Notes under the pieces: generated by a model
What the model was told of the DNA's origin: nothing
The model's database searches: none
The model's input: only the letters and a program-made list of their open reading frames with translations
DNA from: an uncultured archaeon
GTDB taxonomy: Archaea > Iainarchaeota > Iainarchaeia > Iainarchaeales > CSSED10-239
Direction: 5' to 3'
Length of the DNA: 32,000 bases
Assembly: GCA_964586355.1 (NCBI GenBank)
Contig: CAZPGO010000043.1
Coordinates: 1 to 32,000 of the forward strand
Program-made: the position numbers and the translations under genes
Shown here: piece after piece, positions 1-32,000 of the stretch
Layout of the letters: every line of letters starts with the position of its first letter
Position numbering within the stretch: position 1 is the first letter of the stretch

Positions 1-223
1 CTTGATTTTGAATACCATCAGAACAAGTTGCAGGAATATTTTCTTCTTCCCCAAATTCTCCCTGTTCTTCTAGTTTATTTAGATTATCATCTAGTCTTCC
101 TGCTTCTTCTTTATATCTATTAGCACTAGAAAAATAATAGATTCCTAAGAAAACTGCTCCAATTACTAATATTGCTAAAATAATGGTTACTTCAATTGAT
201 ACTTGTGCTTTTTTATTTATCAT
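1..223 (-). CDS. Class III (type IV pilin-like) signal-peptide protein; 3' end lies outside the window
   Basis: Own translation from ATG at 221-223: MINKKAQVSIEVTIILAILVIGAVFLGIYYFSSANRYKEE... A short basic N-region, KKAQ-VSIE and then about 20 hydrophobic residues match the archaeal prepilin/class III signal pattern. A purine-rich GGAAA lies about 9 nt upstream. It is absent from the ORF track because no stop lies in the window. Confidence 0.5.
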   Translation of the reverse strand, partial: MINKKAQVSIEVTIILAILVIGAVFLGIYYFSSANRYKEEAGRLDDNLNKLEEQGEFGEEENIPATCSDGIQNQ

Positions 224-294
224 AAATATTTTCCTTTTTTATTTTAAAAAACTAATAAGAATAAGATACCAATCTTTTTAAAATATAACGATTT

Positions 295-1848
295 TTAAAC
301 AATTCTCTCAATTATGTACTCAGCACTAAATTCTTCTAAATTTTCGTATTCTTGTCCAGTTCCTATAAAGAAGATAGGTTTCTTAAACTCATTTAAAATT
401 GAGATAGCTACTCCTCCTTTTGGATCTGTATCTATCTTAGTAAGTATTACACCATCTATTCCAATCTCAAAATCAAATTTTTCTATTTGTTCTGTTATTG
501 CTTGACCTGCTTGTGCTTCTCCAATATACACAATAAGACTTGGATTTACTACTCTTTTTATTTTTTTTAGTTCTTCCATTAAATTATGATTTGTTTCTTG
601 TCTTCCAGCGGTATCTATTAAAACAAAATCTGTTTTGTTAGCTTTTGCTGATAAAACTGCATCATAAGCAACAGCTGCAGGGTCAGACCCATAGTTTTGT
701 TTTACTATTCGCACCCCAATATTACTAGCGTGCTTTTCCAATTGATCTATACTTCCTGCTCTAAAGGTATCGCTTGATGCAAAAACCACAGATTTTTTGT
801 TAGCTTTAAATTTATAAGCTAGTTTTGCAATGGTGGTTGTTTTGCCAACCCCATTTGGTCCTATAAATAGTATTATATATGGTTGATCTTCTTTTTTTTT
901 CAAAAAATAGTTTTCTATATTACAATCAATATTTAGTTCTTCTTTTAGAACTATTTTTATTTGATTTTTTATATCTTCTAAGATGTTTTCTTTAGCAAAA
1001 GAGAAATCTGTTAATTTCTTTTTTAGACCTAAAACTATTGCTTCTGCTGATTTTATAGAAACATCTGCTTCTAACAACGACAATTCAAATTCATCTAAGA
1101 AATCTGTAATCTCTTTTTCTGAAAGTTTTATTTTACTTGAAAAGATGCCTTTTAATGAGGTAAATAATGATTTTTTTACTTCTTTTTTTTTCTCAATATT
1201 AAGACCGGAATCCAGAGTTTGTTCTTGTGCTGATTTTTGATCTTTTTTAAAATGATCTAAAGTTTCTGTGTCTTCTAAGACTTCTTTAATATCTTCTAAT
1301 TTTTTTGATTGTTGATTTATTCTAGAAAGATCTAAAGATTCTTTTTTTTCATTAAACGCAGAAACTTTTTTTTCTTCAAGATCTTTTTTCTTAAAGAGCT
1401 CTTCTTTTTTCTTATTTTCTATTTTTGAATTTATTGATTGCTCTAAGGATTTAAAAGACTTAACCTCATCAACAGAATCTGGTTTACTATCTACCGGTTT
1501 TAGATCTTCTTTAGATTCTGTAAAAATAGAATCAGTCTGTTCAGGAATGTTTTTTGAAATTTTTTCTAAAATAGTATCATTAGTTTTAGGATCTTTAAAA
1601 TCTTTTTTTAAAAGATCTCCTTCTAAAGTTAAAGAGTCTTTTTTTGCTTCTATTTTACTGGTAGGTTCAAGATTCTCACCAGTAGGCTTATCTAAAAGCT
1701 CTTTTTCTTTTTCAATAGGTTTTTTATCTAAATTTTCACTCGGTTTATCTAAGATCTCTTCTTGAGTTTCTTTTTCTTTTGCTTTTCCTAAGACCTTATT
1801 AGTAAATGACTTTATTTTGTTCTTTAATAGATCAAACAAACTAAACAC
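295..1848 (-). CDS. ftsY: Signal recognition particle receptor FtsY
   Basis: The C-terminal NG domain has GPNGVGKTTTIAKLA (G1), DTAGR (G3) and TKIDTD (G4). The N-terminus MFSLFDLLKNKIKSF is typical of archaeal FtsY. The start codon is GTG (1846-1848). A long K/E/D-rich A-domain precedes the NG domain. The position next to pfdA matches the conserved archaeal cluster. Confidence 0.93.
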   Translation of the reverse strand: MFSLFDLLKNKIKSFTNKVLGKAKEKETQEEILDKPSENLDKKPIEKEKELLDKPTGENLEPTSKIEAKKDSLTLEGDLLKKDFKDPKTNDTILEKISKNIPEQTDSIFTESKEDLKPVDSKPDSVDEVKSFKSLEQSINSKIENKKKEELFKKKDLEEKKVSAFNEKKESLDLSRINQQSKKLEDIKEVLEDTETLDHFKKDQKSAQEQTLDSGLNIEKKKEVKKSLFTSLKGIFSSKIKLSEKEITDFLDEFELSLLEADVSIKSAEAIVLGLKKKLTDFSFAKENILEDIKNQIKIVLKEELNIDCNIENYFLKKKEDQPYIILFIGPNGVGKTTTIAKLAYKFKANKKSVVFASSDTFRAGSIDQLEKHASNIGVRIVKQNYGSDPAAVAYDAVLSAKANKTDFVLIDTAGRQETNHNLMEELKKIKRVVNPSLIVYIGEAQAGQAITEQIEKFDFEIGIDGVILTKIDTDPKGGVAISILNEFKKPIFFIGTGQEYENLEEFSAEYIIERIV

Positions 1849-1865
1849 ACCGTTTTTTTTTAAAA

Positions 1866-2336
1866 TTAGTTAACTATTTTTTGATCGGCAGCATTATTTT
1901 TCATAACCATCATTTGATGTAATACTTTTGAGATCTGATTTAGTGTTTGTGTGGTGTTATTATATGCAGCAACCAATTTCTGCTTAGCCTCTGATAATTC
2001 TTTTTTTCTGTTATTTATATCTTCTTTAATTTCTGGTATTGTTTTTTCAGCAAAAATATTTCCAGGAAGCATAAGTTTTAGTTTATCGTTTTTACTTACT
2101 ACACATTCAACCATTATTCCTCCACCTATTGGTAAAAGAATTTCTTTTTTTGAATCTATTTTTTCTATTTCTGATATTGTTTGTTCTGCTTTATTAAGTT
2201 CTGAATAAATATTATCTATTTGTTCTAATCTTTTTGAAAGATTTTCTAATTCTTTTTCTTTATTTTGATATAAAGCTATAGTTTGATTTTTATTTAATTT
2301 TACTTCTTTTTTATTATTTTCTATTGTTTTTGTCAT
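1866..2336 (-). CDS. pfdA: Prefoldin alpha subunit
   Basis: The 156-aa protein has coiled-coil, beta-hairpin core (LLPIGGGIMVECVV) and coiled-coil architecture. It sits between aIF6 and FtsY as in the conserved archaeal cluster. ATG start with AGGTAA upstream. Confidence 0.82.
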   Translation of the reverse strand: MTKTIENNKKEVKLNKNQTIALYQNKEKELENLSKRLEQIDNIYSELNKAEQTISEIEKIDSKKEILLPIGGGIMVECVVSKNDKLKLMLPGNIFAEKTIPEIKEDINNRKKELSEAKQKLVAAYNNTTQTLNQISKVLHQMMVMKNNAADQKIVN

Positions 2337-2351
2337 ATTTATTACCTTTTT

Positions 2352-3020
2352 TTATTTTAGATCAACAACCAGCTCATCAACTTTTACCATTTCTATATTA
2401 CTTGTTGTTTGACCAACTAATAGTGCTTTAGAGTTGCCAATACAATCATTTCCTACAAACACATCTCCGTAGTTAAGTGTAATTGGTATTCCTTTTACAC
2501 CAAATTTTTGTTTAATGTAATCATATTCTTTTTTTTTAATATTTGGATTTACTAAAAACAAAGAATCATTAACATAAATTGCACTGCCAGGAACATCAAC
2601 ATCAACACAGGCCTTTTTTTCTATTTCTATTTTTAAAAATTTATTAATTTCTTGTATTGTTTTGTCTTTTAATAATTCACTTGCAAAACCATAGTTTTTA
2701 TTTACTGAAATTAAGTTTCCTAAGGCATTATAGTCATTTACAAACTTTAATTTTATACCTTCTTTTTCTAAAACATTTATTTCTTTTTCTGATATACTGT
2801 TTTTATCAACAACAATTTTATTACCAACACCAACTAAATATACTCCTAATAACGGACTACTGTTTATTTGTGTTTTAATGATTTTTACATCTAGTTGCTT
2901 TTTTATAAAATCTTCTTCCTTTTTTAGAATGTTATTAGATACTATACAAAAATCTTCTGTGGCGTAGGAATAAACATTCAAAAAAGGGGAATTGCAAATT
3001 GTTGTTCTATTTAATTTCAT
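2352..3020 (-). CDS. eif6: Translation initiation factor 6 (aIF6)
   Basis: The 222-aa length and repeated subdomain pattern fit aIF6, with motifs ALGNLISVN, VPGSAIYVND and IGNSKALLVGQTTSNIEM. It lies downstream of L31e. GTGAT SD upstream of the ATG. Confidence 0.85.
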   Translation of the reverse strand: MKLNRTTICNSPFLNVYSYATEDFCIVSNNILKKEEDFIKKQLDVKIIKTQINSSPLLGVYLVGVGNKIVVDKNSISEKEINVLEKEGIKLKFVNDYNALGNLISVNKNYGFASELLKDKTIQEINKFLKIEIEKKACVDVDVPGSAIYVNDSLFLVNPNIKKKEYDYIKQKFGVKGIPITLNYGDVFVGNDCIGNSKALLVGQTTSNIEMVKVDELVVDLK

Positions 3021-3039
3021 TTATATCACAAAAACTAAT

Positions 3040-3561
3040 TTATTCGTTTTTTATAGAATCTTTTGGCTCTAATTTTTCTTCTTTGATGATCTCTGTTTTT
3101 TTTACTTCTACATTTTCTTTAGAAGTTTCTTTTTCTATCTTGTCTTTTACAGATTCTTTCTCTACTTTTTTTGTAGATTTATCTGTTTTCTCTTTACTTG
3201 CTTCTGTTTTTTTGTCTTTTCCTGCTTCTTTTTCTAATTTTTCTTTTTTTACTGCATCTTTACCTTTTTTTACTTCTTTTTCTGCAGAAAATTTCTTTGA
3301 GTTTTCTGAATCTTTTAAAAAAACATAATATTTCTCATCTTTTTTCTTAAGAGTTACTGCTACTTTTCTTGGAGGATTTTGTATACTGTTTTTCCAAATA
3401 AAGTTGTTTACTTCTTCTGTAATAATAATATCTTTTTTTTCTTTTCTGGTATGTTTATTCAAAAAATCAAAGATCATTCTTACAGAATAGTTTGCTCTTT
3501 TTGTTCTTGGCTTATCATCATAAGCTTTTGTTAATGGTATAACATAATTATCGCTTGGCAT
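3040..3561 (-). CDS. rpl31e: Ribosomal protein L31e with long K/E-rich C-terminal extension
   Basis: The N-terminal ~90 aa (RTKRANYSVRMIFDFLNKHTR...NNFIWKNSIQNPPRKVAV) match the L31e pattern. The remaining ~85 aa are lysine/glutamate low complexity. AGAGTGAT SD. Confidence 0.85.
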   Translation of the reverse strand: MPSDNYVIPLTKAYDDKPRTKRANYSVRMIFDFLNKHTRKEKKDIIITEEVNNFIWKNSIQNPPRKVAVTLKKKDEKYYVFLKDSENSKKFSAEKEVKKGKDAVKKEKLEKEAGKDKKTEASKEKTDKSTKKVEKESVKDKIEKETSKENVEVKKTEIIKEEKLEPKDSIKNE

Positions 3562-3575
3562 AACATATCACTCTT

Positions 3576-3875
3576 TCATTTTTTTTTAACAATTGTGGTG
3601 TTTCTTACTTTTTCTGCTGGTCTATATTTTGCAGATTTTGTTCTTTTTCCACTTGTTCTAGATCCTATCTTTTTTTGATCTTGCTCTTTTCTTTCAAGTT
3701 TTAAATATTCTTGACCAAATTCTGTTTGTTTCCAATTTCTTTTTTGTCTTTTATTCCAAATTCTTTTACCAGCTTTTTGAATAATCCAAACAGGGGTGTT
3801 AAGATATCCTGGCCCTACTTTATCTCTTTGAGCTATTAGAAACTCTTTTTTCTTTCTTTCTTTATTTCTTGCCAT
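3576..3875 (-). CDS. rpl39e: Ribosomal protein L39e with C-terminal extension
   Basis: MARNKERKKK...TPVWIIQKAGKRIWNKRQKRNWKQT matches the L39e signature (MARNKP...VPVWV...). I place the start at the ATG at 3873-3875, which is preceded by AGAGGTTGA. The track start at 3887 is a TTG four codons upstream. Confidence 0.8.
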   Translation of the reverse strand: MARNKERKKKEFLIAQRDKVGPGYLNTPVWIIQKAGKRIWNKRQKRNWKQTEFGQEYLKLERKEQDQKKIGSRTSGKRTKSAKYRPAEKVRNTTIVKKK

Positions 3876-3900
3876 GTTATTAATCAACCTCTAAAAGTAT

Positions 3901-4413
3901 TTATTTGTTTTTTTTTGCTGTTTCTTTTATACTTGTTTTTTCTTTAACAGGTTCTTTGATCTTTTCTTCTGTTTTTGTCTTATAAGAATCAAGTCCATTT
4001 TTTAATATCTCTTTACACAAAAGATCTATATATTTTTGACCTTTAGCAGAGATGGTTCTTCCTTTTTTTTCTACTTTTGTAACTAGCTCTAAAGTTTCTA
4101 GATCATGCAGACAATCTCTTATGATCTTTCCACTTGCTTTTTTAAATTTCTCTGGTCTTACTCCTCTGTTTTTCTTACCACCAAAATAGGTTCTAAGCTT
4201 TTCAACAGTTACAAAACCATTAACATAAGATTTTCTTAAAATAGCAGCCATTCTCACATACCACCAATCAGGATCATGTGGAGCTCTTTCTCTTGAACAG
4301 CCTGTTTTTACATACATTGCATATTCAGGAATTTTTACTTTTTTATTGTTCTTTAAATCGTTTGCGATTTCTTTTATTAAAATATTTGCTGGTACATCGT
4401 GTACATTTGTCAA
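3901..4413 (-). CDS. rps19e: Ribosomal protein S19e
   Basis: VHDVPANILIKEIANDLK, PEYAMYVKTG, ERAPHDPDWWYVRMAAILRK and GGKKNRGVRPEKFKKASGKIIRDCLHDLE are S19e hallmarks. The start is TTG (4411-4413), supported by GAGGTGA 7 nt upstream. A short K/E tail is present. Confidence 0.9.
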   Translation of the reverse strand: MTNVHDVPANILIKEIANDLKNNKKVKIPEYAMYVKTGCSRERAPHDPDWWYVRMAAILRKSYVNGFVTVEKLRTYFGGKKNRGVRPEKFKKASGKIIRDCLHDLETLELVTKVEKKGRTISAKGQKYIDLLCKEILKNGLDSYKTKTEEKIKEPVKEKTSIKETAKKNK

Positions 4414-4651
4414 AATTATTCACCTCTAGGTTAAAAGTATGTTTTTAAAAAAAGCATATTCTTTTTTTTGTTGCTTTTTTACTTATAAAATTAATTTTCT
4501 TATTTTAATTCTTTAATCTAAAGCAACTCTCAAAAATTTAAATTATTGAATTAAAACTATATATAATATATTGTAGAGTTTTATTTAAATATGTTTGCTT
4601 AATTTCAAAAAAAACCAAAAAACAGAAGATTATATGAAAAAACTCTCTTTT

Positions 4652-4972
4652 CTAGGAATTTTGTTTTGTTAGGTTTATTTTTTTGATTTTACCACATTCT
4701 TTACAATGTAAGGTCAAATATTTCTGTAGGGCTCCATTTTTCTTGTGCCTAATTACCCTTATCTTTGTGCTTTCTAAATTTCTTAAAGAAAAACAGTGCT
4801 TACAAAACAGAATATGTGCTTTTTTTGGTAGGCGATAGTTGATTTTTTTAGATAGATCTAAAATTAACATTATGTATTCTTTTATATAGGGATTATCTTC
4901 TTTGGATTGCTCTTTTACAAAGGATAATAAAACATCTATCTTTTCTTTTATTTTTTTAGAATCTTTACGCAT
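4652..4972 (-). CDS. rnp4: RNase P protein component 4 (Rpp21/Rpr2 family zinc ribbon)
   Basis: CKHCFSL...RVIRHKK...LHCKECG is a four-Cys zinc ribbon, and the helical N-terminal half is typical of Rpr2/Rpp21. The start is set at ATG 4970-4972 because the first 20 codons of the track ORF overlap the tRNA-Gly gene. Confidence 0.68.
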   Translation of the reverse strand: MRKDSKKIKEKIDVLLSFVKEQSKEDNPYIKEYIMLILDLSKKINYRLPKKAHILFCKHCFSLRNLESTKIRVIRHKKNGALQKYLTLHCKECGKIKKINLTKQNS

Positions 4973-4991
4973 AAATAGTCTATAATTCCCA

Positions 4992-5063
4992 TGCACTCGC
5001 CGGGTTTCGAACCCGGGTCGAAAGATTGGCAATCTTCCATACTAACCACTATACTACGAGTGC
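4992..5063 (-). tRNA. tRNA-Gly (anticodon GCC)
   Basis: Reverse complement GCACTCGTAGTATAGTGGTTAGTATGGAAGATTGCCAATCTTTCGACCCGGGTTCGAAACCCGGCGAGTGCA folds into a cloverleaf. It has a 7-bp acceptor stem, a GG in the D-loop, anticodon loop TTGCCAA, T-arm CCGGG/TTCGAAA/CCCGG and discriminator A. No CCA is encoded and there is no intron. Confidence 0.9.
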
Positions 5064-5116
5064 ATTTTTTTATTTACTATAATATTTATTATATAAAATC
5101 TTTATAAATAAAATGG

Positions 5117-6928
5117 TTAATAAGGTTTTACTTTTTTAAGACCAGTTACTAGATAACCTACAATTCCTAATACTAAAAAAATTAAGAAAACAAACAAAAT
5201 ATTTTTATTGAACTTTGTTGGTTCAGTAATTTTATATTCTTCAGAGTCTTTCCAAAATTCTATGTTTTCATCATTTACCACGTCACTATTAACATTTTGA
5301 TTTGTAATATTCTGATCTACTTCTTCTTTTATTATTTTATCAGGATAGATTGTTATTAATTTACTATACTCAAAATCTCCTGTTGCCAAAAAACTTATTG
5401 AACTTTTATTTCTATCAATAAGTTCTATTTCCTCTTTATATGTTTTACTTTCATTTGGAGCAATTACGATCTTTTTTTCAAAAACATTACCATTATAGTC
5501 ATATTTAAAATCAATTTGTTTTTCTAGATCTGTTTTGTTTATTAGCTCTGTTTCCATTATTATTTTATTGTTTGCAAAATAAAAAATAGGGTCTGTCACA
5601 AAAAAAATGTCTTGATAAAAAAAATTGGAGTTAGATACTGTGATTTGCAGTTCAAAATCATTTATTTGTGAAGATAATCTAAAAGGATATATATAACCAT
5701 GACTGTTTTCTGGAATTGTTGGAGCAATAAAATAAAAATTTATTTCCTTGGATTCAAATTCATCAAAATAAACAATTTGTTTTGGAGAGTTGGGATAAAG
5801 TAGTTTAAAGTCTTCATGATGTTCTAAATTAAAAAGTATTGCTAATGGTTTTACTGTTGTGTTTTTTAAAGTAAATTTAATATTAATACCTGATTCGGAA
5901 TTTATTTTATCATAATACTCTGGAATTATTGAAATTACATTTGCATAGCCTAACTCTGTAAAATTTTTTTTATCATTTATTCTATAGATTTCATTTCTCT
6001 CATTAAAAACTACATAAACAGAATTAGAGGCAGTAATTATGTCTTGCGATTCTGAAGGATCTGATACTTTGGATATTATTATATGACTAGAATCTACTAG
6101 GCCAACTTCATTATATGTAGGGTCAATTGGAATCCATCCTTGGTTTGGCACATATACTTCTAACCAAGCATGATTTTCCCAATAATAACTAGTGTTAGCA
6201 ATTCCAGTAACATATTTTACTGGAAACCCTTGCGCTCTTAATAACGCTCCTAAGAATATAGAAAATTCATCACAAACACCTTTTCTTTCTGATAAAACTT
6301 TTATTGAATCTTCAACACTATCTGCATAAATAAGATCGTATTCTAAATATTGATGAACCCAGTTTGTAAGATAGGTTATTTGTTCTAAAGCATTATCTGA
6401 ATATTTTAAGGTGTTTGCAAGAGTTATAATTTCTAAATTATCTGATTTTATATATTTTGTAGATTTTCTATATTCTTCAAATTCTGTTATTTTGTTTTTT
6501 AGATCAAATACTTCATTACTAAATACTATTTTGTTTTCTGAAATAATATTTCCTTCTAAATAAAAAACATATTGGAATTTAGTTATTGGTCTAATATTAA
6601 AAACAGCTATTTTGTTTCCAAATTGGTCTTCTGAAATATCTGCAAATATTTTTTCATTATCTTCTAAATAATAAGCTTCAACATTTACTTTTTGTGTTTT
6701 TTGATTGTCTGAAAAAATGGGTGTTTTAAATATAAAGTTATCTCCTTCGTTATATTCTGTAATAGTTATAGGGATTTCTATTAAAAAATTAACATCAATA
6801 TATTTACTTTTGATTGCTGAAAAGTCTAATGCTTCTTCACTTATAGATATTTCGATTTCCTGAGAATAGGATGTAGGAAATATAAATAAAAAAAATATTA
6901 AAAAAATTATTATTTTTGATTTAAACAT
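5117..6928 (-). CDS. Secreted, C-terminally membrane-anchored transglutaminase-like (papain-fold) protein
   Basis: N-terminal signal peptide MFKSKIIIFLIFFLFIFPTSYS. The transglutaminase core triad context is GVCDEFSIFLGALLRAQGFPVKYVTG (Cys), HAWLEVYV (His) and GWIPIDPT (Asp). The C-terminal TM helix is ILFVFLIFLVLGIVGYLV. Confidence 0.8.
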   Translation of the reverse strand: MFKSKIIIFLIFFLFIFPTSYSQEIEISISEEALDFSAIKSKYIDVNFLIEIPITITEYNEGDNFIFKTPIFSDNQKTQKVNVEAYYLEDNEKIFADISEDQFGNKIAVFNIRPITKFQYVFYLEGNIISENKIVFSNEVFDLKNKITEFEEYRKSTKYIKSDNLEIITLANTLKYSDNALEQITYLTNWVHQYLEYDLIYADSVEDSIKVLSERKGVCDEFSIFLGALLRAQGFPVKYVTGIANTSYYWENHAWLEVYVPNQGWIPIDPTYNEVGLVDSSHIIISKVSDPSESQDIITASNSVYVVFNERNEIYRINDKKNFTELGYANVISIIPEYYDKINSESGINIKFTLKNTTVKPLAILFNLEHHEDFKLLYPNSPKQIVYFDEFESKEINFYFIAPTIPENSHGYIYPFRLSSQINDFELQITVSNSNFFYQDIFFVTDPIFYFANNKIIMETELINKTDLEKQIDFKYDYNGNVFEKKIVIAPNESKTYKEEIELIDRNKSSISFLATGDFEYSKLITIYPDKIIKEEVDQNITNQNVNSDVVNDENIEFWKDSEEYKITEPTKFNKNILFVFLIFLVLGIVGYLVTGLKKVKPY

Positions 6929-7030
6929 AGTCGAATCTAAATTTATTAAGTTTATCTATAAGAATAAAAGATAATAATGTTTTATAAAATATATGTCTTA
7001 TATCTTATTTAGAAAAATTGGTGAAAACAT

Positions 7031-7771
7031 ATGAAATTTAGTAAAACAGAGATAACTTTGTATATTTTAACTTTTTTAGTATTAATTATTGGAATTTTTT
7101 TATTGCCTAATCTTCCAGATAAAATGGCAACTCACTGGAATCAGTTTGGGGTTGCTGATGGTTTTTCTTCTAAGATTATTGGTGTTTTAATTATGCCTAT
7201 TTCTTTTTTGGTTTTGGCTTTTATTTATTCTTTAGTATCTAGGACAAGATACATAAAAGAAGACAAAGATTTGAAAAAACCATTAGACAAACTAATAATT
7301 GCAGCAGCAGTTTTTTTAGTGTTAATTTCGGTTTTGTCTTTTTTATGGAATATTGGTTATAACTTTAATATGTCTTATTTTATAATTCCTCCAACTGGTC
7401 TTCTTTTCTTTTTAATGGGCTACTTAATTATTGATGTTAAACAGAATTATTTTTTTGGCATAAGAAATCTTTGGAGTTTAAAAAATAAAAAAGTCTGGAA
7501 AAATACTCATTATATTTCAGGAATATTGTTTATGATTTTAAGTATAGTTATGCTTTTTAGTATTTTTTTTATCAACTATGCTTTTTATACTTTACTTAGT
7601 GGAGTTCTCTTATTAGTTCTTTTCTCTTTTATTTATTCTTACATAGTTTTTATTAATGAGAAAAAATATAAACAAATCTCTCTAAAAACAGTACTAAAAA
7701 CAAAGTCGTTCTTTTTTTATTTTTTTATAATCAGTATAATAATATTTTTAATATTATTAATAATAAAATAA
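7031..7771 (+). CDS. Polytopic membrane protein, DUF1648/SdpI-like
   Basis: The N-terminal TM helix followed by PDKMATHWNQFGVADGFSSK resembles the DUF1648 motif (P.HWN..G..D). Several further TM helices resemble the SdpI family. GGTGA SD 6 nt upstream of the ATG. Confidence 0.55.
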   Translation: MKFSKTEITLYILTFLVLIIGIFLLPNLPDKMATHWNQFGVADGFSSKIIGVLIMPISFLVLAFIYSLVSRTRYIKEDKDLKKPLDKLIIAAAVFLVLISVLSFLWNIGYNFNMSYFIIPPTGLLFFLMGYLIIDVKQNYFFGIRNLWSLKNKKVWKNTHYISGILFMILSIVMLFSIFFINYAFYTLLSGVLLLVLFSFIYSYIVFINEKKYKQISLKTVLKTKSFFFYFFIISIIIFLILLIIK

Positions 7772-7774
7772 GAG

Positions 7775-7847
7775 TGGATCTGAGCGGAATCGAACCGCCG
7801 ATATTCACCTTGTAAGGGTGACGTCATAACCGCTAGACCACAGATCC
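7775..7847 (-). tRNA. tRNA-Val (anticodon UAC)
   Basis: Reverse complement GGATCTGTGGTCTAGCGGTTATGACGTCACCCTTACAAGGTGAATATCGGCGGTTCGATTCCGCTCAGATCCA. It has a perfect 7-bp acceptor stem, anticodon stem TCACC/GGTGA with loop CTTACAA, T-arm GGCGG/TTCGATT/CCGCT and discriminator A. Confidence 0.9.
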
Positions 7848-8005
7848 TTTTTTTGTTTAGTATTTTTAATATTGATTATATATATAAAAATAAATATAAA
7901 GCTTTCTTATTTTTTTTTAGAATCTGTGGTTTTTCTAAAAAAGAAAATATTTATATATCTAACATTCTTTTAATTATATAAATATTAAATAAAGGATGTG
8001 AAAAA

Positions 8006-8413
8006 ATGTATAAATTAAATTATCAAAAACTTATTGGGGCTTTTGTAATTTCTTTATCAATTATTTTGTTATTGTTATCGGTTTCTGAAATTTTTAATAA
8101 AGTGGATTATCTATCAGAATATAAATTATGTATTGAAGTTTCTGATTACTCTGCTGAAATGATAACAGAATGTAAAGCAAATGCATCAAGTGGTTTAGGT
8201 TTTACAATTAGATCTAACCAGATTGATTTAACAACTACTCAGTATTTACAAGTTTATCTTTCTGGTCTAATGATGGTATTAATTTCAATAATCTTTTTTA
8301 TAATAGGAAAATACATCTATTTATCTGAAAATAAAAAAGAAGTAGAAAGCAAACCAAAAAAGATTAATAAAAAATCAATACTCAAAAAAACAAAAAAGAA
8401 AAATAAAAAATAG
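8006..8413 (+). CDS. Hypothetical small membrane protein (2 TM helices, lysine-rich tail)
   Basis: ATG preceded by AGGATGTGA. Two hydrophobic helices (GAFVISLSIILLLLSV and GLMMVLISIIFFIIG) are followed by a K-rich C-terminus. I recognise no family. Confidence 0.5.
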   Translation: MYKLNYQKLIGAFVISLSIILLLLSVSEIFNKVDYLSEYKLCIEVSDYSAEMITECKANASSGLGFTIRSNQIDLTTTQYLQVYLSGLMMVLISIIFFIIGKYIYLSENKKEVESKPKKINKKSILKKTKKKNKK

Positions 8414-8418
8414 ATTTT

Positions 8419-10185
8419 TTACTTTAGTATTTCACTATAGGAAACAATATTTATTGAAGGATCTTTTGAAACTGAAAAGGATTTTGCTACAATAAATTTT
8501 GCTCCTTTTTTCTTTATTATTTCTAAAAGTTCTTTATTGATCTCTTTATTGGTTACTATAGCAAATAATTTTCCGGACTTAAAAGAGAGTAATTTCTTTT
8601 CTAGATCTTCTTCTAAAGCAGAACCTATTTTTCTTAGTTTGCCATTTAGCATTCTAGCTTCTTTTTTGTCTTTTATATCTTCTATGATTTTCTTAAAATT
8701 GTTTTTTAAATTTTCTGTTAACTTAGGCAAAACAATAGATTTTGGTTTCTGTTCTTCTTTTTGTAATGTTTTTTTTATTAGTTCGTTATTTACTTCTTGA
8801 GTTTTATTTGCAGTTTTTTCTTCTGGTTTATTACTTTGTGTTGTATTTAAAATCAAATTTGGTTTAGAGATATTTGAAATTGCTGAACTCTTTGAAATTG
8901 CTGCCTCTACAAGCTTATTGTCCACAACTTCTATTTTATCTAGATGTTGTGTTAATCTATTTACTTTTGGTTCTTCTTTTGGTCTTTCATTATTTTGTTG
9001 CCTAAAATTTGGTTTGAAGTCTTTATGGTAGTTTTTACTATGATTATTTCTGGAATCATTATCTCTATGTCTAAAACCATTTTGATCTTTTTTAACATCC
9101 ACTCTTTCTAGTCCAGGTATTTGTGATAACATTTGATCAAAAGGATCTGATTTCTCTGGTCTATAAGATGAATTTTCTGACTTATAAGAAGAATTTTGTT
9201 GATTTGGATTTTTTGGTATGAATTTACTGGACAAAAATTCTCTATTTTCTGCTGGTCTTGAATATACCTTATTTTGGTTTGTTGTTGAAAATTTTGTTGC
9301 TTTTACTATTCCTGTTTGTTTTGTAAAATTATTTGTTTCTTTTTCGAAATGGTTATTTAATTTTACATTTGAATAAGCTGATTTTATTTTTCTTCTTAGT
9401 GCTTGATTAATCTCTTTTTGTGTTAGTTCTTCTACTTCTTTACCATCTGGTGCTCTTGCAATATAATCAACTTTTATGCTTTTTAGTAATTGTTGTTGTT
9501 GTATCTCTGCACCTCTGTCTCCATCTAAAAAAATAGTAACAGTCTTTTTCTTACATATTTCTTCTAAAGTTTTAGGTATTCTAGCACCACCTGTTGCAAT
9601 TACATTAGTAAAGCCATATCTTAAAAGGTTCATAACATCAGCCCTACCCTCTACAACAATAATTTCATTACTACTTTCTATTGTGGGTCCTGCGGCTAAT
9701 TTTTCTGAACCGTATTGTATAATATCTTTTGTTTTAAAGGTATCCATTATCTCATCCATAAGTTCTCTAGTATCAGGAATTTCTTCTTGCATTAGTCTTC
9801 CTAATAATTCTATGGCTCTGGATTTTATTTGTTGTCTTTTTACTCCTCTAGTGTCTTCTATTTGTTTTACTCTAAAAAAAGCATCACAAGGTCCGACTTT
9901 TTCTATACTTTCAATAGATGCTGCTATGATTGCTGTTTCTACCATTGAAACACTGCAGGGTAGTTTTAAGATTCCTCTTACTTTATTATTGTTTTGATTA
10001 TATTCTATTTCTATTCTTCCGATTTTTCCGTTTTGCTGTAATTCTTTTATATCTAAATTAGATCCTAAAAGTCCTTCTGATTGTCCAAAAATAGCTCCAA
10101 TAACATCTGGTCTTTCTACTAAACCATTTACTTCAAAATCTGCCACTATCATATATTTGATTGTCTCTATATAGGTTTTTCCCAT
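8419..10185 (-). CDS. dnaG: Archaeal DnaG-type primase (Toprim), with long low-complexity insertion
   Basis: The N-terminus KYMIVADFEVNGLVERPDVIGAIFGQSEGLLG is the archaeal DnaG signature. The Toprim motifs are IIVVEGRADVMNLLRYGFTNVIATGG and FLDGDRGAE. GGGAGTGA SD. Residues ~270-490 are N/Q/K/S-rich low complexity. Confidence 0.88.
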   Translation of the reverse strand: MGKTYIETIKYMIVADFEVNGLVERPDVIGAIFGQSEGLLGSNLDIKELQQNGKIGRIEIEYNQNNNKVRGILKLPCSVSMVETAIIAASIESIEKVGPCDAFFRVKQIEDTRGVKRQQIKSRAIELLGRLMQEEIPDTRELMDEIMDTFKTKDIIQYGSEKLAAGPTIESSNEIIVVEGRADVMNLLRYGFTNVIATGGARIPKTLEEICKKKTVTIFLDGDRGAEIQQQQLLKSIKVDYIARAPDGKEVEELTQKEINQALRRKIKSAYSNVKLNNHFEKETNNFTKQTGIVKATKFSTTNQNKVYSRPAENREFLSSKFIPKNPNQQNSSYKSENSSYRPEKSDPFDQMLSQIPGLERVDVKKDQNGFRHRDNDSRNNHSKNYHKDFKPNFRQQNNERPKEEPKVNRLTQHLDKIEVVDNKLVEAAISKSSAISNISKPNLILNTTQSNKPEEKTANKTQEVNNELIKKTLQKEEQKPKSIVLPKLTENLKNNFKKIIEDIKDKKEARMLNGKLRKIGSALEEDLEKKLLSFKSGKLFAIVTNKEINKELLEIIKKKGAKFIVAKSFSVSKDPSINIVSYSEILK

Positions 10186-10322
10186 AAACTTTCACTCCCT
10201 TAAAAATATTTTTTAAGGATAGTTTTTAGTTGTTTAAAAATAGATTTTGTTTAAAAATTAGAAAATTATTTTTTACCAAAAACTTCTTATAAGCAAATAA
10301 AGTCATTTCCTATAAATAAACT

Positions 10323-10559
10323 TTAACACAGATCTATAATCTTTATGATCTTTTTATTAGACTTCTGTCCTTTAACAATTTCAATTTTGTATCCATAATC
10401 TTTAAAGGTTTGAATAATTTCTTTATTTGCTTTGCCTTTTATTGGTTGGCTATTTATTTTTAATTTGTAATTGTCTTTATCAATACAAATTATTTCTGGC
10501 GATTTACTAGAATTACAAATCACCTGTAAATTAATTACTTGATTTTTTGTAAAGTTCAT
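10323..10559 (-). CDS. DUF167 (YggU/UPF0235) family protein
   Basis: The 78-aa protein has KLKINSQPIKGKANKEIIQTF...IEIVKGQKSNKKIIKI, matching the DUF167 pattern (V.A.P..GKAN.E......V.I..G..S..K...I). Confidence 0.6.
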   Translation of the reverse strand: MNFTKNQVINLQVICNSSKSPEIICIDKDNYKLKINSQPIKGKANKEIIQTFKDYGYKIEIVKGQKSNKKIIKIIDLC

Positions 10560-10811
10560 CTTTGTAATTTTTTATAATTTTCTAATTTTTTTAAAATCTA
10601 TTTTTTTCTAAAAACTAAACTTTTTAATATACTAAATTATTTTTTTGATTTTTATTTTTAAGAACAATCTTTAAAACAATATTGTTCTTTTATTAAATAT
10701 CTATCAATAATATAATAATATAAGAAAACTATTATAAATGATATCTAATTTCAAAAAATAATAGACAGATAACACCCATTTTAAAATAAAAAGAACTAAA
10801 AGAGGTTAAAA

Positions 10812-11213
10812 ATGAAAAAAAACAAAGTAAAGGGGTCTAATGCTGAAAGAGAGCTTTTATTTATGCTTTTTGAGGAGGGTTTTGCTGTGTCAAGGGTTGC
10901 TGGTTCAGGTTGCTCAACTCTACCAACTCCAGATATTATTGCTGTAAAAAACAAAATTTCTGTTGCTATTGAGTGTAAGACAAAAATAGGGGATTACCTA
11001 AATATTAAAGAATCACAAATAGAGGAGCTAAAAACCTGGGAAAAAATGTCAAAATGTAAGTCATACATTGCTTGGAGGCTTGGTAAAGATGCATGGTATT
11101 TTTTGGAGTTAAAGGATCTTAAGAAAACAACAAAAGCATATTCTATAAAAAAAGAGGATATTATTAATAAGGGTATGACATTAAAGGATTTTATTTTTTT
11201 TGTTATGAAATAG
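10812..11213 (+). CDS. hjc: Holliday junction resolvase Hjc
   Basis: KGSNAERELLFMLFEEGFAVSRVAGSG...PDIIAVKN...AIECKT carries the Hjc/PD-(D/E)xK catalytic motif series (E, D, E.K). The 133-aa size fits. AGAGGT SD. Confidence 0.85.
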   Translation: MKKNKVKGSNAERELLFMLFEEGFAVSRVAGSGCSTLPTPDIIAVKNKISVAIECKTKIGDYLNIKESQIEELKTWEKMSKCKSYIAWRLGKDAWYFLELKDLKKTTKAYSIKKEDIINKGMTLKDFIFFVMK

Positions 11214-11297
11214 TTTTTTTCTTTTATAATATAAATATGTTTATATAGAGTTTCAATCAGATATATTATAGCAACAATAAAAAATGGGAAATAAATT

Positions 11298-11432
11298 ATG
11301 GCATATTTAGAACTAGAAGACATCATAAGAAGCTTAGAAATAGAAGCAAAAAAAGAAAAAAGTTTAAGAAAAAAATGTTTATATGATTCAGCCATAAAAA
11401 CATTAAAAGAACTTAAAGAAAGAAAAAGCTAA
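11298..11432 (+). CDS. Possible 44-aa micro-protein whose 3' end is the left direct-repeat copy
   Basis: Own translation: MAYLELEDIIRSLEIEAKKEKSLRKKCLYDSAIKTLKELKERKS*. Only a weak GGGAAA lies upstream. Coding status is uncertain. It is listed because its last 11 codons plus stop are duplicated at 13310-13346. Confidence 0.25.
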   Translation: MAYLELEDIIRSLEIEAKKEKSLRKKCLYDSAIKTLKELKERKS

Positions 11433-11433
11433 T
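11397..11433 (+). repeat. Left copy of 37-bp perfect direct repeat AAAACATTAAAAGAACTTAAAGAAAGAAAAAGCTAAT
   Basis: Direct string comparison shows it is identical to 13310-13346. Confidence 0.95.
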
Positions 11434-11845
11434 GTTGACAAGATCTTAATAAAATTGTAGCAAAAAGAACCCCTGTTGGCATTGCAACCATAACAGCAAA
11501 AGGGGCCTTCTCTTTTTCTGCCATATTGGGCACAAAATTTGGATCTCTTCTTTTTATTTCAAATTCACGAGCTCTAACGATTTTTTCGGGAACTTTTTTT
11601 CCTAAAGCAACACTTTTTAGAACACTTTCTAAAATAGCTTGTACTTCTGGAGCACTTTTTTTTGCTAATTGGGCCTCAAGTATTTTAACTGCTTTTCTTT
11701 TAACAATTGCTTGATTTTTAACTGCTTGTTTTTTTAATACCTCTAACTCGGCAACTGTCCAAGCAGTTGTTTTTTTCTTTTCTGCAACAACTTTTGTACC
11801 TGCAGAAGTTGTTCTAAATTTTACTGTTGGTTTTCTATATTTCAT
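11429..11845 (-). CDS. Hypothetical A/V/K-rich protein with C-terminal hydrophobic (tail-anchor-like) segment
   Basis: ATG preceded by a strong GGAGGCGGA SD. The 138-aa product ends in APFAVMVAMPTGVLFATILL. Its composition (Ala/Val/Lys) and codon G+C differ from the neighbouring N/I/K-rich genes. I recognise no family. The TAG stop lies inside the left repeat. Confidence 0.6.
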   Translation of the reverse strand: MKYRKPTVKFRTTSAGTKVVAEKKKTTAWTVAELEVLKKQAVKNQAIVKRKAVKILEAQLAKKSAPEVQAILESVLKSVALGKKVPEKIVRAREFEIKRRDPNFVPNMAEKEKAPFAVMVAMPTGVLFATILLRSCQH

Positions 11846-11979
11846 TTAATAATCCGCCTCCACCAAATAATACAAACCTCTAAAAAAATAGAAATCCGAT
11901 ATATATATATCGAATATGGTGTGATTTGATTTTGCCCAAGAATTTGTGCATAAAGAATAGATTTATTATTGTATCTAAA

Positions 11980-13134
11980 TTATAAAAAAAAGTCTACGCC
12001 ATTTGCAAGAATTTTATTTTTTATTTTTAGAGTATCAAATAATTCTTTTTGCTTATCTTTTATATCTTGATTGTATTTTGCCTCAACTATAGTATCTTTA
12101 TATTTAAAATCTATTTCAATATTATTTTCTCTTATAAATCTAGGGCTATTTTCTTTTATTTTTAAAAAAACCAAATTTTCGTAAATGGAACCTAAATCTC
12201 TAAAACCAGTAACTACATTTTTAATTCCAACGTCTGCACAATATATCTTTTTATTATCTACAATTCTTTCATTCAAACTTTTAGCATCTTTTTCTATAAT
12301 ATAAAACAAATAAGTTTCTTTGAAATAATCAATATAATTTTTAACTGAATTCTTACTAATTCCTAAAATATGACTTAATTTATTATAAGATATTGGCTTA
12401 CCTACTCTCTCACAAAGCAATCTGAATAAATTTTCAATAGCATCATTATCTCTTAAATTATATTTTGCTATTATGTCCTTATATATTATGTTTTTTGTTA
12501 AATTTATTATATATTCTGGATCTTTTGTAAGAACATATTCTGGCATGCCCCCATATTCCATATACTCTTCAAAATATTTTTCTAAAAGATATTTTTCTGA
12601 TTTTTTTGGGGCATAATTTTTAAAAAATAAAAATTCTTGAAAATCCAGTGGTTTTACTTCTAATACTCTACTTCTTCCAGTTAATAGTGCCTTTTTATCA
12701 ATTAATTTATTTGCAGAAGAGGATGTGGCAAATATCTTACTATTTCCCAAATCATATAAATTCTTAAGTTCTTCTTTAAAAGAATCCTTATATGTGACTT
12801 CATCAAAAAACAAATAAATTTTTTCGTTTATCTTTAAATTATTTATCTTTCTAAACTCTCTAACTAAATCAGATATACTCTTATCTCTAAAAGAGAAAGA
12901 ATCTAATGACAAATAAAGTATTTTCTTTGCATTTACATTTTGATCATTTATTAGAAAAAAAATCAATTGTTTAAGTAAAGTTGATTTTCCTACCCTTCTA
13001 AGACCAGTCAATAAAATAATATCTTTATTATTTAAATTGCGTTCTAAAAAAGACAAATATTTCTCTCTTTTAATGCCCATTAGTTTATACTTTTCTTCCC
13101 ACCACGGATTGAATTCATAAAATAGTTCATTCAT
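11980..13134 (-). CDS. AAA+ ATPase of the AAA_14/DUF4143 (COG1373) family
   Basis: Walker A LLTGLRRVGKSTLLKQL and Walker B YLFFDEV. A central wHTH-like segment is LSHILGISKNSVKNYIDYF. The C-terminal YENLVFLKI...EIDFKYKDTIVEAKY fits the DUF4143 PD-(D/E)xK-like pattern. Confidence 0.85.
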   Translation of the reverse strand: MNELFYEFNPWWEEKYKLMGIKREKYLSFLERNLNNKDIILLTGLRRVGKSTLLKQLIFFLINDQNVNAKKILYLSLDSFSFRDKSISDLVREFRKINNLKINEKIYLFFDEVTYKDSFKEELKNLYDLGNSKIFATSSSANKLIDKKALLTGRSRVLEVKPLDFQEFLFFKNYAPKKSEKYLLEKYFEEYMEYGGMPEYVLTKDPEYIINLTKNIIYKDIIAKYNLRDNDAIENLFRLLCERVGKPISYNKLSHILGISKNSVKNYIDYFKETYLFYIIEKDAKSLNERIVDNKKIYCADVGIKNVVTGFRDLGSIYENLVFLKIKENSPRFIRENNIEIDFKYKDTIVEAKYNQDIKDKQKELFDTLKIKNKILANGVDFFL

Positions 13135-13309
13135 ATATTACATCTGTAACAAACAGTATATAAAGGTTGCCTTTACTAAAGTCCACCAACACTGGTTTGT
13201 AGTTTTTAGTAATTACAACTAATAATCCTTTAATCTATGCAGTTAAAAATAGTGTGCATAAATTTTTTTACAAAAAGTTCAAAAAAAAGGTTTATATTAG
13301 TCTACTATT

Positions 13310-13346
13310 AAAACATTAAAAGAACTTAAAGAAAGAAAAAGCTAAT
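13310..13346 (+). repeat. Right copy of 37-bp perfect direct repeat
   Basis: Identical to 11397-11433. The frame equivalent to the left-copy ORF is closed by TAG at 13298-13300, so this copy is an orphan fragment. It ends 15 nt before the pth2 stop codon. Confidence 0.95.
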
Positions 13347-13361
13347 TGTTTTTTAAAAATA

Positions 13362-13709
13362 TTATAACAATTTATATTTTTTTGTAAACTGATCTATTTC
13401 AGTTTCTTTAATAGGCCCAATACCAAGGCAAGTAATGTCTGGTCCAGGTAATTGAGTCAATCCTGCGTCTTTTATTAAAACACAAGGAAATCTATTTTTT
13501 ATGGATTGATAAAGCTCTAATAGCTCTGTTTTTGATTCTATCTTTAAAACAACTTTTTTCTGACCATAAGTAAGCCAAGAATCGACAGCTTTAGGGTCTT
13601 TTTTAGAAGTTAGAAGATAACTTTCTATTGCTGCATGCCCTGCTTGTGCTGCTATTTTGCCTTTCCCTAGTTTTAGATCGTTTCTTACTATTATTACTTG
13701 TTTATACAT
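13362..13709 (-). CDS. pth2: Peptidyl-tRNA hydrolase, archaeal type (Pth2)
   Basis: The 115-aa protein has KQVIIVRNDLKLGKGKIAAQAGHAA, KVVLK and DAGLTQLPGPDITCLGIGP, which are Pth2 hallmarks. Confidence 0.88.
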   Translation of the reverse strand: MYKQVIIVRNDLKLGKGKIAAQAGHAAIESYLLTSKKDPKAVDSWLTYGQKKVVLKIESKTELLELYQSIKNRFPCVLIKDAGLTQLPGPDITCLGIGPIKETEIDQFTKKYKLL

Positions 13710-13746
13710 GTTTTTCTAATATAAAAGTATATTTAAATGATGAAAA

Positions 13747-14103
13747 TCATTCATCCTCTGATTCAAACTCTGGACTTTCATCACTACTATTATCTATTCC
13801 TAAAAAGGTCATAGTAAATGTTGTTTGAAGTCTGCCCCACATTGAGGTTATTTGTTTTGTTTCGTTTAAGTATATGGTTGTATTAAACTCATATCCTCTA
13901 TGCTCATTTTTTACTAAATAGTGTCTATCATATTCTATTTGTGCTCCATTTGATATTAAATTAACAAGTTTAAAAATATAAACACCATCATGTAATCCAA
14001 ACTCATCACCAACAGACACAACTTCTTCTGTTTCTTCTTTTGTATTTTTTGATGGACGTTCCATATCTGTTACTTTTTTTAGTATATGAAATCTTGCTTT
14101 CAT
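13747..14103 (-). CDS. Hypothetical protein with acidic C-terminal tail
   Basis: A 118-aa ORF with an ATG start, packed between kae1 and pth2. The tail is DNSSDESPEFESEDE. I recognise no family. Confidence 0.45.
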   Translation of the reverse strand: MKARFHILKKVTDMERPSKNTKEETEEVVSVGDEFGLHDGVYIFKLVNLISNGAQIEYDRHYLVKNEHRGYEFNTTIYLNETKQITSMWGRLQTTFTMTFLGIDNSSDESPEFESEDE

Positions 14104-14187
14104 TATTGATCTTTCTCCATTTTTAGTGTTTTAAATATTTATTTCTAATAAACTTAAGAATAATATGTTTATAAATATAATTATTTT

Positions 14188-15186
14188 TCACCAATTTATA
14201 ATAACTTGGTCAGTTCTAAATTTTGGGTTGATTTTTGTATTTTTAAGAGACATTCCTTTTTTATAATTATTAAGATAATGCTTTAGTCCAAGATCTGCAA
14301 TAATCAAACCATTATCTACGCACACAACCATTGGTGGTACAAATAATTTAATTTTATTTTGCTTACAAAATATTTCTAACATTTCTTTTAGGGCTTTACT
14401 TGCTGCAACTCCACCAATTACCATTACTTCTTTTTTTTTTGTGTAAGAAAGTGCTCTATCAGTTACTTCTAACAACATGGCGTAAGCTGTGTGCATAAAG
14501 GAATAAATTAGTTCTTCTTTTGGATATTTGTCTATTAATTTTTTTGAATGTGTTAATAATCCTGAAAAGTTCAGATCCATTCCTTTTACTGAGTATGGTA
14601 GTTCTATATATTTAGATCTATCTGCCTTAAAATAAATTTCATCTAAAACAGGGCCACCAGGAAATCCATAGCCTAAATCTCTTGCAAAGCTATCAAATAA
14701 ATTACCTATACCAATATCTAGTGTTTCTCCAATTATTTTATATCTATTTTCGTCTTTTGCGATTATTTGTGTGTTTGCTCCTGAGGTGTAAATTATAAGA
14801 GGATCTTTTGCGTTTAATAGGGTTTTGCCTATTTCTATGTGGGAGATGCAATGATTTACTCCAATAATTGGTTTGTTATACTTAATTGCTAATACTCTAG
14901 CAACAGTTGCAGAGACTGATAAACAAGGGCCTAATCCTGGACCTTGTGAAAAAGAAATAATATCTATATCTTTTAGTTTTAGGTTTGCTTTTTCTAGTGC
15001 GGAGATTAAAACATTAATAACATTTTCATAATGGAATATGGACACATCAAATGGTTTTAGTCCTTCTCCATCTTTAGAAACAAATTGTTTTTTTTCATTT
15101 GCAAGTATATTGCCATAATTATCAATTATTCCAACTCCTATGGTGTGAGCAGTACTTTCTATTCCTAAACATATTTTTTTTTTCAT
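14188..15186 (-). CDS. kae1: tRNA N6-adenosine threonylcarbamoyltransferase Kae1 (KEOPS catalytic subunit), not fused to Bud32
   Basis: LGIESTAHTIGVGI (ASKHA phosphate-1 motif), the metal-binding HCISHIE, and GGVAASKALKEM. The 332-aa length corresponds to the Kae1 domain only. Confidence 0.9.
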   Translation of the reverse strand: MKKKICLGIESTAHTIGVGIIDNYGNILANEKKQFVSKDGEGLKPFDVSIFHYENVINVLISALEKANLKLKDIDIISFSQGPGLGPCLSVSATVARVLAIKYNKPIIGVNHCISHIEIGKTLLNAKDPLIIYTSGANTQIIAKDENRYKIIGETLDIGIGNLFDSFARDLGYGFPGGPVLDEIYFKADRSKYIELPYSVKGMDLNFSGLLTHSKKLIDKYPKEELIYSFMHTAYAMLLEVTDRALSYTKKKEVMVIGGVAASKALKEMLEIFCKQNKIKLFVPPMVVCVDNGLIIADLGLKHYLNNYKKGMSLKNTKINPKFRTDQVIINW

Positions 15187-15226
15187 ATTTTTCTTTTAAT
15201 TTATAATTATAATTGGTTTTTTCCTC

Positions 15227-17203
15227 TTAATTTCTGTTATTATAACCAGTATATAATTCTTCTAGGGTATTTACATTTGTGTTATTTGGATAAAGTACTC
15301 TAGATACAGAAGTTTTACAATCACAAAGTCCTTGTTTACAACAGTTATAAAGTGGTCTTAATTTTTCATACTCTTTATTATTTGGATTACATAGTTTATC
15401 ATAAACTACAAAACTATTATCTAGGTCCTTAAACTCACAATAATACCCATCAAAACAACTATAACATTTTTTTGTGCTTACCCAATATAGAATATTATTT
15501 TTTTCTATTGTTTTATATTCTTCTTCTGAAAATAATGTAATTCTGTCTTGTAAGATTCCTTGTTGAAAGGTCAAATACTCATCTAGATTTTCTAGCCCTA
15601 CTTTTTTTCCTACCATATGTAGAATTTGATCTCTAGAAGATATGTTTCCTAAATATAATGCTGCATGAGTATATTGTCTATCTCGTCCTACCATATCTTT
15701 TTTTTTTACAAGTTCTAAATTGTTTATGGAATTATCATTTAGTCTATAAAGATAATCACTTGTTGGAATATAGATTCCTAAGATCACTCCAGGAATTAAG
15801 GTTAATGGCAAATTACTTTCTTTTTCCCAAATTACTTTGTTTTCATATATTAGATCCCAAGCATTTGCTTTTATGTAGTTAAGACCAAAAATATTTCTTG
15901 CAGTATCTACTGCAACTTTTGAGCATAAAAAGGGTCTTGGGAGATATAAGCCATTACAGTTTTTATTTGTTTGATCTATTACACAATTATATTTTAAAAT
16001 ATCTGAATTAGAGAGTCTTTTTTCAGGGACTATAATGGTTTTTGTTTCTGGTAATGGACACATTTGTAATAAAAAATTATTATCATTTGGATATACGGTT
16101 ATAGAAACAGAACCACCTAATCCTGGTTTTTCTAAATCTCCAACAGTTTCTGCTAATAATGATGGATCGTATTCTCCAGATAAGCATCTCATTCTATATG
16201 TGGATTTATAATAGGTTGTGTAATTTGCTATAATTTTGTCTTTTAAAGTTGTATTATTATATCTTTGTGTGCTCAAAACCTCTTTTAAAACAAGATATTT
16301 TGCCATCTTTACTGCAATTTGTAGATCTGCATTATTACTTACTTTTTCATCATAGTTTGTTATTCCAAATCTAAATCTTATTGGCATAGAGGTATATTTG
16401 TATGAAAAACAAGTAGCATAAAAAAGGTCTACAGAGTCATGATGTGTTTGAAGCAAATTATACCAATTTGAAATAATTCTATTTAGCTCAAATGGTTTGT
16501 TTGAGTTTGCTGATTCTGATTCAATAACTTTAATTATATTTTTATATAAAACTGCTCCCATAAGAGCACTAGCATAGGGATTTCTGTTTTCTTTTATTTC
16601 GTTTGCTAGTTGCCTATATTCAGAATCTGAGTCTATAATGTTATTTTTGCCTCCAAATGTGGATCCATATCTGTTTCTTTGTATATCTTCATTTATGGTT
16701 AAAAGATCTGTTTCTTTAAAGATAGATTCTAAGTATTTTGTATTTCTGAGTTTAGATTCTTTAGAAAGAACAATATCATTATACCAAACAGGACCTATTT
16801 GACCAATACCTTTAAACAAATTATCAGAACTTATAAGACCTATTCTTTGATTTTTATTTTTCCAAGCAGAGCACCCAGATTCTGCTGACATCATTGCAAA
16901 GTATTGAACGGTTTCTTCTTCTGTAAATTTTAAAGTGTTTGCAATAGTAAAAACTATTCTTAAAAAATCATCTTGACAGTTTTGATAATCACCAACCGCT
17001 TTATCTATCTGCCCACTAATCATTTCTTTTAGTGCTGTTTTTCTTGAAGGTCTTAGATCAAAATCATCAAGATAATTATCAATTACAAGCTCATAATCTT
17101 GCTCTGTGTTTTGTCTATTCGGCTCATTTGGTAAAGATGCATTTATATTAACACTAAACAAAAGCAAAAATAGTAAAGGTATTATGTATTTTTTAAAGAT
17201 CAT
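15227..17203 (-). CDS. Secreted multidomain protein: SLT-like lysozyme motif, Cys/His papain-like (NlpC/P60-like) domain and Cys-rich tail
   Basis: Signal peptide MIFKKYIIPLLFLLLFSVNINA. FAMMSAESGCS...FKGIGQIGPVWYNDI resembles the lytic transglycosylase E-S...GLMQ motifs. Residues ~420-545 (FLCSKVAVD...YTHAALYLGN) are paralogous to the next gene. Eight Cys lie in residues 580-629. The CDS itself is solid; the domain calls are by eye. Confidence 0.65.
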   Translation of the reverse strand: MIFKKYIIPLLFLLLFSVNINASLPNEPNRQNTEQDYELVIDNYLDDFDLRPSRKTALKEMISGQIDKAVGDYQNCQDDFLRIVFTIANTLKFTEEETVQYFAMMSAESGCSAWKNKNQRIGLISSDNLFKGIGQIGPVWYNDIVLSKESKLRNTKYLESIFKETDLLTINEDIQRNRYGSTFGGKNNIIDSDSEYRQLANEIKENRNPYASALMGAVLYKNIIKVIESESANSNKPFELNRIISNWYNLLQTHHDSVDLFYATCFSYKYTSMPIRFRFGITNYDEKVSNNADLQIAVKMAKYLVLKEVLSTQRYNNTTLKDKIIANYTTYYKSTYRMRCLSGEYDPSLLAETVGDLEKPGLGGSVSITVYPNDNNFLLQMCPLPETKTIIVPEKRLSNSDILKYNCVIDQTNKNCNGLYLPRPFLCSKVAVDTARNIFGLNYIKANAWDLIYENKVIWEKESNLPLTLIPGVILGIYIPTSDYLYRLNDNSINNLELVKKKDMVGRDRQYTHAALYLGNISSRDQILHMVGKKVGLENLDEYLTFQQGILQDRITLFSEEEYKTIEKNNILYWVSTKKCYSCFDGYYCEFKDLDNSFVVYDKLCNPNNKEYEKLRPLYNCCKQGLCDCKTSVSRVLYPNNTNVNTLEELYTGYNNRN

Positions 17204-17259
17204 ATTTTTTTCACAATTATAGTATAAATAAAATATAGCTTACAAAATAAATATATATA

Positions 17260-18021
17260 CTACTTTCTTGGTAAAATGATCTCAATTAACTCGTTTTCTT
17301 CCAAATATTTATTTATTTCAAAGATCTGCACTTTTTCTTTTTCTAGGCTTATAACAGATTGGTTATTATCTATTTTTCCTACATATAAAACAACATGTGT
17401 ATAATCATATTCTGATAGATTTAAAAGATTTAAAAAATCTTTATTTTCTTTTGTTTTTATTCCTAAGATAGATCCTTCTGGTATTTGTGAATTATCTATT
17501 TTATTGTCTTTATATTTATTCCAAACAACAATATTATTTTCTTTTGTATTTAAAAGCCAAGCATGGTCTAAATCATAATTGATATTATAAACTTTTTCTG
17601 CAAGAATTACTACTAGTTGTGCACAATAGTTGTTTTTTTTTATATAAACTCCTTGACAGATTTCTCCAACTTTACATTCTCCAATTGCTTTTATAATTTC
17701 TTCTGAAAGTATTCTTTCTGGAATCACCACATTTTCTTTTTTAAGATTTCTTTCAAAACTATTAAAAAAATGTAAAAAATCATAATCTATTATTGTTGGT
17801 ATTTTTGAAAGTATTTTTTGAGAAACAGTAAACAAATCTAAAATAATCTGTTTATCTTCTTCTATTTCTATTTGTTCTGATTCTACTTCTTGTGCATAGC
17901 AATTACTTAAAAACAGAATTACAATTAATAAGAGTAATATTTTTTTCACTAATTTTCTACCTTTTTTGTATTTTCTAAAGATTTTAGTTCTAAAATGTTT
18001 ATAAATTGATTTTTTATACAA
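17260..18021 (-). CDS. Secreted or membrane-anchored Cys/His papain-like (NlpC/P60-like) protein, paralogue of the C-terminal half of 15227-17203
   Basis: NYCAQLVVILAEKVYNINYDLDHAW...IPEGSILGI...YDYTHVVLYVGK aligns with FLCSKVAVDTARNIFGLNYIKANAW...IPGVILGI...RQYTHAALYLGN. The track start at 18021 is TTG. An alternative GTG at 17947-17949, preceded by AGGTAG, would give a classical signal peptide (M)KKILLLLIVILFLSNCYA and leave a 113-bp divergent promoter region with cysS. Confidence 0.62.
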   Translation of the reverse strand: MYKKSIYKHFRTKIFRKYKKGRKLVKKILLLLIVILFLSNCYAQEVESEQIEIEEDKQIILDLFTVSQKILSKIPTIIDYDFLHFFNSFERNLKKENVVIPERILSEEIIKAIGECKVGEICQGVYIKKNNYCAQLVVILAEKVYNINYDLDHAWLLNTKENNIVVWNKYKDNKIDNSQIPEGSILGIKTKENKDFLNLLNLSEYDYTHVVLYVGKIDNNQSVISLEKEKVQIFEINKYLEENELIEIILPRK

Positions 18022-18062
18022 ACCACTAATATTTTAATATTGTTCTAATCAATAAATATATT

Positions 18063-19502
18063 ATGAGCATAAAACTATATAACACAAAAACAAAAAAAAA
18101 AGAAATATTTAAATCACACAAGCCAAATTTACTTAAAATATATGTTTGTGGGGTTACTATTTATGATGATGTTCATATTGGTCATGCTTTCTCTTATATT
18201 AATTATGACATTTTAATTAATTATTTTAAATATTTTTTAGGGTATGAAATATTATATGTAAGAAACATAACAGATGTTGGTCATTTAACAGATGATGGAG
18301 ATTCTGGTGATGACAAAATTGAAAAGCGTGCTCAACTTAGAAAAATTCATCCTATGGAGCTAGTTTATATATATAGCCACAGAATGTGGAAATGTTTTGA
18401 TGCTCTTAAATTATCTAGACCTAATCTTGAACCAACAGCTTCAAGTCACATACTAGAAATGCAAGAATGGATTAAAAAAATGCTAGGGAATGGCTTTGCT
18501 TATGAAGTTAATGGAAATGTTTATTATGATATTTCAAAGTTTAAGGATTATGGAAAATTTGCAAACAAAAAAATTGAGGATTTAGAAAAGAACACAAGAT
18601 TTGAAAATGATTCTAATAAAAAAAACATTCAAGATTTTGCTTTATGGATAAAAGCAGAACCAAAGCACATATTAAAATGGCCCTCTCCTTGGAGTGTTGG
18701 GTATCCAGGGTGGCATCTTGAGTGTTCTGTGATGGGCACTAAATATTTAGGAGAAAAGTTTGATATACATGGTGGAGGAATAGAACATGTCTTTCCACAC
18801 CACCAAAACGAGATTGCTCAAAATTATGGATTTTACCAACACGATGTTGTAAAATATTGGGTACATAGTGCAATGCTAATGGTTAATGGTAAAAAAATGG
18901 GCAAGTCTTTAGGAAATTTCATCACAATAGAGGATTTTCTTAAAAAACATTCTGCTGAAAGTTTAAGATATTTGTTTAGTACTGGCCATTATAGAAAGCC
19001 TCAAAACTATACTGAGCAAGCTATCTCTGATTCAGAAAATGCTATTGAGCGAATTAATAAATTTATAAAAAGATTACAGAAAATAAATAACAGCAACGAA
19101 AGTAACTTTGGAAAAGAAATAATTGAGACTACATTAGAAAATTTCAAAAACTCCATGAACGATGATCTAAACACCCCAAGTGCATGGGCTAGCATATGGA
19201 TGCTAGTAAAAGAAATAAATAAGATAATGGACCAAAACAACCTAACCACACAAGAAGCTAATCAAATATTAGATTTCTTACAAAAAGTTAATCTTGTGTT
19301 TAAGGTTTTTAATTTTGAAATAGAGAATAAAGATAACAGAGAAAAAATAAAAAAAGAAGAAGTTGAAGATCTTATTAAAAAAAGAAAAATTGCAAGAGAA
19401 AATAAGAATTGGGAAGAAGCTGATCTAATAAGATTAAATCTAGAAAAAAAGGGAGTAATATTAAGTGATTCTCCAACAGGAACCTCTTGGCATTATGAAT
19501 AG
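18063..19502 (+). CDS. cysS: Cysteinyl-tRNA synthetase
   Basis: Class I HIGH motif (VHIGHAFSYI), KMSKS variant (KMGKSLGN), GWHLECS and HGGGIEHVFPHHQNEIAQ. No SD is visible. TTTTAATAT about 25 nt upstream of the ATG could be a TATA box for a leaderless mRNA. Confidence 0.93.
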   Translation: MSIKLYNTKTKKKEIFKSHKPNLLKIYVCGVTIYDDVHIGHAFSYINYDILINYFKYFLGYEILYVRNITDVGHLTDDGDSGDDKIEKRAQLRKIHPMELVYIYSHRMWKCFDALKLSRPNLEPTASSHILEMQEWIKKMLGNGFAYEVNGNVYYDISKFKDYGKFANKKIEDLEKNTRFENDSNKKNIQDFALWIKAEPKHILKWPSPWSVGYPGWHLECSVMGTKYLGEKFDIHGGGIEHVFPHHQNEIAQNYGFYQHDVVKYWVHSAMLMVNGKKMGKSLGNFITIEDFLKKHSAESLRYLFSTGHYRKPQNYTEQAISDSENAIERINKFIKRLQKINNSNESNFGKEIIETTLENFKNSMNDDLNTPSAWASIWMLVKEINKIMDQNNLTTQEANQILDFLQKVNLVFKVFNFEIENKDNREKIKKEEVEDLIKKRKIARENKNWEEADLIRLNLEKKGVILSDSPTGTSWHYE

Positions 19503-19504
19503 TT

Positions 19505-19816
19505 TTATTTTTCAATCAGAACTTCTTCTGTGTTGTTTTCTTTAATTATGATAAAATCTATTTCTGTATTTTTTAATTCTTTAAAATAATATTTTGCAAG
19601 TGATTCCATGCCTTTATAATTTTTTATTAATGTAAATAGATCTTTATCTCTTATTTTAAAATTAAATTCCTCTAACTTTTTTCTTTCAAGATTAAGATCT
19701 ATATTTTTTATTCTTCCATTAATTAATTTGCCTCTAAAACCTAAACCTATGGTAAATTGTAAAGGGTGGTTTTTATGTGTAAATGTTAGTGTGGAATAAC
19801 ATATCGCTTGATTCAT
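19505..19816 (-). CDS. Hypothetical protein
   Basis: A 103-aa ORF with an ATG preceded by AGTGAT SD, lying 11 nt downstream of the 155-aa ORF. I recognise no family. Confidence 0.45.
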   Translation of the reverse strand: MNQAICYSTLTFTHKNHPLQFTIGLGFRGKLINGRIKNIDLNLERKKLEEFNFKIRDKDLFTLIKNYKGMESLAKYYFKELKNTEIDFIIIKENNTEEVLIEK

Positions 19817-19827
19817 AAAATCACTAT

Positions 19828-20295
19828 CTAAAAGGTTGGTACTTGATGATGTGTTTTACTAAATGCTATAGCAAAACAATTTTTTTCTCTTGGTTTTCTA
19901 GACTGCATAGCTAAAATATTTTCAAAAACTAAGATACCAATTGCAACTTGTGTTGGTGTATATCCTGCAAGTAGTAATTCTTCTGGTCTTGCTCTTGCTT
20001 CTGCTCCTCTAACCACAACACTTTTTACAACCCCTTCTAGAGTTTTTGTGTTTTTTAGATCTCTAAGTCTTGATGTTTTTAAGTAAGTAACAGTGCTTTT
20101 ATCTGGTGTAAAACTTTTTGCATTTGTTTTTAAGTTCTTTATCTCAGAAATTTTGCCTAAAAGTCCAGACACCCCAAAATTTTGTTCTAGTTCTATCACT
20201 TTTTTAATATTGGTAATTGCTTTTTGTGATTTCTTATTTACTGATTTTATATTTTTTTTACTAATTATTCTTTTTGCAATTGGTTTTGGTTTCAT
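19828..20295 (-). CDS. Hypothetical protein with basic N-terminus
   Basis: A 155-aa ORF with an ATG preceded by GAGAGGT SD. The N-terminal ~35 aa are K-rich. The C-terminal core is VVRGAEARARPEELLLAGYTPTQVAIGILVFENILAM. I cannot assign a family confidently. Confidence 0.5.
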   Translation of the reverse strand: MKPKPIAKRIISKKNIKSVNKKSQKAITNIKKVIELEQNFGVSGLLGKISEIKNLKTNAKSFTPDKSTVTYLKTSRLRDLKNTKTLEGVVKSVVVRGAEARARPEELLLAGYTPTQVAIGILVFENILAMQSRKPREKNCFAIAFSKTHHQVPTF

Positions 20296-20398
20296 AAAAA
20301 AACCTCTCTTATTTTTAATATATTAAATATAATAAAAACAATCATATTTAAAAAGAAATTGTTAATACTCTTTTTTTAAGAAAAAAAAAGAAAAAAAA

Positions 20399-21700
20399 TT
20401 ATGGCTTATATCTTACCATTGTTCTTGGAAAAGGGATAGCATCTTTTATACTATTTAATCCAGTAATATAAGAAATCAATCTCTCAACACCCATTCCAAA
20501 ACCTGAATGCGGAACTGATCCATATCTTCTAGTGTCTAAATAAAATTCATAGTTTTTTGGATCTTCGCCTTGTTCTTTCAATCTTTGTATGATCTTATCT
20601 ATGTCTGCTTCTCTCTCACTTGCTCCAATTATTTCTCCATAACCTTCTGGGCCTATACAATCAAAACCTAAAACTACTTTTTCATCTTTTGGGTCTTCTT
20701 TCATATAAAAGGCTTTTACTTGTTTTGGATATCTAGTAACTATTGTAAAAGTATCTACCATTTTACTTAACTTGTCTTCTTCAGTTGTTCTAAGATCTTT
20801 TCCCCATTCAATATCCATATCTTCTTTTTCTTTTAGAATCTTTAGTGCCTCAGTATAGGTCATTCTTACAAATGGTTTTGAGATTGCTGTTTCTAATACT
20901 CTATAATCTCTTTTTAAAATTTCTAGATCTTCTTTATGTTTTTCAAGAACAGATCTAATTACGTGCTTTATAAGCCCTTCTCCATGATATTGCAATTCTT
21001 CAAAATCAACCCACGCACCTTCCATCTCAGCATGCCAATATTCTGTTAAATGTCTAGAGGTTTTTGATTTTTCTGCTCTAAATGATGGTGCTATGGTGTA
21101 GATCTTACCTAAAGAAAAGATTGCTGGTTCTGCATATAGTTGCCAAGTCTGGGCTAAGAATACTCCTTCTTGTTCAAAGTAATCTACCTTAAATAATGTT
21201 GATCCTCCTTCACATTGTACTGATTGTAGAATTGGAGATTGATATTCAAAGAATCCTTCTTTACGGAAATATTCGTGTATTGCTCCAATAACTGTTGATC
21301 TAATTTTTAATATTGATGTCATTTTTCTGCTTCTAAGCCAAAGATGTCTAACATCTAAAAGAAATTCTTCTGAGAAGTCTTTTGAGATTGGATAGTTTTC
21401 TGATTTTCCAATAAGTTCTATTGATTGAAGATCTAGTTCATAACCTTGGGGAGATCTTTCTTCTTTTCTAAGTTTTCCAAAAACTTTTATTGAACTTTCT
21501 ATACCTAAGGATTTTGCTAAAGTAAAGGTATCTTCTTTTAGTTTTTCTTTTGTTGCTACTAATTGTATTATTCCTGAATGATCTCTTATGGTAATAAACA
21601 CATTATCTTTTTGTGCTCTTATTCTATACACCCACCCTCTTAAAAAAACCTCTTCTTCTTTTTTTTCTAAGATTTCTTTTATTGTTAAATATTTACTCAT
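20399..21700 (-). CDS. asnS: Class IIb aminoacyl-tRNA synthetase, asparaginyl-type (AsnRS; AspRS not excluded)
   Basis: N-terminal OB anticodon-binding domain (VFLRGWVYRIRAQKDNVFITIRD), motif 2 SFRAEKSKTSRHLTEYWHAEME, and motif 3 GSVPHSGFGMGVERL...PFPR. PHSGFG rather than PHGG favours AsnRS. I place the start at the ATG at 21698-21700, preceded by GGAAGTGA. The track start at 21709 is a GTG three codons upstream. Confidence 0.78.
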   Translation of the reverse strand: MSKYLTIKEILEKKEEEVFLRGWVYRIRAQKDNVFITIRDHSGIIQLVATKEKLKEDTFTLAKSLGIESSIKVFGKLRKEERSPQGYELDLQSIELIGKSENYPISKDFSEEFLLDVRHLWLRSRKMTSILKIRSTVIGAIHEYFRKEGFFEYQSPILQSVQCEGGSTLFKVDYFEQEGVFLAQTWQLYAEPAIFSLGKIYTIAPSFRAEKSKTSRHLTEYWHAEMEGAWVDFEELQYHGEGLIKHVIRSVLEKHKEDLEILKRDYRVLETAISKPFVRMTYTEALKILKEKEDMDIEWGKDLRTTEEDKLSKMVDTFTIVTRYPKQVKAFYMKEDPKDEKVVLGFDCIGPEGYGEIIGASEREADIDKIIQRLKEQGEDPKNYEFYLDTRRYGSVPHSGFGMGVERLISYITGLNSIKDAIPFPRTMVRYKP

Positions 21701-22036
21701 TATTTTCACTTCCTTTTTTTAAGTATTAAATATTAGTTAACAAATATATTAAAAACAATTCATTTCTCTAATAGATCTAATAATTTTAAGATCTAGAGAA
21801 AATATCTGCTAATAAAAAAAGATTTATTTGGCCTTACTGGCCATTAAAGTTAGTGATAATTATACAAAATTTTGATTTATAATAAATAGCTTCTAAAAGT
21901 GTTTTGTACATCATAAATAATTTAATAAAAGAAAAAGTATTTAAAAGCTTGTTAATTTTAGGGGTTACAAATATATTATAGAAAAAAATATTTTTTTAAA
22001 AAAGATTATGAAATAAACTTGATCAAATAAAATATA

Positions 22037-24886
22037 TTAAAAAGAAAAAAATATTTCTCTTTCAATAAGTTTTTGCTTATCTTTAGAACTCTCATCAAAA
22101 TCTTTAATTTCTAAGATTGTTGATGTTGCTTGCTCTATTGCTTCTTTATTTTTTTCTAAAAAAGATTTATCAGAACAAGAGATCTTAAGGCTTACAACTT
22201 GACTAGGGGTTAGATTATTTTTCTTTCTTTGTGCTTGTATTGCTCTAGTTAATTCACTTAGCTCCCATTCCTCTTCTAAACCTTCTGGAAGATTTAGATC
22301 TAAATATATAAAACATTCTTCAGATATTTGACTTTCTTCAAAGTTACCAGAAGGTTTTTCTTTTTCTAAAATTACTTCTTTAATATTTGCTAAGTTTGAA
22401 ATTATGTCTGTAATATTTTTATTTTGTAAATCTTCTTTTAGAACAACAACTAATTTAGGCATAATCCATCTTAGTCTTTTCTTTATTTTTTCTCTTACTG
22501 CCAAAGTTTCTTGAACAACATCTAAGGCTAACAAAAATTCTTTTTCTAAGGTTAAATTTATTAGATCTTTATTAGCTAAAGGGATATTTTCAAAATTAAT
22601 ACTCTCTTTTCTTTCTTTAAATTTTAAATAAAGATATTCTGTTAAATGTGGTACTGATGGAGCTAACATTAACAAAATTCCTGAAAAAATATGTGATAAC
22701 ACTAATGTTTTATTTTCTTTTTTTTTTATTAGTTTTATATAAGTTCTACTATAATCTTCTAAAATAAACTTTTCTAAATCCATAGTTGCTTTAGAGAAGT
22801 TACATTCTGTATAGTTTTTGTGATAATTTTCTAGTAAAACGTTATATTTAGACAAGATCCATTTATCTTCTATATCTAAGTTATCAACATTAATTTCTGC
22901 ATTGAATTTTTGATCTTGATTGCAAAGGGAAATATATGAAAAGCTGTTTTCTAAAAGGTTAAACATTCTTTTAATCTCTAAAAATTTCTTTTCATCTATT
23001 ACTACATCCATGCCATTATATTCTCTGGTTAAATAATATCTATAATAATCAATAGACAACTCACTAAATCTTTGTTCAAGTGGTCTATCATTACCTAAAG
23101 ATTTTGATAACTTTCTTTTATCAACAGATAAGACCATTCCATGAAGTGCTACTAGTTTATAAGGGGCTTTATCAAAGCTTATCGTTGAACAAATTAACTG
23201 TGAATTCCACCAGCCTCTTATTTGATCTGACCCTTCTAGATTAATATCTGGTGGCCAATATTGATTAAATAATTCTTTGTTTTTAGGATAACCAATACTT
23301 GCAAAAGAAGCAACACCAGAATCAAACCAAACATCAAAGATTTCTGGTATTCTTTTTTTTGTGCCTCCACATTCACATTTAAAAACACATTTGTCAATTT
23401 CTGGTTTATGAATATTCATATTTAGATCTAAATTCGGTATTTTTTCTCTAAGTTCTTCTAAAGATCCAAACACATCTATTTTTTTACATTTATCACATTG
23501 CCAAATAGGAATTGGAGCACCCCAATATCTGGATCTAGAGATTGGCCAATCAGAAATACATTCTAACCAATTTGCAAATCTTTCTTTTGCCCATTCTGGA
23601 TACCAGTTTACTTCTTTTTCATTTATTTCTTTTAATCTTTCTTTTAAGGATTCTGTTTTTAAAAACCATTGTGGAAGTGCAACCTGAAGTAATGGACTAA
23701 AACATCTCCAACACACAGGGTATGCATGAGTTATTGATCTTTTTGCTAAGATTTTTCCTTTTTCTTCTAAGTATTTTATAATTTCAGGATCTAGGGCTTT
23801 TACTTTTTTTCCGGTATTCCAGTTTATGGTTTTATCATACACACCTTCAATAGTTACTGGGCAATAGGCAGTAAAACCATTTTCTTTTCCTACCTGATAA
23901 TCTTCCTTACCATGCCCAGGAGCACAATGAACTAGTCCTGTTCCTTCTTCTAAATGCACATATCTTTGTGAGCCTATTACTTTATAGTGATCTTTTTTTA
24001 GCTCTTCTATGTTTTCTAACCATTCTCCTAAAACTGGTTCATACTTTTTTCCAATTAGATCTGTTCCTAAGTATTTTTCTCCTAAGGTATATTGGTCTTC
24101 CCAATTTAGTTCTTTTACTAGTTTTGAGAGTAGTTCTTCTGCTACTATATATTTGTGATTTTCATGAACTAGTTCAATATAAGTATAACTTGGATTAACC
24201 ATAATTCCTAGATTTGCAGGAAGTGTCCAAGGAGTTGTTGTCCAGATTACAAAAAAAGTATTTTCTTTGTCTAAACATTTTATTTTTACATAAATTGATG
24301 TGTCTGTTAGATTGTCATGCTCAATCTCATTAAACGAAACTGCAGTTTCACAGGTTGGGCACACATGTACTGGATATTTGTCATGGTATAATAAACCTTT
24401 TTCTACTGCTTTTTTAAACACCCACCACTCTGTTTCTATATATTTATTGTCTAGTGTTCTATATGGGTTTTTAAAATCCATCCATTGTCCAAGATTATAT
24501 ATTTCTTTGGACATGTCTTCTATATGCTCTGTTGCAAATTTCTCGCATTCTTTAGTAAATCTATCAATTCCAAATTTTTCAATATCTTCTTTGGATTTTA
24601 GATCATATGCTTTTTGTACTTTTGCTTCTATTGGCACACCATGTGTATCAAATCCAGGAATATCTAAAACAGTGTACCCAGTCATTCTTTTATATCTTAT
24701 AATTAAATCCTTTAAAATCCTGTTCATAGCAGTACCCAAATGAAGACTGCCTGAAGCATATGGTGGACCATCTATAAAATAATAAGGTTTATCTGTTTTT
24801 TTTGATCTTACACTTTCTGGGATGTTTTTTTCTTCCCAATATTTTTTTATTTCTTTTTCTGTGTTGTAGTTAAATTGTTCTGACAT
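22037..24886 (-). CDS. ileS: Isoleucyl-tRNA synthetase
   Basis: PPYASGSLHLGTAMNRILKDLIIRYKRM (HIGH region of IleRS type), a WTTTPWTLPAN editing-domain motif, Zn-knuckle Cys pairs (CPTCE, CWRC), and KMSKS as KLSKSLGN. Confidence 0.92.
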   Translation of the reverse strand: MSEQFNYNTEKEIKKYWEEKNIPESVRSKKTDKPYYFIDGPPYASGSLHLGTAMNRILKDLIIRYKRMTGYTVLDIPGFDTHGVPIEAKVQKAYDLKSKEDIEKFGIDRFTKECEKFATEHIEDMSKEIYNLGQWMDFKNPYRTLDNKYIETEWWVFKKAVEKGLLYHDKYPVHVCPTCETAVSFNEIEHDNLTDTSIYVKIKCLDKENTFFVIWTTTPWTLPANLGIMVNPSYTYIELVHENHKYIVAEELLSKLVKELNWEDQYTLGEKYLGTDLIGKKYEPVLGEWLENIEELKKDHYKVIGSQRYVHLEEGTGLVHCAPGHGKEDYQVGKENGFTAYCPVTIEGVYDKTINWNTGKKVKALDPEIIKYLEEKGKILAKRSITHAYPVCWRCFSPLLQVALPQWFLKTESLKERLKEINEKEVNWYPEWAKERFANWLECISDWPISRSRYWGAPIPIWQCDKCKKIDVFGSLEELREKIPNLDLNMNIHKPEIDKCVFKCECGGTKKRIPEIFDVWFDSGVASFASIGYPKNKELFNQYWPPDINLEGSDQIRGWWNSQLICSTISFDKAPYKLVALHGMVLSVDKRKLSKSLGNDRPLEQRFSELSIDYYRYYLTREYNGMDVVIDEKKFLEIKRMFNLLENSFSYISLCNQDQKFNAEINVDNLDIEDKWILSKYNVLLENYHKNYTECNFSKATMDLEKFILEDYSRTYIKLIKKKENKTLVLSHIFSGILLMLAPSVPHLTEYLYLKFKERKESINFENIPLANKDLINLTLEKEFLLALDVVQETLAVREKIKKRLRWIMPKLVVVLKEDLQNKNITDIISNLANIKEVILEKEKPSGNFEESQISEECFIYLDLNLPEGLEEEWELSELTRAIQAQRKKNNLTPSQVVSLKISCSDKSFLEKNKEAIEQATSTILEIKDFDESSKDKQKLIEREIFFSF

Positions 24887-24954
24887 ATATAACCATATTT
24901 TCTTTATATTATATATTATATAAATAGAAAAAGAATAAAAATAAGTTTGTTTTA

Positions 24955-26325
24955 TTACTTATTTTTAGAAAATACAGAATAAATATCATTAATAAAATTA
25001 ACAACTTTTGTTTGAAGGTTTTCAGTACTTACAAAATCAACACCTTCCTTTTTAAATTCATTCATAACATCTGTAATTATTTCAGGATTATATTCTTGAG
25101 ACACTAAAAAGGATTCTAGTTGAGATTTTGTGTATTTTTTTGCATATGGTTTTAAAAATTCAAATAAGAATCTAATTTGTTTCATATATTTTTCATACTT
25201 CTCTTTCTCTTTTTTTGATTCTATTTTTAAATTAAAATTTTTTGGCAAAGTTAGATTTTCTGAAGAGATTATGTTATTTCCTTTATTTGAATTATCATCA
25301 TTTAAACGATTAATATTTAATTTTTTTTGCCTTTTTTCTAAAACATCTATTTTTTTATAGATCTCATTTATTTGACCATAAACTTCTTTTAAGGACAAAA
25401 ATTCGTCATGAATTTTTGATAAGAAAAGCTTAGTCATTTTTTCATTTGCTGTGCTTGGTAAATTTGATTTTTTATTAAAATCAACATTATCTTCTTTAAT
25501 TAGGTTAGTTAATATGCTTTCAGCAACTTGTTTACTAAAACCATTTTCTACTAATAGTTTTTTTATAAATTCTGAGTCTGTTTTTATTTTTAATAAATAT
25601 CTAATAGTGTTTTTTATGTTGGTTATATGTTCTTGTTGTTTTTTTGCTTTTTTTAATACTGCCATTCTTTCTTGATTAAGTAGTTTTATATCTTTTATAC
25701 CAAGCAAATTTAAATAAAAAGACTGAGGTAGTCTAATAATCAAAAAACCTTCAATAAAGAACAAACAAAAAATAACAAAAGCTATTGCAAAAGGTATAAG
25801 TGTTTCTTTTAAAAATAAAAAATTAGGTAAAAGTATTATTAAAAAATAAACACCAATAGATAATATAAAACCAAATATCCAATAGATATAACGAACAGTT
25901 CTTATTTTTTTTATATGTTTAATAATATTTTCAGCAGTCTCAAAATCCATCCCAATATATTCTACAAAATGTTTTATTGATTCTTTTGAGTATTTTTCTT
26001 TTATTATAAAAAAAATTAATTTTTTAATAGTTACAACTAATTTATTTATTTGTGCCTCATTATTTTCTGAGTCTACAAGGTCTTCTAAAGCATTTAATTT
26101 AACTTTATTTTTTTTTGCTAATAACAAAAGACCTATTTTTGGAATTTTGGAAATCAGACAACCTACAAAAAAAAAGAGAAAAATAATTATTAATGGCAAA
26201 ACTAATTCTAGATACCAAATCTCTTTAATATTTGAAAAAAAGGACACATAATGTACTAACAAATAAATAATTATGGAAAATATAAGACCAAATATCCAAT
26301 AAAATAGTTTTTTATTTATAGCCAT
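24955..26325 (-). CDS. Hypothetical membrane protein with internally duplicated 2-TM plus helical module
   Basis: AGGTGT SD. YWIFGLIFSIIIYLL...(2 TM)...KESIKHFVEYIGMDFETAENIIKHIKK is repeated as YWIFGFILSIGVYFL...(2 TM)...DSEFIKKLLVENGFSKQVAESILTNLIK. A third soluble copy is KSQLESFLVSQEYNPEIITDVMNEFKK. Confidence 0.62.
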   Translation of the reverse strand: MAINKKLFYWIFGLIFSIIIYLLVHYVSFFSNIKEIWYLELVLPLIIIFLFFFVGCLISKIPKIGLLLLAKKNKVKLNALEDLVDSENNEAQINKLVVTIKKLIFFIIKEKYSKESIKHFVEYIGMDFETAENIIKHIKKIRTVRYIYWIFGFILSIGVYFLIILLPNFLFLKETLIPFAIAFVIFCLFFIEGFLIIRLPQSFYLNLLGIKDIKLLNQERMAVLKKAKKQQEHITNIKNTIRYLLKIKTDSEFIKKLLVENGFSKQVAESILTNLIKEDNVDFNKKSNLPSTANEKMTKLFLSKIHDEFLSLKEVYGQINEIYKKIDVLEKRQKKLNINRLNDDNSNKGNNIISSENLTLPKNFNLKIESKKEKEKYEKYMKQIRFLFEFLKPYAKKYTKSQLESFLVSQEYNPEIITDVMNEFKKEGVDFVSTENLQTKVVNFINDIYSVFSKNK

Positions 26326-26405
26326 TAATACACCTGTGCTTTATTATTTAAGATTAATTAAATAGATAAACAAAACATATAAAAAACAATTTGTAACAAA
26401 AAAAA

Positions 26406-26480
26406 TGGAAGATGCAGGATTCGAACCTGCGACCCTTGGTGTATAAGACCAATGCTCTGACCAGACTGAGCTAAACTTCC
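26406..26480 (-). tRNA. tRNA-Ile (anticodon UAU)
   Basis: Reverse complement GGAAGTTTAGCTCAGTCTGGTCAGAGCATTGGTCTTATACACCAAGGGTCGCAGGTTCGAATCCTGCATCTTCCA. It has D-arm GCTC/GAGC, anticodon stem TTGGT/ACCAA with loop CTTATAC (TAT at 34-36), T-arm GCAGG/TTCGAAT/CCTGC and discriminator A. There is one U6-U67 mismatch in the acceptor stem. Confidence 0.85.
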
Positions 26481-26499
26481 AATATTTAAAATTGTCTCC

Positions 26500-26507
26500 T
26501 ATAAATA
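26500..26507 (-). promoter_or_regulatory. Possible TATA box (TATTTATA) for the tRNA-Ile gene
   Basis: It is centred about 23 nt upstream of the mature tRNA 5' end on the minus strand. The background is very AT-rich, so specificity is low. Confidence 0.3.
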
Positions 26508-26547
26508 ATATAAGAATAAGAAATATATTTAAACCTTTAAGATTTTA

Positions 26548-26886
26548 CTATTCTTCAGAAACAAAATTATTTAAATTTACTGATAAATCAGCATCTGTTT
26601 CCTTAAAATCACCAAATCTGCCAATATTAAGTCTTACTGATTTTTTAAATTCTGAAGAAAATAGATTTTTGAAACTATATGTCTTATTTGTTTCTATTTT
26701 ATCTATGGTCTCATCCCAAAGAGTCAAATAAATTGTGCCAGTCTCATCACCTAATATAGCTTCACAAACATTGTGTTTTGTTTCATCTAGTTTTGAGATC
26801 ACTTCTCTTATAGCTGTTTTGTCTATAACTTTTGCTATTATGTCTATCTTCTTTTGGAATGGTTTTATTTTATCTATTTTTTCCAT
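26548..26886 (-). CDS. Single OB-fold ssDNA-binding protein (short RPA/SSB-like)
   Basis: The 112-aa protein has IDIIAKVIDKTAIREV...HNVCEAILGDETGTIYLTLWDETIDKIE, the pattern typical of archaeal RPA-type OB folds (..GDETG.I.LTLWD). Confidence 0.62.
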   Translation of the reverse strand: MEKIDKIKPFQKKIDIIAKVIDKTAIREVISKLDETKHNVCEAILGDETGTIYLTLWDETIDKIETNKTYSFKNLFSSEFKKSVRLNIGRFGDFKETDADLSVNLNNFVSEE

Positions 26887-26970
26887 TTTTGATTAATTTC
26901 TCATATATTTTATATATCCTGAGTACAATAAATATATAAAATTAACTATTTTTAAAAAAAAAGAAAAAAA

Positions 26971-28587
26971 TCACATATCAGCCATATCTTGAGGACCCAT
27001 TCTTGGAGCTCCTCTTCCTGACTGACCTGCGATTATATCGTCTATTCTTAAAATCAATTCTGCTACTTCTGTTGCTGAAACAATTGCTTGTGTTTTAACA
27101 TTTAATGGTTCTATAATGTTTTTGCTTTTCATATCTGCAATTGTACCATTAATAACATCTACACCAAATCCTCTGTTTTTAGGATCTTGATGTTTACTTC
27201 TTAAAGAAACAATAGTATCAATAGCATCTAAACCAGCACTTTCAGCTAATGTTTTTGGAATTATCTCTAAAACATCTGCAAAAGCCTCAATAGCTAATTG
27301 CTCTCTTCCACCAATAGTTTTTGCAAAGTTTTTTAATTTCAAAGCAACATCTATCTCTGAAGATCCACCAGCAGCTAAAAATTTACCTGATTTTAAAGAA
27401 GATATAACTGCACCAACAGCATCTGTTAATGTTCTATCTGCTTCAGAAAGTGTTTGTTCACTAGCTCCTCTTAATAGTATAGTTACATAATTTGGATTTG
27501 GACAACTTTCAACAAATAACATATCATCTCCAGATATTTTCTTTGAATAGACACGTTTTGCTGTGCCTAGATCTTTATCAGTAGCATCTTTTAATCTGTT
27601 TATAATTTTTGCTCCTGTTGCTTTTGCTAATCTTTCTATATCTGTTAATCTTACTCTTCTAACAGCAGTAACTCCTGCTTTTGCTAGGTAATGTTGTGCA
27701 AGATCATCTATTCCTTTTTGACAGATTAAAATATTGGCTCCTGTAGCAACTATCAAATCAACCATTTCTTTTAATTGTTCTTCTTCTTGATCAATAAATG
27801 CTTGTAATTGCTCTGGAGAAGTTATTTGTATTTTTGCTTCTGTTTCTGTTTCTTTTATCTCTAACGCAGTTCCTAACAATAATATTTTTGCGGAATCAAT
27901 ATCTCTTGGCATCTCTGAGTGAACAACTTCTTTATCAAGAACAATTCCATCTATTAATTTAGTGTCAGATAAATTCCCACCAATCTTTTGCTCTATTTTT
28001 ATTTGTTCTTTATCTAGCTCTTTGGAGTTTGATATTTTTAAGATAGCATCAACAACAATATTTGCTAAACTAGAACTATATTCTGCAGCTTTTCCTGTCA
28101 TTGATGTTGTTGCTATATCCAAAAGTGCTTTCTTATCACTAATGGATATGTTTTCTGAAATTTCTGTAAAGTAACCGCTTGCTTTTTCTGCAGCCATTTT
28201 ATATCCTTTTATTATAATTGATGGATGAATATTTTCATCTAAAAGATTTTCTGCTTTAGAAACTAGACCACCAGCAATTATTACTGCACTTGTTGTTCCA
28301 TCCCCTACCTCATCATCTTGATTTTTAGCAAGTTCTACAAGCATCTTTCCAATTGGGTGCTCTATAGCCATTTCTTTTAAGATTGTTGCCCCGTCATTAC
28401 TAATTGTAACATCTCCCATCTCGTTTACTAACATCTTATCCATGCCTCTAGGACCTAATGTTGATTTTACTGAATTACTTACTGCTTTTGCAACAAGTAT
28501 ATTTAATCTTTGTGCATCCTTGCCTTTATCTCTTCTGGTTCCTTCTGGTAAAAAGGCATTTGAATTTTGATTGTTTGAATTATTCAT
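26971..28587 (-). CDS. ths: Thermosome subunit (group II chaperonin)
   Basis: TLGPRGMDKMLV, the ATP-binding GDGTTSAVIIAG, VRRVRLTDIERLAKATGA and a C-terminal GGM-like tail. GGAGTGAT SD. Confidence 0.95.
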   Translation of the reverse strand: MNNSNNQNSNAFLPEGTRRDKGKDAQRLNILVAKAVSNSVKSTLGPRGMDKMLVNEMGDVTISNDGATILKEMAIEHPIGKMLVELAKNQDDEVGDGTTSAVIIAGGLVSKAENLLDENIHPSIIIKGYKMAAEKASGYFTEISENISISDKKALLDIATTSMTGKAAEYSSSLANIVVDAILKISNSKELDKEQIKIEQKIGGNLSDTKLIDGIVLDKEVVHSEMPRDIDSAKILLLGTALEIKETETEAKIQITSPEQLQAFIDQEEEQLKEMVDLIVATGANILICQKGIDDLAQHYLAKAGVTAVRRVRLTDIERLAKATGAKIINRLKDATDKDLGTAKRVYSKKISGDDMLFVESCPNPNYVTILLRGASEQTLSEADRTLTDAVGAVISSLKSGKFLAAGGSSEIDVALKLKNFAKTIGGREQLAIEAFADVLEIIPKTLAESAGLDAIDTIVSLRSKHQDPKNRGFGVDVINGTIADMKSKNIIEPLNVKTQAIVSATEVAELILRIDDIIAGQSGRGAPRMGPQDMADM

Positions 28588-28623
28588 TTAAATCACTCCT
28601 TTTATATACAATAATAGAAATTT

Positions 28624-28884
28624 TTAAAGCTGACCTTGTTTTTTTTTAAGTTTTAAAAATTTACTCTCAAATATTTCTTTGTTATCATAATCTAAAAAAA
28701 ATCTATTATTTACTAGTTCTAGATCAAAAAACCCTGTTTTGTATTTATTTTCTAGACCTTTTTTAAATTCATTAAATTCCTTGTTTTTATTTAATAATAT
28801 TTTTTCATCTAGATCTAAAAAAGGTTTCATTTCTTGTTTTAATTTTAAAAGATATTTTTCTGGGTAAAATAAATCATTTGACAT
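28624..28884 (-). CDS. Hypothetical protein
   Basis: An 86-aa ORF with an ATG preceded by AAGGTTA, lying 14 nt downstream of the histone-fold gene. I recognise no family. Confidence 0.42.
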   Translation of the reverse strand: MSNDLFYPEKYLLKLKQEMKPFLDLDEKILLNKNKEFNEFKKGLENKYKTGFFDLELVNNRFFLDYDNKEIFESKFLKLKKKQGQL

Positions 28885-28898
28885 AATAATAACCTTTT

Positions 28899-29306
28899 TT
28901 ACTTATGGAATTTTCTTTCAACATCGTCTATTAAAATATCACATTCTGCTTTTATTTTTTCTAGATTCTTAATTATTCTTATTTTTTCTAATTCGATTGT
29001 TTGAATATTTTCAAAAGTTTCTATAGCTTGTTTAAACATTCCATAGTCAACATAACTATATTCATAGCTATTCATTTTTTTACAAATTGTTTCTACAATT
29101 TGACCTAAAAACAAGTTCATTTCTTTTTTTACTATTCCTTTTATTTGCTTATGAGGATCTAAACTTTTTCTCATTAGTCTTACAACCGTTGCATTAGGGA
29201 AAGGCAATTTTTCATCATCTAATTCTTCTTCTTCACTATCTTCTAATACCTCGTCTAAGTCTTCTCCTTCTAATTCTGCTTTTGTTTTATCTATTTCATC
29301 AGTCAT
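28899..29306 (-). CDS. Histone-fold (CBF/NF-Y/archaeal histone family) protein with acidic N-terminal tail
   Basis: LPFPNATVVRLMRKSLDPHKQIKGIVKKEMNLFLGQIVETICKKMN...YVDYGMFKQAIE fits the histone-fold pattern LP.A.V.R.M...I.......F....I......V....F..A. The 30-aa N-terminal tail is D/E-rich. AGAGGTAA SD. Confidence 0.62.
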   Translation of the reverse strand: MTDEIDKTKAELEGEDLDEVLEDSEEEELDDEKLPFPNATVVRLMRKSLDPHKQIKGIVKKEMNLFLGQIVETICKKMNSYEYSYVDYGMFKQAIETFENIQTIELEKIRIIKNLEKIKAECDILIDDVERKFHK

Positions 29307-29443
29307 ATAAATTACCTCTTTTTTATAAAAATAGTTATAATATTCTATAATATATATAGGTATAGAAGGCTTTAAATATGTATTTTTTAAGAATTTTTTC
29401 CTTAAAAAACTGATAAAAATAGCTACTTAAAATTAGTTAATTT

Positions 29444-29475
29444 AAAATAAATAAAAAATAAAAAAAATAAAAAAA
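29444..29475 (-). terminator. Oligo-T tracts (minus strand) downstream of the acidic micro-ORFs
   Basis: The plus strand reads AAAATAAATAAAAAATAAAAAAAATAAAAAAAG, giving several T5-T8 runs on the coding strand 20-50 nt after the stop at 29498. Archaeal terminators are oligo-T, but the AT-rich background lowers specificity. Confidence 0.3.
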
Positions 29476-29497
29476 GTTCAAATAAAGACCTTAGTAA

Positions 29498-29596
29498 TTA
29501 TTCGTCTTCTTCATCATCATATTCTTCATCATCATAATCGAAGTCTTCTTCTTCTTCATCACTATATGCCACATAATAGTTTTTATCTAAACTCAT
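29498..29596 (-). CDS. Hyperacidic 32-aa micro-protein
   Basis: Own translation: MSLDKNYYVAYSDEEEEDFDYDDEEYDDEEDE*, with 18 acidic residues and 1 basic. GGGTGAG SD 4 nt upstream of the ATG. It is below the ORF-track size cutoff. Confidence 0.42.
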   Translation of the reverse strand: MSLDKNYYVAYSDEEEEDFDYDDEEYDDEEDE

Positions 29597-29613
29597 ATGT
29601 CTCACCCTTTTTT

Positions 29614-29778
29614 TTATTCATCACTGTCTGAGTCGATCTCATCAAAGTCGTAGTCGTCATCATTTTCGAAATCTCTGTCTATGTCATTAATGTTATCGTC
29701 TTCAACAACTTTTTCATCGCCGTCGTAATCATAGTCATCTAAGTTATAATCGTCTGACAACTGGTATATATTTTTCAT
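29614..29778 (-). CDS. Hyperacidic 54-aa micro-protein
   Basis: Own translation: MKNIYQLSDDYNLDDYDYDGDEKVVEDDNINDIDRDFENDDDYDFDEIDSDSDE*, with 25 acidic residues and 3 basic. GAGGAG SD 4 nt upstream of the ATG. It is followed 17 nt later by the 32-aa ORF. Confidence 0.5.
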   Translation of the reverse strand: MKNIYQLSDDYNLDDYDYDGDEKVVEDDNINDIDRDFENDDDYDFDEIDSDSDE

Positions 29779-29948
29779 CTAACTCCTCACAATTTATTTT
29801 TTAGTTGCTATAAATAATTTGTTATGGTACCATAATATTTAAAAATATGTACTAAAACTCAAATTACAAGATATATTTATATATGTTTTGTTGTCTTTAA
29901 AAAACAGATTTTAAAAATAGATTGCAGCAAATATATGTATGATCTACT

Positions 29949-30884
29949 ATGGTTCTTAAAAAAAACATTTATTTTCCACCTGATTTTCTAGAAAAATATA
30001 AAAAGATTCTAAAAGAGAAAGATTTTGAAAGATTTATTGATTCTTGCTCTGTAAGATTAACAAAAGCTATAAGAATAAACAAACTAAAAGTTAATTCTAT
30101 TGATGAGATTGAGATATTAAAAGAGCTTAATCTAAAAGAAACACCATACATAAAAGACACATATTTTATTTTATCAACTGTTTCAGCTATAGGTAACACT
30201 GTTGAACAATTAAATGGATTATTTCAAATTCAAGAAGTATCTTCATTATTACCAGTTATTGTTTTAAATCCAAGACCTAAGGATATTATTTTAGATCTAA
30301 CTGCAGCACCTGGTAATAAAACAACCTATATTGCTGAAAAAATGAATAATACTGGTTTAATTATTGCTAATGAAATAGATACTAAAAGAATAAAGACATT
30401 AATCTATGCTCTTAAAAAATTAGGTGTAACTAATACTATTGTAACTAATTTTGATGGGAGAACATTTGATTTAAATATAAAATTTGATAAGATCTTATTA
30501 GATGCTCCTTGTAGTTGTGAAGGAGAGATTAAAAAAAATAAAGATGTTTTAAAAAGCTGGAGTGAAAAATTGGTTCTATCTAAATCAAAATTACAAAAAG
30601 AGTTAATCCTTAATGCTTTTGATCAACTTAAACAAGGAGGAATATTAGTATATTCTACTTGTACTCTTTCTCCTGAGGAAAATGAAGAGGTTATTGATTA
30701 TTTGATTAAAAAGAGAAAAAAACTTTCTATTGAAAGAATAAGTATCCCTAACTTAAATTATAAAGAGGGGTTGGAAAAATATAAATTAAAAACATACTCT
30801 CCAGAAGTTAAAAAATCTATAAGAATTTGGCCTCAACTTACTGACTTAGAGGGCTTTTATATCTGTAAAATAAAAAAGGAATAA
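29949..30884 (+). CDS. NOL1/NOP2/Sun-family RNA (cytosine-C5)-methyltransferase
   Basis: SAM-binding DLTAAPGNKTTYIAE, motif IV DAPCSCEGE with catalytic Cys, and motif VI YSTCTLSPEENEEV with the second Cys. Confidence 0.88.
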   Translation: MVLKKNIYFPPDFLEKYKKILKEKDFERFIDSCSVRLTKAIRINKLKVNSIDEIEILKELNLKETPYIKDTYFILSTVSAIGNTVEQLNGLFQIQEVSSLLPVIVLNPRPKDIILDLTAAPGNKTTYIAEKMNNTGLIIANEIDTKRIKTLIYALKKLGVTNTIVTNFDGRTFDLNIKFDKILLDAPCSCEGEIKKNKDVLKSWSEKLVLSKSKLQKELILNAFDQLKQGGILVYSTCTLSPEENEEVIDYLIKKRKKLSIERISIPNLNYKEGLEKYKLKTYSPEVKKSIRIWPQLTDLEGFYICKIKKE

Positions 30885-30887
30885 ATT

Positions 30888-31370
30888 ATGTTTGTCTTAT
30901 GTACAAAAAAAGAGTTAGAAAAAACAAAAAATTTTTTATATTCTAGATTTGGAATTAATAAAAATTACCTAAATAATTTTCTTTGTTATAAATATAAAAA
31001 AAGCTTATTTTTAATAACTAATGATAAAAAAGAGATCATACAAAAACTCATTTTTAAAAAAAACATAAGATCTCTAGGAATTGAAATTTTTTGCGATCTT
31101 AGACAATTAATTCCTAGTTCTTTAGGTTTTGGTGGTGTTTTAAAAATAGAGCAAATAAAAAGCAACTTTCTGATCTTAAATAGAGAACAAGCAATTTCTT
31201 TTTTTGAAAATGAAAATATTGATGCAAAAAAAATAGAATCTAAAAATTTATTGTCTTCTGGTTATGTTATTGGTATTTATAATAAAAAGATTATTGGAAC
31301 ACTTTATTATGATAAACTAAAAGAGATGTGCACACCTAATCTTTCTTTTGAAAATAAAAATATTAAATAA
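30888..31370 (+). CDS. Possible stand-alone PUA-like C-terminal domain of RsmF-type methyltransferases
   Basis: The ATG lies 3 nt after the methyltransferase stop, and the SD (AAGGAA) overlaps the upstream gene end. LILNREQAISFFENENID...SSGYVIGIYNKKIIGTLYYD resembles the L..eqa..yl.ge.i...GyV.v...g..lG pattern of RsmF C-terminal domains. The assignment is by eye only. Confidence 0.4.
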   Translation: MFVLCTKKELEKTKNFLYSRFGINKNYLNNFLCYKYKKSLFLITNDKKEIIQKLIFKKNIRSLGIEIFCDLRQLIPSSLGFGGVLKIEQIKSNFLILNREQAISFFENENIDAKKIESKNLLSSGYVIGIYNKKIIGTLYYDKLKEMCTPNLSFENKNIK

Positions 31371-31371
31371 T

Positions 31372-32000
31372 TTAGATCTCTCTAGTAATAAATTCTTTTA
31401 TCTTTTTTTGAATAAGATCGCTATCAACATCTAATGGTATTTGATGAGAAGAACTTTGCACAATAAATCTTTCTGCATTATCACTAGAGACTTTTTCTAA
31501 AATGGCATTTACATTACTTAATGGAACAATAACATCTTTTTTACTATGAATTACTAGTATTGGAGAGGTTATTTTTTTTAGACCTTTGTTTGTGATATTT
31601 ATTAAAACTAATAATTCTTTTAATGCATGATAAGATAAAGAATCATAAGTGTCTATATATTTAATTAGTTTTTCTGTTTTTGAAATTTTTATATTATTAT
31701 CAAATATTTTTTTATATATATTATTTATTACTAATTTAGTGGTGTCAATAGAATCTTTCTTTTTAAGTTTAGATGCTTTTTCTATTTCCTTAATTATTTT
31801 TCTAACACTTAGATCATTTAATCTCCATTGTTCTTTTATTTTTGTGGTTATAAATTTTAGATCTAGAAGATCAATAGGAGAAGAGATAGTTATGATTTTA
31901 TAAGGAGAAATTTTTTTAGAGATCTGCAGTGCTATAGTTCCACCCATTGAAAATCCAATAATTACTACTTTTTTGTATATACTATTAAGATATTCATAAA
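31372..32000 (-). CDS. Alpha/beta-hydrolase (carboxylesterase/lysophospholipase-like); 5' end lies outside the window
   Basis: The reading frame stays open upstream of the track Met: ...YEYLNSIYKKVVIIGFSMGGTIAL contains the G-x-S-x-G nucleophile elbow. HSKKDVIVP and SSHQIPLD fit the Asp and His of the triad. Confidence 0.75.
   Translation of the reverse strand, partial: YEYLNSIYKKVVIIGFSMGGTIALQISKKISPYKIITISSPIDLLDLKFITTKIKEQWRLNDLSVRKIIKEIEKASKLKKKDSIDTTKLVINNIYKKIFDNNIKISKTEKLIKYIDTYDSLSYHALKELLVLINITNKGLKKITSPILVIHSKKDVIVPLSNVNAILEKVSSDNAERFIVQSSSHQIPLDVDSDLIQKKIKEFITREI

Follow-up and report, generated by a model that had tools for sequence, protein, structure and literature searches.

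A recurrent insertion slot between a 44-codon gene and pth2 in Iainarchaeota, with a duplicated gene tail on both sides of a two-gene insert

DPANN archaea possess very small genomes in which few mobile elements or defense systems have been recognized, and to our knowledge the gain and loss of accessory genes in these organisms is poorly understood. Archaeal tRNA genes are targeted by integrative elements with SSV-type or pNOB8-type integrases, and tycheposon-like islands that carry partial tRNA repeats also occur at such genes. Integrase-less, att-flanked islands of the CIME type (cis-mobilizable elements) reportedly arise by accretion beside ICE/IME sites, as with the fda gene of Streptococcus thermophilus, whose 3' end serves as such a site. 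The gene cassettes of integrons and CALINs include archaeal ones (PMC9668308). The PDC-S01 family was found to be abundant, enriched in archaea and repeatedly transferred, and it was called a defense candidate on the grounds of its genomic embedding (PMC12988326). Its DUF4143 domain was placed in the PD-(D/E)XK superfamily (PMC3424549).

In this work, a 32-kb stretch of DNA (32,000 nucleotides, referred to here as the window) from an Iainarchaeota (DPANN) genome was analyzed, in which a two-gene insert occupies a slot that lies between a micro-ORF and pth2. The features of this region are as follows.

10812..11213, plus strand: hjc, Holliday junction resolvase (Pfam PF01870, E 2e-25), the conserved left flank of the slot
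11298..11432, plus strand: micro-ORF of 44 codons, conserved and confined to its clade, which encodes a small protein and serves as recombination target with its 3' end
11369..11433, plus strand: left copy of the repeat (exact at 11397-11433), where the micro-ORF has its functional 3' end; it overlaps the stop codon of p138 on the opposite strand
11429..11845, minus strand: p138, a basic, fast-evolving orphan whose C terminus carries a hydrophobic anchor at residues 115-133
11846..11979, minus strand: p138/ATPase intergenic region, with a putative p138 ribosome-binding site (GGAGG) and a putative AT-rich promoter region
11980..13134, minus strand: ATPase of 384 aa with AAA_14 and DUF4143 (PD-(D/E)XK) domains, PADLOC PDC-S01 type, from Pfam and PADLOC profiles
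13135..13281, minus strand: cassette arm, the region upstream of the ATPase, with a TATA-like element and conserved motifs
13282..13346, plus strand: right copy of the repeat (exact at 13310-13346), a displaced and decayed 3' fragment of the micro-ORF with an in-frame TAG at 13298-13300
13347..13361, no strand: native spacer of 15 nt from the micro-ORF stop region to the pth2 stop, with a geometry like that of the empty site L023 (13 nt)
13362..13709, minus strand: pth2, peptidyl-tRNA hydrolase (Pfam PF01981, E 2e-37, and synteny), the conserved right flank of the slot

The exact 37-mer is present in two copies in the window, both on the plus strand and with 0 mismatches, and no such pair was seen in 100 dinucleotide-preserving shuffles, even when up to 3 mismatches were allowed. 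The initial annotation had described perfect 37-bp direct repeats around an insertion between hjc and pth2, the left copy being the final 11 codons plus stop of the micro-ORF and the right copy having its frame closed by the TAG and ending 15 nt short of the stop of pth2 (13362-13364); all of this was borne out, and the Pfam matches confirm both flanking genes. The repeat length of 37 needs revision, since the duplicated segment measures approximately 65-77 nt. In the window, the repeat extends leftward in degraded form, with 89% identity over 65 nt between 11369-11433 and 13282-13346. Within the 28 nt located 5' of the exact repeat, 21/28 positions are identical between the copies, a similarity that was reached in 9 of 200,000 draws of random 28-mer pairs from the same window. 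The right copy translates as KKGLY*STIKTLKELKERKS and the left copy as KKCLYDSAIKTLKELKERKS, indicating that the former is a decayed piece of the micro-ORF and more than a bare 37-mer. The 37-nt tract is the best-kept section of an approximately 65-nt duplicated 3' end of the 44-codon gene. On the minus strand, the right copy forms a T-rich tract immediately past the pth2 stop.

Several other explanations of the repeat were rejected. A dispersed repeat was ruled out, as the 37-mer occurs elsewhere only in loci of the same strain, always as the same pair, and is absent from viral contigs. An assembly artefact was ruled out because the structure is reproduced by independent assemblies and assemblers from at least 4 samples; Logan contigs (k=31) end inside the repeat, as expected of any 37-nt repeat. 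An Rfam scan of positions 10000-14500, covering insert and repeat, returned no known RNA element. The repeat is a copy of coding sequence in which no palindrome or inverted-arm structure was seen by eye, and a dif/Xer-type site was dropped for this reason.

The micro-ORF is a genuine gene and evolves under constraint. It was found between hjc and pth2 in the related loci L014, L016, L018, L019, L021-L023, L030 and L033, with amino-acid identities of 50-86% at the loci where tblastn found it, and its dN/dS is 0.03 at a dS of 0.63 in the comparison with a sister lineage. Only 12 protein clusters exist for it, every one annotated as hypothetical. The hjc gene is syntenic in all close relatives.

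Between these conserved flanks, the slot is a recurrent insertion hotspot, for which at least 8 states were identified across relatives, six other species carrying different cargo. It is empty in L023 and in the distant L033, where a single micro-ORF tail is present; in L023 a distance of 13 nt separates the stop codons of micro-ORF and pth2, and L033 is arranged alike. That both share this state indicates that empty is ancestral, and their junctions are of the compact kind that removal of the insert and one repeat had been predicted to restore. The cargo is a GNAT gene in L021/L022, a membrane protein of approximately 250 aa in L016, this same membrane protein together with another PDC-S01 ATPase in L018/L019 and, in L137, three small ORFs (87, 93 and 126 aa). 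In L014, three 77-nt copies of the micro-ORF tail bound two stacked cassettes, which have a common 157-nt end and an identical promoter and start-codon arm. Two further cases of apparent variation were discarded: L137 and L139 differ in gene calling only, their DNA being 99.95% identical, and the large hjc-pth2 intervals of distant Iainarchaeota reflect a different core gene order, with conserved GTPase and membrane proteins. Fic and toxin-antitoxin-sized genes were also noticed within the hjc-pth2 interval of more distant relatives.

L133 and L016 form a pair whose flanks are 98.4-99.8% identical on both sides; between these flanks, they differ by precisely one 1030-nt cassette and a 32-nt duplicate of the gene tail, with exact repeat boundaries. 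In L133, the displaced fragment still meets the resident gene as in the native state, and on its cassette side it is a diverged piece of the tail from which 18 nt are deleted; together these features match the chimeric copy predicted by a Campbell crossover. The pair is equally readable as an old tandem duplication lost by L016, and the cassette gene of L133 (240 aa) is a 59% homologue of the adjacent resident gene. Across four lineages the identical tract measures 32, 37, 74 and 77 nt, its right edge always coinciding with the micro-ORF stop codon. The left edge of the duplicated fragment lies at codon 22-23, within approximately 5 nt, in both the window/L094 lineages and L014, despite different cargo.

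The 1876 nt between the repeat copies contain two minus-strand ORFs, of 138 and 384 aa. The smaller protein, p138, matched no Pfam or PADLOC family, and its homologues form only three clusters (identities of 100%, 82% and 66%). Its dN/dS is 0.49. With a peak Kyte-Doolittle score of 2.02, it is predicted to be an orphan tail-anchored protein. The intergenic region that follows contains a perfect 16-nt palindrome, CGATATATATATATCG, at 11897-11912. The larger protein has an AAA_14 P-loop domain (PF13173, E 1e-27) followed by a DUF4143 PD-(D/E)XK domain (PF13635, E 2e-19) and matches the PADLOC profile PDLC04787 (E 8e-70), which places it in PDC-S01 and makes it a candidate, putative single-gene antiviral defense gene; a search of solved structures gave only marginal P-loop matches to thymidylate kinases. 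It is strongly constrained (dN/dS 0.043). Upstream of it, a TATA-like sequence, TTTATATA, is located at 13157-13164, 23-30 nt from the ATG, and the motifs GGACTTTAGTAAAGGCAACC (13165-13184) and GTAATTACTAAA (13205-13216) are common to L094, L097, L102 and L103. The cassette arm is 75% identical to that of the sister lineage, as compared to 91% for the ATPase ORF, and outside the motifs it evolves nearly neutrally.

Relatives of the ATPase at 83-90% amino-acid identity occupy unrelated contexts. The gene was found alone in unrelated DPANN contexts at 81-85% nucleotide identity, with the homology ending at the ORF ends, and it was therefore clearly acquired horizontally; as judged from these sequences, it appears to be horizontally mobile among DPANN archaea. 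The copy in the window is without a conserved tail that is seen elsewhere. In other DPANN contigs, genes of this PDC-S01 type adjoin tRNA-Thr or tRNA-Glu genes, and in the tRNA-Thr cases a copy of the tRNA 3' end is located just downstream of the ATPase. L097 and L098/L106 contain single-gene ATPase units of 1.3-1.4 kb between the tRNA and a copy of its 3' end. In L102 and L122, which belong to 96-98% identical genomes, the ATPase cassette occupies different positions in the array. The repeats of such tRNA arrays reach approximately 160 nt. A like repeat architecture surrounds cassettes that lack the ATPase and encode NYN-like and radical-SAM-like proteins, a 98-aa gene or membrane proteins.

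Another locus, L132, contains a p138 homologue with neither the ATPase nor the repeat, its similarity to the window ending from approximately 11852. The two genes may thus have come separately, or a second deletion not mediated by the repeat may have occurred. Together with the lone copies of the ATPase, this speaks against the initial view of both genes as one cassette, and p138 and the ATPase need not form one element.

Cargo and junctions are the same in the sister lineage L094/L095/L100/L101 (approximately 90% identical), whose repeat measures 74 nt and contains one mismatch; the insertion is therefore older than the split of the lineages. At four of four sites that differ between the lineages in comparable repeat sequence, both copies agree within each lineage, and this agreement, which spans 74 nt, points to concerted evolution of the repeat copies. 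The perfect 37-nt identity is best taken as a conversion or crossover tract, which is no mark of recency, and the event is not a recent one. For the ATPase, dS is 0.51, a value within the 0.13-0.63 spanned by the flanking core genes and consistent with co-divergence. Composition, suggested as a further check, gave no foreign signal: the GC content of the insert is 0.259, versus 0.263 for the window, and its tetranucleotide distance is under the window mean.

No integrase or transposase was found in the insert with Pfam and PADLOC profiles, and an inverted-repeat search of its ends returned no arm pair that could be terminal inverted repeats, in agreement with the initial annotation. No recombinase was detected in the 32-kb window (Pfam/PADLOC scans of the cargo and of ORFs left unassigned) or, by precomputed Pfam annotation, in the neighborhoods of relatives that were fetched, nor was intI with an adjacent attI present in the window or these loci. 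The insert is unlike a transposon or insertion sequence, which would have terminal inverted repeats, a transposase and a short target duplication of constant length; the duplication consists of 32-77 nt of coding sequence. Of the features of an attL/attR pair, the target-derived direct repeats around the insert and the single-repeat empty site in relatives were found, but no integrase or recombinase in or near the element. The attL/attR geometry proposed before therefore stands as far as insertion at the 3' end of a target with target duplication is concerned; exchange at a fixed site is one reading of the tracts of 32-77 nt, which homologous recombination or gene conversion explains no less well. 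The recommended search for empty sites likewise succeeded in part: L023 and L033 are empty and L133/L016 form a filled/empty pair for a sister cassette, but for the window's own cassette no excised circle was seen, and exact-protein queries with Pth2, Hjc, the micro-ORF and the ATPase returned no conspecific empty site, all full-length contigs of its strain and of the sister lineage being filled. The earlier interpretation is, overall, partly supported.

We consider, with a probability of roughly 0.55, that the cassette was inserted by a single crossover, through homologous recombination, while carrying its own partial copy of the target, and that gene conversion followed. Accessory DNA would enter the micro-ORF/pth2 slot by such a Campbell-type crossover, duplicating the last 65-77 nt of the micro-ORF. 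The incoming molecule would presumably be circular and carry its own partial micro-ORF tail. To the left, the micro-ORF would stay intact with the cargo behind it, and to the right a displaced piece of its tail would keep the native distance of 15 nt to the stop of pth2. The cargo genes, p138 and the PDC-S01-type ATPase-nuclease, would each come with their own apparent promoter, encoding no recombinase. The crossover and the later events would be run by host homologous-recombination machinery, probably acting on the common tail sequence; these later events may comprise gene conversion between the copies, loss by deletion of repeat against repeat, and the stacking of further cassettes. The variable tract length across lineages (32-77 nt) suits homologous recombination or gene conversion no worse than it suits attL/attR exchange at a fixed site. 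However, the shared left edge at codon 22-23 resembles a defined attachment site more than random crossovers, and tracts of 32-37 nt are short substrates. Some archaea recombine through tracts as short as this, although we know of nothing reported on recombination with such short tracts in DPANN.

A less probable reading is that the repeats are instead attL and attR of an integrase-less cassette mobilized in trans by a tyrosine recombinase encoded elsewhere, in the genome, a virus or a plasmid, which would insert and excise at a site of approximately 75 nt in the micro-ORF tail in a CIME- or integron-like manner. Such an enzyme would account for the target-derived direct repeats, the empty relatives and the stacked cassettes with the newest beside the intact target, as well as for the nearly constant left edge (within approximately 5 nt in two lineages with different cargo) and the right edge that is always at the stop codon; in addition, the same ATPase family is found beside tRNA genes with copies of their 3' ends, a classic integrase target. 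It agrees less well with identical tracts that differ in length by lineage, with substitutions shared across 74 nt, well past a typical overlap region, and with tRNA-array repeats of approximately 160 nt. Moreover, no recombinase is encoded in the cassette, the 32-kb window or any fetched neighborhood, and searches of viral contigs gave no relatives for the 37-mer, p138, the ATPase or the micro-ORF.

An in-situ origin, in which slippage or unequal crossing-over duplicated in tandem the segment between the middle of the micro-ORF and a point shortly before pth2, the cargo was later replaced or diverged, and the empty relatives lost one unit, appears improbable. The homology of the L133 cassette gene to its neighbor (59%) and the identical promoter/start-codon arm of the L014 cassettes would be expected of duplication, and repeat-mediated loss would yield exactly the L016 state, but the cargo of the window has no paralogue at the locus, the ATPase was acquired horizontally (81-85% nucleotide identity in unrelated DPANN contexts), the empty state is ancestral (L033 and L023), and the cassette-side part of the right copies is far more diverged than the flanks. 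Very improbable, in our view, is that the ATPase-nuclease mobilizes itself, placing its own gene at the 3' ends of tRNA or small genes in the manner of a homing or transposition enzyme. This idea draws on the ATPase-only units of L097 and L098/L106, on the differing cassette positions in L102 and L122 and on the strong constraint of the protein. It conflicts with the like repeat architecture around ATPase-less cassettes, the absence of inverted repeats and of a fixed-length target duplication, the missing tail of the window copy, and the classification of the family as a defense candidate by genomic embedding (PMC12988326).

The locus provides a base-resolution example of a recurrent gene-capture slot in a housekeeping region. 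It offers a clear scar that gene conversion, on the present evidence, keeps uniform, as well as cassettes in stacks and a filled/empty pair of near-conspecific genomes. It also shows the embedding of a PDC-S01 candidate, among the commonest such genes of archaea, and the movement of its relatives between lineages. One may speculate, although we consider it doubtful, that DPANN archaea collect genes in an integron-like manner without a dedicated integrase, or with one yet unrecognized: small cassettes with their own promoters, each equipped with a copied 3' end from an anchor gene (tRNA-Thr, tRNA-Glu or the 44-codon gene of Iainarchaeota), would be captured beside this anchor, stacked, shuffled and lost by recombination between the copies, PDC-S01 ATPases being among the most mobile and the window being a fixed two-gene example. 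If the tRNA-anchored arrays work alike, this would amount to a general DPANN cassette system, which is testable with existing metagenomic reads.

This slot shares some features with known systems and differs from them in others. Like CIMEs, it leaves the 3' end of a protein gene intact as target and shows target-derived direct repeats, recombinase-free cargo and tandem stacking, whereas no cognate integrase-bearing element was found, the repeats are longer (65-77 nt), variable in identical length and concerted, the host belongs to the DPANN archaea, and the targeted gene has 44 codons. With the integrative elements of archaeal tRNA genes it shares the duplication of target 3' ends as direct repeats, and the same ATPase family lies beside tRNA-Thr/tRNA-Glu in other DPANN; it differs in having no integrase or split integrase gene, a protein gene as target and a size of only 1-2 kb. 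As in integrons and CALINs, the cassettes are small, mostly of one gene, in one orientation and newest at the anchor, with a repeated site between them, and most arrays are without an adjacent integrase; however, the repeat between cassettes is the coding tail of the anchor, with no attC-like palindrome by eye, the cassettes have their own promoters and there is no intI. Defense-island hotspots resemble it as variable slots between housekeeping genes with defense-type cargo, here PDC-S01 ATPases in two forms, but most described hotspots are not known to have the duplicated gene-tail scar and base-resolution boundaries seen here. The ATPase itself has the same domain architecture as PADLOC PDC-S01 (COG1373, AAA_14 plus DUF4143) and shows no difference from it; what this locus adds for the family is the embedding of one copy at base resolution, together with the movements of related copies.

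The 37-mer AAAACATTAAAAGAACTTAAAGAAAGAAAAAGCTAAT is present twice in the window, and no third copy was found there with up to 3 mismatches permitted; shuffled window sequences gave zero 37-mer matches. Re-checking on the sequence bore out all coordinates of the initial annotation. The arrangement is as follows.

11298-11432, plus strand: 44-codon micro-ORF, beside hjc
11397-11433: left 37-mer, codons 34-44 plus stop of the micro-ORF
11429-11845, minus strand: p138 (138 aa)
11980-13134, minus strand: AAA_14/DUF4143 ATPase (384 aa)
13135-13281: arm, the region upstream of the ATPase
13282-13346: fragment, the displaced 3' piece of the micro-ORF
13310-13346: right 37-mer, its equivalent frame stopped by TAG at 13298-13300
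13362-13709, minus strand: pth2, its stop 15 nt from the end of the right 37-mer

The repeat length of 37 nt holds for the exact tract, whereas the full extent is 65 nt at 89% identity (11369-11433 versus 13282-13346). In the 28 nt 5' of the exact tract 21 positions match, which was equalled by 9 of 200,000 random 28-mer pairs from the window. Since this degraded similarity runs upstream of the exact tract, the right copy is a degenerate remnant of the 3' portion of the micro-ORF. The proposal of a genuine cassette inserted at the 3' end of a target gene is supported by the target-derived duplication and the native downstream junction. In agreement with the initial annotation, the insert yielded no integrase, transposase or terminal inverted repeats, and none were detected in the rest of the 32 kb either. 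The initial interpretation is supported in part: the feature is a real cassette insertion, situated in a recurrent hotspot, whereas a fixed-site attL/attR mechanism was not demonstrated. Logan k=31 contigs of the window's strain (L003, L005, and L013) run into the 37-nt repeat from either side and end there; because the repeat is longer than k, these breaks are uninformative on excision.

The slot between the micro-ORF and pth2 is flanked by hjc (PF01870) and pth2 (PF01981) amid housekeeping genes, namely, those for a DnaG-like Toprim protein, a DUF167 protein, Kae1/TsaD, aminoacyl-tRNA synthetases, a thermosome subunit, SRP54, and ribosomal proteins. The same region contains ORFs without a Pfam family at 8006-8413 (135 aa), 15227-17203 (658 aa), 17260-18021 (253 aa), 24955-26325 (456 aa), and 30888-31370 (160 aa), of which the 658-aa ORF has conserved counterparts in relatives (61% identity in L020). 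A Pth2 scan of species-representative genomes assigned the window to Iainarchaeota/Diapherotrites (DPANN) and supplied the relatives, and those with 70-85% Pth2 identity keep the synteny Kae1-p118-pth2 ... micro-ORF-hjc-DUF167-dnaG. The micro-ORF is a real, clade-restricted protein gene: it was found in all of these relatives, shows 16 invariant positions when 8 sequences are aligned, and has a dN/dS of 0.03 (dS 0.63) against the sister lineage.

As for the cargo, p138 is a basic, C-terminally anchored orphan with only 3 homologue clusters among 5.8 billion proteins and zero matches to families. The ATPase matches the PADLOC PDC-S01 profile (E 8e-70), and DUF4143 is a member of the PD-(D/E)XK nuclease superfamily (PMC3424549). 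PDC-S01 is among the commonest candidate single-gene defence systems, a candidate status without experimental validation; it is Archaea-enriched and repeatedly transferred, and for several such candidates an enrichment in DPANN archaea as a group is reported (PMC12988326). Both cargo genes apparently have their own expression signals as read from the sequence, a TATA-like box 23-30 nt ahead of the ATPase ATG and a GGAGG site for p138. A perfect 16-nt palindrome, CGATATATATATATCG, lies upstream of p138 (11897-11912), and the sister lineage has a related AT-repeat. No compositional anomaly of the insert was found in GC content or tetranucleotide usage.

Among relatives, the micro-ORF and pth2 lie at widely differing distances, and the slot is a recurrent hotspot.

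Occupancy of the slot in relatives (locus: content; tail repeat)
L023 and the distant L033: empty, stops 13 nt apart in L023; none
L021, L022: single GNAT gene; none
L016: single membrane protein of ~250 aa; none
L018, L019: L016-type membrane protein and a different PDC-S01 ATPase (29% identical to the window's); none
L137-L140: three small ORFs (87, 93, and 126 aa); none
L133: two paralogous membrane proteins; 32 nt
L014: five genes; 77 nt, three copies
L132: p138 homologue alone; none

The empty slot is the ancestral state, since it is seen in one close and one distant relative. A near-conspecific filled/empty pair is formed by L133 (1401-3850) and L016 (8001-9862), with flank identities of 99.8% (left) and 98.4% (right). 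Exactly 1030 nt are extra in L133, with a gene whose product is homologous at 59% to the resident membrane protein, and a second copy of the micro-ORF tail adds 32 nt (31/32). The resident gene itself is 97% identical to that of L016. The displaced fragment ends 16 nt from the resident-gene stop, compared with 12 nt at the equivalent junction of L016, and the right junction of the window is native in the same way, with the fragment followed by a spacer of 15 nt and the pth2 stop. On its cassette side, the displaced copy of L133 consists of tail sequence that has diverged strongly and lost 18 nt internally, and such a chimeric copy is as expected if a circular molecule equipped with a partial target copy undergoes a single recombination with the chromosomal target. 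In L014 (JBBABY010000007.1, ~9727-11316), three 77-nt micro-ORF tails, 93-96% identical, mark the limits of two cassettes, the first holding a gene of 98 aa and the other a gene of 256 aa. These have a common 157-nt end, consisting of the tail fragment and an 80-nt arm (promoter and first codons); copies 2 and 3 are spaced by exactly 1000 nt, and the extra shared 80 nt contains the start codons ATGGAGATGATTA (MEMI). The MEMI N-terminus also opens the homologous resident gene of L019.

A fresh insertion is contradicted by the sister lineage, since its four assemblies (L094, L095, L100, and L101) align with the window across the locus, individual segments ranging in identity from 75% to >99%, and have the same cargo and junctions. 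There the repeat is 74 nt with 1 mismatch. At 4/4 lineage-distinguishing positions in sequence preserved in both copies, the two copies agree within each lineage (TGTTTATAT versus TGTCTTTAT, two sites; GAACTT versus GAGCTT; AAGCTAAT versus AAA(C/T)TAAT; outgroup L132). With a dS of 0.51, the ATPase falls among the neighbouring core genes, which span 0.13-0.63. The insertion is old and its repeat is kept uniform by conversion; on the simplest reading, the cassette entered once, in an ancestor, and thereafter the copies either converted each other or recombined repeatedly with conspecific copies, over tracts that would measure 74 nt in the sister lineage and 37 nt in the window's. Because the copies evolve in concert after an old insertion, the perfect 37-mer is no sign of a recent event. 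Oligo-T termination is established for archaeal transcription, and on the minus strand the retained fragments place a T-rich stretch right after the stop of the convergent gene. The fragment may therefore double as its terminator, which could partly explain the survival of the 3' part but cannot explain the substitutions common to both copies.

The two cargo genes are separable. L132 (Logan SRR26469842_6113, 1288 nt; ~83-86% nucleotide identity) is an intermediate state of the locus, with micro-ORF, p138 homologue (66% identical), 99 nt, and pth2, and with neither ATPase nor repeat. The surplus of the window, 11852-13360, corresponds to ATPase, arm, fragment, and spacer. Either the ATPase joined p138 later or L132 dropped it by a deletion not mediated by the repeat; the right junction of L132 is non-native, which suggests a separate deletion. 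Many relatives of the ATPase, at 55-95% identity, come from contigs assigned to Woesearchaeota and Nanoarchaeota, and one comes from a contig assigned to Patescibacteria. Those of L097, L098, and L099 are 83-90% identical in amino acids and 81-85% in nucleotides, with homology confined to the ORF and ~46 nt upstream, so the gene arrived by horizontal transfer as a gene-sized unit. The Patescibacteria-attributed ATPase (P0051) is 69% identical, and an archaeal-type Pth2 (53% identical) was found on a Saccharibacteria-binned contig (L047); both are due either to transfer across domains between episymbiont lineages or to misbinning.

Close ATPase relatives (66-90% amino acid identity) are located directly 3' of tRNA-Thr(GGT), tRNA-Thr(CGT), or tRNA-Glu(TTC) genes in other DPANN contigs, in arrays with all cassettes on the same strand.

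tRNA-anchored array loci
L097 7706-9197; L098 3503-4899; L102 1278-3672
L103 784-9276; L110 4758-6152; L113 954-4609
L122 1434-4125; L106; L126

The tRNA-Thr contexts, and also L099, whose contig has no tRNA gene, carry 9-14 nt of the tRNA-Thr 3' end as a copy 30-90 nt past the stop, and no such tRNA 3'-end copy was found downstream of the ATPase in L110 (tRNA-Glu). The cassette tail of the tRNA-Thr arrays consists of the conserved motif GCGCTTTTnACTTTTGG, a hairpin, and a sequence resembling the tRNA 3' end (CTGGAGCT or CCAGAAGCT); the window's ATPase copy is without this tail. Across eight sequences (L102 2751-2842, L122 2232-2323, L097 11338-11430, L103 6159-6224 and 7114-7179, L113 4524-4611, L098 4814-4900, L099 1819-1897), 5/7 hairpin pairs are retained through two-sided changes, and the loop is conserved as GTTTCGGT or GTTGCGGT. 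Rfam matched only tRNAs in the arrays and not the hairpin, which might act as a terminator or recombination site or represent a small RNA. Direct repeats around the ATPase of L102 reach ~160 nt. L102 and L122 share 96-98% nucleotide identity, yet L102 has the ATPase cassette in first position from the tRNA and in L122 it comes third, behind NYN-like and radical-SAM-like cassettes, with a ~140-nt repeat preceding each cassette; given this difference in position, cassette order is rearranged at strain level. Two to three divergent AAA_14-type paralogues (25-33% identical to the window's) cluster within the arrays that hold the close relative (L103 864-2126 and 7318-8589, L113 1061-2323, L097 3020-4309, L126 1-1233).

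At the slot between micro-ORF and pth2, the duplicated sequence is that of the target gene, the junction downstream of it is in its native state, and the displaced copy is diverged on its cassette side; stacking of cassettes, precise gain or loss between near-identical genomes, and concerted evolution of the two copies are likewise shown, and the cassette has no recombinase gene. In the mechanism that we infer, a circular molecule carrying a partial target copy would be integrated by one recombination with the chromosomal target, circle and enzyme both being part of the proposal. Homologous recombination is favoured, with a probability of about 0.55: the identical tract differs in length in all four lineages and identity falls sharply to ~75% beyond it, the copies agree within each lineage over 74 nt, and repeats of the tRNA-anchored arrays reach ~160 nt. 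A site-specific recombinase acting in trans is a tentative second candidate, to which the same left fragment edge (codon 22-23) in window/L094 and L014 and the adjacency of ATPase relatives elsewhere to tRNA genes would point. Tandem duplication in situ appears unlikely, and mobilisation of the cassette by its own ATPase-nuclease highly improbable.

Integrons and CALINs are on record in Archaea (PMC9668308), and the tRNA-anchored arrays could be an integron-like system or CALINs. The cassette of the window is of moderate interest, which would be greater if the cassette-array reading were true generally across DPANN. It belongs to a known kind, that of integrase-less accessory cassettes with target-derived flanking repeats, of which it represents a variant; the insertion site is the 3' end of the conserved micro-ORF.

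Follow-up and report, generated by a model that had tools for sequence, protein, structure and literature searches.

Why would an archaeon encode, side by side, two putatively exported proteins that share a domain reminiscent of cell wall peptidases? The question is raised by a stretch of 32,000 nucleotides from an uncultured archaeon (contig CAZPGO010000043.1, positions 1 to 32,000; termed the window herein), in which a preliminary description had noticed tandem paralogues with an NlpC/P60-like Cys/His module. The genome is archaeal and of the DPANN type with its tiny genomes; it has genes for prefoldin, eIF-6, L31e, S19e, a thermosome, PTH2, and a Kae1-type TsaD, and has a GC content of ∼26%.

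Genes S and L and their shared domain

Gene L is an open reading frame (ORF) of 658 amino acids with an ATG start (15227..17203, minus strand); its public annotation is "hypothetical protein," and its orthologues are 89% and 61% identical. Gene S (17260..18021, minus strand) is an ORF of 253 amino acids when translated from the TTG at 18021; the public gene calls (P0002 and P0003) start 24 codons later, at GTG 17949, yielding 229 amino acids, and this is the more likely start. Judged by eye, both N termini combine a basic stretch with a hydrophobic segment and, after it, small residues of the kind found at cleavage sites. In L, the signal-peptide-like segment MIFKKYIIPLLFLLLFSVNINA (amino acids 1 to 22; 17138..17203, minus strand) would be cleaved before a Ser, and in S, the segment (V/M)KKILLLLIVILFLSNCYA (17893..17949, minus strand) would be cleaved before a Gln. 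Both proteins thus look exported, in agreement with the N-terminal signal sequences proposed earlier.

BLASTP of L against S paired L390-544 and S98-240, with 27% of the positions identical and 50% positive and an E value of 3e-11 for the pair, a likeness far beyond chance. The region common to both comprises ∼160 amino acids and is slightly longer than the alignment first proposed (∼420 to 545 and ∼128 to 240), and all of the sequence blocks quoted at the time were found (FLCSKVAVD/NYCAQLVVI, NY..AW, V.W.K, IP.G.ILGI, and YTHAALYLGN/YTHVVLYVGK). By this alignment, the two proteins are paralogues, and duplication within one family is the best explanation for the pair. In the relative L001, the genes for CysRS, S, L, and Kae1 follow one another as they do in the window, with S 49% and L 62% identical to the window proteins; the dN/dS values against this relative are 0.37 for L and 0.38 for S, compared with 0.07 to 0.08 for Kae1 and CysRS. 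S and L are both under purifying selection.

L is a multidomain protein, which the preliminary description had missed: its signal peptide is followed by an N-terminal module that recurs in other proteins, the NlpC/P60-like domain, and a Cys-rich C terminus. The NlpC/P60-like domain covers amino acids 386 to 560 of L (15524..16048, minus strand) and amino acids 94 to 253 of S (17263..17742, minus strand). The C-terminal region of L (amino acids 575 to 658; 15230..15481, minus strand) contains eight Cys residues and is conserved in P0005 and P0006; no homologue beyond the orthologues and no Pfam match were found for it.

Relationship of the domain to the NlpC/P60 superfamily

An exhaustive profile search of 1.84 billion representatives returned 131 relatives (clusters). 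Among the aligned family sequences, the Cys is present in 132 of 132 and the His in 133 of 133, and the third position is occupied by His in 94 sequences (72%), by Glu in 13, and by Gln in 9. The family signature reads C[SA]xYARxAA...[DN]AW...LxPGxIxGxYxPxS...YTHVxLYxG...HQ. Signal-like N termini were seen in 49 of the 71 full-length members. The Cys-then-His arrangement that had drawn attention to the pair is the canonical order, and both residues are invariant in the ∼133 homologues. Two relatives contain LysM and one contains YkuD, and in P0111 a true Pfam NLPC_P60 domain (E = 1.5e-23) adjoins the family domain; giant surface-protein architectures also occur among the members. The fusions to LysM, YkuD, and genuine NLPC_P60 point to peptidoglycan.

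Alignment of the family profile with the Escherichia coli enzymes MepS, NlpC, MepH, and YafL by hhalign gave a probability of 94.2% (P = 1.1e-7) over 101 columns, and the reversed-template control gave 0.2%. The family Cys falls on the Cys of "DCSG," "PGxI" on "GDL," "THVxLYxG" on "HVGIYxG," and "xHQ" on "FxHA," so that the Cys-His-His residues of the two sides coincide; against the four E. coli references, gaps take up the "AW" pair and a loop inserted ahead of the His. The window lineage matched the rest of the family at 99.9% (P = 2e-31), and the rest of the family without the window lineage matched NlpC/P60 at 94.8% (P = 5e-8). The window-lineage profile alone reached only 7% against NlpC/P60, and the superfamily link therefore runs via the wider family.

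Curated models were less responsive. Neither S nor L matched Pfam NLPC_P60 (PF00877) at an E value of ≤10, the family consensus did not match it either, and S and L had no match to Pfam CHAP; among 121 relatives, one matched each model (E = 0.0021 for PF00877 and E = 0.0011 for CHAP). At the same threshold, S matched only Peptidase_C92 and LED_rpt, and L matched nothing. A search of NCBIfam gave nothing relevant, and a sequence-profile search of the PDB returned only 6biq_A, an NlpC/P60 protein, at an E value of 1.4.

The best of these subthreshold Pfam matches was Peptidase_C92 (YaeF/YiiX; PF05708), a family of permuted papain-like amidases with a similar "PGD...sH.g.y.G" region around the His strand. 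The scores were 16.4 bits for S, 18.4 bits for the S domain alone, and 18.1 bits for the family consensus, below the cut-off of 27 bits, and every member has its Cys ahead of its His; membership in C92, and with it the permuted YiiX-like option considered in the preliminary description, was rejected. The match bears on a lipid-directed function, in which S and L would act as phospholipases or acyltransferases on a host membrane, by which a lipid-auxotrophic symbiont would acquire or remodel lipids, in the manner of LRAT/PLAAT proteins and YiiX. C92 is the sole Pfam model touched by both S and the family consensus (E = 0.01, 0.0023, and 0.003), hhalign of the family against YiiX/YaeF gave 66%, E. 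coli YiiX carries the annotation "putative lipid-binding hydrolase," and the NlpC/P60 superfamily includes LRAT-like acyltransferases (PMC6403190). However, the YiiX/YaeF match is confined to the His half, and it is the canonical P60-like enzymes that match over the full domain (94% versus 66%). Circular permutation has put the His ahead of the Cys in the C92 and LRAT branches (PMC6403190), whereas here the Cys comes first and S has no Cys at all after His209; the fusion partners are related to peptidoglycan rather than to lipids. We consider a lipid-directed function highly unlikely.

The AF2 model of L386-560 (pLDDT 85, pTM 0.81) has a papain-like topology in which, in model numbering, Cys42 starts a helix (42 to 54), His128 starts a strand (128 to 136), and His144 lies in another (139 to 146). 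Seven of the top 10 Foldseek matches in the PDB are NlpC/P60 or CHAP enzymes (4xcm, 6sqx, 8er5, 3m1u, CwlO, and Ly7917), and Tae2, a C39 peptidase, and Gsp amidase rank below them. The top-ranked BFVD matches include endolysins, tail lysins, a phage hydrolase, and proteins of the NlpC/P60 and CHAP types. None of these matches had an E value of ≤1e-3 (best, 0.43 in the PDB and 0.03 in BFVD), and TM-scores were only 0.4 to 0.5. Together, the profile and structure comparisons support the assignment of the shared module to the NlpC/P60 superfamily, as a papain-like hydrolase domain with Cys and His in the canonical order. They place it in a hydrolase fold, with Cys and His conserved among homologues, the two points on which the preliminary description had staked its reading. 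Its proposal of an NlpC/P60-like module therefore holds at the level of the superfamily, and membership in the curated family PF00877 does not. Since no curated model passed and the Foldseek E values were weak, the domain is a previously unmodeled, very divergent family inside the superfamily rather than a member of PF00877.

The domain resembles P60-like DL-endopeptidases (PF00877; MEROPS C40; E. coli MepS/Spr and Bacillus subtilis LytE, LytF, and CwlO) in the order of catalytic residues, in its helix-plus-β-sheet topology, in being exported, and in having them as top Foldseek structures; it differs in being too divergent for PF00877 and in having its own signature. NlpC/P60 endopeptidases break γ-D-Glu-diamino acid or MurNAc-L-Ala bonds of peptidoglycan. 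CHAP enzymes (PF05257), phage lysins, and the type VI secretion (T6SS) Tae effectors are likewise papain-like wall hydrolases with a Cys...His arrangement, and the fold matches take in Ly7917 and Gsp amidase as well as Tae2 and phage CHAP lysins. Unlike these, S and L have no Pfam CHAP match, no relatives were found on viral contigs, and the window contains no secretion-system genes.

Candidate catalytic residues and the N-terminal module of L

L contains a full candidate set, Cys427, His513, and His529 (codons 15923-15925, 15665-15667, and 15617-15619, minus strand). In S, Cys133 and His209 (codons 17623-17625 and 17395-17397, minus strand) are followed by Ser225 (17347-17349, minus strand) in place of the third His, so that S conforms to a Cys-His-polar triad only as a dyad. 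The Cys lies ∼76 to 86 residues upstream of the His in the two domains. The Cys at the helix N terminus would be the nucleophile, the first His at the start of a β-strand the general base, and the second His, on the neighboring strand, the residue orienting it.

The Ser was found at the third position in all four S-lineage sequences aligned (window S, P0003, P0004, and P0007), and S also departs from the rest of the family at conserved residues (Tyr136 to Leu, Pro191 to Lys, and Ser193 to Asn) and has a deletion ahead of the His block. All of this would fit S, or both S and L, being catalytically dead binding or regulatory modules that have retained only the fold. Yet Cys and His are kept in five of five S-lineage sequences examined, down to 49% identity, as in all ∼133 family members; the dN/dS of S, given above, and the complete triad of L also speak against loss of activity, which we regard as quite unlikely.

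The N-terminal module of L (amino acids ∼60 to 345; 16169..17026, minus strand) recurs in P0021 (E = 3e-19), in P0027 (E = 1e-17), and weakly in P0093 (E = 9e-4). In P0021 and P0093 the module immediately precedes the NlpC/P60-like domain, and in P0027 it follows both that domain and a YkuD domain. E108-S109, G132-I-G-Q-I136, and W140 are invariant in an alignment of five sequences (window L, P0006, P0021, P0027, and P0093), and the E-S, G..QI, and W elements are also found in P0005. The motif of P0021, QESQF...NEYGIAQINSEVW, can be set beside that of hen lysozyme, FESNF...TDYGILQINSRWW (hen sequence verified). The Pfam C-type lysozyme model (Lys) matched only the P0021 copy, which scored 21.5 bits (E = 2.9e-4) where 27 are required; Pfam SLT had no match, and a PDB profile search with the module returned no lysozyme. 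In hhalign, the catalytic segment gave P = 0.0067 against hen and human lysozymes and P = 0.0071 against E. coli SLT, values that are not significant alone; reversed controls gave 0.67 to 0.74, and the benchmark of SLT against lysozyme C gave P = 0.005. The AF2 model of full-length L had a pLDDT of 31. These observations weakly suggest a lysozyme- or lytic transglycosylase-like, glycan-cutting module with Glu108 (codon 16880-16882, minus strand) as the candidate catalytic residue.

Possible targets and biological relevance

We infer from these features that the proteins are catalytically active, that the N terminus of L is lysozyme-like, and that peptidoglycan is the substrate, and the domain may serve to cut the wall of another cell. 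The fusions and the possible lysozyme-like module of L lend indirect support to the role put forward in the preliminary description, a tool for remodeling or breaching a foreign envelope. We lean, with some reservation, toward S and L being Sec-exported DPANN enzymes that cut peptidoglycan, likeliest in a neighboring bacterium, with L resembling CwlT. Both would cleave peptide stems locally, and L would also cut glycan strands through its lysozyme-like module, the order in L being a glycan-cutting module, a peptide-cutting domain, and a Cys-rich tail with a possible binding or anchoring role. Such cleavage could serve attachment, breaching, or the scavenging of wall fragments.

CwlT of ICEBs1 and Orf14 of Tn916 are bifunctional wall hydrolases needed for conjugation, and CwlT joins a lysozyme to an NlpC/P60 endopeptidase (PMC9324163 and PMC6403190, both citing Xu et al. 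2014). L would share with them the lysozyme-like-then-NlpC/P60 layout with its Cys-His-His order, export, and local wall breaching. L differs in that its lysozyme module is only weakly supported, without threshold-level similarity to lysozyme families, and in its added Cys-rich C terminus, its archaeal host, and the absence of conjugation genes nearby.

The gene neighborhoods bear on whether the target might instead be the archaeon's own surface. Elsewhere, small family members lie in a conserved synteny of ThrRS, family gene, and single-pass membrane protein, a pattern suggestive of housekeeping at the surface of the cell itself and in line with the alternative raised in the preliminary description. 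The membrane protein (∼650 to 700 amino acids, with a signal peptide, ∼400 amino acids outside, one transmembrane helix, and ∼270 amino acids inside) is encoded downstream at 8 of the 10 other loci and is the immediate neighbor in L003 and L017 to L019; ThrRS is often upstream. S and L would then process, anchor, or release S-layer or other surface proteins, or take part in division, and would not be aimed at other cells. Their conserved placement between CysRS and Kae1 looks vertically inherited and core-like rather than like that of a mobile weapon, which the lack of relatives found on viral contigs also favors, and a surface-anchored transglutaminase-like protein is conserved nearby. Against this stand the fusions to peptidoglycan-linked domains, the possible lysozyme-like module of L, and the elevated dN/dS of S and L, which is consistent with exposure to another organism; the window, moreover, lacks the conserved membrane-protein neighbor. 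We judge own-surface maintenance an unlikely explanation, though one to be weighed.

If the target is another cell, that cell could also be an archaeon, with the peptide cross-links of pseudomurein or another archaeal wall polymer (e.g., of a methanogen host) cut as by the Pei endoisopeptidases. A Cys/His peptidase could cleave isopeptide bonds, and cultured DPANN archaea are episymbionts of other archaea (PMC8204110 and PMC11537232). An engineered LysM-derived domain is reported to bind both pseudomurein and murein (reference 32 in PMC12352652). However, no pseudomurein endoisopeptidase model gave a Pfam match for S or L, only Peptidase_C92 and LED_rpt having been returned at E ≤ 10, and there is no Pei or transglutaminase-type structure among the fold matches listed. 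A lysozyme/SLT-type module would not cut the β-1,3 glycan of pseudomurein, and partners such as YkuD and true NLPC_P60 typically go with bacterial murein. For Pacearchaeota and Woesearchaeota, the literature proposes bacterial partners (PMC8204110 and PMC9723730). A pseudomurein target is a slim prospect.

The same two papers describe large extracellular murein lytic transglycosylase proteins in Pacearchaeota and Woesearchaeota (fam00969, PMC8204110; GH23, PMC9723730), proposed to act on bacterial walls, and do not mention the peptidase-type domain of the S/L family. These proteins come from the same clade, are likewise extracellular, and are comparable in size and repeat architecture to the giant relatives P0021, P0027, P0029, and P0111; they differ in having a recognizable SLT/GH23 domain, where the S/L family has a peptidase-type domain and no Pfam SLT match. 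Among named genomes, and unlike P60-like enzymes, the family was found only in DPANN archaea (Pacearchaeota, Woesearchaeota, and Nanoarchaeota), to which all six full-length GTDB matches belong as metagenome-assembled genomes. This restriction is provisional, since only seven named-genome loci were recovered, through a single peptide motif, and one context (L004) gave no domain-of-life placement. That the family is a vertically inherited, clade-wide cell-contact component of Pacearchaeota and Woesearchaeota, with L as a CwlT-like, two-activity "wall drill," strikes us as a doubtful extension of the peptidoglycan-cutting reading.

Pacearchaeota and Woesearchaeota account for much of the diversity of archaea, and the main molecular hint so far of their interaction with bacteria has been the large lytic transglycosylase proteins (PMC8204110 and PMC9723730). 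The S/L class, invisible to Pfam and NCBIfam and annotated only as hypothetical, would add a peptide-cutting activity as a second exported class of wall-hydrolase-like enzymes, and the alignment, which defines the family signature, could become a profile model for annotation. The small members (150 to 230 amino acids) are tractable, and their substrate, be it murein, pseudomurein, the cell's own surface, or lipid, could reveal the kind of host cell. If the enzymes serve only the cell's own surface, the family would be no more than an ordinary addition to a superfamily that is already very large. If the "wall drill" reading is true, these archaea would routinely open the peptidoglycan of bacterial partners, which would be direct molecular evidence, with a defined enzyme, of a cross-domain relationship in which members of the largest uncultured DPANN clades are episymbionts or predators of bacteria.

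Two adjacent exported paralogues

The window has a GC content of about 26% and encodes the archaeal markers prefoldin, eIF-6, L31e, S19e, a thermosome subunit, PTH2, and a Kae1-type TsaD. On its minus strand lie the neighbouring genes L (15227-17203, an open reading frame [ORF] of 658 amino acids) and S (17260-18021, an ORF of 253 amino acids starting from TTG), flanked by the genes for Kae1 (14188-15186, minus strand) and CysRS (18063-19502, plus strand); both are publicly annotated as "hypothetical protein". The preliminary description had taken them for tandem paralogues, which was confirmed: both ORFs are present, L390-544 and S98-240 are 27% identical (BLASTP, E = 3e-11), and all of the motif blocks quoted for the pair were found again in this comparison. 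The signal-type N termini claimed for both proteins were also recovered by eye, each with a Lys-rich start that leads into a hydrophobic run and a motif of small residues (…NINA followed by S in L, …NCYA followed by Q in S), and on this reading they have the look of Sec signal peptides.

The start of S is uncertain. Public gene calls (P0002 and P0003) begin at GTG 17949 and give a protein of 229 amino acids, which lacks the 24-codon basic extension (17950-18021, minus strand) that begins with TTG 18021. The string KNQFINIL is common to the N-terminal extensions of the relatives P0004 and P0007, and such extensions of S-type proteins may be translated in some lineages.

The order CysRS/S/L/Kae1 is conserved in the related locus L001, where S is 49% and L 62% identical. 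The dN/dS values against L001 were 0.38 for S and 0.37 for L, compared with 0.07 for Kae1 and 0.08 for CysRS; the ratios are approximate, since dS (∼0.75 to 1.1) is near saturation. S and L are under purifying selection, yet diverge far more quickly than the genes that flank them.

About 8 kb from the pair lies a gene for a second exported protein of Cys-hydrolase type (5117-6928, minus strand; 603 amino acids; Transglut_core, E = 2.4e-21), which has a signal-peptide-like N terminus and a C-terminal hydrophobic anchor and is conserved in L001. Transglut_core domains have the papain-like Cys-protease fold. Beside it, also in L001, is the gene for a DUF1648 and SdpI membrane protein (7031-7771, plus strand; 246 amino acids); in Bacillus, SdpI is an immunity and signal protein against the SdpC toxin. 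Four minus-strand ORFs of 456 (24955-26325), 155 (19828-20295), 103 (19505-19816), and 118 (13747-14103) amino acids have no Pfam match. Those of 103 and 118 amino acids have BLASTP matches in L001, and those of 456 and 155 amino acids have none in the examined part of the L001 contig, where a 455-residue gene at the position syntenic to an unmatched ORF is cut by the contig end. The tRNA genes, all on the minus strand, are Gly-GCC (4991-5064), Val-TAC (7774-7847), and a third with anticodon TAT, read as Ile (26405-26481).

A divergent family within the NlpC/P60 superfamily

No Pfam or NCBIfam model reached its threshold with S or L, which fall short of PF00877, PF05257, and PF05708 by the thresholds of those families; the sole relevant Pfam match was Peptidase_C92 for S (16.4 bits against a cut-off of 27). 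A word-indexed homologue search yielded close orthologues only, and 10 relatives when run with the big alignment. For the shared module, a profile built from six sequences was run in an exhaustive HMMER search against 1.84 billion cluster representatives (E ≤ 1e-3) and returned 131 proteins, mostly of 150 to 220 amino acids and matching from the Cys block past the His block. A signal-like N terminus is present in 49 of 71 full-length-looking members. In an alignment of 134 extracted domains, the candidate nucleophile (Cys133 of S, Cys427 of L) is found in 132 of 132 aligned sequences and the candidate His (209 in S, 513 in L) in 133 of 133; A141, F145, an Ala-Trp pair, Pro-Gly, two more Gly, a Ser, and the Thr preceding the His are also at least 80% conserved. 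The resulting signature is C[SA]xYARxAA…LFG…[DN]AW…LxPGxIxGxYxPxS…YTHVxLYxG…HQxG. With 121 members as queries, no Pfam family passed for the divergent domain, and the stray sub-threshold matches (C92 twice, CHAP once, NLPC_P60 once) were all to papain-like amidase families. S and L form a distinct family with its own signature, which among named genomes has so far been found in DPANN only.

At the third position of the putative active site, 94 sequences (72%) carry His, 13 carry Glu, and 9 carry Gln; the residue is His529 in L, which thus has the full Cys-His-His set, and Ser225 in S. S, with its dyad only, could represent a paralogue that has become specialised or weakened; that catalysis has been lost in S is a lesser alternative, to be set beside the retention of both invariant residues. 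An extra Cys pair lies just upstream of the nucleophile (C407/C416 in L, 15923-16048; C116/C122 in S, 17623-17742; both minus strand). It is invariant in six aligned sequences of the S and L lineages, while only 11 of the 134 family sequences have Cys at each column, and it possibly forms a lineage-specific disulphide hairpin.

The module had been proposed to be papain-like with Cys before His, and three independent lines (profile-profile alignment, the topology of an AlphaFold2 model, and Foldseek matches) agree with this. With hhalign, the family matched aligned MepS, NlpC, MepH, and YafL, the four NlpC/P60 paralogues of E. coli K-12, at a probability of 94.2% (P = 1.1e-7, 101 columns), which placed the family Cys on the Cys of DCSG, LxPGxI on LxxGDL, THVxLYxG on HVGIYxG, and the His of xHQ on FxHA; the reversed template, SLT, and lysozyme each gave 0.2%. 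The argument for S and L is transitive, because the window-lineage profile alone reached only 7% against NlpC/P60: the other family members aligned with this lineage at 99.9% (P = 2e-31) and, taken on their own, with NlpC/P60 at 94.8% (P = 5e-8).

An AlphaFold2 model of L386-560 from a 106-sequence alignment (pLDDT 85, pTM 0.81) has the Cys at a helix N terminus and the two His on consecutive beta-strands, the first of them at the start of its strand, a predicted arrangement that is papain-like. In Foldseek searches with this model, NlpC/P60 and CHAP enzymes led, but with weak statistics (best E = 0.43 for PDB and 0.03 for BFVD; TM 0.4 to 0.5). Seven of the top ten PDB matches were NlpC/P60 endopeptidases (4xcm, 6sqx, 8er5, 3m1u, CwlO) or the CHAP lysin Ly7917, with Tae2, a C39 peptidase domain, and Gsp amidase lower down; top-ranked viral (BFVD) matches include phage hydrolases, endolysins, NlpC/P60 and CHAP proteins, and tail lysins. 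Profiles of the L family, of the shared domain, and of the wider family had no significant match among PDB sequences; the sole match to the family profile at E ≤ 10 was the NlpC/P60 peptidase 6biq_A (E = 1.4).

A permuted reading of the YaeF/YiiX type was rejected on residue order, since in those families His precedes Cys (PMC6403190), whereas here the Cys precedes the His by 76 to 86 residues. In S, no further Cys follows the His, and the hhalign match to YiiX/YaeF (66%) covers the His half only. A lipid-directed activity, as in the LRAT/YiiX branches, is a lesser alternative. On the profile, model, and Foldseek evidence, we are confident that the shared module belongs to the NlpC/P60 superfamily in its canonical, non-permuted order.

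Further modules of L and domain partners

The preliminary description had seen in L the protein that bears the shared module, and it had missed at least two further parts. A module at about residues 60 to 345 recurs in the giant relatives P0021 (811-1089, E = 3e-19, directly preceding that protein's own NlpC/P60-like domain) and P0027 (1594-1836, E = 1e-17) and, weakly, in P0093; a metagenome scan added two close relatives only. Three elements are invariant across the copies: the motifs (A/S)(Q/A)-E-S and G-x-x-Q-I, and a Trp. They match the catalytic segment Glu-Ser … G(L/I)xQI … W that family-1 lytic transglycosylases and C-type lysozymes have in common: QESQF…NEYGIAQINSEVW in P0021 stands against FESNF…TDYGILQINSRWW in hen lysozyme (hen sequence checked against the PDB). 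In hhalign, the module aligned exactly on the catalytic segment both of hen and human lysozyme (P = 0.0067) and of five E. coli SLT domains (P = 0.0071), against 0.67 to 0.74 for reversed controls and 0.005 for the remote benchmark pair SLT and lysozyme C in the identical set-up. The SLT comparison gave 0% with three module sequences and P of ∼0.007 once P0021, P0027, and P0093 were added. Pfam Lys matched P0021 only (E = 2.9e-4; 21.5 bits against a cut-off of 27), a PDB profile search with the module returned no lysozyme and only noise such as integrase and L23, and an AlphaFold2 model of full-length L from a three-sequence alignment had a pLDDT of 31. Because these statistics are weak, a lysozyme-like, glycan-cutting N terminus with Glu108 as candidate catalytic residue is kept as a hypothesis, about as probable as its opposite. 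The C-terminal ∼85 residues of L (575-658; 15230-15481, minus strand) contain eight Cys (CYSCFDGYYC…CNP…CCKQGLCDC) and possibly form a disulphide-rich or metal-binding module; they gave no family hit and no relatives detected outside the orthologues.

Elsewhere, the family domain is joined to LysM in two proteins and to YkuD in one, P0027 (1,867 amino acids), which combines it with the L,D-transpeptidase domain and the L-type N-terminal module. In P0111, a giant surface-type protein of 3,182 amino acids, the divergent domain (2840-2975) is followed 90 residues on by a true Pfam NLPC_P60 domain (3065-3151, E = 1.5e-23). Other members lie within giant proteins with CarboxypepD_reg or Ig-like repeats.

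Genomic neighbourhoods and the proposed target

A motif-based GTDB scan (one genome per species; a single motif from a 10-sequence subset, and so a narrow sample of the family) gave seven confirmed loci. Six have full-length matches, and these come without exception from MAGs of Candidatus Pacearchaeota, Woesearchaeota, or 'Nanoarchaeota'; at the seventh, in a Vicinamibacterales bacterium, the match spans 35 residues. A scan of viral contigs found no family relatives, and an origin from phage lysins was rejected for want of support.

In other DPANN loci, the small family members have no L-like gene alongside. The large neighbours in L002, L003, and L004 were rejected as L homologues for lack of homology: that of L002 is ThrRS, and those of L003 and L004 belong to a conserved membrane-protein family without profile similarity to either terminus of L, SLT, lysozyme, or NlpC/P60. 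ThrRS lies upstream of the small gene in L002, L003, and L016 to L019; in L003, the contig carries an archaeal-type ThrRS editing domain. The membrane protein, of ∼650 to 700 amino acids and single-pass, is encoded downstream of the small gene in 8 of 10 other loci (L003, 8710-10767; L004, 8320-10431, minus strand; L014, 7365-9326; L015, 8952-10334; L016, 6576-8510; L017, 5450-7555; L018, 5439-7508; L019, 5454-7547) and directly adjoins it in L003 and L017 to L019. It has a signal peptide, ∼400 residues outside, one transmembrane segment near residue 405, and ∼270 residues inside, with no Pfam match on record for L003 and L004. It is a possible functional partner of the small NlpC/P60-like gene; in the window, it was looked for and is absent. 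L015, from a Woesearchaeota MAG, holds an independent tandem pair of small members (4848-5432 and 5398-6024, plus strand), so tandem duplication within the family is not confined to the window.

This conserved, housekeeping-like synteny with a membrane protein suggests the main rival reading, a role of the family at the cell's own surface, which we consider improbable. Peptidoglycan is the most likely substrate, given the possible lysozyme-like module in L and the fusions to LysM, YkuD, and NLPC_P60. Since archaea lack murein themselves, the wall attacked would be that of a neighbouring bacterium; we rate peptidoglycan of another cell as the target at about an even chance, and pseudomurein of an archaeal host is a lesser possibility. 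A bacterial-wall target, already proposed for this clade from large lytic-transglycosylase proteins (PMC8204110, PMC9723730), agrees with our proposal. S and L would work like P60-type endopeptidases: from the superfamily mechanism, a Cys thiolate, activated by one His with a second His orienting, would attack an amide bond, which in characterised members is the gamma-D-Glu-diamino-acid or MurNAc-L-Ala bond of peptidoglycan (PMC6403190). L would then resemble, and perhaps work like, CwlT of ICEBs1, a lysozyme plus NlpC/P60 endopeptidase by which the wall is opened locally in conjugation (PMC9324163; Xu et al. 2014, cited in PMC6403190). For the whole chain, from superfamily assignment to another cell's peptidoglycan, the balance tips slightly in favour.

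Enzymes of this class are very familiar, and the idea that DPANN archaea attack bacterial walls is published. The term "NlpC" is absent from the DPANN papers PMC8204110 and PMC9723730 and from a 2025 survey of archaeal peptidoglycan hydrolases (PMC12352652), an absence of the term and not proof of novelty. The family itself is unannotated, apparently clade-specific, small, and easily tested, and it could help to reveal which partners a large group of uncultured archaea has.

Follow-up and report, generated by a model that had tools for sequence, protein, structure and literature searches.

Two short open reading frames (ORFs), here named orfA and orfB, lie upstream of a histone-fold gene in the genome of an uncultured archaeon of the Iainarchaeota, and both encode strings of acidic residues interrupted by aromatic ones. 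This raises the question of whether such short, low-complexity ORFs are genes at all and, if so, what their products could act on. In this study, we analyzed the surrounding window, i.e., the whole stretch of 32,000 nucleotides, together with related loci from other genomes. A previous, sequence-only reading of this DNA had drawn attention to the two ORFs and suggested a chromatin-related or DNA-mimic role for their products.

Coding evidence for orfA and orfB

The first ORF, orfA (29614..29778, minus strand), starts with an ATG at 29778 and ends with a TAA at 29614. It encodes a hyperacidic, aromatic-studded peptide of 54 amino acids with 25 D/E and 3 K/R residues and a net charge of about -22. 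Its stop codon is followed after 17 nt by the ATG of orfB (29498..29596, minus strand; ATG at 29596, TAA at 29498). The likewise hyperacidic product of orfB has 32 amino acids, including 18 D/E and a single K, and a net charge of about -17; it contains the stretch NYYVAY near its N terminus, ahead of a D/E/F/Y repeat tail, and a 15-nt sequence is repeated twice in tandem within the gene. With D/E fractions of 0.56 and 0.46, the two ORFs rank highest among the 111 ATG-initiated ORFs of at least 25 amino acids in the window, and the next-highest value, 0.24, belongs to the histone gene. Coordinates, strand, spacing, and codon and D/E counts thus agree with the sequence-only reading, all of whose statements on the sequence itself were confirmed. 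Its description of the ORFs as unannotated holds for the ORF track from which it worked and not for public gene callers, which call both: JGI and Logan contigs that are identical to this DNA carry gene calls for the two ORFs, and an orthologue is entered at NCBI as a "hypothetical protein."

Each ORF is preceded by a Shine-Dalgarno (SD)-like site ending 4 nt before its ATG, as previously pointed out. The site of orfA, GAGGAG (29783..29788, minus strand), is kept in three related loci (L007, L008, and L009). That of orfB, GGGTGAG (29601..29607, minus strand), contains a GGTGA core, and a GGTGA or AGGTG core precedes orfB in L009 and L011 too. Comparable anti-SD matches of 4 to 5 nt are found at most long ORFs of the window, and the two sites are typical of genes in this DNA. 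Further upstream, an A/T box with the sequence TTTTTAAATA (29836..29846, minus strand) is located about 60 nt 5' of the orfA ATG and represents a candidate archaeal TATA box. The columns of this box are invariant in an upstream alignment of eight loci from two subclades, and it may well be the promoter of an orfA-orfB transcript. The oligo-T runs reported after the orfB stop codon were also found: a cluster of T7, T8, and T6 (29443..29475, minus strand), 23 to 45 nt past the stop, is a candidate archaeal terminator. A scan for bacterial-type promoters and terminators is uninformative for archaeal DNA. The two ORFs probably share one transcript with its own TATA-type promoter and an oligo-T end. 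An Rfam search of the window returned three tRNAs only and hence offered no noncoding RNA as an alternative at this position.

Closer examination of about 30 loci in related, Forterrea-like Iainarchaeota showed that the locus order is retained and that the reading frame is kept in all orthologues. Purifying selection and codon periodicity, which had been named as checks on the two ORFs, were both found. The ratio dN/dS is below 1 for both, ranging from 0.02 to 0.22 for orfA and from 0.15 to 0.76 for orfB, and substitutions prefer the third codon position in either ORF, with P values down to 3e-6. For example, comparison of orfA with one orthologue yielded 7, 3, and 26 substitutions at the three codon positions and zero indels, and orfB shows patterns such as 3, 4, and 18. 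Alignments of the flanking intergenic DNA contain 7 to 30 gap positions; orfA has none. As judged by these substitution patterns, orfA and orfB are genuine protein-coding genes, conserved and under purifying selection, and they are presumably transcribed and translated.

The sequence-only reading had also remarked on the codon usage of orfA, in which GAC and TAC are indeed more frequent than in the other genes (GAC, 11/20 versus 16%, Fisher P = 1.6e-4; TAC, 3/5 versus 12%, P = 0.018). Since this enrichment is seen neither in the thermosome gene nor in most orfA orthologues, we dropped codon bias as an expression signal at the level of the family.

A narrow family of predicted disordered polyanions

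A search of 5.8 billion proteins with the single orfA sequence found one close relative only, and the family was recovered via synteny and then by profile search. An exhaustive HMMER profile search of 1.84 billion representative proteins retrieved just seven representative clusters, all from the orfA family itself, with nothing from eukaryotes or any other source. When 18 members were scanned against Pfam, there was no match at an E value of ≤0.05, and DSS1_SEM1 (PF05160) gave none at an E value of ≤10. Also, PHROGs, NCBIfam, and PDB sequence profiles contained no relative of the orfA family; the sole marginal PDB match, to a calcium-binding calmyrin homologue, was nonsignificant (E = 3.6). 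A metagenome scan derived from the protein alignment gave 600 pattern matches, of which tblastn confirmed none, probably as a result of low-complexity filtering. With a degenerate DNA pattern, 80 loci were obtained, comprising five true family members and, for the most part, chance Asp/Tyr repeats. On these searches, the orfA family is specific to the lineage of Forterrea-like Iainarchaeota (DPANN), and it was previously unnamed.

Members of the family share the core motif DYxxx[DE][FY]DYD. Residues Y11, D17, Y18, D19, and D21 are invariant, and motif conservation persists down to roughly 30 to 50% identity. Across the orfA and orfB families, D/E residues make up 46 to 63% of the sequence, and Tyr, Phe, and Trp make up another 13 to 22%. 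Many orthologues contain Trp, e.g., in EDDWDEDVDDDWDD or in the stretch DDEWDDD found in Forterrea-type orfA members. Orthologues of orfB (26 to 56 amino acids) are present in a two-ORF subclade, and their tail length varies freely among close relatives. The N termini of the two peptides look similar (FIITEDLKLVKL and YVITNDLEGQVLKI), but an hhalign probability of 5.8% and a BLASTP E value of 19 led us not to claim that orfA and orfB are paralogues.

AlphaFold2 modeling of the orfA protein with the family alignment gave a mean pLDDT of 60.8 and a pTM of 0.14, with one helical turn of three residues and otherwise no secondary structure. The products of orfA and orfB are predicted to be intrinsically disordered polyanions, with Tyr and Phe set between stretches of Asp and Glu.

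The neighboring putative histone and candidate partners

The gene next to the acidic ORFs (28899..29306, minus strand) encodes a protein of 135 amino acids with an acidic N-terminal tail predicted to be disordered (residues 1 to 33), a putative histone fold, and, at the C terminus, a long helix. The Pfam profile CBFD_NFYB_HMF matches it weakly (E = 0.013) and also matches 17 of 19 relatives (best E = 0.0015), in all cases below the gathering score. In the AlphaFold2 model, helices span residues 40 to 48, 55 to 80, and 85 to 133, an arrangement in keeping with a histone fold. The mean pLDDT is only 65.6, while the C-terminal helix is continuous, reaches pLDDT values of 87 to 94 in its distal part, and lies in a highly conserved region; CC histones have such a helix as their tetramerizing coiled coil. 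A Foldseek comparison of the monomer with the PDB gave no meaningful match, and a PDB sequence profile search returned no histone. The conserved residues R43, R46, K56, and K60 have a spacing (+3, +13, and +17) that matches that of R32, K35, R45, and K49 in published coiled-coil (CC) histones, and JGI labels relatives "histone H3/H4." Homologues at 41 to 97% identity occur in Iainarchaeota, Methanofastidiosum, Methanobrevibacter, and Woesearchaeota, which fits the range published for CC histones, i.e., Iainarchaeota, Methanobacteriota, Methanobacteriota_B, and other DPANN (PMC11390915). CC histones were shown to bridge DNA, and their acidic tails were proposed to occlude the DNA-binding face of alpha1 (PMC11390915). 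In line with the earlier reading, the neighbor fits a histone-fold protein that carries an acidic tail, and it matches these DNA-bridging proteins. Its gene seems to be the first of an operon that also includes the thermosome gene.

Furthermore, we analyzed how closely the acidic family is tied to this histone. In every locus with enough sequence, an acidic family gene lies 100 to 1,300 nt 5' of the CC histone gene and on the same strand, and this includes all clade members that were found via the histone. Among loci that were found independently of the histone and have enough downstream DNA, the linkage holds in 7/7 (3/3 from the protein profile and 4/4 from the DNA pattern). The upstream neighbors vary by subclade (RsmB or HIT/GatB), and the position upstream of the histone-fold gene, to which the sequence-only reading had attached weight, is kept clade-wide despite this variation. 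Several genomes have one or two unrelated genes in the interval from the acidic ORFs to the histone gene. Nearly all related loci show runs of at least five T residues after their last acidic ORF; in the window, oligo-T runs also end the thermosome and AspRS genes and do not end the histone gene or the 86-amino-acid gene. Because of the T runs and the gaps of 100 to 1,000 nt, the acidic ORFs seem to be transcribed as a unit of their own, apart from the histone gene.

As both ORFs are real, conserved, and kept beside a CC histone with an acidic tail, a chromatin-related or DNA-mimic role stays reasonable and testable. In the form we tentatively favor, as a possibility that falls short of an even chance, the two products are trans-acting polyanionic peptides whose aromatic anchors help them to occupy the basic DNA-binding face of the histone. 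Each peptide would be translated from its own SD site off the shared orfA-orfB transcript and would work in trans, engaging the basic alpha1 face (R43, R46, K56, and K60). Electrostatic binding would be strengthened by the aromatic anchor residues, and the peptides could then compete with DNA or hold off-DNA histone, thereby tuning DNA bridging. The binding, the choice of the histone as target, and the effect on bridging are all putative, and the proposed link to the histone is drawn from gene neighborhood in one clade of related genomes. This link is tempered by two observations. First, no acidic neighbor was found within 4 kb of the CC histones of more distant Iainarchaeota, Methanofastidiosum, Methanobrevibacter, and Woesearchaeota. 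Second, the histone has its own acidic tail: residues 1 to 33 contain 18 D/E and 3 K/R (net charge, -15; pLDDT, <50), and the folded part carries a net charge of only about +3, so that the need for a polyanion acting in trans is not obvious. The apparently separate transcription unit, the intervening genes in several genomes, and the other genes of the same conserved block (see below) also count against the proposal. A Rosetta-stone analysis found the aromatic-acidic motif in the tail of 0/87 CC histone relatives. In favor of the proposal, some CC histones elsewhere carry an acidic, aromatic C-terminal end, e.g., FEEEDEDEMF.

Alternatively, though we consider this unlikely, the disordered polyanions may target another basic or nucleic acid-binding protein, such as a ribosomal or other chromatin protein or, in the manner of DSS1/Sem1, an SSB-like OB-fold protein. 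A gene for the latter (26548-26886; PF21473, E = 3.7e-11) shares a conserved block with orfA in most clade members, as does the thermosome gene, and both are thus "linked" to an equal degree. Genes for proteins of 86 and 456 amino acids belong to this block too. The SSB-like protein has only a very short acidic stretch at the C terminus, and the orfA family resembles DSS1 in size, charge, predicted disorder, and conserved aromatic residues, including the Trp of the stretches given above. DSS1 has been described as a small, acidic protein that partners BRCA2 and mimics DNA (PMC7641332). However, the Pfam and exhaustive profile searches detected no kinship with DSS1_SEM1 or with anything else outside the family, and the SSB-like gene is about 2.5 kb away from orfA, whereas the histone gene is the closest conserved neighbor.

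It is more doubtful that the peptides are generic polyanions without a specific partner, serving as a buffer or store for cations (Ca2+, Mg2+, Fe, or polyamines) or as anti-aggregation "shield" peptides. The extreme D/E content would suit this idea, as would the thermosome gene in the adjacent operon in the case of shield peptides, and a labile orfB tail is expected if bulk charge matters. Also, orfA encodes a DxDxDG-like loop (D15-Y-D-Y-D-G) with a Glu at position 12 (E26), which is present in its subclade as well, and the one marginal PDB match was to a calcium-binding protein, albeit without significance. A dedicated calcium site, as implied by the cation-binding role formerly considered, is nevertheless not borne out: the loop occurs in part of the family only, its Gly and position-12 Glu being lost in Forterrea-type members (FDYDEDPKKKK), and no EF-hand was found in Pfam for the 18 family members. 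Furthermore, orfA is under strong purifying selection with five invariant positions, and selection on specific aromatic and acidic residues speaks for a specific interface and against bulk charge.

Very improbable is a lack of function at the protein level, i.e., that the ORFs arose by chance in a GA-rich spacer or are leader ORFs whose translation regulates the histone operon. Both are short and of low complexity, orfB is unstable in length and contains a tandem repeat, and both lie 5' of the histone-thermosome operon. Against this stand peptide motifs conserved down to roughly 30 to 50% identity, dN/dS values well under 1 with a third-position preference, and an intact frame in all orthologues, as well as the candidate oligo-T terminators that precede the histone gene and the unrelated genes that intervene in some genomes. 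Least credible of all is the formerly proposed kinship with Ocr- or ArdA-type anti-restriction or anti-CRISPR DNA mimics on a mobile element: it has in its favor only the composition of small, very acidic proteins, and it is unsupported because the locus is a core chromosomal one with clade-wide synteny and housekeeping flanks (genes for an RsmB-type rRNA methyltransferase, thermosome, SSB, and a tRNA synthetase), with no relatives in PHROGs, Pfam, NCBIfam, or the PDB and a model that is disordered rather than a folded, DNA-shaped protein.

Returning to the histone as the proposed target, no homologues of histone chaperones have been identified in archaea, such chaperones being viewed as an innovation of eukaryotes, and archaea are generally held to be without histone chaperones or dedicated histone regulators (PMC7990501; bioRxiv 10.1101/2021.11.30.470311). 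A bolder and less probable version of our proposal, which we offer as speculative, is that orfA and orfB encode histone-directed acidic partners, the first from archaea: as disordered "tails in trans," they would chaperone or antagonize a DNA-bridging CC histone via aromatic anchors and electrostatic cover of its DNA-binding face. If so, chaperone-like histone control would have arisen independently in DPANN archaea, and binding and modulation of the histone by the peptides would constitute an independent archaeal invention of acidic-IDR histone control. If the partner differs, the peptides would still make up a family of disordered microproteins, new and under strong selection, in genome-reduced DPANN archaea. 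Experimental entry is cheap, since the peptides (32 to 54 amino acids) can be synthesized and a DNA-bridging assay exists for a CC histone, HMfC (PMC11390915). More generally, ORFs under common length cutoffs may rank among the better-conserved genes of a locus.

Comparison with known systems

DSS1/Sem1 is a eukaryotic, disordered, acidic protein of about 70 amino acids with conserved Trp and Phe residues that mimics single-stranded DNA and binds OB folds. The orfA family is like it in size, charge, predicted disorder, and the presence of Trp (DDEWDDD), with an OB-fold SSB gene in the conserved block, and differs from it in that no member matches the DSS1_SEM1 profile.

Among bacterial proteins, DMP12 and DMP19 of Neisseria, both small and acidic, take up the DNA-binding site on the histone-like protein HU and block its binding to DNA (PMC3643605, PMC5722371). 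They are comparable to the orfA and orfB products in size and acidity, and their target is an abundant protein of chromosome architecture. In contrast to the archaeal peptides, for which disorder is predicted, they have a fold with charges arranged as in DNA, and the sequences are unrelated.

The acidic tails of CC histones themselves (Schwab et al. 2024, PMC11390915) are, like orfA and orfB, highly negative and disordered. They are part of the histone and almost free of aromatic residues (13 of 3,263 residues), whereas orfA and orfB are separate genes whose products contain 13 to 22% Tyr, Phe, and Trp.

In composition and predicted disorder, the peptides resemble the acidic domains of histone chaperones (APLF, the C terminus of Nap1, the Spt16 and Pob3 tails, YL1, and ANP32E), which are disordered and strongly acidic and have Tyr, Phe, or Trp at intervals. 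With its aromatic anchors, the acidic disordered domain of APLF, for example, attaches to histone dimers at the surface that contacts DNA and stops nonspecific histone-DNA complexes (PMC6101569). The orfA and orfB genes also adjoin a histone gene. There is no sequence homology, and the archaeal peptides are free-standing and 30 to 77 amino acids long, whereas the chaperone domains belong to large eukaryotic proteins; the putative partner of the former is an archaeal homo-oligomeric CC histone, and those of the latter are H2A-H2B or H3-H4. If the peptides do bind their neighbor, they would share a physical principle both with these acidic disordered chaperone domains and with the DNA-mimic inhibitors of bacterial nucleoid proteins.

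Two tandem hyperacidic genes

The region at 29498 to 29850 on the minus strand begins with an A/T box, TTTTTAAATA (29836 to 29846), followed by GAGGAG, a 4-nt gap, and the ATG of orfA at 29778; this ORF comprises 54 codons (stop at 29614) and encodes MKNIYQLSDDYNLDDYDYDGDEKVVEDDNINDIDRDFENDDDYDFDEIDSDSDE, with 25 D/E and three K/R residues. The next 17 nt include GGGTGAG and, after a 4-nt gap, lead to the ATG of orfB at 29596 (32 codons, stop at 29498), whose product, MSLDKNYYVAYSDEEEEDFDYDDEEYDDEEDE, has 18 D/E and one K. T7, T8, and T6 runs follow within 45 nt past the orfB stop. All counts of the sequence-only reading were right, and its observation of acidic tandem ORFs was confirmed and strengthened. 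Of the window's 111 ATG-ORFs with 25 aa or more, the two are the most acidic by far (D/E, 0.56 and 0.46), the neighboring histone gene ranking third (0.24). Both were called as genes on identical contigs from several metagenomes, and the window copy of orfB contains a 15-nt repeat in two copies. The codon bias claimed for orfA is true (GAC, 11/20 versus a background of 16%, P = 1.6e-4; TAC, 3/5 versus 12%) and confined to this genome and the one nearest to it; it is not a family trait. Here and in L007, orfA strongly prefers GAC/TAC over GAT/TAT, a preference absent from the other genes of the genome, the thermosome gene among them, and from most orthologues.

Comparison loci were fetched via the 135-aa protein encoded by the neighboring gene. 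In the clade defined by a histone identity of about 68% or more, a small hyperacidic ORF precedes the histone gene in every locus, on the same strand. Between the window and loci L009/L017, orfA differs at 36 nucleotides, distributed 7, 3, and 26 over the three codon positions (chi-square P = 3e-6), without any indel versus 7 to 30 gap positions in flanking intergenic DNA; third-position bias also occurs in four further orthologue pairs. The dN/dS values of orfA are 0.02 to 0.22 (Nei-Gojobori, with synonymous sites often saturated). orfB is restricted to the subclade with the DYDGDE form of orfA and likewise shows third-position bias (e.g., 3, 4, and 18; P = 2e-4), with dN/dS values of 0.15 to 0.76. 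Its start, SD core (GGTGA), and N-terminal segment (MYVINNDxxGQxYK; NYYVAY in the window subclade) are conserved, and its acidic tail changes in length by whole repeat units among close relatives (26 to 56 aa). Judged by these substitution patterns, orfA and orfB are real genes; neither of two outcomes that the sequence-only reading named as refuting, disrupted ORFs in relatives and missing codon periodicity, was seen.

An alignment of 18 orfA orthologues, 30 to 85% identical to the window protein, revealed an invariant core, D-Y-x-x-x-[DE]-[FY]-D-Y-D, a second acidic and aromatic element, [DE][DE][FWY][DE], and an acidic Ser/Asp C terminus with Tyr often as the last residue. Searching 5.8 billion proteins with a profile yielded 20 clusters, all of 50 to 98 aa and obviously of this family; when 1.84 billion representatives were searched exhaustively with HMMER, seven family matches resulted. 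No match was found in Pfam, PHROGs, NCBIfam, or PDB; one orthologue is labeled "hypothetical protein" at NCBI. AlphaFold2 run on the family alignment predicted a disordered chain (pLDDT 60.8, pTM 0.14). Homology between orfA and orfB was sought and could not be demonstrated. In locus L033 (3342 to 3784, plus strand), an orfA-type motif, SLDDFDYDGN...EDYEVDYDADGVDVEF, follows a long, partly N-masked Lys/Ser-rich basic repeat region, and this ORF may represent a basic segment fused to the acidic motif. A 42-aa ORF of very similar composition with an EYTP-like element, MSDDYDYDDSEYDYDEENESEEYEDYTPIEDEDTNLADEDDY, occurs in L075 (3320 to 3448, plus strand) and L076. The L075 contig is bacterial (38% G+C, with genes for a RecD-like helicase and cytochrome bd oxidase) and has no histone near this ORF, whose likeness could be convergent or due to chance.

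The neighboring putative histone gene and likely transcription units

The 135-aa protein (28899 to 29306, minus strand) has a weak Pfam CBFD_NFYB_HMF match, an alpha1 helix of the LPFPNATVVRLMRK type, helices predicted by AlphaFold2 at residues 40 to 48, 55 to 80, and 85 to 133, and an acidic, disordered N-terminal tail (18 D/E in 33 residues). Its relatives derive from MAGs of "Candidatus ainarchaeum," Iainarchaeota, and Diapherotrites and include one in the complete Ca. Forterrea multitransposorum genome; homologues also occur in Methanobrevibacter and Methanofastidiosum. "Coiled-coil histones" were reported from Iainarchaeota, Methanobacteriota, and other DPANN (Schwab et al. 2024, PMC11390915); they are predicted to tetramerize via the C-terminal helix, and DNA bridging was shown for one of them, HMfC. 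They commonly carry highly negative tails, which according to the authors may occlude the alpha1 DNA-binding face. Conserved R43, R46, K56, and K60 have spacing identical to that of R32, K35, R45, and K49 named in that study, and by sequence and predicted structure the 135-aa protein matches this class. Locus L036 harbors a second copy of the histone C-terminal end (...EKIKADCDSLARDVDRKFEV; 5203 to 5361, plus strand) inside another ORF, some 0.9 kb 3' of the intact gene, which looks like a partial duplication.

Since the first loci had been ascertained through the histone, linkage was tested independently. Three orfA-family proteins recovered by the profile search are encoded upstream of the same histone-thermosome pair. 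A scan of metagenomes with a degenerate DNA motif pattern revealed five true members; in each of the four whose sequence extends far enough downstream, the histone follows on the same strand after 433 to 1128 nt. Linkage thus holds in 7/7 loci found by routes other than the histone. Also encoded in the window (G+C about 26%) are a thermosome, an SSB-like OB-fold protein, tRNA synthetases, and a methyltransferase of the RsmB/F type. Subclades retain a block made up of orfA, histone, thermosome, and SSB, with one or two unrelated genes sometimes between acidic ORF and histone; as upstream neighbors, some subclades have an RsmB-type methyltransferase and others HIT/GatB. In L009 (2359 to 2919, plus strand), L016, and L017, the gene for a 186-aa multi-pass membrane protein lacking a Pfam match is inserted between orfB and the histone gene. 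The block ends with a 456-aa ORF (24955 to 26325, minus strand) that lacks a convincing Pfam match and evolves fast (24 to 37% identity across the clade versus 67 to 90% for the thermosome at the same loci). A tRNA-Ile with anticodon TAT (UAU), called by ARAGORN and confirmed as a tRNA by Rfam, lies at 26405 to 26481 (minus strand); tRNA-Ile(UAU) is an unusual means of AUA decoding in archaea. The histone context differs in more distant Iainarchaeota, and no acidic ORF or motif was found within 4 kb of the histone there or in Methanofastidiosum, Methanobrevibacter, and one Woesearchaeote. By this distribution, the orfA family is a lineage-specific addition.

Two subclades share an invariant A/T box some 60 nt before orfA, and in nearly all loci T-run clusters come after the final acidic ORF. 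Similar clusters follow the thermosome and AspRS genes of the window and are absent after the histone and 86-aa genes, which are separated from the next gene by 15 and 36 nt; within the histone/86-aa/thermosome stretch (26971 to 29306, minus strand), the first T-runs are the T7/T9 past the thermosome. The units are thus likely [orfA-orfB] and [histone, 86-aa gene, thermosome], which suggests co-transcription of histone and chaperonin genes. The acidic genes would then likely be neighbors, not operon partners, of the histone gene.

Candidate targets of the peptides

Sequence conservation and structure prediction together describe two conserved, selected, predicted-disordered polyanions whose aromatic positions are conserved and whose genes adjoin that of a histone. 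Such peptides might attach to a basic, nucleic-acid-binding surface, the histone alpha1 face being the most likely one; Asp/Glu would cover basic residues, Tyr/Phe would serve as anchors, and the peptides would compete with DNA or hold free histone. We regard this histone-directed role as the leading, though tentative, reading. Counting against the histone as target are the separate transcription units, its own cis tail together with a folded part of only about +3 net charge, the absence of the orfA family from other lineages with coiled-coil histones, and the equal conservation of the thermosome and SSB genes in the block.

A different protein target, for instance through a DSS1-like role on the OB-fold SSB (26548 to 26886), a block member itself, is less probable. 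A generic polyanion role, viewed against both the extreme acidity and the invariant core, appears slightly less probable again, and the remaining probability falls to mechanisms other than those named here. Thus, the chromatin or DNA-mimic idea of the sequence-only reading stays viable and is cheap to test, and its anti-restriction idea, suggested by the polyanionic composition, is rejected as very improbable. Equally improbable is a non-coding region: the acidic ORF is kept undisrupted in clade loci, and codon periodicity is present in both genes.

Comparison with known systems

The peptides belong to none of the profiled families, whether DSS1/Sem1, Ocr/ArdA, EF-hand, or another, and no description of the orfA family was found in the literature searched. 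Histone chaperones are stated to lack identified archaeal homologues (PMC7990501; bioRxiv 10.1101/2021.11.30.470311). The cis tails of coiled-coil histones are virtually free of aromatic residues (13/3263), whereas the orfA and orfB peptides are 13 to 22% aromatic. Coiled-coil histones of L055 (Woesearchaeota) and L051 to L054 (Methanobrevibacter), with ORFs at about 4001, carry acidic, aromatic C-terminal tails, SIFEEEDEDEMF and ...DSIADFSIPEEKEE, which resemble the free peptides in composition. Acidic cover with aromatic anchoring is an established principle of disordered, acidic chaperone domains, that of APLF being an example (PMC6101569), as is the blocking of bacterial HU by DNA-mimic proteins (PMC3643605, PMC5722371). 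The orfA family appears to be new, and its proposed role is plausible by analogy, along a known physical principle; at most, the peptides would share their mode of action with histone chaperones of the acidic, disordered type or with DNA mimics.
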